This document shows positions 1 through 64,000 of a stretch of DNA of 64,000 bases, piece by piece (within the stretch, counting starts at the first letter, position 1; every line of letters starts with the position of its first letter). The stretch lies in contig OZ241326.1 of NCBI GenBank assembly GCA_965199855.1, positions 896,001-960,000 on the forward strand, read 5' to 3'. Both the position numbers and the translations under genes were made by a program. The notes below the pieces were generated by a model. That model searched no databases, was not told the origin of the DNA, and saw nothing but the letters and a program-made list of their open reading frames with translations. Source of the stretch: a bacterium (lineage in GTDB: Bacteria; UBA8248).

Positions 1-610
1 CCTCATGAGCGTCTCGCTTCCGGGCTTCGGCGCGTCGACGGGGCCGGAGGATTTCGCCGGGCCGAGAAGCGTGGAGGCCGTCCTGGGCGCCGTTCGGCAT
101 CTGGGCGCCAGGCCGAACGTCGACAAAGCCGGCGTTTTCATCTACGGCGTCGGGCAGGGCGCTTCGACGGCGGCGCTGGCGGCCGCCGCGGGCGGGGAGG
201 CCGCGGGCCTGATTCTCGAAAACGGATTCTACGACATGGAGACAGCCTACGCGCGCTCATCGGAGAGCCGGCGCGCCAGAATCCGCGCGGCGCTCGGCGG
301 CCCGCCCGCTCAAAGGCCGGCCGCCTACCGGGAGCGCTCCGCCATTCGGGCGGCGGCCGGAATCAGGTCCCCGGTTCTTCTCCTTCACGGCCGGAAGGCG
401 CCCTATCCCCTCGGCGGCGCCGAGGCTTTTCTGAAAGCGCTGAGGGCGGGCGGCGGAAGCGCGGAACTCCGGCGGGTGGACAAGCCGGGCCCCTTTGCGT
501 CTCCCGGAAGCCCGAACATCGGGAAGCGGGTCATCCCCTACGCCAGGAGAATATACGAGGCGCGCCGGAGCGTCTCCGGCGATCGAAAGCCCGGGTCCGG
601 TCGGCGATAG
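1..610 (+). CDS. alpha/beta hydrolase-fold protein (S9 peptidase-like), 5'-partial, catalytic residues appear absent
   Basis: SVSLPGFGAS, IYGVGQGA at the nucleophile elbow, SPVLLLHG; the ORF likely begins before the window. Confidence 0.6.
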   Translation, partial: LMSVSLPGFGASTGPEDFAGPRSVEAVLGAVRHLGARPNVDKAGVFIYGVGQGASTAALAAAAGGEAAGLILENGFYDMETAYARSSESRRARIRAALGGPPAQRPAAYRERSAIRAAAGIRSPVLLLHGRKAPYPLGGAEAFLKALRAGGGSAELRRVDKPGPFASPGSPNIGKRVIPYARRIYEARRSVSGDRKPGSGRR

Positions 611-633
611 CGCCCGGTTCGCCGGGACGCGCT

Positions 634-1776
634 CTATGGCGCCCTCTCCCGGGACTCGATTCTCGCCAGCCGCTCCGCAACCGGCGGATGCGAATGAAAG
701 AGCGCGACCACCCAGCGGGGCGGCGCGGGGTCGGTCAGGTTCCGCTCGCACAGCCTGGCGAGGGCGGAGGCCAGGCCGCCGCCCGTCCCCGCGCGGAGGG
801 CGGCCCAGCGGTCGCACCGATGCTCGAGGGCGCGGGAGATCGCCAGAAGCAAGGGCGAGGCCGCCGCCCCCGCGCAGGTCAGGACGACCCAGACGACCAC
901 GAGGCCGGCGGGCGCGCCCGGCCGCGCGAGAGCGGGGCTTCCCCACGCGCCCGGCCAGCCCAGCGCCTCGTGGGAGAGGCAGAGGCCCAGCGCCAGCGCC
1001 GCGCTCCTCATCGCCAGAAGGGCCGCGATGTGCCGGCCCGCGTGATGCGCGACCTCATGCGCCAGGACGGCCTCGATTTCATCGTGGGGAAAGCCGAGCA
1101 GGGTATCCGAGAGAATCACGCGCCGGGAGGGCCCCCAGCCGACCAGGGCGGCGTTCGCCGTCCGGCTTTTGGAGCTCATCTCCATCTCCCAGACGCCGCC
1201 GCGCACCCTCGCCTTCGTTCTATCCAGCAGGCCGAGGAGCCGCTCCCTGAGCTCCCCGTCCGCCAGGGGCCTGAAGCGAAAAAAAAGGGGCGCGAGCAGA
1301 ACGGGGGCGATCAGGGAGAGGAAAGCCAGCAGCAGCGCCCCGGCCAGCGCCGCCATCCACCACCAATCCTCCGGCCGCGCCGCCATGAGCACAAGGCAGC
1401 CGCCGCTGGCCCCGCCGCCGAAAAGGAGCAGAAGCGCCAGGCCCTTGCATCTGTCCCGCAGCCAGCCGGCCGCCGATTCGTTCGAGAGTCCCTCCCGGCG
1501 GGCGAGGACGCGGCTTCCGTAGAAGTCGGAAGGCAGGGAGACCAGCGCCTTCGAGACGGCGATGAGGGAGAACGCGGCGAACCCGCTCCAGAACGCGCCG
1601 CCCGACGCGCTTCCGGCGTCCGCCCGCAAATGCCAGAGCAAAAACAGCAGCAGGACGCCGAACTCCAGCGTCGAGGACAGCAGGCCCCAGAGCAGGCGCC
1701 GCGTCTGATACGCCCGCGCGCGCCTCAGAAAATCCTCCTCGAAAATCGGAAGCCCGGCGGGGCTCGGTGCGTCCAT
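634..1776 (-). CDS. M48 (Ste24-like) membrane zinc metallopeptidase
   Basis: HEVAH zincin motif, ANAALVGWG, EHRCD, HSHPP; multiple TM segments; ATG at 1776 chosen. Confidence 0.9.
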   Translation of the reverse strand: MDAPSPAGLPIFEEDFLRRARAYQTRRLLWGLLSSTLEFGVLLLFLLWHLRADAGSASGGAFWSGFAAFSLIAVSKALVSLPSDFYGSRVLARREGLSNESAAGWLRDRCKGLALLLLFGGGASGGCLVLMAARPEDWWWMAALAGALLLAFLSLIAPVLLAPLFFRFRPLADGELRERLLGLLDRTKARVRGGVWEMEMSSKSRTANAALVGWGPSRRVILSDTLLGFPHDEIEAVLAHEVAHHAGRHIAALLAMRSAALALGLCLSHEALGWPGAWGSPALARPGAPAGLVVVWVVLTCAGAAASPLLLAISRALEHRCDRWAALRAGTGGGLASALARLCERNLTDPAPPRWVVALFHSHPPVAERLARIESRERAP

Positions 1777-1940
1777 TCGCGTCTCCGGGCGCGGGTTTCG
1801 GAAGCCGAAAAGGGCGAGGCGATAATTTGGCAAATCGCCCGCGATTGTGCAAATATGCTTCCCGGAAGCCCGAGCCGAAGAAGCCGGGCGCGCGAAGCCC
1901 GCCCCCCGGAGGCGCGCCTGAAGCCCAGGAGATTTCGCCC

Positions 1941-2975
1941 GTGTCCCGCCGCCTCATCGACTTCAGAAGCGACACCGCGACGCGCCCCACGCCCGCGATG
2001 CGCGAGGCCATGGCCGGGGCGCGGGTGGGCGACGACGCAATCGGGGAAGACCCGAGCGTCAACGAGCTCACCCGCAAGGCGGCCGCCCTCTTCGGCAAGG
2101 AGGACGCCCTCTTCGCGCCGTCCGGCACGATGGCCAACCAGCTGGCCATCAAGGCGCACACGAACCCCGGCGAGGAGATCATCGCCGATTCGCACTGCCA
2201 TCCCTTCAGAAGCGAGCTGGGCGCGGGCGCCTTCCTCTCCGGAGTGCAATTCGCCCTCGTCCCCGCTCGCCGCGGCGTCTATGGCCGCGGCGAGGCCGAG
2301 GCGTGGCTGCGGCCCGAAGGAGGGCATCCCAGAAGCGCGCTCCTCTGGGTGGAGAACACGCACAACCAGGGCGGGGGCAGCGTATTTCCCCTCGATCGCC
2401 TCGACGAGCTGCGCGCCTTTTCGAAGGAGCGGGGCGTCCCCCTGCACATGGACGGGGCGCGCATCTTCAACGCCGTCGTCGCCTCGGGCGTTCCCCCGCG
2501 GGAGTGGGGGAGGCGCTGCGATTCGATGTGCTTCTGCCTCTCCAAGGGGCTGGGCTGCCCCGTGGGTTCTCTCCTGCTCGGGGAGGAGGCGTTCATCCGG
2601 GAGGCGCGCCGGTATCGGAAAATGTGGGGCGGCGGCTGGCGGCAGGCGGGCGTTCTGGCCGCGGCGGGAATCTACGCCCTGGATCGCCACGTGGAGCGTC
2701 TGGCGGAGGATCACGCCAACGCCCGGCTCTTCTCCGAGCTCACCGCCGGCATTCCGGGGGTTCGGCCGGTCCATGACACGACGCCCACCAACCTCGTGTT
2801 CCTGGACGTTTCGGAAACCGGAAGGACGGCGCGCCGGATCAGCGAGGCGGCGATGGAGCGCGGCGTCGCCTTCTCGGTTCCGAACGAGAGGACGCTTCGC
2901 GCCGTCGCCCATCTGGACGTATCGAGAGAAGACGCGCGGACGGCGGCCCGGGTATTGGCGGAAGCGGCGAAGTGA
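1941..2975 (+). CDS. ltaE: low-specificity L-threonine aldolase
   Basis: IDFRSDT, SGTMAN, LHMDGARIFNA, CLSKGLG PLP-lysine motif; GTG start after CAGGAG. Confidence 0.9.
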   Translation: MSRRLIDFRSDTATRPTPAMREAMAGARVGDDAIGEDPSVNELTRKAAALFGKEDALFAPSGTMANQLAIKAHTNPGEEIIADSHCHPFRSELGAGAFLSGVQFALVPARRGVYGRGEAEAWLRPEGGHPRSALLWVENTHNQGGGSVFPLDRLDELRAFSKERGVPLHMDGARIFNAVVASGVPPREWGRRCDSMCFCLSKGLGCPVGSLLLGEEAFIREARRYRKMWGGGWRQAGVLAAAGIYALDRHVERLAEDHANARLFSELTAGIPGVRPVHDTTPTNLVFLDVSETGRTARRISEAAMERGVAFSVPNERTLRAVAHLDVSREDARTAARVLAEAAK

Positions 2976-3763
2976 GCGCGCCCGCGCGGGTCACCGTCCT
3001 CGGCTGCGGAACCTCCACGGGCGTCCCCACCATCGGGTGCGAGAGTCCCGCCTGCCTTTCGGACGATCCCAGAAACAAGCGGCTGCGCCCGAGCATCCTC
3101 ATCGAGCGCGCGGGGCGAAACCTGCTGGTGGACACGGGCCCCGACCTGCGGGCGCAGGCGCTCGCGCACCGCGTCACCCGCGTGGACGCCGTGGTCTATA
3201 CCCACTTTCACGCGGATCACACCCACGGCATCGACGATCTGCGAACCTTCAACTTCCTGATGGGAAAGCCGATTCCCTGCTACGCCTACCCGAACACGGC
3301 GCGGATTCTCCGCCGGAACTTCAGCTACATCTTCGGCGGCGCGCGGGACGAGAGCGGCGAGGGCGGCTTCAGACCGCAGCTCACGGTGGAGGAGGTGGAC
3401 GGCGGCTCGTTCCGGGCGGCGGAGATCGACGTCGTCCCCTTCGAGCTCGAGCACGCCGGCATGAAGGTGATGGGGCTGCGGGTGGGCGACTTCGCCTACG
3501 CCACGGACTGCAACGCCATCCCGGAAGAATCCATGGGCATTCTGGCGGGGGTGCGCGTCCTCATCCTCGACGCCCTGCGCCACCGGGAGCACCCCTCCCA
3601 CTTCACGGTCGCCCAGGCGCTGGAAGTCGTCGAGGCGCTCAAGCCCGAGCGGACGTATTTCACCCACACCAACTACGAGCTGGAATACCACGAAACCAAC
3701 CGGAGCCTGCCCGGCGGCGTGGAGCTCGCCTACGACGGGCTGCGCTTCGAGATATTCCCGTAA
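2972..3763 (+). CDS. MBL-fold metallo-hydrolase (PhnP/YycJ-like)
   Basis: LGCGTSTGVP, THFHADHTHGIDD motif; GTGA overlap with ltaE. Confidence 0.9.
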   Translation: MSAPARVTVLGCGTSTGVPTIGCESPACLSDDPRNKRLRPSILIERAGRNLLVDTGPDLRAQALAHRVTRVDAVVYTHFHADHTHGIDDLRTFNFLMGKPIPCYAYPNTARILRRNFSYIFGGARDESGEGGFRPQLTVEEVDGGSFRAAEIDVVPFELEHAGMKVMGLRVGDFAYATDCNAIPEESMGILAGVRVLILDALRHREHPSHFTVAQALEVVEALKPERTYFTHTNYELEYHETNRSLPGGVELAYDGLRFEIFP

Positions 3764-3770
3764 GGGGGGG

Positions 3771-4586
3771 CTAGGCGCCGCCCGCGTCGTCCGGGGCTTC
3801 CTCCGATCCGTTCGCGCTCGCCCCTTGGCAAAGGTCCGAGAACAGGAGATACCCCGCCAGATAGTACGAGATCGAGGTCACCATCACGCCCGTCTGCAGC
3901 AGCACCTGGCCCAGGAGCCCGCCGCCGAAGATTCCCTGCGTCAACTGCCACAGAATGAACCAGACCAGAAGATAGGTCATCGCCAGGGCGACGACGGCTC
4001 TCTCTCCGCCGCCCGAAATCGCGCCGGCGCGGCGGAAGGCCCCTGCGAAGCCGTCCCCGTAGAGCAGCGCGGTGAGCGTGCAGAAGTAATACCGCACGGC
4101 GGGGGCGAGAACGAGAAAGGCCGTTATGGCGAAGGCGAAGGGGAGCGCGATGGGCGAATCCCCGAACAGAGAGCCGAAGAGAAACAGGGTGGACGCGAAC
4201 CCGACGACGCTCAGCAGCTGGAGGCCGAAGGTGTAGGCGAGGTCCACCCCGGCGACGGACGCGAGGCGATTCATCGCCGAGGCGACGTCCCAGACGCCGC
4301 CCTCGCCCTTGCGCTCGGACTCCACCCGCAGAATCAGGAGGATGAACAGAAACACCTGCAGCACGCGCAGGAGCAGCTGGGAGGCGATCATGAGAGGAAA
4401 CAGGAGCGCGAGGTTCGCCTTCGGGTCCATCAGCGACTTGAGCGAGGGGTGAACCGAGAGCGCCGCCATGGAGACGGGAACGTAGATCATGACGACGAAG
4501 CGGGTGATTCGCGCGAAATCCGCCGCGTGGCCGCGCACGCCGTATTCGATGTATTTCGAGAGGGGCCCGACCGCCTGGACGCTCAT
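3771..4586 (-). CDS. hypothetical multi-pass membrane protein
   Basis: C-terminal part of the 3771..5456 ORF from MSVQAVG; about 6 hydrophobic segments. Confidence 0.65.
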   Translation of the reverse strand: MSVQAVGPLSKYIEYGVRGHAADFARITRFVVMIYVPVSMAALSVHPSLKSLMDPKANLALLFPLMIASQLLLRVLQVFLFILLILRVESERKGEGGVWDVASAMNRLASVAGVDLAYTFGLQLLSVVGFASTLFLFGSLFGDSPIALPFAFAITAFLVLAPAVRYYFCTLTALLYGDGFAGAFRRAGAISGGGERAVVALAMTYLLVWFILWQLTQGIFGGGLLGQVLLQTGVMVTSISYYLAGYLLFSDLCQGASANGSEEAPDDAGGA

Positions 4587-4624
4587 AAGAATAAACCCTT
4601 GAGAAGGACGCGGCCGCGCGAGCG

Positions 4625-4654
4625 TTGACCCTCCGCCGCCGGAAGCGATACACT
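4625..4654 (+). promoter_or_regulatory. putative sigma70 promoter of mlaEDC
   Basis: TTGACC-N18-TACACT upstream of mlaE. Confidence 0.45.
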
Positions 4655-4766
4655 GGGCCCGCTTTTCCGCCGCCGCGCGAATCGCGCCGCGCCGCCCCCG
4701 GCAGCCGCCCCGCAGCCGATGACGCCCACTATACTTGCTCGCGGCGAGGAATAGAAGGCAGGCCCG

Positions 4767-5555
4767 ATGAGTTTCGCGGCAATCATCCAGGGAGGCGTCC
4801 GGGCGCTCGGCCGGCGCGCGATGGAGGCCGTCGGCGGCATGGGGAGCGCCGCGATCTTCCTGGCCGAATCCGTCCGGTGGCTCTTCGCGCCGCCCTGGCG
4901 GCTCTCGCTCCTGACGCGCCAGATCTACGTTATCGGCGCGGGTTCGCTCTCCATCGTCCTGCTGTGCGGCCTGTTCACCGGAATGGTGCTGGCGCTCCAG
5001 GGAATCTACGCCTTCAGGAAATTCGGCTCCGAGGCCTTCCTGGGCCCCGCCGTCGCCTTCAGCCTCATCCGGGAGCTGGGGCCCGTGCTCACCGCCCTCG
5101 TCGTCACCGGCAGGGCGGGCTCCGCCATGACGGCCGAAATCGGCATCATGCGGATCACCGAGCAGGTGGACGCCCTCAAGAGCATGGCCGTGAACCCCCT
5201 CCAGCGCCTCGTCTCTCCCCGGCTTCTCGCGGGCGTGATAGCATTTCCGCTGCTCACGGCGCTCTGCGACGTCATCGGCATATTCGGCGCCTACCTCGTG
5301 GGCGTGGAGCTGATGGGCATGAGCCCCGGCACTTTTTTCGGCGAAATGCGGGACAAGATCGAGATGCGCGACGTCATGGTGGGCGTCTGGAAGTCTCTCG
5401 CCTTCGGCCTGCTCGTCACCTGGGTCTGCTGCTACAAGGGGTATCACTGCGGGCACGGCGCCGAGGGGGTGGGGCGGGCGACCACCTCGGCCGTCGTCCT
5501 CTCTTCCGTCCTGATACTGGTGGGCGACTACTTCCTCACCTCGATTCTCATCTGA
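4767..5555 (+). CDS. mlaE: Mla/Ttg2 lipid transport permease
   Basis: RELGPVLTALVVTGRAGSAMTAEIGIMRITEQVDAL signature. Confidence 0.95.
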   Translation: MSFAAIIQGGVRALGRRAMEAVGGMGSAAIFLAESVRWLFAPPWRLSLLTRQIYVIGAGSLSIVLLCGLFTGMVLALQGIYAFRKFGSEAFLGPAVAFSLIRELGPVLTALVVTGRAGSAMTAEIGIMRITEQVDALKSMAVNPLQRLVSPRLLAGVIAFPLLTALCDVIGIFGAYLVGVELMGMSPGTFFGEMRDKIEMRDVMVGVWKSLAFGLLVTWVCCYKGYHCGHGAEGVGRATTSAVVLSSVLILVGDYFLTSILI

Positions 5556-5570
5556 AGAAGGAACGGAGCC

Positions 5571-6014
5571 TTGTCCCGGAAAAACGTGGAAATCGGCGTC
5601 GGCGCGTTCGTTCTGGCGGGCGTCCTCGCCCTCGCCTATCTCTCCATCCAGCTCGGCGGCCTCGACATTTTCGACGCCGGCACCTACGAGGTCTCGGCGA
5701 AGTTCACGAACGCGACGGGCCTGAGGCGGGGCGCGCCGGTGGAGATGGCGGGCGTGCGCGTCGGGCGGGTGAGCGGCATCGCCCTCGACGGGGAGGACGC
5801 GAGGCTCACGCTGCGCCTCGATGAAAGCCTCCGCCTCTCCCGCGACTCCATCGCCTCCATCCGGACGAAGGGAATACTGGGGGACAAATACGTCAGCCTC
5901 AGCCAGGGGGGCGCGGAGAAGATCATCCCCCCGGGCGGACGGATTCGGGAGACGGAGCCCCCGATTGACATTGAAAAGCTCATCGGCGAATTTGTATTCG
6001 GCAAGGTGAAGTGA
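5571..6014 (+). CDS. mlaD: MCE-domain protein
   Basis: N-terminal TM, GLRRGAPVEMAGVRVGRV, TKGILGDKYVSL. Confidence 0.95.
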   Translation: MSRKNVEIGVGAFVLAGVLALAYLSIQLGGLDIFDAGTYEVSAKFTNATGLRRGAPVEMAGVRVGRVSGIALDGEDARLTLRLDESLRLSRDSIASIRTKGILGDKYVSLSQGGAEKIIPPGGRIRETEPPIDIEKLIGEFVFGKVK

Positions 6015-6091
6015 AGCCCCGCCCCGAAAGGATCGGCGCGAAGCGGCGGCCCGCCGCCCTTCCGTCCGCGAGAGCCGCGCAGGGAGACCCC

Positions 6092-6697
6092 ATGCTTTCG
6101 AGAAAGCGCCTCTCCCTCCTTCTCGCCCCGCTTCTCGCCGGCGCGCTCATGGCGCCGCCCGCCGGCGCGGGAGAGCCGACGGAGATACTGCGCGCGGGGA
6201 CAAGCGGCGTCCTGGAGATTCTCCGGGACCCCGACCTCAAGGCTCCCGAGAAGAAAGCGGAGCGCAGAAGCCGCATCCGCGGGATCATTCATCGGTATTT
6301 CGACTTCGAGGCGATGTCGCGGCGAAGCCTGGCGAGGAGCTGGCGAAAGCGCTCGCCGGAGGAGAAGCGCGAATTCGTCCGGCTTTTCAGCCGTCTCATG
6401 GAGCGCAACTACGCCGACAAGCTGGAAAGCTACACGGACGAGAAGATCGTCTTCGGCAAGGAGACGCTCGACGAGGAATTCGCCAGGGTCGAGTCGAAGG
6501 TGATTCTCACGGACGAGCGGGAAGTCTCCATCGCCTACCGAATGCACAGGGTGGAGGGCGAATGGCGCGTCTATGACGTCCTGGTGGAGGGCATCAGCTT
6601 CCTCAAGAACTACCGCGAGCAGTTCCGCTCCGTCATCCGGAGAACCTCCTACGCCAACCTCGTGAAGATGCTCCGGGCCAGGCGAGACGGGGACTAG
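6092..6697 (+). CDS. mlaC: periplasmic phospholipid-binding protein
   Basis: signal peptide, FDFEAMSRRSL, WRVYDVLVEGISFLKNYREQF. Confidence 0.9.
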   Translation: MLSRKRLSLLLAPLLAGALMAPPAGAGEPTEILRAGTSGVLEILRDPDLKAPEKKAERRSRIRGIIHRYFDFEAMSRRSLARSWRKRSPEEKREFVRLFSRLMERNYADKLESYTDEKIVFGKETLDEEFARVESKVILTDEREVSIAYRMHRVEGEWRVYDVLVEGISFLKNYREQFRSVIRRTSYANLVKMLRARRDGD

Positions 6698-7019
6698 AAG
6701 GATCGCCCGCGGCGGGCGGGCGGGCCGGCGCGGGAGGAAGCGGGTATCTGCGGCCCACTTCCGCGTGATCGCGAAGCCCCATCGCCTCCCTCTGCGCGAT
6801 GAGGAAATAGCGCCAGCGCTCCGCTTCGTCCATCGCGCGGTGGAGCGCGCCTTCGAGCCTTTCCCGGCTCTCGCCATCCTGCCCCTTCTCCCGGGCGCGC
6901 CACGCGCTCCACGCCCTTTGACGGCGCTTCTCGAACTCGCTCCCGACGCGGCCCAGCGAGGCGGCCTTCTCCCCGGCTATCTCGCGCTCCACCGCCAGGG
7001 GCCTGAAGTTTCCGCTCAC
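6633..7019 (-). CDS. small hypothetical protein (DUF6665-like)
   Basis: GTG at 7019 overlaps the MFS stop codon; EREIAGEKAASLGR...FLIAQREAMGLRDH resembles DUF6665 as recalled. Confidence 0.55.
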   Translation of the reverse strand: MSGNFRPLAVEREIAGEKAASLGRVGSEFEKRRQRAWSAWRAREKGQDGESRERLEGALHRAMDEAERWRYFLIAQREAMGLRDHAEVGRRYPLPPAPARPPAAGDPSSPRLAWPGASSRGWRRRFSG

Positions 7020-8209
7020 GGCGCCTGTCCCGTCTCCCTGGGCAGCCGCAGGGAGAGGAGGGAGCCGGCGGTGCCGAACGCCATGCAGACGGCGGGCAGC
7101 GCCCTCTCCACGCCGATATGGTCGGCCAGGCCGCCCACGGCGATCATCCCGACGCTCGCGGCGAACCAGACCACGCCCAGCATGAAGCTGCTCACCAGGG
7201 CGGCGTGCCGGGGGGCGATTTCCTGCGCATACGTCACCGAAACCCCCATTTGCGCGTAGAAGGCGGCGCCCGAGAGCGTCACGAACAGCGTCCGCCAGGG
7301 GTCGTCGAACAGAAAGGCCATGCCCAGCGCCGGCGTGCCCAGGCAGATGGCCGCTATCGTCACCACCCGCCTGCCGAAGACGTCGGAGAGATGCCCGCCG
7401 TAGATGCCGCCCGCGGCCGCGGCGAACAGGAACAGGGTGATCGCCGTTCCGCCCGCGGCCAGCGAGCCGCCCTTGGCGATGACGTAGATGGGCAGGAACA
7501 CCTGCACGGTCATCGTCACCGTGGTGCGGCACAGGTTCACGAGCCACAGCAGGAAAAGCGGGCGGAACACGAACCCGAGCGTCCGCATCGTCCGCGCGAA
7601 GCCTTGCGGGGCGCCGCCTCCGTCCGCGCCCCTGACGGGCGGGGAGACGAAAAGCAGGGGCGCGCCGACGAGGATGCCGACGAGGCTGGCGTAGGGGATG
7701 GCGTCGATGCCCCAGCGCGTGACGATGAACGTGGCCATCCCCGCTCCCAGCCCCACGCCCAGGCGTCCGCCCGCGACGTAGAGCGACATGCCGAACCCTT
7801 TTCGCGCGCCCGAGGACTGCCCGGCGATGACCGAGGCCACCGGGTGATAGCAGGCCGAGCCCGAGCCCGCGACCAGCATGAGAAGCATGAGGAGCCAGAA
7901 GTTCGGCATGTAGAGCATGAACGCGAGGAGGGCGCCTCCCAGCGGGCCGAGCGCCAGAAGCCACCCTTTCCTGAGCCTGTCCGCGAAGTAGCCGAAGAGG
8001 GGCTGGCCCACGGCGCCGGTGACGGAAAGCGTGGTGGCGAGAAGCCCCGCCAGGCTCAGGGGCAGGTCCATGCGCTGGACGATGAGGGGAAGCAGCGGCG
8101 GGAGAAAGCCGAAATAGCTGTCGTTCGCGACGTGGGAGACGATGAGCAGGGAGATTCTTCTTTTCTTCAGGCGTTCCGGCGCCGCGCCGGCCGCGGCCGC
8201 ATCGCTCAA
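7016..8209 (-). CDS. MFS transporter (Fsr-like)
   Basis: HVANDSY, QPLFGYFADR, YHP, GGHLSDVFGRR; about 12 TM. Confidence 0.9.
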   Translation of the reverse strand: MSDAAAAGAAPERLKKRRISLLIVSHVANDSYFGFLPPLLPLIVQRMDLPLSLAGLLATTLSVTGAVGQPLFGYFADRLRKGWLLALGPLGGALLAFMLYMPNFWLLMLLMLVAGSGSACYHPVASVIAGQSSGARKGFGMSLYVAGGRLGVGLGAGMATFIVTRWGIDAIPYASLVGILVGAPLLFVSPPVRGADGGGAPQGFARTMRTLGFVFRPLFLLWLVNLCRTTVTMTVQVFLPIYVIAKGGSLAAGGTAITLFLFAAAAGGIYGGHLSDVFGRRVVTIAAICLGTPALGMAFLFDDPWRTLFVTLSGAAFYAQMGVSVTYAQEIAPRHAALVSSFMLGVVWFAASVGMIAVGGLADHIGVERALPAVCMAFGTAGSLLSLRLPRETGQAP

Positions 8210-8270
8210 GACGTTCTCCGAAAAGACGAATGCTCCGGCGGGTCCGCGCGAGGCGGGCGCGGAGGCGCCC

Positions 8271-10916
<2,646 letters not shown>

Positions 10917-10982
10917 GCGGGATTTCTCCAAATGGCGCCCCGCGCTCCCCGGAATTCCGGGCGGGACGAAGCGGGAGCCGCC

Positions 10983-12614
10983 TCAGACGAAGGCGCTTTC
11001 CCGATGCAGGCCGAACGCCTCGCGCAGGGCGTCCGCGATTTCCCCGACCGTGGCCTTCGCCTTCACCGCCGCGACGATGTAGGGCACGAGGTTCTCCGGC
11101 CCCCGGGCCGCCCCCCGCAGGGATTCCAGCGCCTCGCTCGCGCGGGCGGCGTCCCGTCTTCTTCTGAGCGAGGCGACGCGCTCCTTCTGCTCCGCCTCGA
11201 CCTCCGGGCGAATCCGGAGCGTCGAGACGCGCGGCTCCTCTTCCCTTTGATGGCGGTTCACGCCGACGACGGCCACCTCCCCCGCGTCCACGAGGCGCTG
11301 GTAGGCGTAGGCGCTCTCCTGAATCCGGCGCTGCGCCCATCCGCTCTCGATGGCGCGGAGCATCCCTCCCATGTCGTCGATCTCGCGAATCATATCCTCC
11401 GCCCGGGAGGCGACCTCGGAGGTGAGCGCCTCGATGGCGTAGGCGCCGCCGCAGGGGTCCGCCACGCTCGCCGCGTTCGACTCCTCGGCCAGTATCTGCT
11501 GGGTTCTGAGCGCGAGCCGCGCCGCCTCCTCCGTGGGCAGGGAGAGGGCCTCGTCCATGGAATTCGTGTGAAGCGACTGCGCGCCCCCCAGCACGGCGGC
11601 CATCGCCTGAAGCGCGACGCGGACGACGTTGTTCCTCGGCTGCTGGGCGGTCAGCGCGCTGCCGGCCGTCTGGGCGTGGAACCGCAGCGCGCAGGCCTTC
11701 CCGGAGCGCGCCCCGAACCGCTCGCGCATGATTCGCGCCCAAAGCCTTCGCGCGGCGCGGAACTTGGCGATCTCCTCCAGAAAATGATTGTGCACGTTGA
11801 AGAAGAAGGAGATTTGCGAGCCGATTTCATCCACGTTCATGCCGGCGTCCACGACGGCCTGCACGTAGGCGACGGCGTTCGCGAGCGTGAAGGCGACCTC
11901 CTGGACGGCCGTGGCCCCCGCCTCCCGGATGTGGTAGCCGCTGATGGATATGGCGTTCCACTTCGGCGCCCTCTCCCTGCAGAACGCTATGGCGTCGGTG
12001 ATGAGGCGCAGGCTCGGCCCCGGCGGGTAGATGTAGGTTCCGCGCGAGATGTATTCCTTCAGGATGTCGTTCTGGATGGTTCCCCGGAGCGCCTCGGAGG
12101 GGACGCCGCGCCTCTCGGCCGCCGCGACGTAAAGCGCCAGCAGGATGGCGGCGGTGGCGTTGATGGTCATCGACGTGGAGATTTTGTCGAGGGGGACGCC
12201 CTCCAGCAGAACCTCCATGTCCTCGATGGAGGCGATGGACACCCCCACGCGGCCCACCTCGCCGCTCACGAGAGGGTGATCCGGGTCGTAGCCGATCTGG
12301 GTGGGCAGATCGAACGCCACGGAAATGCCCATCTGCCCCTGCTCGAGGAGGTAGCGGTAGCGCTCGTTGCTCTCCCTCGCGCTGCCGAAGCCGGCGTATT
12401 GACGCATCGTCCAGAGCCTGCCGCGATACATGCTCTCGTAGATGCCGCGCGTGTAGGGATATTCGCCCGGCCTCTCGTCGAGACACCCCGAATCCGCATC
12501 GCCGGGGCCGAAGAACGCGGGCAGGGGGATGCCCGAGAGGGTGGCTCTGCCTCCCTCCTCCTCCGCGTCCTCGCGCCAGGCGCTCCGCGCCGCGGCGATG
12601 CTCGGCTCGCCCAT
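10983..12614 (-). CDS. methylmalonyl-CoA mutase, large (substrate-binding) subunit
   Basis: [38 protein letters not shown]; Tyr/Arg specificity residues of MCM; no B12-binding domain. Confidence 0.9.
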
Positions 12615-12729
12615 CGTGAGAGTCTCCGCAGGAACGAACGATTCCCTTGTTTCCGGTCGGGCCAAAATACCACACTCGCCCCCCATCAGACCAGTCCGAG
12701 GGGGGCTTCCGGCGCCTGGCGATTCAGAC

Positions 12730-12980
12730 GAATTTCTTGCAAATTCCGACAAATTCACGGCCTTTTTCCTGCAAATACGCAGCTATTTCCCGTCCTTTTT
12801 CCACCCTTTTGACGACCCCGCCCGGTTTCCGAATCATCTTGTTCTCCTCTTCACTTTTCCCGTCCCGGCGCGCCTCTTTTCTCGCCCCGCGCGTCTCTTC
12901 ACGCATCCGCAATATAACCCTTCCGCGCCGCCCCTCCACGGCGCAAATGCGGGCTGATGCGGGCAAATGCGCGCGAGGCT
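12730..12980 (+). repeat. non-coding dispersed element, copy A (inverted relative to copy B at 35210-35430)
   Basis: shared blocks GACAAATTCA, CAAATACGCAGCT, TTTCCCGTCCTTTTTC, TTTGACGA.CCCGCCCG, AATATAACCC, GCAAATGCGGGC in the same order. Confidence 0.75.
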
Positions 12981-13130
12981 CCACTTTCACGGCGCGATCC
13001 TCGGAAAAACGCCCGCTTCCCGGTCGAAGGCGCGGCCCGCAGGCGCGCCTCGGGAGCCGCCCGGGCGCCCCTTCTCCTCCGCAACGCTTCAAGAGTTCAC
13101 AAATCAAGCCGTTCGGGATACGCTTTTCAC

Positions 13131-13736
13131 ATGGCCGCCTATCGCTTGCCCCTGTTTCCGCTCCGGGTCGTGCTCTTTCCCGAACAGCGCCTGCCCCTGC
13201 ATATCTTCGAGGAGCGCTACAAGATCATGATTGGCGAGCGCATGGAGGAGAACGTGCCCTTCGGGATCGTCTTGGCGGAGAAAAGCGGCATCCACAAAGT
13301 CGGCTGCGCGGCCCGCGTCATCCAGCTGCTCGAAAAATTCCCCGACGGCCGGATGAACATCCTGACCCGGGGCGAGCGGCGCTTCGAGCTCTTTCGCACC
13401 TACGACTCCCGCCCCTGCCTGGAGGGAGAGGCGGGCGACGTCCATGACGAGGCGGAAGACGCCGGGGCGCTGTGCCGAAGCGTATGGGACGCCCTCAAAA
13501 AGCGGGGGCCGGCGCTTCCGGGCTTGCCAGAAGAATGGCGAAGCGATCCGTTTCGCCTCTCCTTCGCTCTCGCCGAGGCCCTGAGACTTTCCCTTCCGGA
13601 GAAGCAGGCCTTCCTCGAGTCGCGCTCGCCCAGATGGCGCCTGAAGCGGCTGCTGGAAATCCTTGAAAATCAAAAGACGCGGGCGTCCGCGCTGAACGCC
13701 TACGAAAAGACCGCCCACCGAAACGGCCGCCCCTGA
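13131..13736 (+). CDS. LON peptidase N-terminal (substrate-binding) domain protein
   Basis: LPLFPLRVVLFP..LPLHIFEERY, DGRMNILTRGERRF. Confidence 0.9.
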   Translation: MAAYRLPLFPLRVVLFPEQRLPLHIFEERYKIMIGERMEENVPFGIVLAEKSGIHKVGCAARVIQLLEKFPDGRMNILTRGERRFELFRTYDSRPCLEGEAGDVHDEAEDAGALCRSVWDALKKRGPALPGLPEEWRSDPFRLSFALAEALRLSLPEKQAFLESRSPRWRLKRLLEILENQKTRASALNAYEKTAHRNGRP

Positions 13737-13766
13737 CGGCCGGCGTCGGGGCGGAGCGCAGCGGCC

Positions 13767-14561
13767 TCAAGCGCCGCCGCCGTCGCCCTCGCAAATCCGG
13801 ACGCGCTCGATGGAGAGCGCCCTTCCGGCGTCCGGCTCCATCTCGACGAGCGCGCCGTCGAGCTGCCCTTCTCCTCCGGCGACCTCGAAGCGGCGCGGAA
13901 GCCCGGACAAGAACCTGTCCACAACGATCTCCGTCTTCATGCCGATGACGGAGTTGCGGGGCCCCGTCATCCCTGCGTCCGTGATGAAGGCGGTTCCCCT
14001 GGGCAATACCCGCTCATCCGCCGTCTGGATGTGGGTGTGCGTCCCCAAAACGGCGCTCACGCGGCCGTCGAGGTGCCAGCCCATCGCCACCTTCTCGCTC
14101 GTGGCCTCCGCGTGAAAGTCAACCATGATCATCTTCGTCTCACGCCTCATGCTTCCCAGGATTTCGTCGGCTTCCCGGAAGGGGCACTCGGCGGGCGGCA
14201 TGAAGACGCGGCCCATGAGGTTCACGACGCCCAGGCGCCCCTTTTCGCATTCCAGAATGAAGGCGCCCTTGCCCGGCGTTTTCGGGGGGTAGTTCGCGGG
14301 CCTGAGCAGGCGGGGTTCGCGCAGGATGAAATCCGCGGTTTCCTTGCGGCGCCAGATGTGATTCCCCGACGTGATGACGTCCGCGCCCGCGTCGAGGAGC
14401 TCGTCGACGTGCGCGTTGCTGATCCCGAAGCCGCTCGTCGCGTTCTCCCCGTTGATGACGCACACGTCCGCCCCGCGCTCCTCCCGGAGGGCGCGGAGAT
14501 GGGCGGAAACCATGCGCCGGCCCACTTTTCCGTTGACGTCTCCGACGAAAAGGAGCCTCAA
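13767..14561 (-). CDS. ymdB: YmdB-family metallophosphoesterase
   Basis: LFVGDVNG, NGEN, TSGNH, DFHAEATSEK, GTHTH; downstream of rny; TTG start. Confidence 0.95.
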   Translation of the reverse strand: MRLLFVGDVNGKVGRRMVSAHLRALREERGADVCVINGENATSGFGISNAHVDELLDAGADVITSGNHIWRRKETADFILREPRLLRPANYPPKTPGKGAFILECEKGRLGVVNLMGRVFMPPAECPFREADEILGSMRRETKMIMVDFHAEATSEKVAMGWHLDGRVSAVLGTHTHIQTADERVLPRGTAFITDAGMTGPRNSVIGMKTEIVVDRFLSGLPRRFEVAGGEGQLDGALVEMEPDAGRALSIERVRICEGDGGGA

Positions 14562-14568
14562 GGCGGCC

Positions 14569-16152
14569 TCAGCGCGCGGTGGCCGTATGGCGGGTTTCGC
14601 GGATGACGGTGACGAGGATTTCCCCCGGATAGGTGCGCTCGCTCTCGATCCGCTTGGCGATGTCCCGCGCGAGGAAGGTCGCCTGCGAATCGGTGATCTC
14701 ATCGGGCAGGACGGACACGCGAATCTCGCGGCCCGCCTGGATGGCGAAGCACTTCTCCACGCCCCTGAAGGACTCGGCGATCTTCTCCAGCGCCTCGAGG
14801 CGCTTGATGTAGCTTTCCACCATCTCGCGCCTCGCGCCCGGCCGGGCGGCGGAGAGCGTGTCGGCCGCCTTCACCAGGACGGATTCGATGCAGTTCGCCT
14901 CCTCGTCCTCGTGGTGGGAGACAATCGCGTTGAGCACCTCAGGCGGCTCGTTGTAGCGCTTGGCGATATCGTAGCCTATCTGCACGTGGGAGCCCTCGAC
15001 CTCGTGCGTCGCCGCCTTGCCGATGTCGTGGAACAAGCCGGCGCGCCTGGCCATCGCGGGGTCTATTTTCAATTCATCCGCCAGCATTCCGGCGAGATAG
15101 GCCACCTCCTTCGAGTGCATCAGCGCGTTCTGGCTGTAGCTCGTGCGGTATTTGAGGCGCCCCAGAAGCTTGACGAGTTCGGGGTGCGCGTCGCCGATCC
15201 CCAGCTCCGCGACGGCCTCCTCGCCCGCCCGGCGTATCTGCCCGTCGATGTCCTTCTTCGTCTTGTTGACGATGTCCTCGATGCGGCCCGGGTGGATTCT
15301 CCCGTCCTGCACCAGCGCCTCGAGCGCGAGGCGCGCCGTCTCGCGGCGAATCTTGTCGAAGCCGGAGACGACGACGGCCTCCGGCGTGTCGTCGATGATC
15401 ACGTCCACGCCGGTCGCCATCTCCAGGGCGCGGATGTTTCTGCCTTCGCGCCCGATGATGCGGCCCTTCATCTCATCGGTCGGCAAATCCACCACGCTCA
15501 CCAGATTTTCCGCCACGTGCTCGGAGGAGAAGCGCTCCACGGCGAGGGCGAGCGCCTTTCTCGCCTCGGAGTCCACGGAATTTCTCGCCTGCCGCTCGAT
15601 GCGCCGCACCTCGGCGGCTATATCCTGCTTCGCCTCCTCCATGAAGCGATCCATCAGCTCCTTTTTGGCGTTCTCGGCGCTCAGACCGGAGATTTCCTCA
15701 AGCTTTCTGACTTCCTCCTCCTGCAGCTCTTTGTACCGCGCCTGCTCGCGCCTCAGCTCCTGCTCCCTCTCGCCCAGTTCGGCGGCGCGGCGCTCGACGG
15801 CCGCCTCCTTGGCGTCCATGCTCTCGCGGCGCCTCTCCAGCGTCTCTTCGCGCTGGTTCACCCTTTGCTCGAGCTTCTGAATCTCCTCCACGCGGGCCTC
15901 GTTCTCCCGCTGAATGCGCTCCCTCTCCTGGAGCAGCTCCGCCTTGTGCGCCACCTCCGATTCCTGAATCTTCCGCGAGAGCTCCTTCGAGGCGCTCTCC
16001 TCGGCCTGGCGAATCCGCTCGCCGGAATCCGCCTCCCGCCGGGCGATCTCCCCGTCATGCCGGCGCCGCATCGCCCGCATGACGAAGAGCAGAGCCGCGC
16101 AAGCGGCGGCAACGGCGACAACGATGATCCGCAACAACGCCACGTTATCCAT
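14569..16152 (-). CDS. rny: ribonuclease Y
   Basis: N-terminal TM, coiled coil, KH ([14 protein letters not shown]), HD (LFHDIGK). Confidence 0.97.
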
Positions 16153-16161
16153 GTTCGCCTC

Positions 16162-16779
16162 CTAGGGCATATATTCACGTGGAAGGCGCCGCAGCGCCTC
16201 CCTGTCGGTTATCACCCAATCGACATCGACGTCCCAGGCGTCCCGCTCCCAGGATTCGCCGGCGAGCAGCTGAAACGCATAGCAGACGCCCAGCAACAGG
16301 GGCCCGGAGTCGCGCGGAGCGCCGCCCCGCCGACCGAGCGCGCGGTCGTAGAATCCGCCGCCGCCGCCCAGCCGACCCCCGCGGGCGTCGAACGCAAGGC
16401 CGGGGACGACGACTGCGTCCAGTTCACGCGTGTCCAAGGCGGGAATATCGGGGAGGGGCTCCGGAATCCCGAACGCGCCGGGCCGCAACTCCGCATCGGG
16501 ATGATTCACCAGGCAGAAGCGCAAGGCGTCTTCTTCCACTCTGGGGAAGTAGTATCTTCTTCGGACGCCGCTTCCTTCGTTCCAGAGCGGCGAGAGATCC
16601 GCCTCGCCGCGAACCGCCGAGTACACCCCCATCCTGCGGACGCCCATGAAGCGCAAAAGCGCCTCCAGGCGCCGCCCCGCCGACCGGCTCCGCCTGCCGG
16701 CCTCGGCGGGAGAGAGACCCGCCCTCATCTCCTCCATTCTCAGCCGAACGGCCCGCTTTCCGCCGCCTGATCCGGCCAT
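16162..16779 (-). CDS. 5-formyltetrahydrofolate cyclo-ligase
   Basis: FGIPEP, VVPGLAFD..GGRLGGGGGFYDR; downstream of 6S RNA. Confidence 0.9.
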   Translation of the reverse strand: MAGSGGGKRAVRLRMEEMRAGLSPAEAGRRSRSAGRRLEALLRFMGVRRMGVYSAVRGEADLSPLWNEGSGVRRRYYFPRVEEDALRFCLVNHPDAELRPGAFGIPEPLPDIPALDTRELDAVVVPGLAFDARGGRLGGGGGFYDRALGRRGGAPRDSGPLLLGVCYAFQLLAGESWERDAWDVDVDWVITDREALRRLPREYMP

Positions 16780-16871
16780 GAGTCCGCTTTCATCGCCGCG
16801 GCCGAGCCTCAGCCGCCCGGCGAGCGAAAATCCCGGGCGCGCCCGGAGAGCCCGCCCGAATGATGACCCCG

Positions 16872-17042
16872 CCCCTGTGCCGTGTGAGGTTCGCTTTGAA
16901 CCCAGCTTTCGCCAGGTGGGCGTCCAGATCCCCAGCTTTAGGCCCGACTCCCCGAGAGGAGGCGCTCACCACCGGGGAGAAGAACTCCCGTCAAAGTAGT
17001 ACTGGGTCAAGATGCTTTCCCCCATCACGAACACGGCAGGGC
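16872..17042 (-). ncRNA. ssrS: 6S RNA
   Basis: lies between zapA and 5-FCL (canonical synteny); ends pair (CCCUGCCGUGU / ACACGGCACAGGG); UUGACCCAG pairs with CUGGGUUCAA around a central bubble. Confidence 0.85.
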
Positions 17043-17121
17043 CAAAGCAAAACCGCACTATGCCACCAAAGCCGGAGGATTGATACCGGGGGGAAGCTGC
17101 CGCGTGGAGAGAGATTTCGGC

Positions 17122-17400
17122 TCAGCCCGCTCGTTTCACCAGGTCCAGGAGGGAGTCGGCGCGCTGCGAGAGGGCCTCTTCGCTCTCTTCCTTCGCCTTC
17201 TTCTCCTCGAACAATTCGTTGGCGATGTTCATCGACGCGAGCAGAACGATCTTGATCGGATCGTTCGACTGGCGCGAGACCTTGTGAATCTGGCTGTCCA
17301 CGTATTCGGCGAGCTGCGAAGTATATTCGGGATTGGCCGAACTTCTCAGGTTCAGGGCCTGTCCAAAAATCTCCACAACGAGCTTGTTGCCCCCGGCCAT
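17122..17400 (-). CDS. zapA: cell division protein ZapA
   Basis: VEIFGQ, LAEYVDSQI, LASMNIANEL. Confidence 0.9.
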   Translation of the reverse strand: MAGGNKLVVEIFGQALNLRSSANPEYTSQLAEYVDSQIHKVSRQSNDPIKIVLLASMNIANELFEEKKAKEESEEALSQRADSLLDLVKRAG

Positions 17401-17453
17401 AAGCCGCCTCCTCACGCCGTCTTATGCCGTTCTCGTCCCCACCGCATCACAAG

Positions 17454-17708
17454 TTACTCGATATGGCTTAAAATCTTCTCCACCCGCTCCCGAACCTCGG
17501 CCTGCTCCTGCTGGAGCCGTTCGTTCTCCGCCCGGAGCTTCGCCAGCTCGTCCGCCTGGGCGCGCGCGGATTCCGAATCGGTGCGCGCCTCCTCCCTCGC
17601 CCTATCGAGCTGCGACTCCAGCTCCACCCGGGAACCCTTCAGCCTGTTGAGCTCCTCCAGCATGTTCGCGAGCGCGGCTTCGAGCGCATCCAGCTTTTCC
17701 ATGACCAT
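17454..17708 (-). CDS. ZapB-like coiled-coil protein
   Basis: pure coiled coil upstream of zapA ending VRERVEKILSHIE. Confidence 0.7.
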   Translation of the reverse strand: MVMEKLDALEAALANMLEELNRLKGSRVELESQLDRAREEARTDSESARAQADELAKLRAENERLQQEQAEVRERVEKILSHIE

Positions 17709-17770
17709 TCGACTGCTCTTCCCAAGGGCGAAAGAAAACCGGGAACGCGATTCACCAACGCATGCGCTTC

Positions 17771-17799
17771 ATTTTAGATTCGCAAACAGGCGGTGTCAA
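17771..17799 (-). promoter_or_regulatory. sigma70 promoter of the zapB-zapA-6S block
   Basis: TTGACA-N17-TAAAAT on the minus strand. Confidence 0.7.
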
Positions 17800-17808
17800 G
17801 GAAACTCA

Positions 17809-20220
17809 TCACGACCGAAGGCGCGCGCCAAGGCGCTTCGCCAAACTTCCGAGAATCTCCTCGAACGCCTCGCCGACCTGCGCGTCGGTGAGCGTGGCTT
17901 CGGGATGGCGGAACACCAGCGAATACGCCAAGCTCTTCTCACCGGAGGCCCTGAGGGCGGAATCTTCATAGACGTCGAACAGCTCCACCGATTCGAGCCA
18001 CTCCCCGCCCGCCTGCCGTATGACCTCTTCCACCTGTCCGTTGGTTCGTCCGGCGTCCACCACCACCGCCAGATCGCGCAGGGAGGCCGGGTATTTCGGC
18101 AGGGGCGTCACGCGCGAAGACGCGGGCTCGATTTCAGCCAAAGCGTCGAGGCTGATCTCGAAGGCGAAGGCACCGGTCTCGATGTCCCGGACGCTCAGCG
18201 CCTCGGGCGAGGGCATCCCGATGTGGCCCAGCGCGGCGTCGCCGGCGAGAATCCGCGAAACCGCGGCCGAATCCCACCCCGGAGCGGCGTCCGCCGGCTC
18301 GAATCGGAGGAGCCGCATCCTGAGCGAAGAGAGGAAGCGCTCGAGGACTCCCTTGAGCTCGAACAGGGCCTCCGAATGCGGCGCGTCCTCATCAGGCGGC
18401 GCGCTCGCCGCGAGGAGGCCGGCCAGGCGCAGCGTCTGCTCCGGCAACGCCTCTCCTTCCAGAGGATGAAACGAGCGTCCCAGCTCGAACAGGCGAACCT
18501 CGCGCGCCCCGCGGCTCATGTTGCGCGCCGCGTTCGCCAGCAGGCCCGCCAGCAGGGTGGTTCTGAGCGCATCCATCTCGGCGCTGAGCGGATTGCGCAG
18601 CGCCACCATCTCCGCATCGCGCCACCCCATGCGCCGCAGGGCGTCCCCGCTGACGAAGCTGTAGTTCAGCGCCTCGCTGAATCCTCCGGCCAGCATCATC
18701 CGCCGCGCCCGCAGCTCGAGAGAGCGGACGCGCGTCGCCCCTGCAACGGGCCTTCCCGCCGCCGGCAGGGTGGAGGGAATGCTCTCGTAGCCCACCCGCC
18801 TGGCCACCTCCTCGATCAGGTCGATTTCGCGCTCGATGTCCGGCCGGAACGTCGGCACCTCGACGCCCAGGACGCCGGCGTCCTCCGCGCTCACGGACAG
18901 CCCCAGGGATTCGAGGCTCTCCCTCACCCGGGACGCATCAAGAGAGACGCCGAGCAGGCCGGACGCGCGCGCCACCCGAATCGGCACCCGCTTCGGCGCG
19001 ATGGGCGACGGATAGGCGTCGACCACCCCGGCGGCGATGACGCCGCCCGCCGTCCGCCGGATGAGTTCGGCGGCCGAATCCGCCGCGCGGACGACGCCCG
19101 AGGGGTCCACCCCGCGCTCGAAGCGGTAGGACGCCTCCGTGGACATGCCCAGACGCCTGCGCGTGCGCCGGATGGCGACAGGCGCGAAGTAGGCGCTCTC
19201 AAGAAGAATGTCCCGCGTATCCGCGCTCACCTCGGAATCGAGGCCGCCCATCACGCCGCCGATGGCGACGGGCTTCTCCGCGTCGCATATCATGAGATCC
19301 TCCTCGTCCATCCCACGCTCCTGGCCATCCAGCGTGGTGAAGGGACCGTCGTCCCCGGCCCATCTCCTCACGACGATTTTCCGCCCCGCCAGGCGGCGCA
19401 AATCGAAGGCGTGGAGCGGCTGCCCCAAGGAGAGCATCACGTAGTTCGTAACATCGACCACGTTGTTGATCGGCCGCATCCCCGCCGCCCGCAGACGCCG
19501 CCGCATCCATCCGGGGGAGGAACCGATCCGCGCGCCCCGGACGACGCGGGCGGCGTAGCGCGGGCACTTGTCCGCGTCCTGAATCTCGACCGCGCAGATC
19601 GAAGCCGCAGGCGCGTTTTCATCCTCTCGCGCGGCGATCTCCGGCGTCCGCAGCGGCGCGCCCAAAAGAGCCGCCGCCTCGCGCGCCACGCCCAGGACGG
19701 AGAGGCAGTCCGCCCGGTTCGGGGTAATCGAGATGTCGAAAACGACGTCGTTCAGACCCAGGAGCTCCGCCGCGTCGCCCCCGACGGCGGGCGCGCCGTC
19801 CAGCGCCATGACGCCGCCGTGCTCCGCCCCCAGGCCAAGTTCGCGCTCCGAGCAGATCATCCCCTCGCTCCGCTCGCCGCGAATCTCGGCGATTCCGATC
19901 TCCATCCCCCCCGGCATCCGCGCTCCGGGCTTCGCCAGGACGACGCGCAGGCCCGCCTCGACGTTGGGCGCGCCGCACACCACGGATCGCTCCCGCGCGC
20001 CGTCGGCGAGGCGGCAGACCTTCAGTCTTTCCGCGTTCGGGTGCGGCGCCACGGACAACACCTCGGCCACCACCAGTCTGTCGCAGGCCCGCTCTGGACG
20101 CTCGAGGGCCTCGACCTCGAGGCCCGCCAGCAAAAGCCCGTTCGCCAGGCGTTCGGGCAGCTCCGGGTCTTCCAGGTCGAGCTCGACGAAATCGGCGAGC
20201 CACTCCAGGCTAATCCGCAT
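17809..20220 (-). CDS. pheT: phenylalanine--tRNA ligase beta subunit
   Basis: HPNAERL, CGAPNV, TPNRADCLS, ASYRFERGVD, DLIEEVAR. Confidence 0.98.
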   Translation of the reverse strand: MRISLEWLADFVELDLEDPELPERLANGLLLAGLEVEALERPERACDRLVVAEVLSVAPHPNAERLKVCRLADGARERSVVCGAPNVEAGLRVVLAKPGARMPGGMEIGIAEIRGERSEGMICSERELGLGAEHGGVMALDGAPAVGGDAAELLGLNDVVFDISITPNRADCLSVLGVAREAAALLGAPLRTPEIAAREDENAPAASICAVEIQDADKCPRYAARVVRGARIGSSPGWMRRRLRAAGMRPINNVVDVTNYVMLSLGQPLHAFDLRRLAGRKIVVRRWAGDDGPFTTLDGQERGMDEEDLMICDAEKPVAIGGVMGGLDSEVSADTRDILLESAYFAPVAIRRTRRRLGMSTEASYRFERGVDPSGVVRAADSAAELIRRTAGGVIAAGVVDAYPSPIAPKRVPIRVARASGLLGVSLDASRVRESLESLGLSVSAEDAGVLGVEVPTFRPDIEREIDLIEEVARRVGYESIPSTLPAAGRPVAGATRVRSLELRARRMMLAGGFSEALNYSFVSGDALRRMGWRDAEMVALRNPLSAEMDALRTTLLAGLLANAARNMSRGAREVRLFELGRSFHPLEGEALPEQTLRLAGLLAASAPPDEDAPHSEALFELKGVLERFLSSLRMRLLRFEPADAAPGWDSAAVSRILAGDAALGHIGMPSPEALSVRDIETGAFAFEISLDALAEIEPASSRVTPLPKYPASLRDLAVVVDAGRTNGQVEEVIRQAGGEWLESVELFDVYEDSALRASGEKSLAYSLVFRHPEATLTDAQVGEAFEEILGSLAKRLGARLRS

Positions 20221-20253
20221 GGGGCTTCCTCATCGCGCGTCCGGCGCGGGACT

Positions 20254-21366
20254 TCAGAACTGGCGCAGCATTCTCAAGTCATTCTCGAAGAAAAGGCGGA
20301 TGTCGCTGATGCCGTATCGAAGCATGGCGATGCGCTCCACGCCCAGGCCCCAGGCGAACCCGCTCCACTTCTCGGGGTCGTAGCCCACGGCCTCGAAGAC
20401 GGCGGGGTCCACCATCCCTGCGCCCAGAACCTCCATCCACTCCCCGCCCGCCAGATATTCGCTGGCGACGTCGACCTCCACGCTCGGCTCCGTGAAGGGG
20501 AAAAAGCTGGGCCGCATCCGCACCCGGTATTCGGGGCCGAAAATCTCGCGTACGAAAGTCTCCAGGGTTCCCTTGAGATCGGCGAGGGTTACGCCCTCGT
20601 CCACGTAGAGGCCCTCGATCTGGTGGAACATGGGCGAGTGCGTGACGTCGGCGTCGCAGCGGAACACCTTGCCGGGGGCGATGATCTTGACGGGCGGGGG
20701 CCGGCTCTCCATCACGCGAATCTGCACGGGCGAGGTGTGCGTGCGCAGCAGGGCGTCGCCCGCCAGATAAAACGTGTCCTGCATGTCGCGGGCCGGATGA
20801 TCCTTGGGAATGTTGAGAGCCTCGAAATTGTAGTAGTCGAGCTCCGCCTCCGGCCCCTCGGCCACGGAATAGCCCAGGCGCGCGAGCACCTCGATCAAAT
20901 CCTCCATGGTCTGCGTCAGCGGGTGTTCGTGGCCGATGAGCGGCGCGCGGCCGGGAATCGTGAGATCAACGCGGGGGCGCGAGGCGGCGGCGACCTCTCC
21001 GGCGGCCAGAATCCCGTCCGCCGTTCGCTTGAGCTTCTCGACCAGCGCCGCGCCCTTCTCCCTTCCCCCGAGCGCCTCGCCGAGGGCGCGGTGCGCTTCG
21101 ACGACTGCTTCCTTCTTCCCCTCCTTGATCGCCGAAACGCTCGCCTCGATGTAGGAGCGAACCGAATTGGCCAGCGAGCCGACGACGCGCTTCTCATCGG
21201 CGGACAAATCCTTCAGGCTCCTCATCACCCCGCTGAGCTCGCCTCCCTTGCGGCCCAGGTAGCGGATGCGTGCGCGCTCGGCCGCCCGCGCGTCGCGCGC
21301 CTCCCACGCCTCGGACACCGCGTCCGATGATTCACGGATGATGTCGAACAGGCGATCCTCGCTCAC
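20254..21366 (-). CDS. pheS: phenylalanine--tRNA ligase alpha subunit
   Basis: HPARDMQDTFY, LLRTHTSPVQ, FPFTEPS, GLGVERIAM. Confidence 0.98.
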   Translation of the reverse strand: MSEDRLFDIIRESSDAVSEAWEARDARAAERARIRYLGRKGGELSGVMRSLKDLSADEKRVVGSLANSVRSYIEASVSAIKEGKKEAVVEAHRALGEALGGREKGAALVEKLKRTADGILAAGEVAAASRPRVDLTIPGRAPLIGHEHPLTQTMEDLIEVLARLGYSVAEGPEAELDYYNFEALNIPKDHPARDMQDTFYLAGDALLRTHTSPVQIRVMESRPPPVKIIAPGKVFRCDADVTHSPMFHQIEGLYVDEGVTLADLKGTLETFVREIFGPEYRVRMRPSFFPFTEPSVEVDVASEYLAGGEWMEVLGAGMVDPAVFEAVGYDPEKWSGFAWGLGVERIAMLRYGISDIRLFFENDLRMLRQF

Positions 21367-21421
21367 GCTCTTCCCTTCCGCTTCCCGCCCCGGGAGACCG
21401 CGCGCCGCCGGGGACGCCTAT

Positions 21422-21451
21422 AAAAAAAGCCCCGCCCCGTAGGGCGGAGCC
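21422..21451 (-). terminator. intrinsic terminator after rplT
   Basis: GCTCCGCCC-TACG-GGGCGGGGC followed by T7 on the minus strand. Confidence 0.7.
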
Positions 21452-21476
21452 AGAAGCCGCGTATTCTCGCCCGACC

Positions 21477-21830
21477 TTAAGCCTGCGCCCGGGCGATTTC
21501 CGCCAGCTTGCCGAAAGCCTGGGGGTCGGAGACGGCCAGCTCCGCCAGAATCTTGCGGTTCACCTCCACGCCCGCCTGCCCCAGCCCCCAGATGAAGCGG
21601 CTGTAGTTCAGACCGTGCAGACGCGCCGCCGCGTTGATGCGAACGTTCCAAAGACGCCTGAACTCGCGCTTGCGCGCGCGGCGATCCCGATAGGCGTAGG
21701 CGCGGGCGCGATGGACTGACTCCTTGGCGGAGCGATAGCGCTTCGAGCGCGCGCCCCTGAAGCCCTTCGCCTCCTTCAAAAGCCTGCGATGCCGCTCTCT
21801 GGCGGCCGGTTTTCCTGTCGCGCGCGGCAT
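21477..21830 (-). CDS. rplT: 50S ribosomal protein L20
   Basis: [35 protein letters not shown]. Confidence 0.98.
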
Positions 21831-22024
21831 GGTTCGGACGCTCCCCTATGCGGTGTTCTTCCCGAAGTCCACCCGGCGGCCTCGCGCCTCCGCGATGTCA
21901 GGTTTCCGGCCGCCGACCGAGGGAATATACCCGTCCTGCCGAACGACCGCAAGCCCAAAGCGCCAAAAGCGAAAAAGGGGACTGCGCCCCCCGGCGAAGC
22001 CGCCCGTCCTTCGGTATGCGAGGC

Positions 22025-22222
22025 CTACAGATAGGGCAGCAGCCGCTTGATCATCTTCGCGTCCGTCTGGTTCGCGATGACGCCGTGGCGAAGCTCTCTT
22101 TTTCTCTTCGTCGTCTTCTTCGTCAGAATGTGCCGGTGATGGGAATGGGAGCGCTTCACCTTCCCCGTGGCCGTCAGTTTGAAGCGCTTGGCCGCCCCCC
22201 GGTTCGTCTTCATCTTAGGCAT
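22025..22222 (-). CDS. rpmI: 50S ribosomal protein L35
   Basis: [17 protein letters not shown]...LLPY. Confidence 0.98.
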
Positions 22223-22943
22223 CTTCTTTCGCTTCTCCTTCAGGCTGCGCGTCATCGGCCCCCTCGGCCGGGCCGCGTTCGATTCCCGCCTTCTCGAGCG
22301 CCTCCGCCAGAGGGGTCGTCGGCTCCTCCCCGGCGCCCGGAGCGTCCGTCCTCCTGCCCGGCTTCTTCTTGGGCGTTGTATCTCTCCTGGGCGGCTTTGT
22401 CGATTTCGGCGCGAGCACCATCGTCATGTTGCGGCCCTCCAGGTTCGGGAACTGCTCCACCGCGCCGATTTCCAGCAGGTCGTTCGCCATGCGCTCCAGG
22501 AGCTTTCTGCCCAGCTCCGGGTGCGTCACCTCGCGCCCGCGAAACATGATGGTGACCTTCGCCTTGTTGCCGTCGTTCAGAAACCGCTCCGCGTGCCGCT
22601 TCTTGATCGCGTAGTCGTGCTCCTCAATCTTGATGCGCAGCTTGACCTCCTTCACCTCCACCACGCGCTGCTTTTTCTTGGCCTCCTGCGCCTTCTTCTG
22701 CTGGGTGTATTTGTAGCGGCCGAGATCCATGATTTTGCAGACGGGCGGATCCGCGTTGGGAGACACCTCCACCAGATCCAGGTCCCTCTCCTCGGCGGCC
22801 TCCACCGCCTCCTCCACCGGGAGGACGCCGAGCTGCTGCCCCTCCTCGTCGATGACCCTCACCATCGGAACGCGGATGTCCCGGTTCGCTCTGGGCCCGG
22901 TGGCCGTCGGGTGGATGTCCCGCCCTCGGAAGCGCGAGGCCAT
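22215..22943 (-). CDS. infC: translation initiation factor IF-3 with C-terminal extension
   Basis: [26 protein letters not shown]. Confidence 0.97.
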
Positions 22944-22944
22944 G

Positions 22945-24822
22945 TCAGAGCGTTCCCGCGGCGAGCGATTTGCTCTCGACGTCGTTTCGCATTCTCTCCA
23001 TCAACTCCTCCAGTGAAATGGAACCCGCCTCGCCCCGCTCCCGGAGCCTGAGCGCGACCTCGCCGGCCTCGGCCTCGCGGGAGCCCACGACGAGCATATA
23101 CGGCACCTTGTCTCTCTGGGCTTCCCTGATCTTATACCCTATCTTCTCGTTTCGGAAATCCCCCTCCGCCCGAAAGCCGGCGGCGAGCAGCTTCCGCTCC
23201 ACCTCGCGCCCGTAGGGGACGTGGGCGTCGGTGATCGTCATGACGCGCGCCTGCTCGGGCGCGAGCCACGGCGGAAACGCGCCGGCGTAGTGCTCGAGCA
23301 GTCCGCCCACGAAGCGCTCCATCGACCCCATGACGGTTCGGTGAATCATGACGACCTTGTGGCGCGCGCCGTCCGCGCCGACGTAGTTGAGATCGAAGCG
23401 CTTCGGCAGGTTGAAGTCGAACTGAATGGTGGGGCCCTGCCAGCCCCGCCCGAGGGCGTCGCGCATCTTGATGTCGATTTTCGGCCCATAGAACGCCGCC
23501 TCGCCCTCGATGCGCTTGTAGGCGATGCCGCGCTTCTCGAGCGCAGCGCGCAGCGCCGCCTCCGCCGCCTCCCAGTCCTCGGCCACGCCCGCGTATTTGC
23601 TGAAATCGGAAGGATCATGTACGGAGAGCTCGGTCTCGAAATCATCGTAGCCGTAGGTTCCGAGCATGAAGTGCGCCAGGTCGATGACGCCCAGCACCTC
23701 CTCCTCCGCCTGCTCCGGCGTGCAGAAGATGTGCGCGTCGTCCTGGGTGAAGCCCCGCACCCGGAGCATTCCGTGCAGCGCGCCGCTGCGCTCGTAGCGA
23801 TAGACCGTGCCCAGCTCCGCCAGGCGGTAGGGCAGATCGCGGTAGCTGTGGATCTTCTGCTGATAGATCAGGATGTGGCCCGGGCAGTTCATGGGCTTCA
23901 GGACGTATTCATCCTCGTCGATGTTCAGGACATACATGTTCTCGCGGTAAAAATCATAATGCCCCGAGGTCCTGAAGAGAGCGTCCCGCGCGATGTGGGG
24001 GATGGAGACGAGCCGGTAGCCGCGCTTGACGTGCTCGTCCTCCCAGAAGCGCTCGATCACCTTTTTTACCACGGCGCCCCTGGGCTGCCAGTAAATCAGG
24101 CCGCCTCCCGCGTCCTCATCGACCAGGAATATGCCGAGCTGCCTGCCGAGGAGACGATGATCCCGCCTCCGGGCGTCCTCCAGGTTCCGGAGGTGGGCGT
24201 CCAGGGCCTCCTTCGTGCCGAAGGCGGTGCCGTAGATGCGCTGGAGCATCTTGTTTTTCTCGTCGCCGCGCCAGTAGGCGCCCGCCACGCTCAGGAGCTT
24301 GAAATTCCTCAGCATTCCCGTGCTGGGCGCGTGCGGCCCCCGGCACAGATCCACGAAATCGCCCTGGCGGTAGATGGAAAGCGCCTCGTCTTCGGGCAAT
24401 TCGCGGATCATCTCGAGCTTGTAACTCTCACCCCTTTCCCCGAAAAGGGCCAGCGCGTCCGCCCGGGAGATATCCTCGCGCCGGATGGCGTATCTTCTGC
24501 CGGCGAGCTTCTTCATCCTCCCCTCGATTTTCTTCAGGTCATCGGGGGTGAACGCGGCGTCGACGTCGACGTCGTAGTAGAACCCGCTTTCGATGGGAGG
24601 GCCGATGGCAAGCCGCGCGCCCGGGTAGAGCTCCCGCACCGCCTGCGCCATGAGGTGCGCCGTGCTGTGGCGCAGAATCTCAAGCCCCTCCTCGGAGTCG
24701 AGGGAGATGAACTCCGGCCGGGCGTCGCCGGGGAGGTCGCGATTCAGATCAACGGCCGCGCCGTCAAGCCTGAGCGCGATGGCGTCTTCGGGGAAATCTT
24801 TCCGGTCGGCTGGCTGGGACAT
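22945..24822 (-). CDS. thrS: threonine--tRNA ligase
   Basis: RHSTAHL, DLCRGPH, KPMNCPGH, RVRGFTQDDAH; N-terminal TGS region looks short. Confidence 0.98.
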   Translation of the reverse strand: MSQPADRKDFPEDAIALRLDGAAVDLNRDLPGDARPEFISLDSEEGLEILRHSTAHLMAQAVRELYPGARLAIGPPIESGFYYDVDVDAAFTPDDLKKIEGRMKKLAGRRYAIRREDISRADALALFGERGESYKLEMIRELPEDEALSIYRQGDFVDLCRGPHAPSTGMLRNFKLLSVAGAYWRGDEKNKMLQRIYGTAFGTKEALDAHLRNLEDARRRDHRLLGRQLGIFLVDEDAGGGLIYWQPRGAVVKKVIERFWEDEHVKRGYRLVSIPHIARDALFRTSGHYDFYRENMYVLNIDEDEYVLKPMNCPGHILIYQQKIHSYRDLPYRLAELGTVYRYERSGALHGMLRVRGFTQDDAHIFCTPEQAEEEVLGVIDLAHFMLGTYGYDDFETELSVHDPSDFSKYAGVAEDWEAAEAALRAALEKRGIAYKRIEGEAAFYGPKIDIKMRDALGRGWQGPTIQFDFNLPKRFDLNYVGADGARHKVVMIHRTVMGSMERFVGGLLEHYAGAFPPWLAPEQARVMTITDAHVPYGREVERKLLAAGFRAEGDFRNEKIGYKIREAQRDKVPYMLVVGSREAEAGEVALRLRERGEAGSISLEELMERMRNDVESKSLAAGTL

Positions 24823-24915
24823 AAACGGGCGTTTGCTGGCGCCGCAACTCCTTTTAGGCTACTCGAGTCATCATTCCCCGCGATGCGGCGGCGCGCCCCA
24901 TCGCTCGAGCCGTCA

Positions 24916-24990
24916 TGGTAGGCGCGGGCGGTTTTGAACCGCCGACCTCTTGCGTGTCAAGCAAGCGCTCTCCCCCTGAGCTACGCGCCT
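24916..24990 (-). tRNA. tRNA-Val(GAC)
   Basis: AGGCGCGTAGCTCAG...CTTGACACG...GGTTCAAA...CCTACCA cloverleaf with encoded CCA. Confidence 0.95.
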
Positions 24991-25006
24991 TCGCCTGCAT
25001 CGTGAA

Positions 25007-25035
25007 ATGATAGGAAGCGCTCCCCGCCTTGTCAA
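25007..25035 (-). promoter_or_regulatory. sigma70 promoter of tRNA-Val/thrS
   Basis: TTGACA-N17-TATCAT on the minus strand. Confidence 0.7.
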
Positions 25036-25146
25036 CGCGCCCACCGACGAAGACGAGAGAGACAATTTTCGGGAAAACGGCGGCCTCCCGCAGCGCGCCG
25101 CCGGACCCGCGCGGCCCGTTCGTCGAACCGGACGCGGGAGGATGGC

Positions 25147-26388
<1,242 letters not shown>

Positions 26389-26446
26389 CGACCGTTCCTC
26401 CCTCGGGGCAGAGCGCTTCCTGATCCGGCGAAAAGCCGGCTCCCGC

Positions 26447-27097
26447 CTAGGAGCCGTTGCTCTCCTGGTTCTTGGCGTTCTCGCCCCCGGCGGACGGCCT
26501 GGCGTCCGACGAATCCGTGCGCGAGACGATCACCGCGTCGAGCAGGCCGTAGTCCTTCGCCTGCTCCGCCGTCATAAAGTTATCACGATCCGTGTCCTTT
26601 TCAATCCTGTCGAGCGGCTGGCCGGTGTGCCTCGCGAGAATCTCGTTGAGCTCCTCGCGCATCCGCAGAATCTCGCGCGCCTGAATGTCGATGTCGGTCG
26701 CCTGTCCCTGCACGCCGCCCAGGGGCTGGTGGATGAGGATGCGCGAGTTGGGCAGGGCGTAGCGCTTGCCCCTGGCGCCCGCCGTCAGCAGGAGCGCGCC
26801 CATGCTCGCCGCCTGGCCGATGCAGATGGTGGACACGTCGGGGTTGATGTATTGGATCGTGTCGTAGATGGCGAGGCCCGCCGTCACGGAGCCCCCCGGG
26901 CTGTTGACGTACATGGCGATGTCCCGATCCGGCTCCTCCGCCTCCAGGAAGAGGAGCTGGGCCGTCACGAGGTTCGCTATGTAGTCGTCTATCGCCGTGC
27001 CCAGAAAGATGATTCTCTCCTTGAGCAGGCGGCTGTAGATGTCATACGCCCGCTCGCCGCGGTTCGTCTGTTCCACCACCATGGGTATGAGAGCCAC
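26447..27097 (-). CDS. clpP: Clp protease proteolytic subunit
   Basis: [23 protein letters not shown]. Confidence 0.99.
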
Positions 27098-27100
27098 TGT

Positions 27101-28486
27101 CTATCCATCCTCTTTGGAATCGCCGCCGGGGGAGGGCTTCTCGCCGGCGCCTTCGTCCGGGCCGCGAGAACCCTCCCCATGCTCGCCGTGTTCGGCGGCG
27201 TCGTGAACGTCGAACTCCACGTCGGCGCGCTCGTAGAGCCACTCCACCGTCTTGTTGTAGTTGATGCTCGAGACGAGCGAGGCCATCGCCCCGGTCGTCA
27301 GCATCCTCTGCCTGAGTTTCTCGGGCGTCATGCCGTAGCGCGCGGCCGAGAGGTCGATCTGCGCCTGAACCTCCTCGGCGCCCGCCTCGATTCCCTCCGC
27401 CTCCCGAATGCGCTCGACCAGAATGCGCCGGCGCGCGCGCTCCTCGGCCTCGGGTCTCGCCTCTTCGCGCAACTCCTCGATTTTCGCCTCCGAGAGCCGA
27501 ACGTCGGGGTTCTCCTGGCGGAGCCTGCGCTCGTATTCCCGAATCTGCTCGTCCGCCTCTCCCCGCACCAGCGTGGGCGGCGCCTCGAAGGGATGCGCCT
27601 CCAGCAGCGCGCCCAGGAGCTCCGAGATTCCCTGGCGGCGCGCGTTCGCGTCCTCCATGGATTCCATCTCCCTCGCGACGTCCGCCCTCAAGTCCGCCGC
27701 GCTCGCGTAGCCGCGCCCCAGGGACTTGACGAAATCCTCATCCAGCGCGGGCGGATGCGCCTCCTTCACCTCCTTGAGACGGAGCCGGAACGTCAGCCGC
27801 CTGCCGGCGATGCCGGGCGCGGCGTTCTGAGGAACGTCGATCTCTATCTCCTTCTCCTCCCCGCCCCTCATGCCCGTGAGCGCGTCGCCCAGCTCCTTCT
27901 CGCTCTCGTCGCTCCCTATCATCAGCGCCTGGCTCTCCCCCCGGGTGCCGGGGACGGCCTCCCCGTTCTCGAAGCCCTCGATGTCGAAAAGAACATAGTC
28001 TCCGCTCCGCGCCTCCCTGTCCACGTCCTCGAAGGCGGCGGCCCGCTGGCGGAGCGCCTCGATCTGCTCCTCGACCATCTCCTCCGTCACCGCGTGGCGA
28101 TGAACCTTCACCTTGAGCCCCGCGTATCGCCCGAGCTCGAAGGGGGGGACGACCTCCACCGTCGCCTTGAAGGTGAGCTCCGGCGCGTCCTCCTCCATCC
28201 GGATGTCGCTCACGTTCGGCTCGCCCACCGGGCGCATCCCCTTGTCCTCGAGAATCCTTCGGTAGGAAGCGGATATCACGTAGTTCAGCACCTCCGCCCG
28301 CACCTCTTCGCCGTAGTAGCGCTCGAGCACGCGGCGCGGAACTTTCCCCTTCCTGAAGCCTTTTATCTTCACGCGCCCCGAGAGGCGCCTGTAGGCGCGC
28401 TCGGTCTCCTCGGCGACCTCCGCGCGCGGAACGGCGACCTCCAGCCGCTTCGTGCAGGCGTCGACGTCGCTCACGGTGCCCGTCAT
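27101..28486 (-). CDS. tig: trigger factor
   Basis: GFRKGKVP ribosome-binding motif, FKBP domain; start at MTGTV. Confidence 0.95.
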   Translation of the reverse strand: MTGTVSDVDACTKRLEVAVPRAEVAEETERAYRRLSGRVKIKGFRKGKVPRRVLERYYGEEVRAEVLNYVISASYRRILEDKGMRPVGEPNVSDIRMEEDAPELTFKATVEVVPPFELGRYAGLKVKVHRHAVTEEMVEEQIEALRQRAAAFEDVDREARSGDYVLFDIEGFENGEAVPGTRGESQALMIGSDESEKELGDALTGMRGGEEKEIEIDVPQNAAPGIAGRRLTFRLRLKEVKEAHPPALDEDFVKSLGRGYASAADLRADVAREMESMEDANARRQGISELLGALLEAHPFEAPPTLVRGEADEQIREYERRLRQENPDVRLSEAKIEELREEARPEAEERARRRILVERIREAEGIEAGAEEVQAQIDLSAARYGMTPEKLRQRMLTTGAMASLVSSINYNKTVEWLYERADVEFDVHDAAEHGEHGEGSRGPDEGAGEKPSPGGDSKEDG

Positions 28487-28543
28487 TCCCCACTCCCCGG
28501 AATCAAGGTCAAACCTGAACGGCGTGAAAGCGGGCGCAGCCTC

Positions 28544-28628
28544 TGGTGCGAAGGGGGGGACTCGAACCCCCACGCCCGAAGGCACTGGAACCTAAATCCA
28601 GCGCGTCTGCCAGTTCCGCCACCCTCGC
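28544..28628 (-). tRNA. tRNA-Leu(TAG)
   Basis: GCGAGGGTGGCGGAACTGG...TTTAGGT...long variable arm...GGTTCGAGTCC...ACCA. Confidence 0.95.
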
Positions 28629-28736
28629 ATCCCGCCGGCGAACAAGGGGTTGCGCCGTCCGGAAAGCCCCCTCCAACTCCCCGCCCGTGAAGAGGACGAA
28701 GGCGAAAGGCTCCCCGGCCGGGATTTCGCGCCCCCC

Positions 28737-28765
28737 AATCTAGTCGCGCGGCTCCCGGCCGTCAA
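28737..28765 (-). promoter_or_regulatory. sigma70 promoter of tRNA-Leu/tig
   Basis: TTGACG-N17-TAGATT on the minus strand. Confidence 0.55.
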
Positions 28766-28829
28766 CGGCGAGACGGGACGAGACGGCCCGTCCGGACGCG
28801 AGACCGGCGCGGAAGCGAAAATCGGGGCT

Positions 28830-31800
28830 TCAGGGGGAGCGGCGTCCGAGGGGCGTCGCGCTCGCCGCCGCCTTCTCCTCCTCGCCGCGCGTCGGGCGGG
28901 AGACCTCGTAGTTCAGGGAGGAAGCGAGCCATTTCTCGATGAAGGCGGGCTCCATGCCCTTCCTGCGGGCGTAGTCGCGCGCCTGATCGCGCCCGATTTT
29001 GCCCACGCCGAAATAGCGCGCCTCGGGATGGGCGAAATACCACCCGCTCACCGAGGCGGCGGGCAGCATGGCGAAGCTCTCCGTGAGGCTCACGCCCGCG
29101 CGCCCCTGCGGGTCGATGAGGTCGAGGAGCGTCTGCTTCTCGGTGTGGTCGGGACACGCGGGGTAGCCGGGCGCGGGGCGGATGCCCCGGTATCTCTCCT
29201 TGATGAACGCCTCGTTGTCCAGCCCCTCTTCTTTCGCGTATCCCCAGAACTCCTTGCGGACGCGCTCGTGAAGCCGCTCGGCGAACGCCTCGGCCAGCCT
29301 GTCGGCCAGCGCCTTCACCATGATGGCGCCGTAGTCGTCGTTCGCCCGCTCGCGCGCCCGCGCCGCCTCGTCCGCCCCCAGGCCCGCCGTCACCACGAAG
29401 GCGCCCAGGTAGTCCGCCGCGCCGCTCTCCTTCGGCGCCACGAAATCCGCCAGGCAAAGGTTCGCGCCGGCGGGGGCCTTCCTCATCTGCTGGCGCATGA
29501 AGCGGGCGACGGCGAGCGTCTCGCTCCTGGATGAATCGGCGTAAATCTCCACGTCGTCGCCCACGGAATTCGCCGGAAACAGCCCCACGGCTCCCCTGGC
29601 CCTCAGCATCCGCCGATCGATGACGCGCTCGAGCATGTCCTGCGCGTCCCGGTAGAGGCTCTGCGCGGCTTCGCCCACCATCGGGTCCTTGAAAATCGCG
29701 GGATACGCGCCGCTCAGCTCCCAGGTGCGGAAAAAGGGCGTCCAGTCGATGCGGTCCCGCAGATCGGCCAAGGGGTAGTCCTCGAAAAACTCGACCCCCT
29801 CGAGGTTCGGCCTGGCGACGGCGTCCCAATGGATTCGCAGGCGATTCCCGCGCGCCTCCTCCAGTGAGCAGAACGCCGCCTGGGCGCGCCCCGCCTCGTG
29901 ACGCGCCTGCAAGCCCTCATACTCCTCGCGCCGCGCCCGTATGAAATCCGCCTTCAGGGCGTCGCTCATAAGATGCCCCATCACGCCCACGCTCCTCGAC
30001 GCGTCCTCCACGTAGACCGTAGGCCCGCTGTAGTTCGGCGCGATCTTGACGGCGGTGTGCGCCCTGGAAGTCGTCGCGCCCCCGATGAGGAGGGGGATAT
30101 CGAAGCCCAGGCGCTCCATCTCGCCCGCCACGTGCGCCATCTCATCGAGCGAGGGGGTGATGAGGCCGCTCAGGCCGATGACGTCCGCTCCCTCCTCGCG
30201 CGCGGTCTCCAGAATCCTCGCGCACGGGGCCATGACGCCCAAATCGACGACCTCGTAGTTGTTGCACTGAAGCACGACGCCCACGATGTTCTTGCCGATG
30301 TCGTGAACGTCGCCCTTCACCGTGGCCAGGAGCGCCTTCCCGTTCGAGCGCCCCGCGCCCGCCTCCTTTTCGGCTTCCAGAAAGGGGACCAGGTGGGCGA
30401 CGGCGGTCTTCATCACCCGGGCGCTCTTCACCACCTGGGGCAGGAACATCTTCCCCGAGCCGAACAGATCGCCCACGACGTTCATCCCGTCCATGAGGGG
30501 GCCTTCGATCACCTCGATGGGACGCGCGGAGGCCAGGCGGGCCTCCTCGGCATCCTCCACGACGTATTGCGTAATCCCCTTGACCAGGGCGTGGGCCAGA
30601 CGCTCGGCCACCGGCCGCTCGCGCCAGGCGAGGTCCTCAACGCGGGATTTGGCCTGCCCCTTCACCGCGTCGGCCACCTCGAGCAGGCGATCGGTGGCGT
30701 CCGGCCGGCGGTTCAGGAGCACGTCCTCGACCCGTTCGAGCAGATCCGCCGGAATTTCCTGGTACACCGCCAGCTGGCCCGCGTTCACGATGCCCATGTC
30801 CATTCCGCTCTTGACGGCGTGGTAGAGGAACGCGGCGTGCATGGCCTCGCGCACGCCGTCGTTTCCCCGGAAGGAGAAGGAGACGTTGCTCACGCCCCCG
30901 CTCACGAGCGCGCCCGGAAGCTCCGCCTTGATGCGCCGGACGGCCTCGAAATAGGCCGCGGCGTATTCGCCGTGCTCCTCGATGCCCGTGGCGACGGCGA
31001 AGATGTTGGGGTCGAAGATGACGTCGTTCGGCGCGAAGCCCACCTCGCGCGTCAGAATCCCGTAGGCGCGCCTGCATATCTCGAGCTTCCGCCCGGCGGT
31101 CTCCGCCTGCCCCTCCTCGTCGAAGGCCATCACGAGAACGGCCGCGCCGTAGCGCTTCACCAGCCGCGCCTGCTCGATGAAGGGCGCCTCCCCCTCCTTC
31201 AGGCTGATGGAGTTGACGATGGGCCTGCCCTGGAGGCATTTCAGCCCCGCCTCGAGGACCTCCCACCTCGAGGAGTCGATCATCACCGGCACGCGGCTGA
31301 TGTCGGGCTCGGACGCGATGAGCCGCAGGAAGGCGGCCATCGCCTCCTCGGAGTCGAGCATCCCCTCGTCCATGTTCACGTCGATGATCTGCGCCCCGCC
31401 CCGCACCTGCTGGCGCGCGACTTCGAGCGCCTTCTCGTAGTCCCCCTCCCGAATCAGCCTGGCGAAGCGCGCCGAGCCCGCCACGTTGGTGCGCTCGCCC
31501 ACGTTCACGAAACCCGTATCGGGCCCGATGTTCATCGGCTCGAGGCCGCTGAGGCGGCACCGGGGCGGAATTTCCGGAATCCGGCGCGGGGCGAAGCCCT
31601 CCACCGCCTCCCGAATCGCTCGAATGTGGGCGGGCGTGGTGCCGCAGCAGCCGCCCACCAGGTTCAGAAAGCCGCTCCGCGCGAATTCGCCGAGCACCTC
31701 CGCCATGAGTTCGGGCGTGTCGTCGTATTCGCCGAACTCGTTGGGAAGACCCGCGTTGGGGTGCACGCTCACCGGCGCGTCCGCCACGCGGGAGAGCTCC

Positions 31801-32588
31801 CGGACGTAGGGGCGGAGATCGCCCGCGCCCAGGGCGCAGTTCAGCCCGACGCTCATGGGCCGGTAGCCCGCGACGGAGTTCCAGAACGCCTCGGTCGTCT
31901 GGCCGGAGAGGGTGCGGCCGCTCGCGTCCGTGATGGTTCCCGAAACCATGACGGGAACGCGCTCCCCCAGGGACTCGAAGAGCTCCTCCAGCGCGAACAG
32001 CGCGGCCTTGCAGTTGAGCGTGTCGAAAGCCGTCTCCACCAGCAGCGCGTCCGCCCCGCCCGCGAGAAGCCCGCGGGCGGATTCGGCGTAGGCCGCCGCC
32101 AGCTCCTCGAAGGTGACGTTCCTGAAGCCCGGCTCGCTCACCCGGGGCGAGATGGAGGCGGTGCGATTCGTCGGGCCCAGAACGCCCGCGACGAAGCGGG
32201 GCCGCCCCTCCTTCCGCTCGAAGGCGTCGGCCGCCTCCCTGGCGAGGCGCGCCGACGCCTCGCTCAGCTCCCGGGAGAGGCCCTCCATCCGGTAATCCGA
32301 GAGCGATATGGAGGTCGAGTTGAACGAATTGGTTTCGATGACGTCCGCGCCCGCCTCGAGAAAATCCGCGTGGATGCGCCTGACGACGTCGGGCCGCGTG
32401 ATGCTCAGGAGGTCGTTGTTGCCCTTGAGGTCGCAGGGATGGTCGGCGAAGCGCGCGCCGCGGAAGTCGGCCTCGCCCAGATTCTCCGCCTGGATCATCG
32501 TCCCCATCGCGCCGTCGATGATCGCGATGCGCGAGGCCAGAAGATCAAAGAGCGCGTCGAGCCGCGCGCCGCGTGACGCCGTTTCCAT
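28830..32588 (-). CDS. metH: B12-dependent methionine synthase
   Basis: [39 protein letters not shown]. Confidence 0.99.
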
Positions 32589-32706
32589 AGGTCATCCCGA
32601 ATCAAGCGCTTGAAGATTCAAGCCGTGCGGGCGTTTATAGGCGATTTTCAGGCGGGAGCAAAGCGCGGACGCCAGACGGCGGGGTTCGGGGGCGCGGCGA
32701 AGCGGC

Positions 32707-33516
32707 CTAGCCTTCCCGGCGCACCGTCTCCTCAATGAAGGCGTAGGCGTTGTGGTCGTGGATGGACTCGAAATTCTCCACCTCCACCTGAAACCAGGTG
32801 ACGCGCGCGTCGTTGCGGAGCAGGAGCGCCGCCTCGCGCACCACGTCCTCCACGAAGCGGGGGTTGTCGAACGCCGTCTCGGTGACGAACTTCTCGTCCT
32901 CGCGCTTCAATATCGGATAAAGGGCGCAGCTGCCCGCGCTCTCGGCGATTTCGACGAGCTCCTCTATCCAGAACTCGCCGTTGAAGCGCACCCTGATCCG
33001 CACGTGCCCCCTCTGGTTGTGCGCGCCGCGCAGGCTGATCTCCTTCGAGCACGGGCACAGCGTGGCGATGCGCACCATGATGCTCAGGATGAAGTCGTCC
33101 GCCGCGCCGGCGGAGGCGTCGAAGCCGCACTCGAGCGCCATCAGCCCCTCGGCGCCCGTCACCGGCGCCGCTTTCTGCATGAAGTAGGGGAAGGAGACCG
33201 AAAAGTGCGCCGTCTCCGCGTCGAGGCGCTCCCGAATCGTCTGAAGTATCGAGGGCACGCCGTCCACGCTGATGGCGTCCGTATGCTCGTTCAGCACCTC
33301 CAGGAAGCGGCTCATGTGGGTGCCCTTGAAGTGATGCGGCAGGTCCACGTACATGTTGATGGTGCCGATGGTGTGCTGGGCCTGCTTCGCCCTGTCCTTC
33401 ACCACGATGGGGTAGCGGATGTTCTTGACGCCCACCTTGTCTATCTTGACGTTGCGCGCATCGGCGCCGGCCTGCACGTCGGCGAGGCCGGCGGACTCTC
33501 CCGGGAGACCTGACAT
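32707..33516 (-). CDS. folE2: GTP cyclohydrolase IB
   Basis: KGTHMSRF, LCPCSKEIS, AHNQR, LKREDEK, ESIHDHNA. Confidence 0.95.
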   Translation of the reverse strand: MSGLPGESAGLADVQAGADARNVKIDKVGVKNIRYPIVVKDRAKQAQHTIGTINMYVDLPHHFKGTHMSRFLEVLNEHTDAISVDGVPSILQTIRERLDAETAHFSVSFPYFMQKAAPVTGAEGLMALECGFDASAGAADDFILSIMVRIATLCPCSKEISLRGAHNQRGHVRIRVRFNGEFWIEELVEIAESAGSCALYPILKREDEKFVTETAFDNPRFVEDVVREAALLLRNDARVTWFQVEVENFESIHDHNAYAFIEETVRREG

Positions 33517-33522
33517 CGAGCC

Positions 33523-33900
33523 TCATCCCCTTTCGTCGGCTGCGGAGGCCGCGCGGTCGGCGGCCTGCCCCTCCGGCGCGCGCCTTCTTCTGCGCTCGAT
33601 TTCGGACATCTTCTCCGAAACGGCCGCGCCCAGGTCAATCCCCCGCGCGTTGGCGTAGTTCAGCGCGGCGATCACGACGTCCGCCGCCTCGTCCGCGTAG
33701 GCCGCCGGGGCGATTGCGCCGCCTCTCCATTCCTTCTTTTCGAGATTCGCGAGCTCGCCCGTCTCGCCCGCCAGCTCCAGGGCGAAAAAGCGCGGCCCGC
33801 GCGCGGGAAACGCCCTCTTCTGATACCGCTCGAACTCCGCCTGCAGGGCGCGCAGCCCCTCGTAGGAGCGCGGAAGCGGCGGAGCGTCCTCATGGCTCAC
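33523..33900 (-). CDS. MazG-like nucleoside triphosphate pyrophosphohydrolase
   Basis: ELAGETGEL...EAADV (ExxE..ExxD), GIDLGAAVSEKM; GTG start after GGAGG. Confidence 0.75.
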   Translation of the reverse strand: MSHEDAPPLPRSYEGLRALQAEFERYQKRAFPARGPRFFALELAGETGELANLEKKEWRGGAIAPAAYADEAADVVIAALNYANARGIDLGAAVSEKMSEIERRRRRAPEGQAADRAASAADERG

Positions 33901-34035
33901 CGGAAACCCATCCTCCACCTCATCCCGCGAGCCGGGGAATTTCCGGCTCCCCGGCGAAGACGCCCCCCCGAAGGCGGCGCGGCCGAGTGTCTCACCCCGA
34001 AACGGGGGCGTCAAACGCCGCCGCGCGATCCCGCG

Positions 34036-34064
34036 TTGACGCCGCGAGCCGCAGCTTCTACTCT
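34036..34064 (+). promoter_or_regulatory. putative sigma70 promoter of the amidohydrolase
   Basis: TTGACG-N17-TACTCT. Confidence 0.45.
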
Positions 34065-34135
34065 CCCCCCGAAGCCATGCCGAAAGCGGTGCGCGCGCGA
34101 AGGCGCCCCCGGAACCCGAACGGAGGAAAACCCCG

Positions 34136-35131
34136 TTGCCCAACATCGACCTGCACCATCACATCTACATCCCGGAGGCGGAGGAGATCGCCTCCAGGGA
34201 GCGCGAACGCCGTCCCCAGCACGCCGACAGCTTCGAGGGCTTCTTCCCGCCGGTCTCCTCGCGCTACAACGCCGAGATGACGAAGGCGAACTGGGGGGTT
34301 CAGCTCGCCGACGCGGAGCGGAAGCTGAGCGACATGAAGGCGGATCGCCTCGACATGGCGCTGGTCTCCCCGCCGCCGCCCACCTTCTACTACTGGATGG
34401 GCGGGAGCGCGGGCGATGAGGTCGTCAGGGTTCAGAACGACGGCGTGGTCGATTTCTGCCGCAGGAACGCCGGGCATTTCCGGGGACTTTGCAACCTGCC
34501 CATGCAGAACGGGGGCGAGGCGGCGGCGGCCGAGCTCGGGCGCGCCATGGACAAAGGGCTGCTCGGCTGCATCATCTCCGATCGCATCGGCGCCCACGCG
34601 CTCGACGAGCCGCAGTATGAGGAATTCTGGGCGGCGGCCGAGAAGCGCGGCGCCCTGGTGTTCATCCATCCCGACTTCGCGGACTTCAAGCCCCTCTATC
34701 CCTTCTACATGGCGAACTGCGTGGGCAACCCGCTGGCCACCACGGTCGCGGCGACGCGGCTCATCCTCTCGGGACACTTCGAGCGCTACCCGAAGCTGGA
34801 AGTCATGCTCGCCCACGGGGGCGGAAACCTCCCCTGGGCCATCGGCCGCATCCAGCACTGCTGGGAGGCGCGGCCCGAGACGCGGGTTCACACGCCGCAT
34901 CCGCCGCGCCACTACTTCAAAAACCTCTATTTCGACGTCATCACCTTCAACCCCTCCGCGCTCCGGTGGATGGTCGGGGAGGTGGGCGCGGAGCGCGTCG
35001 TCTGCGGCACGGACTACCCCTACGACATGATGCAGACGCGCGTCGTGGACTTCGTGGAGGGGGCGGGCCTCGCCGAAGACGCCCAGGAGCTCATCCTGCG
35101 CGCCACGCCGGCGCGGCTCATGCGGCTGTAA
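34136..35131 (+). CDS. amidohydrolase_2 family protein (ACMSD-like decarboxylase)
   Basis: IDLHHH, VFIHP, LAHGGG, GTDYPYDM. Confidence 0.9.
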   Translation: MPNIDLHHHIYIPEAEEIASRERERRPQHADSFEGFFPPVSSRYNAEMTKANWGVQLADAERKLSDMKADRLDMALVSPPPPTFYYWMGGSAGDEVVRVQNDGVVDFCRRNAGHFRGLCNLPMQNGGEAAAAELGRAMDKGLLGCIISDRIGAHALDEPQYEEFWAAAEKRGALVFIHPDFADFKPLYPFYMANCVGNPLATTVAATRLILSGHFERYPKLEVMLAHGGGNLPWAIGRIQHCWEARPETRVHTPHPPRHYFKNLYFDVITFNPSALRWMVGEVGAERVVCGTDYPYDMMQTRVVDFVEGAGLAEDAQELILRATPARLMRL

Positions 35132-35183
35132 GGGGGCGGCGCGCCCCGAAAAGCCGCTCCTCTCCCGAAAATCCCGCCGCCGA

Positions 35184-35203
35184 ATTGTTCCACGTGGAAC
35201 AAT
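35184..35203. promoter_or_regulatory. parS centromere-like site
   Basis: perfect palindrome ATTGTTCCACGTGGAACAAT containing the 16-bp parS consensus. Confidence 0.8.
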
Positions 35204-35209
35204 CGCGCG

Positions 35210-35430
35210 CGCCTGCGCGCATTTGCCCGCATTTGCGAGGCGGAGGCGGGGGCAGGCCGGGTTATATTCCTGATGCGGCGGAAGTGCGCCCGAAGAGGAG
35301 AGGAAGGCGGGCGAATCGGGGAGCGGGCGGGATCGTCAAAGGGGCCTCTAAGGGGTCGAAAAAGGACGGGAAACAGCTGCGTATTTGTCTATATCGGCCT
35401 TGAATTTGTCTGATTTTGTCGAAATTCATT
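35210..35430 (-). repeat. non-coding dispersed element, copy B
   Basis: reverse complement aligns block by block with 12730-12980. Confidence 0.75.
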
Positions 35431-35491
35431 CGCGCCTTTCGCAACGGATGAAAACCCCTCTGAACTTCCGAAGAAATCCCGCCGCGGCTCC

Positions 35492-35647
35492 CGTAGGGGC
35501 GGTTCGGGAACCGCCCGCCCGTGGCCGCCGGAGCGAGGCGGAACGCATGAATGGAAGCGCTCTCGCGCTTCACCTACGGGGCCGGGAGCCGGTTTTCCGG
35601 GGTGGACGGAGAAACGCCATTTCGTAGGGGGCGCATATATGCGCCCC
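35492..35647. repeat. cluster of three CGTAG-tailed REP-like hairpins
   Basis: CGTAGGGGCGGTTCGGGAACCGCCC (35492), inverted CGTAGGTGAAGCGCGAGAGCGCTTC (ends 35578), CGTAGGGGGCGCATATATGCGCCCC (35623). Confidence 0.8.
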
Positions 35648-35690
35648 GCGTCGTTTCCCGTTGACGGCGGGGTGGGCGCCAGGGCGCGGC

Positions 35691-36227
35691 TTATTTCAGC
35701 AATCGAGGGTTTTCAGTCAGAATGGATAGTCCCTGATATTTGAAATCGCCGTCATGCGTCACCAGCGTTAGCCCCTCCCTTTTGCACAATTCCGCTATAA
35801 CCTGATCGTTGAAATCGAACCTCCCCATGCCATAGTCATGGAGCAAATCATTTATGGGCAATCCTTCAAATCCGCTTTCCACCCGCGCGCAACAGTTCAA
35901 TACACGCCCGGACTGAACAGCGATTTCCCGAGCGACTGACTTGAAAAGCGGACTGTTCCGAAACGCCTTGAACTTCATCTCGGGCGCTTCATGTTTCAAT
36001 CGCAACCTGGCATATGTGTTGATGAATTCTGAAATGACGAGGACATCGATATAGAGGCGGCTCTTCACATTGCAAATATCATTGAAAGCTCGGGAATACG
36101 CTTCTATTTGGGGAGAAGGTTTTTGCGCGTCAGGGCAAAAGATGCAAAGCCAGATGTTGGCATCCAAGAACAACCGATCTTCGGAGGTGAATTCGTAGTC
36201 TCTTACCCTCCTAATCCTATGAGTCAT
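35691..36227 (-). CDS. PIN-domain ribonuclease
   Basis: FLDANIW, VISEFIN, DFND, LVTHDGDF acidic PIN residues. Confidence 0.85.
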   Translation of the reverse strand: MTHRIRRVRDYEFTSEDRLFLDANIWLCIFCPDAQKPSPQIEAYSRAFNDICNVKSRLYIDVLVISEFINTYARLRLKHEAPEMKFKAFRNSPLFKSVAREIAVQSGRVLNCCARVESGFEGLPINDLLHDYGMGRFDFNDQVIAELCKREGLTLVTHDGDFKYQGLSILTENPRLLK

Positions 36228-36585
36228 CGTCTCCGTCTTCCAGAACGTCCCGTATCCTCTGATCATGCCCCTCCGGGTCCTTGAAATACCGCTTGGCGGT
36301 CTCCACGACGCGCTTCAGCAGCTCCGCGTCATCGGGCTCCATATCCGCGACGTTGAGAGAGGCGCGAATCTGCTCCTCATCGAACTTCCCGTACAACTGG
36401 CCGATCGCGGTGTTCAAAAAAGCCGAGGTCAGCAAAGCCACGTTGCGGAATGAAAGCACCGCGCCGCGCCCCTGCTCAATAACCGGAGCGAGACGCTCAT
36501 AGACCTTCTGGCCATCGCCGGAGGAGACGCAGAGAGGACTGCCCACCACTTCGTAAATCGATATGTTCATGGATTTTTCCGCCAT
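36217..36585 (-). CDS. STAS-like domain protein (DUF4325-type)
   Basis: DGQKVY, LSFRNVALLTSAFLNTAIGQLY; overlaps the PIN start. Confidence 0.8.
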   Translation of the reverse strand: MAEKSMNISIYEVVGSPLCVSSGDGQKVYERLAPVIEQGRGAVLSFRNVALLTSAFLNTAIGQLYGKFDEEQIRASLNVADMEPDDAELLKRVVETAKRYFKDPEGHDQRIRDVLEDGDDDS

Positions 36586-36596
36586 CGCCTCCTCAC

Positions 36597-37493
36597 TTAG
36601 AAAATGTCATCGACGCTCACTTCGGAAGCGAGACCGTAAGAGCGAGTATCCGCCGTGTTGATTTCCAGGCTGACTACGGTGCCGGGAAACGGGCGGCTCA
36701 ATTTCGCGGTAAAGATATCGCTTTTCTTCTTTTGCCAATACCCATCGTCCGACACGATGCGAATGCAGCCCTCATTCAACGCGATAAACTCGCCTAGCAG
36801 CTTCAGCCCCAAACCGCCCGGCACCCCTTCCCGTCTGGGCTTTGTCGTATTGTTTTCCTGCGTGGCCCAGTCAATCGCCTCCTCCGATGAGAGATGAAGA
36901 CCGGTGCAATTCTCCACGTTTCGCCGTATCCCGACTCCCAGGTCGGCCAACGTCAAACAGAGTTTTTCCTGCTTCGGGTAAAACTGCCCGCAACTGAATA
37001 TCCCCAACGCAGTTGCTGAATGAAGCACGGCGTTGCTGAATATCTCGAAAATACCCTCTTGAAATTTTTTCGCCAACCCCGGCGACATCGCGGGCATCTC
37101 GGGACGATGGATAAACTCATCTTCGACATAGGCGGAGAAATGACGTCCATCCTCCACGTCGAATCGCCGATAGGAAATCGTCGTTCCGCGAGAGTCCGGA
37201 ATTCGCGCCCGTCCATAGTGACTCAGAAAACCGTTTCTTGAAAGAACGTCTTCCACCTTCTCGGCTATATTGAGCAAACGGATTGTATTCGGACTGTTTC
37301 CAAGGCTATACAGGACGGCGCCGAACGCCGCGCACATTTCGGCTTGAACCCACTGCGTTCTGGACATATCAATTTCTATATCTTCAAAACAACAGGCGCT
37401 GGCGCTCGCATGAAGGCTCGCCAAAGCGTCAAAACCCTCCCAGCCCTCCAGATCTGCCCAGTCGATGTCAATATCTGGCAAGAAATATCTCAC
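36597..37493 (-). CDS. GHKL/HATPase kinase-like protein with STAS-like N-terminus
   Basis: N-box EIFSNAVLHS, G1 ADLGVGI, G2 GGLGL; no HisKA domain seen. Confidence 0.8.
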   Translation of the reverse strand: MRYFLPDIDIDWADLEGWEGFDALASLHASASACCFEDIEIDMSRTQWVQAEMCAAFGAVLYSLGNSPNTIRLLNIAEKVEDVLSRNGFLSHYGRARIPDSRGTTISYRRFDVEDGRHFSAYVEDEFIHRPEMPAMSPGLAKKFQEGIFEIFSNAVLHSATALGIFSCGQFYPKQEKLCLTLADLGVGIRRNVENCTGLHLSSEEAIDWATQENNTTKPRREGVPGGLGLKLLGEFIALNEGCIRIVSDDGYWQKKKSDIFTAKLSRPFPGTVVSLEINTADTRSYGLASEVSVDDIF

Positions 37494-37694
37494 GCCGGAG
37501 CCTCGTCGAAGCAATGAAATAACGGGAGCGAATGCTGGCGATCACCCAACCGCAATGGGCGCGCGCAGCCTCGCCTTGAATGAAAATAAAGCGCGATTCG
37601 CCCGTTGTCCAATCCCCCTCCCCCTTGCGCTTCGGGGCGCGTTCGTCTCTAATGGGGCGCGAGCTTCTCCCGTTCTCCCGCCATCGGAGCGACC

Positions 37695-38345
37695 ATGAGA
37701 CAATCGGACGAATTCGACAGGCCGCCGGGCCCGCTCTTCGGACTCTGGAGCGCGTTCTACATCGACAAGTGGAAGTTCCTGAAGCGCAACCTCATGGGGT
37801 ATCGCAAGGAGCGCAAGACGGCGTTCCGAGACGCCCTGAAGCCGGGCGACCCGATGCCCGACGTGCGGCTGAAGACCACGAGCGATGAGGCGTTCGACCT
37901 CTCGGACTTCTTCGGGAAGAAGAACATCGTCATCGAATTCGGCGCCATCACCTGACCCCCCTACCGCCGGCAGGTGGCCGGCGCGGAGGCGCTGCGCGAG
38001 AAGTATCGGGACAGGGACGTGGTCTTCTTCGTCGTCTATTCCAAGGAGCCGCACGCCGGAGAAACCCGCCACTTCCGCAAATACGAGCAGCACAAGACCT
38101 ACGGGCACAAGAAGCGATACGCGCAGGAGCTCGTGGCGGAATTCGGCATGAGGACGCCCGTGCTCATCGACGACCTGGACGAGAGCGTCGTGCGCGCCTT
38201 CGGGCGGATGCCGAACATGACCTTCATCGTCGACAAGGAAGGGCGCATCGCCTACAAGTCCGACTGGATGGAGGCTTCGCGCGTGGAGGAGATGCTGGAC
38301 GCCCTCCTCGCCGAGCAGGAGGCCGGGGCGGCCGCGCCCGCCTGA
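37695..38345 (+). CDS. deiodinase-like/AhpC-TSA thioredoxin-fold selenoprotein (Sec at TGA 37953-37955), 216 aa
   Basis: two ORFs joined in frame through TGA: EFGAIT-U-PPY...VYSKEPH...FGRMPN, matching deiodinase FGSxTUPPF / YxxEAH. Confidence 0.85.
37965..37983 (+). promoter_or_regulatory. bacterial SECIS-like hairpin
   Basis: CGCCGGC-AGGTG-GCCGGCG starting 10 nt after the UGA, G-containing apical loop. Confidence 0.65.
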
Positions 38346-38419
38346 CCGGAGAAGTCCCGCGGGCGGAGGAGGAGCGTAGGCCGGGCGGAGGCGGCGCAAG
38401 GCTTCGTCCCCTATGCGCG

Positions 38420-38449
38420 AGGGCGGCCCCGGCGGCGGGCCGCCCTTTT
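38420..38449 (+). terminator. possible intrinsic terminator after the selenoprotein gene
   Basis: AGGGCGGCCC-N7-GGGCCGCCCT followed by a short T run. Confidence 0.45.
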
Positions 38450-38560
38450 CGCTTTCCGCGTGAACGCCGACCTCCCGGAATGGCGAGGCGAGAGCGAGTC
38501 GATTCGGGGAAAAGAGCGCCATCGCCGCCCGCACGGGAGCGTCCCCGGGCGCCGCAAGGG

Positions 38561-39670
38561 ATGAAAGCCATGCCCACGGACTCCATCGAATACGCATGGT
38601 TTCTGCCGACGGGAAGATACGGCGACGGCAGGACGATCAACGCCGAGACGCCCGAACGCCCCCCGACGGTGGAATACGTCACCGAGGTGGCGCGCGCGGC
38701 CGAGGAGGCGGGCTTCACGAATCTCCTCGTCCCCACCGGCACGCACTGCCTGGACGCCTGGATGATCACCCTCGCCGTCGCCCAGCGCGTGGAGCGCATC
38801 AGGTTCTGCGTGGCCTTCCGCCCCGGGCTGGCGAGTCCGGTGCTCACCGCCCAGCAGGCGAACACCTACGACGCGATCACGGGCGGGCGGCTGACGGTGA
38901 ACGTCGTGACCGGCTCGACCCCCGTGGATCAGAAGCGATACGGCGACCACCTGGCGCACGAGGAGCGCTACGCGCGGACGGAGGAGTTTCTCGACGTCGT
39001 CAGGGCGATCTGGCGGAGCGAGGCGCCCGTGAGCTACGAGGGGGTTTACTACAGAATCGAGAACGCCGCCCTCTACGCCCGCCCCGTCTCGAAGCCGCAC
39101 CCGACCATCTACCTGGGCGGCAGCTCGGAGGCGGGCCGGCGCGTGGGCGCCAAGCACGCCGACGTGCACATGACGTGGGCGGCCGCGCCCGAGCAGGCGG
39201 CCGCCGACGCCGCCGACATGCGCCGCCGGGCGCGCGAACTGGGCCGCGATGACTTGCGCTTCGGCCTTCGCCTGCACGTGCTCTGCCGCGAGACGAGGAA
39301 AGAGGCCAGACGCGCCGCCGAGGCGCTGATAGAGGAGAGCGCGCTTGCGAACACGCGGGTGTGGGCGGACCAGCGCAACCGCTCCGAGAGCGAGGGCCAG
39401 CGGCGCATGAACGCGCTCGGCGAGGGCAGCTCCCCCTGGCTGACGGACACCATCTGGATGGGCGTGAACAGGGTGCGCTCGGGGGCGGCCGCCACGCTGG
39501 TGGGAACCCCCGACATGGTGGCCGCGGCCCTCGGGGAATACGCGGAGGCGGGGGCGCGGAGCTTCATCCTCTCGGGCTGGCCGCACCTGGAGGAGGCGGA
39601 GATTTTCGGCCGCGAGGTCATGCCGCTGCTGGCGGACGCGCGGCCCGCCACGCCGGGGGAGGCGCGATGA
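38561..39670 (+). CDS. LLM-class FMNH2-dependent monooxygenase (SsuD/MsuD-like)
   Basis: WFLPT..DG, CLDAW, VAFRPG, GGRLTVNVVTG, FILSGWPHLEEA. Confidence 0.9.
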   Translation: MKAMPTDSIEYAWFLPTGRYGDGRTINAETPERPPTVEYVTEVARAAEEAGFTNLLVPTGTHCLDAWMITLAVAQRVERIRFCVAFRPGLASPVLTAQQANTYDAITGGRLTVNVVTGSTPVDQKRYGDHLAHEERYARTEEFLDVVRAIWRSEAPVSYEGVYYRIENAALYARPVSKPHPTIYLGGSSEAGRRVGAKHADVHMTWAAAPEQAAADAADMRRRARELGRDDLRFGLRLHVLCRETRKEARRAAEALIEESALANTRVWADQRNRSESEGQRRMNALGEGSSPWLTDTIWMGVNRVRSGAAATLVGTPDMVAAALGEYAEAGARSFILSGWPHLEEAEIFGREVMPLLADARPATPGEAR

Positions 39671-40347
39671 GCAGCCGCGCGTTCGACGCGGGCGAGCTGG
39701 ACCACCAGCAGACCTATCGCCTGCTCATCGGCTCCGTCGTCCCCCGGCCCATCGCCTGGGTGAGCTCGATCAGCGCGGCGGGCGCGCCCAATCTGGCGCC
39801 CTTCAGCTTCTTCACCATGGTCTCGCACCATCCGTCCATGGCGTCCCTCTCCGTCGGCGAGCGCGGAAAGCGGCCCAAGGACACGACGCGCAACATTCTG
39901 GAGACGAAGGGCTACGTCATCCACGCGGTGACGGAGGGCTGGGAGGAGGCGATGAACGAGAGCGCGGCGAACCTGGCGCCCGGGGAGAGCGAGTTCGAGG
40001 CGGCGGGCCTCGCGGCCGTCCCCTCCGATCTGGTCGCCGCCCCGCGCCTCAAGGGCGCGCCGATCGCCATGGAGTGCCGCTTCGAGCGCATGATTCCCTT
40101 CGGCAGCGAGTGGGTGACGCACCTCGTCATCGGAGAGGTGCTGAGGTGGCACGTGCGCGAGGATTTGATCATCGAGGAGGACGGCAAGCAATACATCGAC
40201 CCCGCCAGGCTCCGGCCCGTGGGCAGGCTGGGCGGCCCGAAATACTGCCGGACGCGGGAGATTTTCGAGATGCGCGCCCCCTACGTCACCCCCGACAGGG
40301 CGCACCCCAACGCGCCCGCCCCGGGCGAGGCGCCCCGCTCGGGGTGA
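39667..40347 (+). CDS. flavin reductase family protein
   Basis: VVPRPIAWVSS, NLAPFSFF, KDTTRNI, VGRLGG; ATGA overlap with the monooxygenase. Confidence 0.9.
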   Translation: MSSRAFDAGELDHQQTYRLLIGSVVPRPIAWVSSISAAGAPNLAPFSFFTMVSHHPSMASLSVGERGKRPKDTTRNILETKGYVIHAVTEGWEEAMNESAANLAPGESEFEAAGLAAVPSDLVAAPRLKGAPIAMECRFERMIPFGSEWVTHLVIGEVLRWHVREDLIIEEDGKQYIDPARLRPVGRLGGPKYCRTREIFEMRAPYVTPDRAHPNAPAPGEAPRSG

Positions 40348-40440
40348 CGCGGCGGCTCCCTTGAGGGCGCCTCTCCCCGGCTGGTATCATCGCGCGCGGA
40401 CGCCTCCCCCGCTTTCGGACAAATCCTCAAGGAGAACGCT

Positions 40441-40914
40441 ATGAAAAAAGCCCTCGCGGCGGCCGCCGTCCTCGTCATCCTTCTCGCCGCGGGCGTCCCC
40501 CGCGCGGAGAAGGCCGCGCCGACGGACGACGCCCTCTCCGGGCACATGGTCGCCGAGGCGATGCTGACCGCCCACTTCATCGACGCCGCGCTCAGGGCGG
40601 GCATGAGCCGCGAGGCCATCAACGCCGTTCTCGCCAAAATAGCCGCGCGGTCGGCGATCTCCGAGTTCTGGATCAGCGACGAGGCGGGCCGCGTGGAATT
40701 CACGAACGTCAGGGGCGCGAACTTCCGGTTTCCGACCGACCCGAAGGCCGGGACCCAGGCGGCGCCCTTCGCCGCGCTGCTGGGCGGCGGGGCGCGCGTG
40801 GTCGTCCAGGGGTTTCAGCCGCGCGAACTCGACGCCGCCCTCTTCAAATACGTGGGCGCGGCGGGGGTGGACAAGCCCCGGATCGTTCAAGTTGGCGTAT
40901 CCGCCGGCAAATAG
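40441..40914 (+). CDS. secreted protein, Cache/PDC-like sensor domain
   Basis: signal peptide; EFWISDEAGRV...FKYVGAAGVDKPRIVQVG. Confidence 0.55.
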   Translation: MKKALAAAAVLVILLAAGVPRAEKAAPTDDALSGHMVAEAMLTAHFIDAALRAGMSREAINAVLAKIAARSAISEFWISDEAGRVEFTNVRGANFRFPTDPKAGTQAAPFAALLGGGARVVVQGFQPRELDAALFKYVGAAGVDKPRIVQVGVSAGK

Positions 40915-40947
40915 CCGCGCCCGGGCGCGGCGCGGAGCCTCCGGCGC

Positions 40948-41607
40948 GTGAGCGGGATGGACGAGTCCCTCATCCGCCGGATGGCCGAGGAGCCGCTCGA
41001 CCCGGCGAGCGCGGCGGCCCATCCCCTCGCGCAGTTTCGCCGCTGGTACGCCGACGTCCGAAGAGCCGGCGTCCCCCGGGAAGACGCGATGACGCTCGCC
41101 ACCGTCGGGCCCGACGGCGCCCCCGCCGCCCGCGTCGTCCTCTACAAGACGCCCGACAGCCTGGGCGTTGCGGACGAGGGCTTTCCCTTCTTCACCAACT
41201 GCGAGAGCGACAAGGCGCGGCAGCTGGCGGGCGAGCCCCGGTGCGCCGTCGTCTTCCACTGGAAGGAGCCGGGGCGCCAGGTGCGCGCCGAGGGCGCGGC
41301 GGAGAGGCTGCCCGACCGCGTTTCGGACGCCTACTTCGCCTCCCGCCCGCGCGGAAGCCAGGCGGGGGCGTGGGCGTCGCCCCAGAGCCGGGCGATTCCC
41401 TCGCGCGCCTTCCTGGAGGAGAGAATCCGCGCCCTGGAGGAGGAATTCGCGGGCCGCGGCGTCCCGCGCCCCCCCCACTGGGGCGGCTACATTCTCAAGC
41501 CCCGCCTCGTGGAGTTCTGGCAGCACCGGGAGAGCCGCCTGCACGACCGCGTGCGCTACGCCCTGGAAGCGAGCGGGGAATGGCGCGCCGAGCGCCTTGG
41601 GCCGTGA
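40948..41607 (+). CDS. pdxH: pyridoxamine 5'-phosphate oxidase
   Basis: AMTLAT, ARVVLYK, YFASRPRGSQ, EFWQ..SRLHDR. Confidence 0.95.
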   Translation: MSGMDESLIRRMAEEPLDPASAAAHPLAQFRRWYADVRRAGVPREDAMTLATVGPDGAPAARVVLYKTPDSLGVADEGFPFFTNCESDKARQLAGEPRCAVVFHWKEPGRQVRAEGAAERLPDRVSDAYFASRPRGSQAGAWASPQSRAIPSRAFLEERIRALEEEFAGRGVPRPPHWGGYILKPRLVEFWQHRESRLHDRVRYALEASGEWRAERLGP

Positions 41608-41682
41608 GGGGGAATTCCGAGGCTTTTTAGCCGACATCCCGCTCTGTCGAGCGGCGTGACCCCGGTTTTTCCAATCCCCCCC

Positions 41683-42726
41683 TCATCCGCACCTGTAGGG
41701 CGGGCCGGCCCTGTCCATCGCCGCGTTGTAGGCGCGCAGAATCTTCACCACGCGCGCGCGGCGGGGGCTCGCGGCGGCGATCTCGTCCCAGAAGCGGCGC
41801 GCCTCGGCCTCGACGCGCGACCACTCCGCGTCGGGAATCGAGGTGAGGGCGAGCTTCTTCCCCTCCACGCGCAGCCGCGCCTCGCCGCCCCAATACCAGC
41901 GCTGGCGGTAGTAGTGCGAGCTGTCCATGCAGAGGCGGAAGAGCTCCTGCAGGTGGGCGGGCAGGGCGCGCCACCGCTCAGCGGAGGCGAAGTAGGAGCC
42001 GCACCACGCCCCCGAGATGCTGTTGGTGAGAAAGTAGCTGGCGGCGTCCGCCCAGCCCACCGCGTAGGCCTCGGTGATGCCCGACCAGGCGATGCCGTCT
42101 ATCCTCCCGCTCCGCGCGGCGTCCGCCGCCTCCCCGGCGGGCAGGCTCACCGGAACGACGCCGAAGCGCGCGAGGAAGCGGCCCGCCGTCGGGAAGGTGA
42201 ACACCCGCAGGCCCTTGAGGTCGTCCAGGCGGCGGATGGGCCGGACGGTGACGAAGTGGCAGGGATCCCACGCCCCCGCGCCCAGCCAGACGACGCCCTC
42301 GACCTCGCCGTAGGCTTCCCGCCAGACGTCGGCGAGGCCCCACTCGTGAAACAGCGCGGGCACGTCCAGGCTGTGGCGGCAGGCGAACGGGAAGTAGCCG
42401 CCGAACACGGCGACGTCCGCCGGCGAGCCGATGGACTCGTCGTCCGACTGCGCCGCGTCCACGGCGCCGCTCCGCATGGCGCGGAACAGCTCGCCCGTCG
42501 GCGCGAGCTGGTCGGCGAGGTAGAGGGCGATCTCCATCTCGCCGTTCGCCGCCCTGTTGAACGCCTCGACGGAGGGCTTGATGACGTGCTCGGCGAGAGC
42601 CTCGCCCGCGTAGGTCTGGAGCCGCCATTTGATCCTCGTCCTGGACTGGACGCGAACCGCGGGGGCGGCCATCGCCGCGGCCCCCGCGGCCGCCGCCGTC
42701 TTCAGAAACCCCCGTCTGCTCGGCAT
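41683..42726 (-). CDS. TRAP substrate-binding protein (DctP family), Tat-exported
   Basis: SRRGFLK Tat motif, WRLQT, DLKGLRV. Confidence 0.85.
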   Translation of the reverse strand: MPSRRGFLKTAAAAGAAAMAAPAVRVQSRTRIKWRLQTYAGEALAEHVIKPSVEAFNRAANGEMEIALYLADQLAPTGELFRAMRSGAVDAAQSDDESIGSPADVAVFGGYFPFACRHSLDVPALFHEWGLADVWREAYGEVEGVVWLGAGAWDPCHFVTVRPIRRLDDLKGLRVFTFPTAGRFLARFGVVPVSLPAGEAADAARSGRIDGIAWSGITEAYAVGWADAASYFLTNSISGAWCGSYFASAERWRALPAHLQELFRLCMDSSHYYRQRWYWGGEARLRVEGKKLALTSIPDAEWSRVEAEARRFWDEIAAASPRRARVVKILRAYNAAMDRAGPPYRCG

Positions 42727-42768
42727 CTTCTCCCCTCCTCTCCCGCGGCGCCGTGACGCGCCGCCCCC

Positions 42769-43509
42769 TTACGCCTTGATTCCCTGAATGCCCCAGGCGG
42801 TGTCCTTCGCCGTCACGAAGACGTAGTCCTCATCGCCCAGGATTTCGCCGGAATGGATCGCGTTCGCGGGGACGTGGGCGATGTCGCCCGGCGCTATCGT
42901 CTCCGTCTCGCCCGCGATCGTCATGCGCGCGGCGCCCGAGAGGACGATGACGAACTGCTCGTTGGGATGCGAGTGCGGCTCGGCGCGCCCGCCCGCCGGG
43001 ATGCGCATTTTCCCGAAGATGACGCGCTCGCCCGTCACCCAGACGCCCTCGGTCGGGCTGTAGCCCTCGCCCGCCAGCCCCTTCTCCATCGCCTCCGCGT
43101 CGTGGAAATAGGCGGGGCGGCCGGCGCGCGCGCCTTCTCCCCGGTCGGGAGCGGCGCGCATCTCCGCAGGCGTTCCCTCTATCCCCGCCGCCGCGTCCTT
43201 CGCCACGATGAACTCGTAGTCCGCCTCGCCCAGCACCTCAGCCTCGTGGACGGCGTTCGCCGGCCGGTAGGCGATGTGTCCGGGCGTCAGGACGCGCTCC
43301 TCGCCCTCGACGTTCAGGCGGACGCTTCCGGCGAGGCAGTAGCCGAACTGCTCGTTCGCGTGGGCGTGGGCGCGCGAGCGCGTGCCGGCGGGCATCCGCA
43401 TCTTCCCGAAGATGAGCCGCTCGCCCGTCACCCACGCCCCCGCCGCCGAGCTGTAGGCCGCCCCCGCCAGGCTCTTCTCCATCTCGTCCGTCTTGTAGAA
43501 GCAAGGCAT
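42769..43509 (-). CDS. tandem cupin protein
   Basis: two similar halves with HxHxxEQ...H metal motifs. Confidence 0.85.
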   Translation of the reverse strand: MPCFYKTDEMEKSLAGAAYSSAAGAWVTGERLIFGKMRMPAGTRSRAHAHANEQFGYCLAGSVRLNVEGEERVLTPGHIAYRPANAVHEAEVLGEADYEFIVAKDAAAGIEGTPAEMRAAPDRGEGARAGRPAYFHDAEAMEKGLAGEGYSPTEGVWVTGERVIFGKMRIPAGGRAEPHSHPNEQFVIVLSGAARMTIAGETETIAPGDIAHVPANAIHSGEILGDEDYVFVTAKDTAWGIQGIKA

Positions 43510-43740
43510 CGCGCCTCTCCTTCATTCGTTCGCAGAAGCGGACGCCCCCGCGCGCCCGCGCCGGAAAAGACGGGCAATATCGCCCATCCGCAGGCGGCGG
43601 ACAAGGGGGGCTGCGTTCCGAAAGAACTGTGGCGATAACATACTCGACGCCCGTTAGATATATCAGCGCCAGAACCCTATTAGTATCGGTTTTTCTGGAA
43701 TCGCCCTGTGATGAAGCATACGAATGAGGAGAACGGCGCC

Positions 43741-44031
43741 ATGCCCATGAAGAACCCGCCTCATCCGGGCCTCTCCGTCCGCCATGACTGCCTGGCGCCG
43801 CTGGGTCTGAGCGTGACGGAAGCCGCGCGGAGGCTCGGCGTGAGCCGCAAGCAGCTCTCCAGCCTCGTCAACGGGCGCGCGGGCGTCTCCCCGGAGATGG
43901 CGATTCGCCTCGACAAAGCCTTCGGCGGGGGCGCGGAGACGCGGCATCGCCTGCAAGCGGCCCGGGACATGGCGCGGGCGAGGAAGCGCGCGGACGAGAT
44001 CAAGGTCGAGCGAATTGCGGCGGCGGGGTGA
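43741..44031 (+). CDS. HigA/VapI-family antitoxin (orphan, possibly degenerate)
   Basis: [29 protein letters not shown]. Confidence 0.8.
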
Positions 44032-44092
44032 TCGGGGGGGAGACGCTTTGGTCCTCTTGATTCTATCCAATACATGACAAGGGGAACATGAC

Positions 44093-44779
44093 ATGACGCT
44101 TCACAATATACAAGACGATGACAACACCCTCCGGCTACAAAGGGCGAATAGTTGGGTTGCGCGAAGCGAAAAAATCAAGAACAGAGAGGAGAAATTCATC
44201 TGTCTGTGGATCGCGTTCAACGCGGCCTACGGCGACGAACCGACCGACCGAAACGAAGACGGCCCCGTCGAAACCGAGAAAGAGAAATTCGCGGATTTTT
44301 TGGAAGACATCATAGAGCGCGATGAGCGCAAAGAGGGGAAAATAAGAGAGCTTCTCTGGGAGACATTCCCCGGGCCCATCCGCATCCTTTTGGACAACCA
44401 GTGCGTGTTCAAGCCTTTCTGGCAGTGGGTGCGAGGCGCGATGGAACTCGACAAATGGCAAATGAAATTCAGAGAGCGCAACGACAAGGCGAAAAAAGCT
44501 TTGGGAAACGGGGACGTTCACGGCGTATTCGGGGAAGTATTCATGCGGCTCTATCAACTGCGCAATCAGGTTTTTCACGGGGGCGTGACCTTCGGCAAGG
44601 GGTGGGGCCGCTCTCAACTCGAGGACGGCGTCCGCATCATGGAAAAAATCGTTCCGGTGATTCTGGACATCATGCAGGCCGAAATCAGGAAGAACCCGGA
44701 TACCGAAATCTGGGGGAAGGTCGCCTACCCGAGAGTGGGCGCAGGAGGAGATTTATACCGCGGAAACAAGGAGGAGTAA
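44093..44779 (+). CDS. HEPN-domain protein
   Basis: LWIAFNAAY and RNQVFH (RxxxxH); lower GC than flanks. Confidence 0.75.
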   Translation: MTLHNIQDDDNTLRLQRANSWVARSEKIKNREEKFICLWIAFNAAYGDEPTDRNEDGPVETEKEKFADFLEDIIERDERKEGKIRELLWETFPGPIRILLDNQCVFKPFWQWVRGAMELDKWQMKFRERNDKAKKALGNGDVHGVFGEVFMRLYQLRNQVFHGGVTFGKGWGRSQLEDGVRIMEKIVPVILDIMQAEIRKNPDTEIWGKVAYPRVGAGGDLYRGNKEE

Positions 44780-44781
44780 TC

Positions 44782-44807
44782 GGCGGCGCGAAAAGCCGCC
44801 CCCTACG
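44782..44807 (-). repeat. CGTAG-tailed REP-like hairpin
   Basis: GGCGGCGCGAAAAGCCGCCCCCTACG between convergent HEPN and XRE genes. Confidence 0.55.
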
Positions 44808-45156
44808 GAATGAGGTCGTCCACGGCGACGCCCAGCGCGCGGGCGAGCGCGGCGAGCGTTCGGGTCGAGCCCGCCCGCTTTCCCGTCTCGATTTGGGAAA
44901 GATACACGGGGTGGACGCCGGCCGCCGAGGCCAATTCGCCCTGGGTCATGCCGCGATGGGCGCGGACGGGGTTCTCGCCCGCCAGGAGGCGATCCGCCAG
45001 CTCGACGGGAAAGGACTCGCCCCCCTCCGCCCGCGCGCGATCGTAAAGCGCCTCCGCGTCTCCCTCCTCCCCCGCCAGCCGCTCGTATTCCCGCCAGGGG
45101 ATGACGGCGAAGGCGGGCCGGCCCGCGTCGTCGAGAATAACCTGCGGCTCGCTCAT
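44803..45156 (-). CDS. XRE-family HTH protein (antitoxin-like, orphan)
   Basis: GRPAFAVIPWREYERL N-terminus; MTQGELASAAGVHPVYLSQIETGK HTH. Confidence 0.8.
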   Translation of the reverse strand: MSEPQVILDDAGRPAFAVIPWREYERLAGEEGDAEALYDRARAEGGESFPVELADRLLAGENPVRAHRGMTQGELASAAGVHPVYLSQIETGKRAGSTRTLAALARALGVAVDDLIP

Positions 45157-45198
45157 GGCGTCTCCCGTCCCCTGTAAGCCTGCCCGCCCGCGGGGCGG

Positions 45199-46440
45199 CT
45201 ACTCGATGACGACGTGCTCCCGGCGGGGCTCCCCCAGGTGCGTCATGCCCGTTTCGGTGACGAGGACGGTGTATTCCGCGTGAACCCCGCCCTCGCCGAA
45301 CCTGCCGGAGGGCAGCTCCACCGAGAGCGCGGCGCCCGCCGGAAGGGGGATGTCCGAGTCGGGCGGCAGAAACGGATCGTCGAGTTTGACGGGTTCGCTC
45401 AGCGTGTAGGGCAGCTCGCGCGCCTCGACCCCGATGGTGTGTCCGCAGAAGGCGCCGCCGTAGCGCGGAAGCCCGGACTTCCGCGCCGCGGCGACCGCCG
45501 CGCGGAAAATCGCCGAAGGCTTCACCCCCGCGCGGATCACCCCGAAGGCGGCCTCCAGCCCCGCCTGAATCGCGCGCCACTGCGCCTTGCGCGCCGCGTC
45601 CGGCTCGCCGAAGGAGCCGCAGCAGCCCACGTCCGCGCAGTAGTGGTTCAGCCTCATGCCCGCGTCGAAGAAGAAGCCGTCGCCCGGCCCGAACTTCCGA
45701 TCCGAGGGCGGGAAGATGGAAGCCGAGCGCCTGCCGCCCCCCAGGTGGAACCAGCTCCATTTCCCCTCGCCGGCGGCCACGGCCGCGTAGTAGCGGCGCG
45801 CCACCTCGCGCTCCGTCCGCCCGACGGCCATCTCCTCGTGGAAGGCGGCGACCGCCCGCTCGTTCAGGAGCGCGGCGGCGCGCATCCGCTCGACTTCCTC
45901 CTCCGTCTTCTGAAGGCGAATCAGCCGGAAGAGGCTCGAGCCGTCCAGCAGGGACGCGCCCGGAAGCGCCGCCTCCACGCCCGCGCGCGTGGCCGGGCGG
46001 ATTCCCTCCTGGTCGAGCGCCGCCCGCCCGCGCGAGAGGCCGCGCTCGCGCAGCAGCCCGGCGAGCGCGCCCGCCGCGTTCGCCTCGCGCGGGGCGTCCT
46101 CGGCCACCAGCGCCAGATAGCGGCGCTCCTCCCCGGTCGCGCCCTCCTCGCCGGGGGACACGTCGAGCGCGGAGCGGGGGCCGTAGCCCCGCGCGTCCGC
46201 GATCCACGAGCCCGCCGCCGCGTAGTAGGTCTCGTCCTGCCGGGAGACTATCAGGGCGGGCGGGGAGGAGGGATCGCGGAAGAACGCCGCGAAGGTCTCC
46301 GTCACGGCGTCGCCGTAGGCGTATTGCGCCCAGCCCTGGCAGCCGGAGAGATAGAGGACGTTGTGGCGCGTCGCCGCGATGAGCGCGTCGAGGTCAAACC
46401 TCTCCATGAACTCCAGGGCGCGCTGTCTGTGAAAGAGCAT
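45199..46440 (-). CDS. M24 (Xaa-Pro peptidase/creatinase-like) family protein
   Basis: NVLYLSG, KTEEE, D..D (FDAG..YCAD), GHTIG, E ligands. Confidence 0.85.
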   Translation of the reverse strand: MLFHRQRALEFMERFDLDALIAATRHNVLYLSGCQGWAQYAYGDAVTETFAAFFRDPSSPPALIVSRQDETYYAAAGSWIADARGYGPRSALDVSPGEEGATGEERRYLALVAEDAPREANAAGALAGLLRERGLSRGRAALDQEGIRPATRAGVEAALPGASLLDGSSLFRLIRLQKTEEEVERMRAAALLNERAVAAFHEEMAVGRTEREVARRYYAAVAAGEGKWSWFHLGGGRRSASIFPPSDRKFGPGDGFFFDAGMRLNHYCADVGCCGSFGEPDAARKAQWRAIQAGLEAAFGVIRAGVKPSAIFRAAVAAARKSGLPRYGGAFCGHTIGVEARELPYTLSEPVKLDDPFLPPDSDIPLPAGAALSVELPSGRFGEGGVHAEYTVLVTETGMTHLGEPRREHVVIE

Positions 46441-46448
46441 GGGCGTCC

Positions 46449-49400
46449 TCAGTGGGAAGCTGCCGGGCGGCGGGCGCTCCTGACGCTTCTGATCTGCCGG
46501 ACGAGCGGAACGCCCCCGCAGATCAGGCCCGCCGCCAGCATGACGGCGCTGAAGAAGATGACGAACAGGATGAGCGCGATGAAGCAGACGAACAGGAGAA
46601 TCCGCTCATACCCGTAGAGCCTGTCCAGGAGCCAGCCCTGCGTCCCCGCCGAGAAGGCGATGAAGCCCAGGAGCGTCATGGAGGCGGAAAGGGCGACGCG
46701 AAGGGGGTGCGCGAAGGTGAGCAGCGCCGGGTCGAACATGAACAGGAAGGGCACGATGAAGCCCACGATGGCGAAGCGAAGCGACATCATCGACGTCTTG
46801 AAGTAGGGCGCGCCCGCCAGCTTCGCCCCCACGAGCGAGGCTATCGCCACGGGCGGCGTGATGGCCGAGAGTATCGCGAAGTAGAAGATGAACATGTGGG
46901 CGGCGACGCGATCCCCCTTCGCGGCGACGAACGCCTGGGTCCATTCCGCGCCGTAGACGTGCGTGAGCTCGGGGGCGACGAGCTTGATGAGCACGGGGCC
47001 GCCCAGAATGGCGAGCAGCACGTACGCCGCCGTCGTCGGCATCCCCATGCCCAGGACCGCGCAGCAGACCGCCGTGAGAAGCAGCGCGACGAAGAAGCCG
47101 TCCAGCCCGATGTAATACGCGCACCCGCCGCCCGCCGCCGCGCCGAAGAGGCAGACGTCCTGGGCGAGCGCCTCTATCATGAAGGCGAACTTGTTGCCCA
47201 CGCCCGTGATGGTGAGCACCTGGACGACGACCTCGATGGTCGCCAGCGTCACCGCGAACTCGGCCCCCTGCCTGCCCCCCACCCGCAGGGCGTCGCGGAT
47301 GCTGAGAATCCACTTCGAGGCGCTCTCGGCGGCGCGCGCGCCCGCGCCCGTCTCCCCCGTCCTCCTCGCCCGCTCCAGGTAGGTGAACGGGTTGCAGGCC
47401 ACGGCCAGCGCCTGGCTCGCGCTCGCCCGCGCGTCGCCGCCGCCGGAGGGCTTCGGGGCGAAGGAGAAGATGACCCTCTGGACGAGGAAGGCCAGCCCGA
47501 AGAAGATGAGGCCGTCGTAGATGAACCCGAAGGGGATGAACCATTCGCCGAAGTCGGCGACGGGGGGGGCGAGCGCGTAGATGCCCTTTTGCGCGTAATA
47601 CGCCCCGACCCAGAGCATGGCGAAATACCAGGGAATGGTGGTGGCGGGCTGGGGGCGGCTTCCTCCGAGGAGCGCCCGCGCCCCGAGCAGCACCAGAATG
47701 AGGGCGGCGCCCGCCACGCCGGAGGACCAGCCGAGCGTCCCCCACAGCGCCAGCAGGGTGAGCGGGAAGACGGCGAGCCAGTTGCGCTCCGTCTCCCGCC
47801 AGAATTCGCCCGCCCAGGAGAAGACGCGGATGAAGACGCTCAGCAGGACGAAGCCGGCGGCGCCCAGCGCCAGGGCGGCGCGCGCCGCCCCGCCCCAGGT
47901 CGGCTCTTCATAGACGCCCAGGGGCAGGCCGAGACCCAGCTCGAGAACCGCGAGAAGGGCGAACAGGAAGAACGCGAAGACCCAGAACGTGACCGGCACG
48001 AAAACGAATATCTCGTCGGAGACGGCTTTCTCCCCCCGCCTCAGCGTTCCCAGGAACTCCGCCGCGTTGCGGTAGAACCAGACGCCCACCATGATGAAGA
48101 CCGACATGACGCCGGCGAACACGGGCGTCCGCCCCTCGAAGAGGAAATAGACCAGAAACGCCAGGGGCACGAGATAGAACCACCCGTCCTTCAGCTCCGC
48201 CCTCCAGCTCGGAATCTCGGCGGGGGGCAGGGGCTTGATGTTCAGCGCGCCCGCCGCGAAGTGGATGTTGATGCCCACGATGGTGAAATAGAGGATGGCC
48301 GGGATGGTGGCGTAGCCGATGATCTGGAAGTAGGGCACCTCGATGAGCTCGCTCATGATGAAGGCGCCCGCGCCCATGACGGGCGGCATGATCTGCCCGC
48401 CGCTGCTCGCCGCCGCCTCCGCCGCCCCGGCGATGTGGGGGCTCAGCCCGATGCGCTTCATCAGGGGAATCGTGAAGGTGCCGGTGGTCACGACGTTGCC
48501 GGAGGCGCTGCCCGACACCGTGCCCATGAGCGCGCTCGAGCCCACGGCGGCCAGGCCCGCGCCCGCGCGCATCTTCCCGAAGAGGCCCAGGGCGAAGTTC
48601 ACGAAGAAGCGCCCCGCGCCCGACTCGTGCAGGAACGCCCCCAGAATCAGGAACATGATGATGAAGGTGGCCGAGATGACGACCAGAAAGCCCAGGACGC
48701 CCCCGATGAAGTCCGTCGAGAGCTTCGCCTGAAGCTCGATCCACGTGTGGCCGCCGTGCCCGAAGGGGGGGGCGAACAGGTTGCCCCAGACCCCGTAGGC
48801 GAAGGCGATGACGGCCAGCGTCGGAAGCGGGGGGCCGAAGCAGCGCCGCGTCAGCTCCAGGGCGACGACGAGCATGACGAAGCCCACGCGCGCGTCGCCT
48901 ATCGTGGGCGCCCCGGGGCGATCCACCATGTCCTCGTGGTAGTAGAACAGGTAGAGGCAGGCGGTCGCCACGAAAAAGAGCATCCCGGCGTTCAGCCCGA
49001 TCGTGAACCCCGCGGGAAAGGGGTGGGCCGGATGCGCCTCGAACACCCGCTTGATGCGCTTTTTGGCCCAGAACAGGGGAAACGCGCAGACGAGCGCCGG
49101 CCAGAGGTAGAAGACGCTCCGCGCCTCGTCGCTCTGGGCGGCCCACAGGCCCACCCGCCAGCCGCCCAGAATGAGCGCCGCGAAGAACACCGCGAGGAAG
49201 CCGCCCGCCTTCCTCACGCCCTCGGCGGGCCGGAAGAATATGGCGAAGAGGGTCCACATCGTCGGTATGGCGGAGCACGCGATCAAAAGCCACCAGAAGG
49301 TGGGCTCCTGCGCGCTCTCGGGCAGGGAATCCCAGTAGAGGAAGAGCAGCGGCGCGGGAGCGAAGCCCAGCAGCCAGAGGGCGAGCGCGAGCCAGGACTT

Positions 49401-49784
49401 CTCGACGGCCATCATCGCCAGCCAGATGGCGAAGGGAAGCGCATAGATCCACCAGACGCTCGCGTCGGACCAGCCCTCGCCCATCTCATAGACGAAATAG
49501 TAGAAGATCACGGCGGGAACCAGCGAGACGACGTACAGGACGGGCAGAAGCTTCAGCTTTCGGATCTTGTCCCCGTAAATCTCGGGCATCGCCCCGGCGC
49601 CGCCGATGAGGAGAATGGCGTAGGCCAGGAGCATGTGCATATTGGGGTGCATCTCGCCCGGCAGGGGCCGCAGATAGACCGCCGAGATGTGATACAGGCC
49701 CGAGAGCACGCAGAGCCAGGCGGCGGTGAAAACCAGCGCCCGGACGAGAGGCGCCGACCGGGTGGGGTCCGATTCGGTAGTCAT
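46449..49784 (-). CDS. TAXI-TRAP fused 4TM/12TM permease with large extra membrane insertions (1111 aa)
   Basis: SGSASGNVVTTGTFTIPLMK, ASSGGQIMPPVMGAGAF, LGMGMPTTAAY, SAITPPVA. Confidence 0.92.
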   Translation of the reverse strand: MTTESDPTRSAPLVRALVFTAAWLCVLSGLYHISAVYLRPLPGEMHPNMHMLLAYAILLIGGAGAMPEIYGDKIRKLKLLPVLYVVSLVPAVIFYYFVYEMGEGWSDASVWWIYALPFAIWLAMMAVEKSWLALALWLLGFAPAPLLFLYWDSLPESAQEPTFWWLLIACSAIPTMWTLFAIFFRPAEGVRKAGGFLAVFFAALILGGWRVGLWAAQSDEARSVFYLWPALVCAFPLFWAKKRIKRVFEAHPAHPFPAGFTIGLNAGMLFFVATACLYLFYYHEDMVDRPGAPTIGDARVGFVMLVVALELTRRCFGPPLPTLAVIAFAYGVWGNLFAPPFGHGGHTWIELQAKLSTDFIGGVLGFLVVISATFIIMFLILGAFLHESGAGRFFVNFALGLFGKMRAGAGLAAVGSSALMGTVSGSASGNVVTTGTFTIPLMKRIGLSPHIAGAAEAAASSGGQIMPPVMGAGAFIMSELIEVPYFQIIGYATIPAILYFTIVGINIHFAAGALNIKPLPPAEIPSWRAELKDGWFYLVPLAFLVYFLFEGRTPVFAGVMSVFIMVGVWFYRNAAEFLGTLRRGEKAVSDEIFVFVPVTFWVFAFFLFALLAVLELGLGLPLGVYEEPTWGGAARAALALGAAGFVLLSVFIRVFSWAGEFWRETERNWLAVFPLTLLALWGTLGWSSGVAGAALILVLLGARALLGGSRPQPATTIPWYFAMLWVGAYYAQKGIYALAPPVADFGEWFIPFGFIYDGLIFFGLAFLVQRVIFSFAPKPSGGGDARASASQALAVACNPFTYLERARRTGETGAGARAAESASKWILSIRDALRVGGRQGAEFAVTLATIEVVVQVLTITGVGNKFAFMIEALAQDVCLFGAAAGGGCAYYIGLDGFFVALLLTAVCCAVLGMGMPTTAAYVLLAILGGPVLIKLVAPELTHVYGAEWTQAFVAAKGDRVAAHMFIFYFAILSAITPPVAIASLVGAKLAGAPYFKTSMMSLRFAIVGFIVPFLFMFDPALLTFAHPLRVALSASMTLLGFIAFSAGTQGWLLDRLYGYERILLFVCFIALILFVIFFSAVMLAAGLICGGVPLVRQIRSVRSARRPAASH

Positions 49785-50059
49785 GCGTTTCCTTTCCTGT
49801 CTTCGCCGGGGCGGCGTCACCGCGGCGAAACGGAAGCCGTTTGGCGTGAACCGCTCCATTCTAGCGGATAGTCCCGCCGCTTCGCCAGCCTCCCGGGGAA
49901 TTTCTCCGCCGGCTTCCGCGCTTGACCGAATTCCCGAGGGTTGCTTTACTCGGGCGGAATCGCTACACTTGAGAATCCTCGAACTTCATTGACGAGATCG
50001 GACATCCCGAACCCGCAGCAGGCGCGAGGTTCACCACTTTGCTCGAAAAGGAGAAGCGA

Positions 50060-51031
50060 ATGAGGAAACGCACACTTCGGCTGATCGCGCTGGCGGCGGG
50101 CCTGGCTCTCGCCCTCGGCGCGGCGCAGACGGCGGAGGCGGCCAAGATCCTTCTGGGAACGTCCCAGCCCGGCGGCGCCACCTTCGAGATCGGAACCGCC
50201 ATCGGCAAGGTCATCACGGACAACTCGGGCGGCAAGATTCAGGTGTCCGCGGCCGTCACGGGCGGCTCCACCGCGAACGTCCGCACCCTCCAGAAGAAGA
50301 ACAAGATGCAGCCCTTCCGCATGGGCATGGCCACGGCGCCCGCCGTCGCTTGGGGGCAGACGGGCAGAAAGCCCTTCAAGAAGCCCCAGGACGTTCTGGC
50401 GCTCGGGGCGCTCTACCCGCTGACGACCGTCTACACCACCTTCAAGACCACGGGCATCAAGAAGTGGTCCGACCTCGGCGGCAAGAGGTTCGTCGTGGGC
50501 GGGCGCGGCGGCTCCATCTACATCGTCACGCAGCTCGCGCTCAAGCACAGCGGCGTCAAGGCGAAGCGCGAGTTCTTCAACAACAACCAGAACTCGGCCG
50601 CCATCAAGGATCAGCGCGTGGACGCGGGCTTCTTCTTCCTGAACGGGGGCGTGCCCGCGCCCGTGTACATGGACCTCGCGCGCACGCTCTCCGGCAAGCT
50701 CCACTTCTTCGGGCCGGACGAGGCGACCATCAAGAAGCTCGCCGAGAACGAGGCGGGCATCGTGCGCGACGTGGTGCGCGCGGGCTCCATTCCCGGCTAC
50801 GGCAAGGACGTCGTCAGCTGGGGGCAGATGTGGTCGATGATGACGAGCAGCAAGATGAGCAGCGGCAACGCCTACGCGATCGTCAAGACGCTGTATGACA
50901 ACCACGAGAAAATCTCGAAATACCACCCCGCCGGAAAGTTCATCACGAAAAAGACCGGCCTTCGCGGCATGAAGAAGCTCAAGATTCATCCGGGCGCGGC
51001 GCGCTACTGGAAGGAATCGGGCATGATGTAG
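50060..51031 (+). CDS. TAXI-family TRAP solute-binding protein
   Basis: signal peptide, GTSQPGG, TGGSTAN, IHPGAARYWKE. Confidence 0.9.
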   Translation: MRKRTLRLIALAAGLALALGAAQTAEAAKILLGTSQPGGATFEIGTAIGKVITDNSGGKIQVSAAVTGGSTANVRTLQKKNKMQPFRMGMATAPAVAWGQTGRKPFKKPQDVLALGALYPLTTVYTTFKTTGIKKWSDLGGKRFVVGGRGGSIYIVTQLALKHSGVKAKREFFNNNQNSAAIKDQRVDAGFFFLNGGVPAPVYMDLARTLSGKLHFFGPDEATIKKLAENEAGIVRDVVRAGSIPGYGKDVVSWGQMWSMMTSSKMSSGNAYAIVKTLYDNHEKISKYHPAGKFITKKTGLRGMKKLKIHPGAARYWKESGMM

Positions 51032-51034
51032 GCT

Positions 51035-51289
51035 TCACCGAAGCGCGAAAGCCCCCCGCCGAGGCGGGGGGCTTTTTGTTTTTTGCTGTCCCGTCGCGCT
51101 CCTCACGCGGGACGGGAGCGATTCGGGCGGCGCCTCCGCCGCGGCATCGCGCCGGGGCGTTTCAGCGGGGTAGTTGTAGAGCGCGACCAGACAGCCGTCG
51201 GTCTCGCTCCGCGTTTGGGCGAGCGCCGTCCCCGCCGCCGCGCAGCCGAGAACGAAAACGGCGAGCCCGAGCGTCCCGAAGCGGCGCAT
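51035..51289 (-). CDS. small hypothetical secreted protein
   Basis: GGAGG RBS and signal-peptide-like MRRFGTLGLAVFVLGCAAAGTALA; ORF runs into the terminator. Confidence 0.3.
   Translation of the reverse strand: MRRFGTLGLAVFVLGCAAAGTALAQTRSETDGCLVALYNYPAETPRRDAAAEAPPESLPSRVRSATGQQKTKSPPPRRGAFALR
51048..51084 (+). terminator. intrinsic terminator
   Basis: AAAGCCCCCCGCC-GA-GGCGGGGGGCTTT followed by a T-rich tail. Confidence 0.8.
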
Positions 51290-51402
51290 CGAAAGCCCTC
51301 CAGTGAAAATTCCGTCAAAACGCGCGCCCGGGAGCATACCACAAGGCGGCGGGTCGTTCCCGAACGATCCCAACGGCGAGGGCGGCAATGATTTCATGTT
51401 TT

Positions 51403-51427
51403 CGTAGGGGCGGTTCGAGAACCGCCC
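51403..51427 (+). repeat. CGTAG-tailed REP-like hairpin
   Basis: CGTAGGGGCGGTTCGAGAACCGCCC, near-identical to 35492. Confidence 0.8.
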
Positions 51428-51605
51428 GTTTCGGAGAAGGGTTCGCATCGGCGGCGGGGCGTTCGCTACGGGATTTTCCGGTTGAAAAACGCTTTCAATC
51501 CCTATAAACTGTTTCGCATGCCAATAGAACGGCGCGGCTGCCGGCGTATTCATTCGCGCCCTTGCGGTTCATGGCCACGCGGTCTTTTCCGGGAAACGGC
51601 GCTTC

Positions 51606-53564
51606 GTGAGTGAATCCGCGAATTTGCTTGAAATGCTGAAAATCGACAAATCCTTTCCGGGCGTCCACGCGCTCAAGGAGGTCGATTTTCATCTCGCCGA
51701 AGGCGAGGTGCACATTCTTCTGGGCGAGAACGGCGCCGGAAAATCCACCCTCATCAAGATTCTGGCGGGCATCTACCACGCCGATTCGGGCGAAATCAGG
51801 ATCGGCGGAGCGCCTACGGTCATTCCCGACGCGAGAACCGGGCGCGACCTGGGCATCAGCGTCATCTACCAGGAGCTGAACCTGGTGCCCGACCTGAGCG
51901 TCGCCAAGAACGTCTTCCTGGGCCGGGAGCCCGTCATCCCCGGCGTGATGCGGCGCGTGGACTGGGCCAGGGTCGAGCGGGAATCGCGGGCGATCATGGA
52001 GCGCCTGGACGCGCGGATTGACGTCGGCGCGCCGGTCCGCTCCCTGAGCGTGGCGGATCAGCAGATGGTGGAGATCGCCCGCGCCCTCGCCTTCGACTGC
52101 AAGATCCTGGTGATGGACGAGCCCACCTCCTCCCTGAGCGGGCACGAGATCGAGGAGCTCTTCAAGGCGGTGAAGCTCCTGCGCGAGCAGGGGGTCGGCG
52201 TCATCTACATCTCGCACCGGCTCGAGGAGGTCCACGAAATCGGGGATCGGGTTACCGTCCTGCGGGACGGGGAATACATCGGCACGTGGGAGGTGCGGGA
52301 CGCCGAGCTCGACTTCCTGATCACCCGGATGGTGGGGCGCGCCCTCGACGAGAAATTCCCCTGGACGCCCCGGGAGCGCGGAGAGGTGGCGCTGCGCGTG
52401 CGCGGCCTCACCCGCGGCGGCGCGTTCGAGGACATCGACTTCGACCTCCACTACGGGGAAATCGTCGGCCTCTCGGGCCTCGTCGGCGCGGGAAGAACCG
52501 AGGTGGCGCGCGCCGTCATGGGGGCGGACCCGGTGGACGGCGGCACCGTGGAGATGACCGGCGCGACGAAGGAAAAGGAGGCGATCCAGCGTCTGCCCCA
52601 CTATCCGCTCTGGATGGCCGCCGCGGACGTGCTCGTCTTCATGCTGGCGCTTCCGCTCTTCACCGTCATTTTCCAGGGAATCTACGACCCCGTCACGCTC
52701 AACATGAACGCGCCGCCGCCCCTGTTCAGCGCGGCGTGGTTCTATGAGTGGATCATCGGCGGGCCGCTCTACAACATAGCGAACGGCCCCGTCCCCTACC
52801 TCGCCGCCGCCGGGCTGGCGCTCGCGCGGCAGGCGGGGCTCTGGTTCATGGAGCGGCGATATCGCTGGAGCGTCATGGCCGCCGACCTCGCGAGCTGGTA
52901 CGCCCTGGCGATCTGCGCGATGGTGGCGGCGAGCCTCTTCACCCAGAATTTCGTTCTCGAGTGGGTGATGATCTGGGGCGGCGCCGCCATGGTCCTCCTC
53001 CGGTTCCTGAACACCCTCACCCACGAGCGCAAGTGGACGCCGAGCCTCGCCATACGGCGCGGGCTGGGGCTTCTGCCCGAGGACAGAAAAACCCAGGGGC
53101 TCACCCAGACGCTCTCGGTCGCCTTCAACGTCACGAGCGCGAACCTCATCCGCCTCATCAAGCGGTGGCTGCTCAACCTGAGCCTGGAGAAAGACCTCGT
53201 GGACGAGCACGTCCGCCAGCTGAAGATCATGACGCCGGATCAGGACACGCGAATACGCTTCCTCTCGGGCGGCAACCAGCAGAAGGTCGTCCTCGCCAAG
53301 TGGCTCTTCCGGCGCGCCAACGTGCTCATCTTCGACGAGCCGACGCGCGGAATCGACGTGGGAGCGAAATTCGAGGTTCACTCGCAGATGCTGCGCCTCG
53401 CCGAGGGCGGCGCGGCGATCATGATGATATCGAGCGAGCTGCCCGAGATTCTCGGAATGAGCGACCGCATTCTGGTGATGCGCGAGGGGCGCCTCACCGC
53501 GGACATCAAGAGGGAAGACGCGACGCAGGAGGGAATTCTGCGCTGCGCCATGACGGCGGAGTGA
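51606..53564 (+). CDS. sugar ABC transporter ATP-binding protein (RbsA-like) with inserted multi-TM domain
   Basis: GENGAGKST, DEPTSSL, GLVGAGRTE, PEDRK, LSGGNQQKV, DEPTRGIDVGAK; hydrophobic insert at about 52563-53036. Confidence 0.92.
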   Translation: MSESANLLEMLKIDKSFPGVHALKEVDFHLAEGEVHILLGENGAGKSTLIKILAGIYHADSGEIRIGGAPTVIPDARTGRDLGISVIYQELNLVPDLSVAKNVFLGREPVIPGVMRRVDWARVERESRAIMERLDARIDVGAPVRSLSVADQQMVEIARALAFDCKILVMDEPTSSLSGHEIEELFKAVKLLREQGVGVIYISHRLEEVHEIGDRVTVLRDGEYIGTWEVRDAELDFLITRMVGRALDEKFPWTPRERGEVALRVRGLTRGGAFEDIDFDLHYGEIVGLSGLVGAGRTEVARAVMGADPVDGGTVEMTGATKEKEAIQRLPHYPLWMAAADVLVFMLALPLFTVIFQGIYDPVTLNMNAPPPLFSAAWFYEWIIGGPLYNIANGPVPYLAAAGLALARQAGLWFMERRYRWSVMAADLASWYALAICAMVAASLFTQNFVLEWVMIWGGAAMVLLRFLNTLTHERKWTPSLAIRRGLGLLPEDRKTQGLTQTLSVAFNVTSANLIRLIKRWLLNLSLEKDLVDEHVRQLKIMTPDQDTRIRFLSGGNQQKVVLAKWLFRRANVLIFDEPTRGIDVGAKFEVHSQMLRLAEGGAAIMMISSELPEILGMSDRILVMREGRLTADIKREDATQEGILRCAMTAE

Positions 53565-53619
53565 GCCGCGTTCGGCCCGAACCCCTCATCCGGGCCAAGA
53601 GCAATCGGAGGCGGATTCA

Positions 53620-54633
53620 GTGAGCACCGCGGCCCCGGCGGGGAGTGAGAAGCTCATTCTGGGATATCCGGCCAAGGACGTCCCCTGGGAGCGCGTCCTC
53701 CTCATTTCCGCGTTCCTCGTCCTGATGGGCTTCTACGCCTTCGCGACCGAGAATTTTCTCACCCTCGAGAACTTCGTGAACGTCGTGCGCCGCGACGCCT
53801 GGCTCTTCTTCCTCGCCTACGCGCAGACGCTGGTCATCGTCTCGGGCGGCTTCGACCTCTCCCAGGGCTCCATCATGAGCGTGGTGAGCGTGATGGCCTG
53901 GAGCGCGATGCTGCACTTCGGGTTCTTCATCGGCCTCATCGCGGGCCTGGGCATCGGCCTGCTGTGCGGCGCCGTCAACGGCTTCTTCGTCGGCGTCGTC
54001 CGGGTGTATCCGTTCATCGCCACGCTGGGGATGCTCTTCGTCGGCAGCGGCGCGGCGCAGCTCTGGACGGGCGGCCTGCAGATGGGCGGCGCGCGTGAGG
54101 GGGCGACGCTGCCGAAGCACGTGGAGGAGGCCTACGTCTTTCTGGCGAAGGGCAGCCTGGGGCCCATCCCCTTCACGTTCATCTGGATACTCATCGCCCT
54201 GGGCGCCATGTGGTATCTGCTCAAATACACCCGCTTCGGCACCTACGTCTACGCTCTGGGCGGAAGCGAGCAGACGGCCATCTCCGCGGGCGTCAGCTTC
54301 CCCGCCATGAAGCTCGCCATCTTCGGCGTCGGCGGCCTGCTGTGCGGCTTCGCGGGCCTTCTTCTCTCGGCGAACGTCAGCGCGGCGGGCGAGCCGAGGC
54401 TGGGCGGCGGCGACCAGCTCCTCCAGTCCATCGGGGCGACCATCATCGGCGGCACGCACATCTTCGGCGGGCGGGGCGGCGTGCTGGGCACCACCCTGGG
54501 CGTATTCCTCATCATATTCCTGGTGAACGGACTGAACATCATGGGAATCGACACATACCGGCAGCAGATCGTCGTCGGTCTGGTCATCCTCTCATCCATC
54601 TGGGTCAGCACCCTGCGCGAGCAGAAGAACTAG
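53620..54633 (+). CDS. sugar ABC transporter permease (RbsC-like)
   Basis: GGFDLSQG, PFIATLG, TRFGTYVYALGG, IIGGT. Confidence 0.92.
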   Translation: MSTAAPAGSEKLILGYPAKDVPWERVLLISAFLVLMGFYAFATENFLTLENFVNVVRRDAWLFFLAYAQTLVIVSGGFDLSQGSIMSVVSVMAWSAMLHFGFFIGLIAGLGIGLLCGAVNGFFVGVVRVYPFIATLGMLFVGSGAAQLWTGGLQMGGAREGATLPKHVEEAYVFLAKGSLGPIPFTFIWILIALGAMWYLLKYTRFGTYVYALGGSEQTAISAGVSFPAMKLAIFGVGGLLCGFAGLLLSANVSAAGEPRLGGGDQLLQSIGATIIGGTHIFGGRGGVLGTTLGVFLIIFLVNGLNIMGIDTYRQQIVVGLVILSSIWVSTLREQKN

Positions 54634-54648
54634 GGGAGATTCCGCGTC

Positions 54649-55644
54649 ATGGCGAATACAGCGGAGGCGCCGGCCAGACCCGCCGCCTCCTTCCTGTCCG
54701 CGTTCAACTACGAGAAATACGGCCTGCTGGCGGTGTTCATCCTGATGATGCTCGTCTTCTCCCTCCTCCAGCTGATGGGCTACGTGAACAACTTCATCGA
54801 GGCCCACAACCTGACGAACCAGCTCCGCAACGCCTCGCTGCTCTTCTTCATCGTCGCCGGCCAGAGCATGGTGCTCCTCGTGTCGGGCATCGACCTGAGC
54901 CAGGGCTCCCTGCTCAGCCTCTCCAGCGTGGTGATGGCCCAGGGCATCCTGGACTTCGGCCTCGCCGTGGGCGTGCTGATGGGCGTCGGCATGGCGGCGA
55001 TGTTCGGCTTCATCAACGGCTACCTCGTGGGCCGCGTGAGGATACAGCCCTTCATCGTCACCCTGAGCATGCTCTTCATCTGCGCGGGCATCGCCCTGGT
55101 GTTCACGGGGGGGCGCACTATCCACCAGTTCACGAGCGAGCAGAAGGACATCCTCCAGGCCATCGGGCTCACGGACTTCTTCCACGTCCCCGGCACGCTG
55201 TTCATCGCCGTCGTCTTCTTCGTCGGCCTCCACCTGCTGACGAAGCGCACGGCGCTGGGCCGCGCCATCTACCTCACCGGCGGCAACGAGGAGGCCGCGC
55301 GGCTCTCGGGCATCGACACCGGCAAGGTGAAGCTCATCTGCTACCTGATCAGCGGCGTCTGCGTGGGCATCACCTCGTTCCTCTATCTGGCGCGGCTGCC
55401 CGCCACGAACGGCCTGGCGGGCTTCCAGCTCGAGTTCCAGTCGCTGGCGGCCACCGTCGTGGGCGGCACGACCTTCCACGGCGGCGAGGGCGGGGTGGCG
55501 CAGGCGGCGATCGGGACGCTGTTCCTCACGTTCCTGCTCAACGGCCTGATTCTCCTGGGGGTGGGCACCTTCGCCCGGGAGGTGGTGGTGGGCGTTCTGC
55601 TCATCGCGGCCGTCGTGCTGGGCTCCCGCAGGCGGCGGGAGTAG
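54649..55644 (+). CDS. sugar ABC transporter permease (RbsC-like)
   Basis: GIDLSQG, GGNEEAARLSGI, VVGGT. Confidence 0.92.
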   Translation: MANTAEAPARPAASFLSAFNYEKYGLLAVFILMMLVFSLLQLMGYVNNFIEAHNLTNQLRNASLLFFIVAGQSMVLLVSGIDLSQGSLLSLSSVVMAQGILDFGLAVGVLMGVGMAAMFGFINGYLVGRVRIQPFIVTLSMLFICAGIALVFTGGRTIHQFTSEQKDILQAIGLTDFFHVPGTLFIAVVFFVGLHLLTKRTALGRAIYLTGGNEEAARLSGIDTGKVKLICYLISGVCVGITSFLYLARLPATNGLAGFQLEFQSLAATVVGGTTFHGGEGGVAQAAIGTLFLTFLLNGLILLGVGTFAREVVVGVLLIAAVVLGSRRRRE

Positions 55645-55734
55645 GCGGCGCGGCATAGCGAGGCGGTCATTTCCCCTTTCGCGGAGGAGAGCTGCTCCGT
55701 CCGTGAAAACCATTCTGCGAGAAGGAGACCCAAG

Positions 55735-56793
55735 ATGAGGAAACTGCTCCGCTCTTTCGTGATTCTCGCCTCCGCCGCGGCGTTCGCGCTCGCGTCGGCG
55801 GCGGCCGTCCCCGACGCCGGGGCGCGGCTCAAGGCGAAGAAGAAATACAAGATCGCCGTCGTCGTGCCGAACGGCGTCGATCCCTACTTCTTCTCGAAGT
55901 GGTACGGCAGCGTCCTGGCGGCCAAGGAGGCCGGCGTGACCGTGACCATGTTCGACGCGGGCGGCTACGAGTTCCTGCCCAAGCAGGTGGCGCACGTGGA
56001 GGACATCATCGCCGCGAAGTATGACGGGATGATCATCTGCCCCATCAGCACCAAGGGCATGGTGGACGCCGTGCACAAGGCGATGGACAACGGCATCAAG
56101 GTCGTCGTGGACAACATCGACCTGGACAGCCCGCGCGTCAGGAACCGCGTCATGAAGAACAGCTACGAGCTGGGCCTTCTCATCGGCGCCACGCTGGCGC
56201 ACGGCATCAACTACGAGGGCAAGGTGATGATGCTGCCCGGCCCCAGCGGCATCGAGATGGTGACCTCCATGGCGAAGGGCTTCGAGGAATACATGAGCCA
56301 CTACCCGAAAATCAGGATCGTGGCCAAGGAGTTCACCAAGTCGAACGTGCAGGCCGCCTACCAGACGGCGGAGGACCTGCTCAAGAAGCACCCGGACGTG
56401 AAGGGCATCTACCCCTGGGCCACGCTCATCGCGCGCGGCACGGTGGACGCCGTGAAGGCGGCGGGCTACAAGCCCGGCCAGATCAAGATCGTGACGCACA
56501 ACCTCGTCGTCGGCATCGAGAAGGACATCCGCGACGGCTGGGTGCACGCGGCCGTGCTGGCCGAGCAGATCGCCATGGCGAAGGAGGCCGTCTACAACGT
56601 GATCGACCTGATCGAGGGGCGCCAGCCGCCCGGCGCCCCCCACCGCGGCGGGACGCTCAGCTACATCCAGAACTTCATGGCCTATCAGCACAACCTCGAC
56701 ATCCTGGATCGCAGCGGCATCGAGGCGCCCAAGGAGTGGATGATCAAGCGCCAGAAGCGCGCGGCGAACATCGTGGGCGGCAAGCGCCGCTAG
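55735..56793 (+). CDS. sugar ABC transporter substrate-binding protein
   Basis: signal peptide, type I periplasmic binding fold (DPYF, DGMIICP, HPDVKGIY). Confidence 0.88.
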   Translation: MRKLLRSFVILASAAAFALASAAAVPDAGARLKAKKKYKIAVVVPNGVDPYFFSKWYGSVLAAKEAGVTVTMFDAGGYEFLPKQVAHVEDIIAAKYDGMIICPISTKGMVDAVHKAMDNGIKVVVDNIDLDSPRVRNRVMKNSYELGLLIGATLAHGINYEGKVMMLPGPSGIEMVTSMAKGFEEYMSHYPKIRIVAKEFTKSNVQAAYQTAEDLLKKHPDVKGIYPWATLIARGTVDAVKAAGYKPGQIKIVTHNLVVGIEKDIRDGWVHAAVLAEQIAMAKEAVYNVIDLIEGRQPPGAPHRGGTLSYIQNFMAYQHNLDILDRSGIEAPKEWMIKRQKRAANIVGGKRR

Positions 56794-56815
56794 GCTCCGC
56801 CCTTTCCGCAAGACC

Positions 56816-56857
56816 GGAAAACCCCGCCGGGGGGCCGCCCCCGGCGGGGTTTTTTCC
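56816..56857. terminator. bidirectional intrinsic terminator
   Basis: GGAAAACCCCGCCGGGGG...CCCCCGGCGGGGTTTTTTCC between convergent genes. Confidence 0.8.
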
Positions 56858-56877
56858 TGAAATCGCGCGGGCTTCGC

Positions 56878-57957
56878 CTACGGGCCCCACGCGTGGACGC
56901 TGAGTCCCATGTATCCGGTCGCTCCGCCGGGCTTGGGATCGGATATGCGCTTCGTCTGAACCGCCCCGCTCCCGTCCACCGCCCGCGCCGCCGCCGGATA
57001 GAAGCCGCTTTCCCCGAAGCGCATGGGAAACGCCCAGACGCTCCAGGCGAGGGGCCCGAGCGGCTCCTTGAGCAGGGCGGACGACCAGGGGCGCAGAAGC
57101 CTCCCCTGGCCGTAGGTCACCTCCACCCTGCGGATTCCGCGCTCCCCGGCGAAGGCCGAGCCCACGAGCCAGACTTCGGGGGCGCGAACCTCTACGCGCC
57201 TTCTGGGCGCCTCGAAGCGGCTCAGCGTCTCGACGATCGCCTCGTTCGACCAGCCGCGCTTCTGCCAGTAGCCGCCGTGTCCTTCGGCGGCGACTTCGAT
57301 GGATTCGATCCACTTCACGTTTTTGAGGCCATAGACCCCCGGAACCAGGAGCCGGAGCGGCGCGCCGTGCTCCCGCGGCAGATATTCTCCGTTCATTTTC
57401 GCGCAAAGGAGCGTTCTCGAATCGAGCGCCTGCTCGAAGGATATCGAATCGTGGTAGCCGTCCGCCGCGCGAAAGACGACCCGGGCGGAGACCGAGCGGC
57501 GAAGGCTCTCCGCCGCCCCCGCGCGCTCGATGAGCCCGCGAAGCGGCGTCCCCCGCCAGAGGACGTTTCCTATCTGCCCGCCGCCCACGGGGTTTCCGAT
57601 GCAGGTCATCGCCGCCCAGGCCTCCGCCCGCGGCAGCGCGTCCAGGTCGGAGAAGGAGAGCGAAAGGGGGGCGCGAACCTCGCCCCCCACCCTCAGCCGC
57701 CATTTCCGGGGGGACGCCGCCGGCGGCGCGCCGCCGATGCTCTGCTCGTAGAAGTCCTCGTTCGCCGTAACCTCGGGCAGGACGCGCGCGGCGAACTCCA
57801 GGATTCCCTCGCCGGGCCGCGGCGTCGCCACGGGGCGGCTGTTCAGCCAGTCGAACAGGCGGCCCGCCATCGAGGCCCGCGCGCCGCGCGCCGCGCCGAT
57901 GAGCGCCAGAGGCGCGAGCCCCGCCGCCCGCAATGCCCGGCGTCTCGAAACGCTCAC
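56878..57957 (-). CDS. sulfite oxidase-family molybdopterin oxidoreductase, Tat-like N-terminus
   Basis: MTCIGN Mo-ligand Cys, HGAPLRLLVPGVYGLKNVKW, GYWQKRGW; SRRRAL. Confidence 0.88.
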   Translation of the reverse strand: MSVSRRRALRAAGLAPLALIGAARGARASMAGRLFDWLNSRPVATPRPGEGILEFAARVLPEVTANEDFYEQSIGGAPPAASPRKWRLRVGGEVRAPLSLSFSDLDALPRAEAWAAMTCIGNPVGGGQIGNVLWRGTPLRGLIERAGAAESLRRSVSARVVFRAADGYHDSISFEQALDSRTLLCAKMNGEYLPREHGAPLRLLVPGVYGLKNVKWIESIEVAAEGHGGYWQKRGWSNEAIVETLSRFEAPRRRVEVRAPEVWLVGSAFAGERGIRRVEVTYGQGRLLRPWSSALLKEPLGPLAWSVWAFPMRFGESGFYPAAARAVDGSGAVQTKRISDPKPGGATGYMGLSVHAWGP

Positions 57958-58284
57958 GGCTCTCCCTCCGCATGATGGGCGAACGCCCCGCATTCTACGC
58001 GACGGCGGCGACATGTCGAACCCCCGCCATTCCCGGCGTCAACCCCGACAGGGCGGAGGGATTGCGGAATCCGGGGCGCGCCGTTCCAAAACGGACGGTT
58101 CCCGAATTGCGGGGCGGGCCCGAGGAGGGGCCGCCCCTACGAAACCGTACCCTCGCCGCCCCCGCCACAGGTGGCCGCCCCTGCGAAGGCGAAACCGCAT
58201 GGGTCATCCTCTTTTTCGCTTTCGCGTCCGGCGCGGGGCGTGGTATGCTTCTCGCGCGTGAAAGCTTCGGAGAGGAGGCGGGCG

Positions 58285-58860
58285 ATGATCGGCTTCGACA
58301 CGCTCCGGGCGATGGAGTCGCTCCGGGATTCGGGCTTCGAGGAGTCCCAGGCGCGGGCGGTCGTGGATACCTTCAAGGACGCCGTCGCCGGCAGCGTCGC
58401 CACGAAAGCCGACCTCCAGGAGGTCAAAACCGAGCTCCAGGCCGAAATTCAGGAGGTGAGGACGGGCCTCCAGGCCGAGATGCAGGAGGTGAGGACGGGG
58501 CTCCAAGCCGAGATACAGGAAGTGAGGACGGGCCTCCAGGCCGAGATACAGGAGGTGAAGACGGGCCTCCAGGCCGAGATTCAGGAGGTGAGGGCCGAGA
58601 TACAGGAGGTGAAGACGGGTCTCCAGGCCGAGATACAGGAAGTGAGGGCCGAGATTCAGGAGGTGAAGACGGGTCTGGAAGCGTCCATCTCGAGTCTTCG
58701 GAGCGATGTGGAGGCGTCCATCGCGGGGCTTCGGGGCGAGGTGGAGACCTCCATCGCGCGGCTCGAGGCGCGGACGCAAAGGTTCATGTTCGGCATGGCG
58801 CTGGGGATCGTGGGGCTGAACGTCACCCTCACCTTCGGCCTCCTCAAGTTCTTCTTCTAG
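58285..58860 (+). CDS. DUF1640/CCDC90-like membrane-anchored coiled-coil protein, copy 1 (191 aa)
   Basis: FDT..LRDSGFEESQARA head, ATKADL neck, repeat stalk, C-terminal TM. Confidence 0.85.
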   Translation: MIGFDTLRAMESLRDSGFEESQARAVVDTFKDAVAGSVATKADLQEVKTELQAEIQEVRTGLQAEMQEVRTGLQAEIQEVRTGLQAEIQEVKTGLQAEIQEVRAEIQEVKTGLQAEIQEVRAEIQEVKTGLEASISSLRSDVEASIAGLRGEVETSIARLEARTQRFMFGMALGIVGLNVTLTFGLLKFFF

Positions 58861-59169
58861 CCGCCCCCGTCGGGCGGTTCCCAAATTGCGGGGCGGGCCC
58901 GAGGAGGGGCCGCCCCTACGAAACCGTCGCCGCCCTCGCCGTAGGGGTCGTTCGGGAACGACCCGCAATCAACGCCGCCAAAAGGCGCGGGACGCATATA
59001 TGCGTCCCCTACGGGTGAATCACGCCCTCCGCCCCCGTAGGGACAACCCCCGTGGTTGTCCTTCACCGGGTTATCATTCCGCCGGGGGCATCCTCTTTTT
59101 CGCTTTCGCGTCCGGCGCGGGGCGTGGTATGCTTTCCTCGCGTGAAAGCTTTCGGAGAGGAGGCGGGCG

Positions 59170-59733
59170 ATGATCGGCTTCGACACGCTCCGGGCGATGG
59201 AGTCGCTCCGGGATTCGGGCTTCGAGGAGTCCCAGGCGCGCGCGGTCGTGGATACCTTCAAGGACGCCGTCGCCGGCAGCGTCGCCACGAAAGCCGACCT
59301 CCAGGAGGTCAAGGGCGAGCTCCAGGCCGAGATACAGGAAGTGAGGACGGGCCTCCAGGCCGAGATACAGGAGGTGAGGACGGGGCTCCAGGCCGAGATG
59401 CGGGAGGTGAGGGCCGAGATACAGGGAGTCAAAACCGAGCTCCGGGCCGAGATTCAGGAGGTGAGGGCCGAGATACAGGGAGTCAAAACCGAGCTCCGGG
59501 CCGAGATTCAGGAGGTGAGGGCCGAGATGCAGGAGGTGAGGACGGGTCTGGAGGCGTCCATCTCGAGTCTTCGGAGCGAGGTGGAAGCGTCCATAGCGAA
59601 TCTTCGGGGCGAGGTGGAGACCTCCATCGCGCGGCTCGAGGCGCGGACGCAAAGGTTCATGTTCGGCATGGCGCTGGGGATCGTGGGGCTGAACGTCACC
59701 CTCACCTTCGGCCTCCTCAAGTTCTTCTTCTAG
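59170..59733 (+). CDS. DUF1640/CCDC90-like membrane-anchored coiled-coil protein, copy 2 (187 aa)
   Basis: same head and anchor as copy 1 with a different stalk; ~80 bp upstream region also duplicated. Confidence 0.85.
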   Translation: MIGFDTLRAMESLRDSGFEESQARAVVDTFKDAVAGSVATKADLQEVKGELQAEIQEVRTGLQAEIQEVRTGLQAEMREVRAEIQGVKTELRAEIQEVRAEIQGVKTELRAEIQEVRAEMQEVRTGLEASISSLRSEVEASIANLRGEVETSIARLEARTQRFMFGMALGIVGLNVTLTFGLLKFFF

Positions 59734-59902
59734 CTTCCCCAATATGGGCGGTTCACGAACCGCCCCTACGAAGATGAAACCCCAATACGGGCGGGACGCA
59801 TGAATGGAAACGCTCTCGCGTTTCACCTACGAAGGCGAAACCCCGTCGGGCGGCTGCGGGGCCGGCCCCCGCGCGGAAACATGAATCCCTCTCCCGCGGC
59901 GG

Positions 59903-59931
59903 TTGACCGCGGCGGCGGGTTTTGGTATGCA
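59903..59931 (+). promoter_or_regulatory. putative promoter of the autotransporter
   Basis: TTGACC-N17-TATGCA with extended TG. Confidence 0.35.
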
Positions 59932-60053
59932 AGGGGCGCGCGTTTCGGGCTTTCGGTTCCCCCTCCCCATCGGGGGGGGGGGGACTTCTCGCGTTACGCG
60001 GATATTTGAAGCGGAAACGACCGCTCCGACTTTCCTGACAAGGAGAAAAACTG

Positions 60054-63000
60054 ATGCGACAGGGCAAGACACAGACGTTCGGCGCCGCCGCGCGCGCCGC
60101 GCTTTTCGCCGCGACTCTGGCGGCGGCGCTCCTCCTCGCGCCGGGGACGGCGCAGGCGCGGGATGAATGCGGGGCGCTCGATTCGAATGGCGCGGCCACC
60201 TGCTCGAACGCGGCGTATACCAGCGGCATCCGCTACGACGTAAACAACGGCTGGGGCAACGGCATCGCCGGCGACATCACCCTCAGGGTCACGGGCGGGG
60301 CGGCGACGGCGATCACCTCCGCGACCGCCACCGGCTGGGGCAGCGGCATCGTCCTCCGGACCAACCGACACGCCAGCGAGACGCGCACCATCGACCTCAC
60401 GGTCGGCTCCGGCTCGAACAACGTGGATATCACGCAGAGCGCCGCCACCATCACCGGCGGATTCGACGACACCGGCGTCGTCCTCCATCACCAGGCCATC
60501 GGCGCTTCGCCGACGACGGCGACCCTGGGCGGCGGGGTCGATATCGGCACGTCGAGCGCCCCGATGCAGCGGAGCGGCATCCACGTGCTGGTGGAGAACG
60601 GCGGAAACACGGGCGACCACACCATCACGAGCGGGGCGACGATCCATTCCACGGCGTTCGGCATCATCATGGACAACCGGGGCGCGGGCGACACCGAGAT
60701 CACCAACTCGGGCTCCATCACGACCACCGAAACCGGCGGCAGCGCCAGCGACAAGTCCGGCATCCGCATCCTGGACTGGAGCCACAACCCCGCCGGCGGC
60801 AGCTACGGCGGCGACAGCAGGACCGCCGACACCACGGCCACGGTCACGAACTCGGGCTCCATCGCCGTGAGCGCGCAGTTCGCGCACGGCGTCCAGGTGG
60901 ACGCCATGGGCTTGGGGCTCTACAAGATCGTCAACAGCGGAAGCGGGACGAAGGGAATCACCGCGTCGGGCGCGGACGGACACGGCGTCATGGTGGCCGC
61001 CACCTGGCACACGGGCGCCGCCGGCTCCACGGCGGTCGAAATCGAGAACTCGGGCCGCATCACGGCGTCGGGCGCCAACGGGTTCGGCATCTACGTCGAG
61101 ACGGTTGGCGCGACGGGTCTCACGGCGACGCAGCACAAGGGCGACATCGAGATCACGAACAGCGGCTCCATCTCGTCGTCGGGGAACCACGCCGTCATCG
61201 TCAACGCGAACATGGGCGCCGTCTCCGTCACGCACTCCGGCGGCTCCATCGCCTCGTCGGCCTTCGACGGCATCCGCATCCACCAGGGCGGGACGGGCGC
61301 GGCGACGGTCGCCAGCGGCGCCGACGTCAAGGCGAAGCGCTGGGGCGTATTCGTCGACCAGCTGACGAGCGCGGGCGCCGCCTCCGTCACGCATTCGGCG
61401 GGCGCCATCGCCGCCGAGACCGAGAGCGGCGTCCACGCGCAGAACGCGGCCGGCAACGCGGCCAAGGTGGAGGTCATGGTGACGGGCGGCTCGGTGAAGT
61501 CGGACGGGCAGAGCAAGGCGGCCGTCTCGATTCTCCAGCGCGGGACGGGCGACGCCGTCGCCGGCGTCTCGGAGGGCGCGACGCTCACCTCGAAGCACAA
61601 CGCCGGCATCTACGCGGACCTCTCGAACGGGAGCAACGCGGCCGGCCAGATCAAGATCACCCAGGGCGGGACGATTTCGGGCCGCAAGGGCGTCTACGCC
61701 CGCGTGGGGCGCGTCAGCGCGCAGGGCGAGACGCGCGCGGCGGCGGATCAGCCCGCCATCGACATCGCCTGGACGGGCGCCTTCGCGCGCGGGACGGGAA
61801 CGGCGGAGAACGACGACGACCGCTTCCTCGCCCGGGACGTGGCGCACGCGGTCGCCGTCGCCCAGGAGGTGGAGGCCGAGAAGGCCATGCGCTACGGGCA
61901 GGCCGCGGGGGTCGAGGCGCAGGTCATGTCCTGGCGCGCCGTCATGACGGCCGTGGCGAAGGGGGACGACCCGGGCGAGATCACGGACGCGGCGGCGACC
62001 CTGGCGGGCGAGGGCGGGCCGGCCATCCGCGCCGCGTTCCGGGCGGTTCTGGCGAACGCGGACCTCGATGAGATTCCGGGGGCGGCCGCCATCAACACGG
62101 ACGGGACGGCGGGGCTGAGCAACGCGGAGATCGACGCGTATCTCACGGCGAACCCGGCCGTCCTCCGCAACGCCCTGGCGCAGGGCCTCTCCGACGCGGA
62201 GAAGGCGGTTCTGCGGGCGGCGACGACGAACACCGGGCTGGAGGCCGCCCTCGAGGGCGTGGCCGGCGCCGCGGACGCCTGGAAGGACGAGGTGCGGGCG
62301 CTCCTGGCGAGGTTCAACGCGGGCGACATCAGGATCGCCGTGAACGGGGGCTCCATCGACTCGCGCGGGGACGGCGTCCGCGCCTACTACGCGACGCCCC
62401 ACGCCGCCAACGGCGGGATTGACGTCACCGTCGCCGAGGGCGCGGAAGTCACGGGCGCGATGGCGGGCGTCTACGTCTCGGGCGCCGGACGCGGCGCGGG
62501 AGGCGTTCTCGACCAGAGCGTGACCGTGAACGGAACCGTGACGGGCGGGACGGACGCGGCCGTGCACCTGGTCGGCGGCGGCAGCCTGACCGTGGGCGAG
62601 AAGGGCCGGGTGCTCGCCGGCTCCTCGGGCCGGGCGGTTCTGGTGAACGAGCCGGGCCCGGCGGCGATCGTCATTCACGGAACGGTCCGCGGAGGCGCGG
62701 GCGCGGACGCGGCGGTGCATCTGACCGGCGGCGGTTCGGTGACGGTGGGCCGCTCCGGCTCGGTGGACGCGAACGGCGCGGACGCGGCGATTCGGGGCGA
62801 GGGCGCGGCGACGACCGTCACCATCCACATGGAGGGCCGGACGCGCGAGGACGTGGAAGCGGCCAGCGGGCGCGTGACCGGCGCCATCACGGGCTCGGGC
62901 GTCCGCGGCGTGACCTTCTCCGAGGTGGACGAGGACGGCGAGACGGGCTTCTCGCAGGGCGCGCCGGTGAAGGACGGCGCCATCGACCTCTCCGGGGTTC

Positions 63001-63959
63001 TGACCGGAGGCGGCGGCGCGCTGGCGATCCTGACGCTCGAGGGGTGCGCGGCGGGCTCCGACAAACGCTGCCGCATCTACGAGGCGCTGCCCTCCGCGCT
63101 CCTCATGATGAACCGGATGCCCTCCTTCGCCGAGCGCGCCTCCGCGCCCCGGGCCTCGAACGGCGCCTGGGGAAGCCTCGAGTTCGCGAGCGGCGAGTGG
63201 ACGGCCGACAAGGCGGCGACCGGCAAGGCGGCGACGGGCGATGAGCTCGCCTACGACTACAGCCGCTTCGGCGGGCGCGCCGGCTTCGACTTCATCGGCC
63301 GGAGCTCGCGGGTCGGCCTCTCCGTCCACGTGATGAAGGGAACGGCGGAGCTGGACGGCGAGGGCGAGATCGCCCTGAACGGCATGGGCTTCGGGGCGTC
63401 GCTCACCTGGACGGGCGGGGACTTCTACGTGGACGCCCAGCTCCAGGCGACCTGGCTCGACGCCGAGATCGACGCGGACATGAGCGGCAAGCTGGAGAAG
63501 GAAGCCACCGGCCACGGCTTCGGCCTGGGCGTCGAGGTCGGGACCCGCGCGGCGATCGCCGACGGCCTGTTCCTCACCCCGCGCGCGGCGCTGACCCTGA
63601 CGACGGCCGACCTGGGCGACTTCACGGACGACCGCGGCGCGGACCCCGCGCGCGTCTCCGTCGAGGACGCGCAGAGCTCGAAGGGGCGGCTGGGCGTCAT
63701 GGTGGACGCGCCGATGGCGGACGGCGGCGGCCTGTTCGCGACGCTCGACCTCGAGCAGGAGTTCTCGAACGAGACGAGCGTGGAGGTCTCGAACCTCAAG
63801 CTCAAGACCGAGACCCCGGCGACCGCCTTCCGCCTGGGCGTGGGCGGCGCCTTCTCGCTCGGCGAGGGCGTGGCCGTGAGGCTCTCGGGCCACTACGAGA
63901 CGAGCGGGAGCGGCGCGAGCGAGTTCGGCGGCGGCGCGAGCCTGAGCGTGAGCTTCTAG
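60054..63959 (+). CDS. type Va autotransporter (adhesin-like)
   Basis: signal peptide, G/T/S/N-rich beta-helix repeats (ITNSGSI), C-terminal beta-barrel ending SLSVSF. Confidence 0.88.
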   Translation: MRQGKTQTFGAAARAALFAATLAAALLLAPGTAQARDECGALDSNGAATCSNAAYTSGIRYDVNNGWGNGIAGDITLRVTGGAATAITSATATGWGSGIVLRTNRHASETRTIDLTVGSGSNNVDITQSAATITGGFDDTGVVLHHQAIGASPTTATLGGGVDIGTSSAPMQRSGIHVLVENGGNTGDHTITSGATIHSTAFGIIMDNRGAGDTEITNSGSITTTETGGSASDKSGIRILDWSHNPAGGSYGGDSRTADTTATVTNSGSIAVSAQFAHGVQVDAMGLGLYKIVNSGSGTKGITASGADGHGVMVAATWHTGAAGSTAVEIENSGRITASGANGFGIYVETVGATGLTATQHKGDIEITNSGSISSSGNHAVIVNANMGAVSVTHSGGSIASSAFDGIRIHQGGTGAATVASGADVKAKRWGVFVDQLTSAGAASVTHSAGAIAAETESGVHAQNAAGNAAKVEVMVTGGSVKSDGQSKAAVSILQRGTGDAVAGVSEGATLTSKHNAGIYADLSNGSNAAGQIKITQGGTISGRKGVYARVGRVSAQGETRAAADQPAIDIAWTGAFARGTGTAENDDDRFLARDVAHAVAVAQEVEAEKAMRYGQAAGVEAQVMSWRAVMTAVAKGDDPGEITDAAATLAGEGGPAIRAAFRAVLANADLDEIPGAAAINTDGTAGLSNAEIDAYLTANPAVLRNALAQGLSDAEKAVLRAATTNTGLEAALEGVAGAADAWKDEVRALLARFNAGDIRIAVNGGSIDSRGDGVRAYYATPHAANGGIDVTVAEGAEVTGAMAGVYVSGAGRGAGGVLDQSVTVNGTVTGGTDAAVHLVGGGSLTVGEKGRVLAGSSGRAVLVNEPGPAAIVIHGTVRGGAGADAAVHLTGGGSVTVGRSGSVDANGADAAIRGEGAATTVTIHMEGRTREDVEAASGRVTGAITGSGVRGVTFSEVDEDGETGFSQGAPVKDGAIDLSGVLTGGGGALAILTLEGCAAGSDKRCRIYEALPSALLMMNRMPSFAERASAPRASNGAWGSLEFASGEWTADKAATGKAATGDELAYDYSRFGGRAGFDFIGRSSRVGLSVHVMKGTAELDGEGEIALNGMGFGASLTWTGGDFYVDAQLQATWLDAEIDADMSGKLEKEATGHGFGLGVEVGTRAAIADGLFLTPRAALTLTTADLGDFTDDRGADPARVSVEDAQSSKGRLGVMVDAPMADGGGLFATLDLEQEFSNETSVEVSNLKLKTETPATAFRLGVGGAFSLGEGVAVRLSGHYETSGSGASEFGGGASLSVSF

Positions 63960-64000
63960 GCGCGCTGAGCCTGACGGATTCACGACCGGGCGCGGGGACG

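Follow-up and report, generated by a model that had tools for sequence, protein, structure and literature searches.

A putative four-helix membrane domain inside the second nucleotide-binding domain of a CUT2-type ABC importer ATPase

In textbook ABC importers, the motor, consisting of nucleotide-binding domains (NBDs), and the membrane parts are made as separate polypeptides, and they communicate only via coupling helices. The ATPases of the CUT2 importers are soluble proteins of about 500 amino acids. The curated CUT2 models have 492–513 positions, as compared with 652 aa, including hydrophobic windows, for the ATPase described here. Its gene lies in a window of 64,000 nucleotides, by which we mean the whole stretch of DNA that was analysed, and all coordinates below are positions in this window. 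As the preliminary description of this DNA had stated, the operon contains two permeases (both BPD_transp_2) and a binding protein (Peripla_BP_4) in addition to the ATPase. The four-gene unit and its borders are as follows.

51482–51510, forward strand: promoter-like site in front of the ATPase gene (9 of 12 matches in a consensus scan)
51606–53564, forward strand: tandem-NBD ABC ATPase of the CUT2 (RbsA/AraG) type, 652 aa, GTG start (open reading frame list, Pfam, NCBIfam)
53620–54633, forward strand: permease 1, 337 aa, BPD_transp_2 (Pfam)
54649–55644, forward strand: permease 2, 331 aa, BPD_transp_2 (Pfam)
55735–56793, forward strand: periplasmic binding protein, 352 aa, Peripla_BP_4 (Pfam)
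56835–56850, forward strand: terminator-like hairpin with a T-run at the end of the four-gene unit

The upstream TAXI gene ends at a strong terminator-like hairpin (51047–51076). The promoter-like site is weak, one site being found against 0.7 expected in shuffled sequences. The order ATPase-permease-permease-binding protein was found in 20 of 21 loci, the remaining one lying on a short contig that breaks off within permease 2, and no regulator or partner gene was consistently added to the operon in the 21 loci. The orthologues of permease 1 are at least 74% identical, while its next relatives are at most 45% identical. The best curated match of the binding protein was the TorT-like model NF008185, with 98.9 bits under a cut-off of 200.

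The ATPase was matched by ABC_tran (PF00005) of Pfam in three stretches with an E value of 7.2e-46. The NCBIfam models AraG, RbsA, XylG and MglA each matched it in two stretches (E values from 1e-102 to 1e-160), and the break between the two stretches was located at about residues 319–323. The scores were 534.8 bits for AraG (cut-off 689), 509.2 bits for RbsA (cut-off 745) and 507.4 bits for XylG (cut-off 699). The protein is of the CUT2 kind, but it falls under every CUT2 equivalog cut-off, so that it is the equivalog of no named transporter and no substrate follows from these models. When the C-terminal NBD was used as a query against the complete genome that contains the window (E ≤ 1e-30), this ATPase was the sole match. 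Reading of the sequence revealed two ABC cassettes in one chain, with the Walker A, Walker B and signature motifs. In NBD1 the Walker A Lys and the H-loop His are canonical. NBD2 carries Arg in place of the Walker A lysine and Ser in the H-loop, and these two NBD2 residues are shared by P0026, an insert-less relative from a sister genus. The earlier statement that all motifs are intact is thus valid relative to the family's own pattern, and it does not extend to the Walker A lysine and the H-loop of NBD2.

The boundaries of the extra segment were given by a BLASTP comparison with P0026, in which residues 7–319 and 475–652 of the ATPase aligned and aa 320–474 took the place of 3 residues of P0026. 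About 155 residues of the ATPase stand in place of a hairpin of 3–6 residues in NBD2.

52563–53036, forward strand: insert, aa 320–477 (inserted residues proper aa 320–474, 52563–53027; alignment to the insert-less relative)

The preliminary description had placed a 158-aa insert at these same positions, which agrees with the alignment to within three residues. It had also reported neither DNA repeats nor intein motifs, and both observations held. Only short repeats at chance level were detected, none of them flanking the insert, and the GC content is continuous across it. Inteins have characteristic end residues at their splice junctions. The first residue of the insert is Ala and its C-terminal end is not His-Asn, which does not fit the intein rule, and the insert had no family match in Pfam (E ≤ 1) or in NCBIfam.

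Of the phylum's 51 genomes, 27 carry the insert in frame, and these belong to 3 of the 15 genera. The bacteria in question are uncultured and come from the sea or from sponges, and each of the 27 genomes has one copy, with no stop codons, in an open frame of 628–710 aa. Several single-contig genomes are among the independent assemblies with the in-frame insert. In addition, contigs from four sequencing runs of four studies were inspected, and in each of them one contig covered positions 52200–53400 with 0 gaps. Among the sequencing runs listed as containing this sequence, none was of RNA. The possibility of a misassembly, raised in the preliminary description, is excluded by the 27 genomes together with these gap-free contigs. 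Some contig joints were considered as a possible insert-less form of the gene and were rejected; their sides were only 24–30 letters long and lay in conserved ABC motifs, and they were read as other ABC genes. Among database proteins, 21 with the insert were found at 62–99% identity, and 18 of them are 643–670 aa long.

An alignment of 18 insert sequences was free of gaps, with no indel even at 68% identity, and its 158 columns included 69 invariant ones. The median dN/dS was 0.112 for the insert, versus 0.052 and 0.055 for the NBD parts on either side of it (24 sequences, 276 pairs), and the maximum for the insert was 0.26 over 246 usable pairs. One sequence kept in this set, L034, carries an extra codon in its C-terminal region and is out of register there, giving a spurious maximum of 1.09; medians are quoted because these out-of-register pairs inflate the maximum. 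These results indicate that the insert is under strong purifying selection.

The hydrophobicity, charge and conservation of the insert divide it into the following parts.

52563–52607, forward strand: N-side linker, aa 320–334, charged, with a short predicted helix, predicted cytoplasmic (charge counts, AlphaFold)
52608–52679, forward strand: hydrophobic helix 1, aa 335–358, with an invariant Asp at 341 (Kyte-Doolittle, alignment columns)
52680–52790, forward strand: loop 1, aa 359–395 (37 residues), aromatic- and proline-rich, predicted periplasmic (charge counts)
52791–52853, forward strand: hydrophobic helix 2, aa 396–416, marginally hydrophobic, with an invariant Arg-Gln at 408–409 (window sums, alignment)
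52854–52877, forward strand: loop 2, aa 417–424, basic, predicted cytoplasmic (K+R mean 1.7, D+E mean 0.1)
52878–53018, forward strand: hydrophobic helices 3 (aa 425–446) and 4 (aa 451–471) (Kyte-Doolittle, window sums)

Kyte-Doolittle windows of 19 residues exceeded 1.4 at 333–365, 422–454 and 449–472, all within the insert, and the maximum elsewhere in the ATPase was 1.04. Helix 1 reached 2.32, and its best 19-residue window sum was +1.25, which lies within the range spanned by the helices of the permease itself. The best window sums were +0.73 for helix 3, +3.31 for helix 4 and +7.46 for helix 2, the last being comparable to the weakest permease windows. The approximately four hydrophobic helices of the preliminary description are therefore three strong ones and a marginal one at 396–416, and the hydrophobicity appears sufficient for the insert to span a membrane. 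The K+R means in the three predicted cytoplasmic segments were 3.6 (aa 319–334, the N-side linker), 1.7 and 1.8, versus 0.4 and 0.1 in the two predicted periplasmic segments. Loop 1, with the K+R mean of 0.4 and a D+E mean of 2.3, is the best-conserved part of the insert (column identity 0.88). This charge distribution fits a four-pass topology of the positive-inside type with both ends in the cytoplasm. Invariant polar residues are located within the helices or at their ends, namely Asp341, Arg408-Gln409, Asp427, Thr-Gln-Asn 446–448 and Glu452, and helices 3 and 4 are linked by an invariant four-residue turn, T-Q-N-F (446–449).

AlphaFold2 predictions were made for the insert alone, where the mean pLDDT was 55, and for the whole ATPase from an alignment of 18 rows. 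The latter had a mean pLDDT of 60, which fell under 50 in most of the insert and in the helical subdomain after it. With this low confidence over the insert, secondary structure alone was taken from the models. The two runs agreed on helices at 335–356, 396–415, 421–445 and 451–475 and on a short one at 376–382 in loop 1, and a helix at 319–328 was predicted in the N-side linker. A complex prediction of residues 315–482 with both permeases as alignments, run without controls, gave no verdict (score 0.00, mark 0.32) and speaks neither for nor against a contact. The C-side linker of the insert has only about 7 residues, so that the membrane-domain model fails if the insertion hairpin is far from the membrane.

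The searches for relatives of the insert yielded little beyond its own family. Using phmmer against 1.84 billion representative proteins, one family member and no relative beyond it was found; two other matches, P0024 and P0025, are tandem-repeat proteins and were dismissed as compositional upon reading their sequences. The insert as a query had no usable match in the ESM Atlas, where the whole ATPase matched ordinary sugar ATPase clusters only (494–538 aa). A profile search of the phylum's 51 genomes detected no free-standing or second copy, and a match in one genome (G008) with an E value of 0.29 was disregarded. The insert was also considered as a piece of a BPD_transp_2 permease and this was rejected, the hhalign probability being 0.5% for permease 1 and 0.3% for permease 2. 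Searching the PDB by sequence, we found no CUT2 ATPase at E ≤ 1e-40, no permease at E ≤ 1e-3, and only generic single-NBD matches at E ≤ 1e-15. A literature search at the level of abstracts returned no publication on an importer ATPase with an inserted membrane segment. The architecture, which the preliminary description had not recognised, was matched by no curated family (Pfam, NCBIfam) or publication found here. The insert is a candidate for an orphan fold.

We favour, with modest confidence, the reading that the insert is a four-helix integral-membrane domain of a CUT2 ATPase, serving as an auxiliary transmembrane module beside the permeases. The insert would have been gained once, in the ancestor of the three related genera, at a surface hairpin in the antiparallel-beta part of the non-canonical C-terminal NBD2. 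Its four helices would span the membrane with the N- and C-ends both on the cytoplasmic side, and the domain would anchor NBD2 at the membrane beside the permease pair, presenting the conserved 37-residue loop 1 to the periplasm. The module may pack against a permease and possibly touches the binding protein or the periplasmic loops of the permeases. Membrane spanning, topology, permease contact and a function of the periplasmic loop are all points that we infer from the sequence. The self-anchored ATPase proposed in the preliminary description is accordingly supported as far as hydrophobicity, positive-inside charges, purifying selection and the 27 genomes go, with insertion into the membrane standing as the inferred part; the sensing, regulating or partner-recruiting roles suggested there are putative. 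The ATPase, normally a soluble subunit, is probably itself a membrane protein.

It is unlikely, though worth weighing, that the insert acts chiefly as a regulatory sensor. The membrane-embedded insert would then detect a signal in the periplasm or the membrane (a ligand, the lipid state or the occupancy of the binding protein) and convey it straight to the non-catalytic NBD2, gating ATP hydrolysis at NBD1, and structural packing would be secondary. Such a role would suit the predicted periplasmic loop, whose conservation is the highest in the insert (0.88), the invariant polar residues in the helices or at their ends, and the location in the NBD with non-canonical Walker A and H-loop positions; importer ATPases with accessory regulatory parts, such as MalK and MetN, are also well known. 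However, no ligand-binding family was matched in Pfam, NCBIfam or the ESM Atlas, a loop of 37 residues is small for sensing, and the operon has no consistently added regulator or partner gene. A more specific proposal, a transmembrane allosteric wire in which loop 1 contacts either a ligand in the periplasm or the binding protein when docked, and the helices signal directly to the non-catalytic NBD2, appears improbable to us. If it were true, the availability of substrate would be linked to ATP hydrolysis along a path that avoids the coupling helices of the permeases.

We also see a rather small chance that the insert is hydrophobic without crossing the membrane. It would then be a helical domain that is peripheral, interfacial or soluble, such as an amphipathic anchor on the membrane surface or an oligomerisation domain. 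The marginal hydrophobicity of helix 2 and of the helix in loop 1, together with the conserved charged residues inside helices, would be compatible with this, and the confidence of the structure models is too low to settle the matter. On the other hand, three segments of at least 19 residues have Kyte-Doolittle means of 1.6–2.3 and window sums that equal the values for genuine permease helices, and the K+R counts alternate as expected for a four-pass topology. The insert might instead be a tolerated passenger, a hydrophobic sequence of foreign or de novo origin that settled in a permissive loop at the surface and contributes nothing to the transporter. Its lack of relatives in the searches, its narrow distribution (3 of 15 genera) and its evolution at about twice the rate of the NBDs would suit a passenger, and we nevertheless regard this as very unlikely. 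A neutral passenger should decay or vary in length, and therefore the constancy of the insert (no indels, 69 of 158 columns invariant, dN/dS of 0.11 with a maximum of 0.26) speaks against it. As for an assembly chimera, a mis-called frame, an intein or a mobile element, nothing was found in favour of any of them, and their probability is negligible. The independent in-frame assemblies, the continuous GC content and the absence of flanking repeats oppose them, as does the purifying selection seen in the dN/dS of the insert, and the unfit end residues and the lack of any Pfam match, intein families included, contradict an intein.

If the auxiliary membrane module is real, a selected membrane domain inside a CUT2 motor would be a natural experiment on the extra membrane mass that this architecture tolerates. 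The insert also bears on the role of the non-catalytic second NBD in CUT2 ATPases, and on a possible second transmembrane signal route to the NBDs. In practical terms the impact is limited, given that the bacteria with the insert are uncultured and the family is confined to three genera.

The system described here is like RbsA, AraG, MglA and XylG (CUT2, TC 3.A.1.2) in having two cassettes per chain, the same motif pattern, two BPD_transp_2 permeases and a Peripla_BP_4 protein, and unlike them in the approximately 155 extra hydrophobic residues inside NBD2. The comparison with P0026 is closer, with 58% identity over aa 7–319 and 63% over aa 475–652, although P0026 has a six-residue segment at the insertion site. 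Its locus (L050) has the same order of the four genes, and its permease and binding protein are 41% and 39% identical, respectively. However, it has no TAXI-TRAP or molybdopterin-oxidoreductase neighbours within 14 kb, and owing to this differing neighbourhood P0026 may be a paralogue rather than a positional orthologue. A lineage-specific segment in the antiparallel-beta part of an NBD, with the ABC fold kept, is also seen in the regulatory insertion of CFTR NBD1. That insertion is a soluble, disordered segment of about 30 residues between the first two strands of an exporter-type protein, whereas the insert described here has about 155 residues, is of the membrane type and belongs to an importer ATPase. 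The C-terminal regulatory domains of MalK and MetN are extra soluble cytoplasmic modules that modulate the motor subunit of an importer. The insert is likewise an extra module on an importer motor, but it is internal and hydrophobic.

The window holds a CUT2 importer that is standard apart from a conserved, selected, hydrophobic orphan module of 155 residues, which sits in a surface hairpin of NBD2 of the ATPase. The four-gene transporter unit, its surroundings and the RNA genes of the window were as follows.

16862-17045, minus strand: 6S RNA gene (80.9 bits)
24919-24990, minus strand: tRNA gene
28547-28628, minus strand: tRNA gene
46449-49859, minus strand: TAXI-type TRAP fused permease, 1136 aa, directly upstream of the ABC unit
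50039-51031, plus strand: NMT1_3 (TAXI) binding protein, paired with the TRAP permease
51047-51076: terminator-like hairpin closing the preceding TAXI-TRAP binding-protein gene
51482-51510, plus strand: weak promoter-like site ahead of the ATPase gene
51606-53564, plus strand: tandem ABC ATPase, 652 aa (ORF call, Pfam/NCBIfam)
53620-54633, plus strand: permease 1, BPD_transp_2 (Pfam)
54649-55644, plus strand: permease 2, BPD_transp_2 (Pfam)
55735-56793, plus strand: binding protein, Peripla_BP_4 (Pfam)
56835-56850, plus strand: terminator-like hairpin 3' of the binding-protein gene
56878-58014, minus strand: Oxidored_molyb molybdopterin-binding oxidoreductase domain protein, convergent on the operon end

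The two BPD_transp_2 matches and the Peripla_BP_4 match bear out the operon of two permeases and a binding protein read in the preliminary description. In 20 of the 21 fetched loci the ATPase gene is followed by the two permease genes and then the binding-protein gene, the TAXI-TRAP genes lying upstream of this unit and the molybdopterin oxidoreductase gene downstream; the remaining locus is a 9.7-kb contig that stops within permease 2. Orthologues of permease 1 were at least 74% identical and its next relatives at most 45%, a gap that points to a discrete subfamily travelling with the insert. The best curated match of the binding protein was TorT (98.9 bits; cut-off 200), above all sugar-binding equivalogs, and therefore its substrate may be something other than a classical monosaccharide. 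Among solved structures, CUT2 monosaccharide-binding proteins are the closest to the binding protein. TorT is a TMAO-sensing periplasmic protein. The DctM model matched the TRAP fused permease in two stretches, the best covering residues 328-598 only, leaving large parts of the protein unexplained. The Oxidored_molyb gene was kept at the operon end in the window's genus and at locus L051 of G050, a genome of another genus. Beyond it, a tandem DNA repeat at 58417-58763 (unit of 33 bp, with 66 and 54 bp as alternative scorings; about 4.8 copies, 90% match) reads as Gly/Asp/Pro-rich in one frame and is followed by a second 33-bp array.

On its domains, its motifs and its operon, the ATPase is assigned to the CUT2 tandem-ATPase kind. 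Pfam ABC_tran matched it in three stretches, and the NCBIfam AraG, RbsA, XylG, YtfR and MglA models (492-513 positions) matched with E-values from 1e-139 to 1e-160, in every case in two stretches with the break at about residue 320. All of these scored under their curated cut-offs, and thus the protein is the equivalog of no named transporter. At 652 aa it departs from the description of CUT2 ATPases as soluble proteins of about 500 aa. When the complete 3.04-Mb genome of the window was searched with the C-terminal NBD, nothing else matched at E≤1e-30.

The insert was delimited by comparison with P0026, an insert-less protein from another genus of the same family (genome G012, locus L050). BLASTP gave two aligned blocks of the window ATPase, residues 7-319 (58% identity) and 475-652 (63%), with three residues of P0026 between them. 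At the insertion site P0026 has a six-residue segment, flanked by a conserved strand-ending Gly and by the conserved Thr-Pro that opens the helix toward the Q-loop region, where the window ATPase has about 155 residues (aa 320-474; 52563-53027).

The insert is not an artefact, and the assembly chimera named in the preliminary description as a refuting possibility is excluded. The region 52200-53400 lay in one contig in each of four runs from four studies, with no gaps and 0-8 differing letters; one of these runs is near-identical to the window and may be its source. Several sequencing runs holding the stretch are labelled sponge metagenome. GC content was even across the insert and no DNA repeats flank it, in line with the absence of repeats noted earlier. 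The insert occurred in 27 of the 51 phylum genomes (the window's own counted), as a single copy in each, free of stop codons, within reading frames open over 628-710 aa. These comprised 21 of the 22 further genomes of the window's genus (the sole exception being 79% complete), the single genome of a second genus and four of the five of a third; the other 12 genera of the set gave none. The protein database had 21 insert-bearing proteins of 62-99% identity; their length was 643-670 aa in 18 cases, and the other three were shorter (391, 428 and 439 aa).

The window ATPase was aligned with 17 of these 21 proteins, leaving out the three short ones and P0003 (99% identity to the window protein), and long invariant runs were seen within the insert. 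When 18 inserts translated from the genomic loci were aligned separately, 69 of the 158 columns were invariant and none contained a gap. By the Nei-Gojobori method (24 sequences, 276 pairs), the median dN/dS was 0.112 for the insert (maximum 0.256; 246 usable pairs), 0.052 for aa 1-318 (238 pairs) and 0.055 for the C-terminal 175 aa (243 pairs), where the maximum of 1.09 is spurious, arising from a one-codon indel in L034, which was kept in the set. Purifying selection on the insert is thus strong, with a relaxation of about twofold relative to the catalytic parts. L034, a locus of the window's genus encoding P0007, has its extra codon within 8475-8999 in the C-terminal NBD part; the added residue is a Trp that follows the conserved Arg-Trp in the helical subdomain and makes the sole internal indel in the 18-protein alignment.

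Neither Pfam nor NCBIfam had a family matching the 158 residues of the preliminary description, even with the threshold relaxed to E≤1. In a phmmer search of 1.84 billion representative proteins, the insert recovered one member of its own family along with two tandem-repeat proteins, the latter rejected as compositional, and the ESM Atlas gave no usable match. A profile of the 18 inserts found no free-standing gene or second copy in the 51 genomes. An origin of the insert by duplication of part of the importer's permeases was ruled out by hhalign, which gave 0.5% probability against permease 1 (116 sequences) and 0.3% against permease 2 (103 sequences). By these searches, the insert is classed as an orphan domain.

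Kyte-Doolittle 19-residue means above 1.4 were confined to residues 333-365, 422-454 and 449-472, with a maximum of 1.04 elsewhere in the ATPase. An approximate per-residue insertion scale was summed over 19-residue windows. The best windows were +1.25, +7.46, +0.73 and +3.31 for helices 1 to 4, as compared with -0.43 to +8.65 for the ten best windows of permease 1 and +8.71 for the lowest window of the ATPase outside the insert. Of the "about 4 hydrophobic helices" proposed earlier, three are thus clear membrane helices and helix 2 is marginal. Both halves of NBD2 are necessarily cytoplasmic, and an even number of passes is therefore required. The family-averaged K+R means were 3.6 in the N-linker, 1.7 in loop 2 and 1.8 in the C-linker, and 0.4 in loop 1 (D+E 2.3) and 0.1 in the helix 3-4 turn, a pattern compatible with a four-pass N-in/C-in topology. 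Two AlphaFold2 runs agreed on the helix positions, at low confidence: the mean pLDDT was 60 when the complete ATPase was modelled, with values under 50 across most of the insert, and 55 when the insert was modelled by itself.

We propose that the insert would enter the membrane as four helices and would thereby anchor NBD2 beside the permeases. Loop 1 (aa 359-395) has the highest column identity in the insert, 0.88, with 0.71-0.80 in the helices, and Asp341, Arg408-Gln409, Asp427, Thr-Gln-Asn 446-448 and Glu452 are invariant polar residues predicted to be intramembrane. The conserved, putatively periplasmic loop and these residues may make specific protein contacts, since a mere greasy tether would not need them. 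A sensor role, to which a conserved loop might also be suited, seems unlikely beside this anchoring. That the insert is hydrophobic but does not span the membrane is still less probable: the marginal helix 2 and the low model confidence would agree with it, and the three clear helices and the charge pattern favour spanning. Least of all do we expect a tolerated passenger, as the relaxation relative to the catalytic parts stands beside strong purifying selection. In the four-helix model, the linker from helix 4 to the conserved Thr-Pro has only about 7 residues, and therefore the insertion point would have to lie near the membrane-facing side of the NBD. Sequence searches of the PDB found no CUT2 structure.

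No published membrane insert in an importer ATPase was found in a full-text literature search, judged at the level of listings and abstracts. The operon of P0026 has the same gene order as that of the window, with a permease 41% and a binding protein 39% identical to the window's, but its neighbourhood is different, and P0026 may therefore be a paralogue of the window ATPase.
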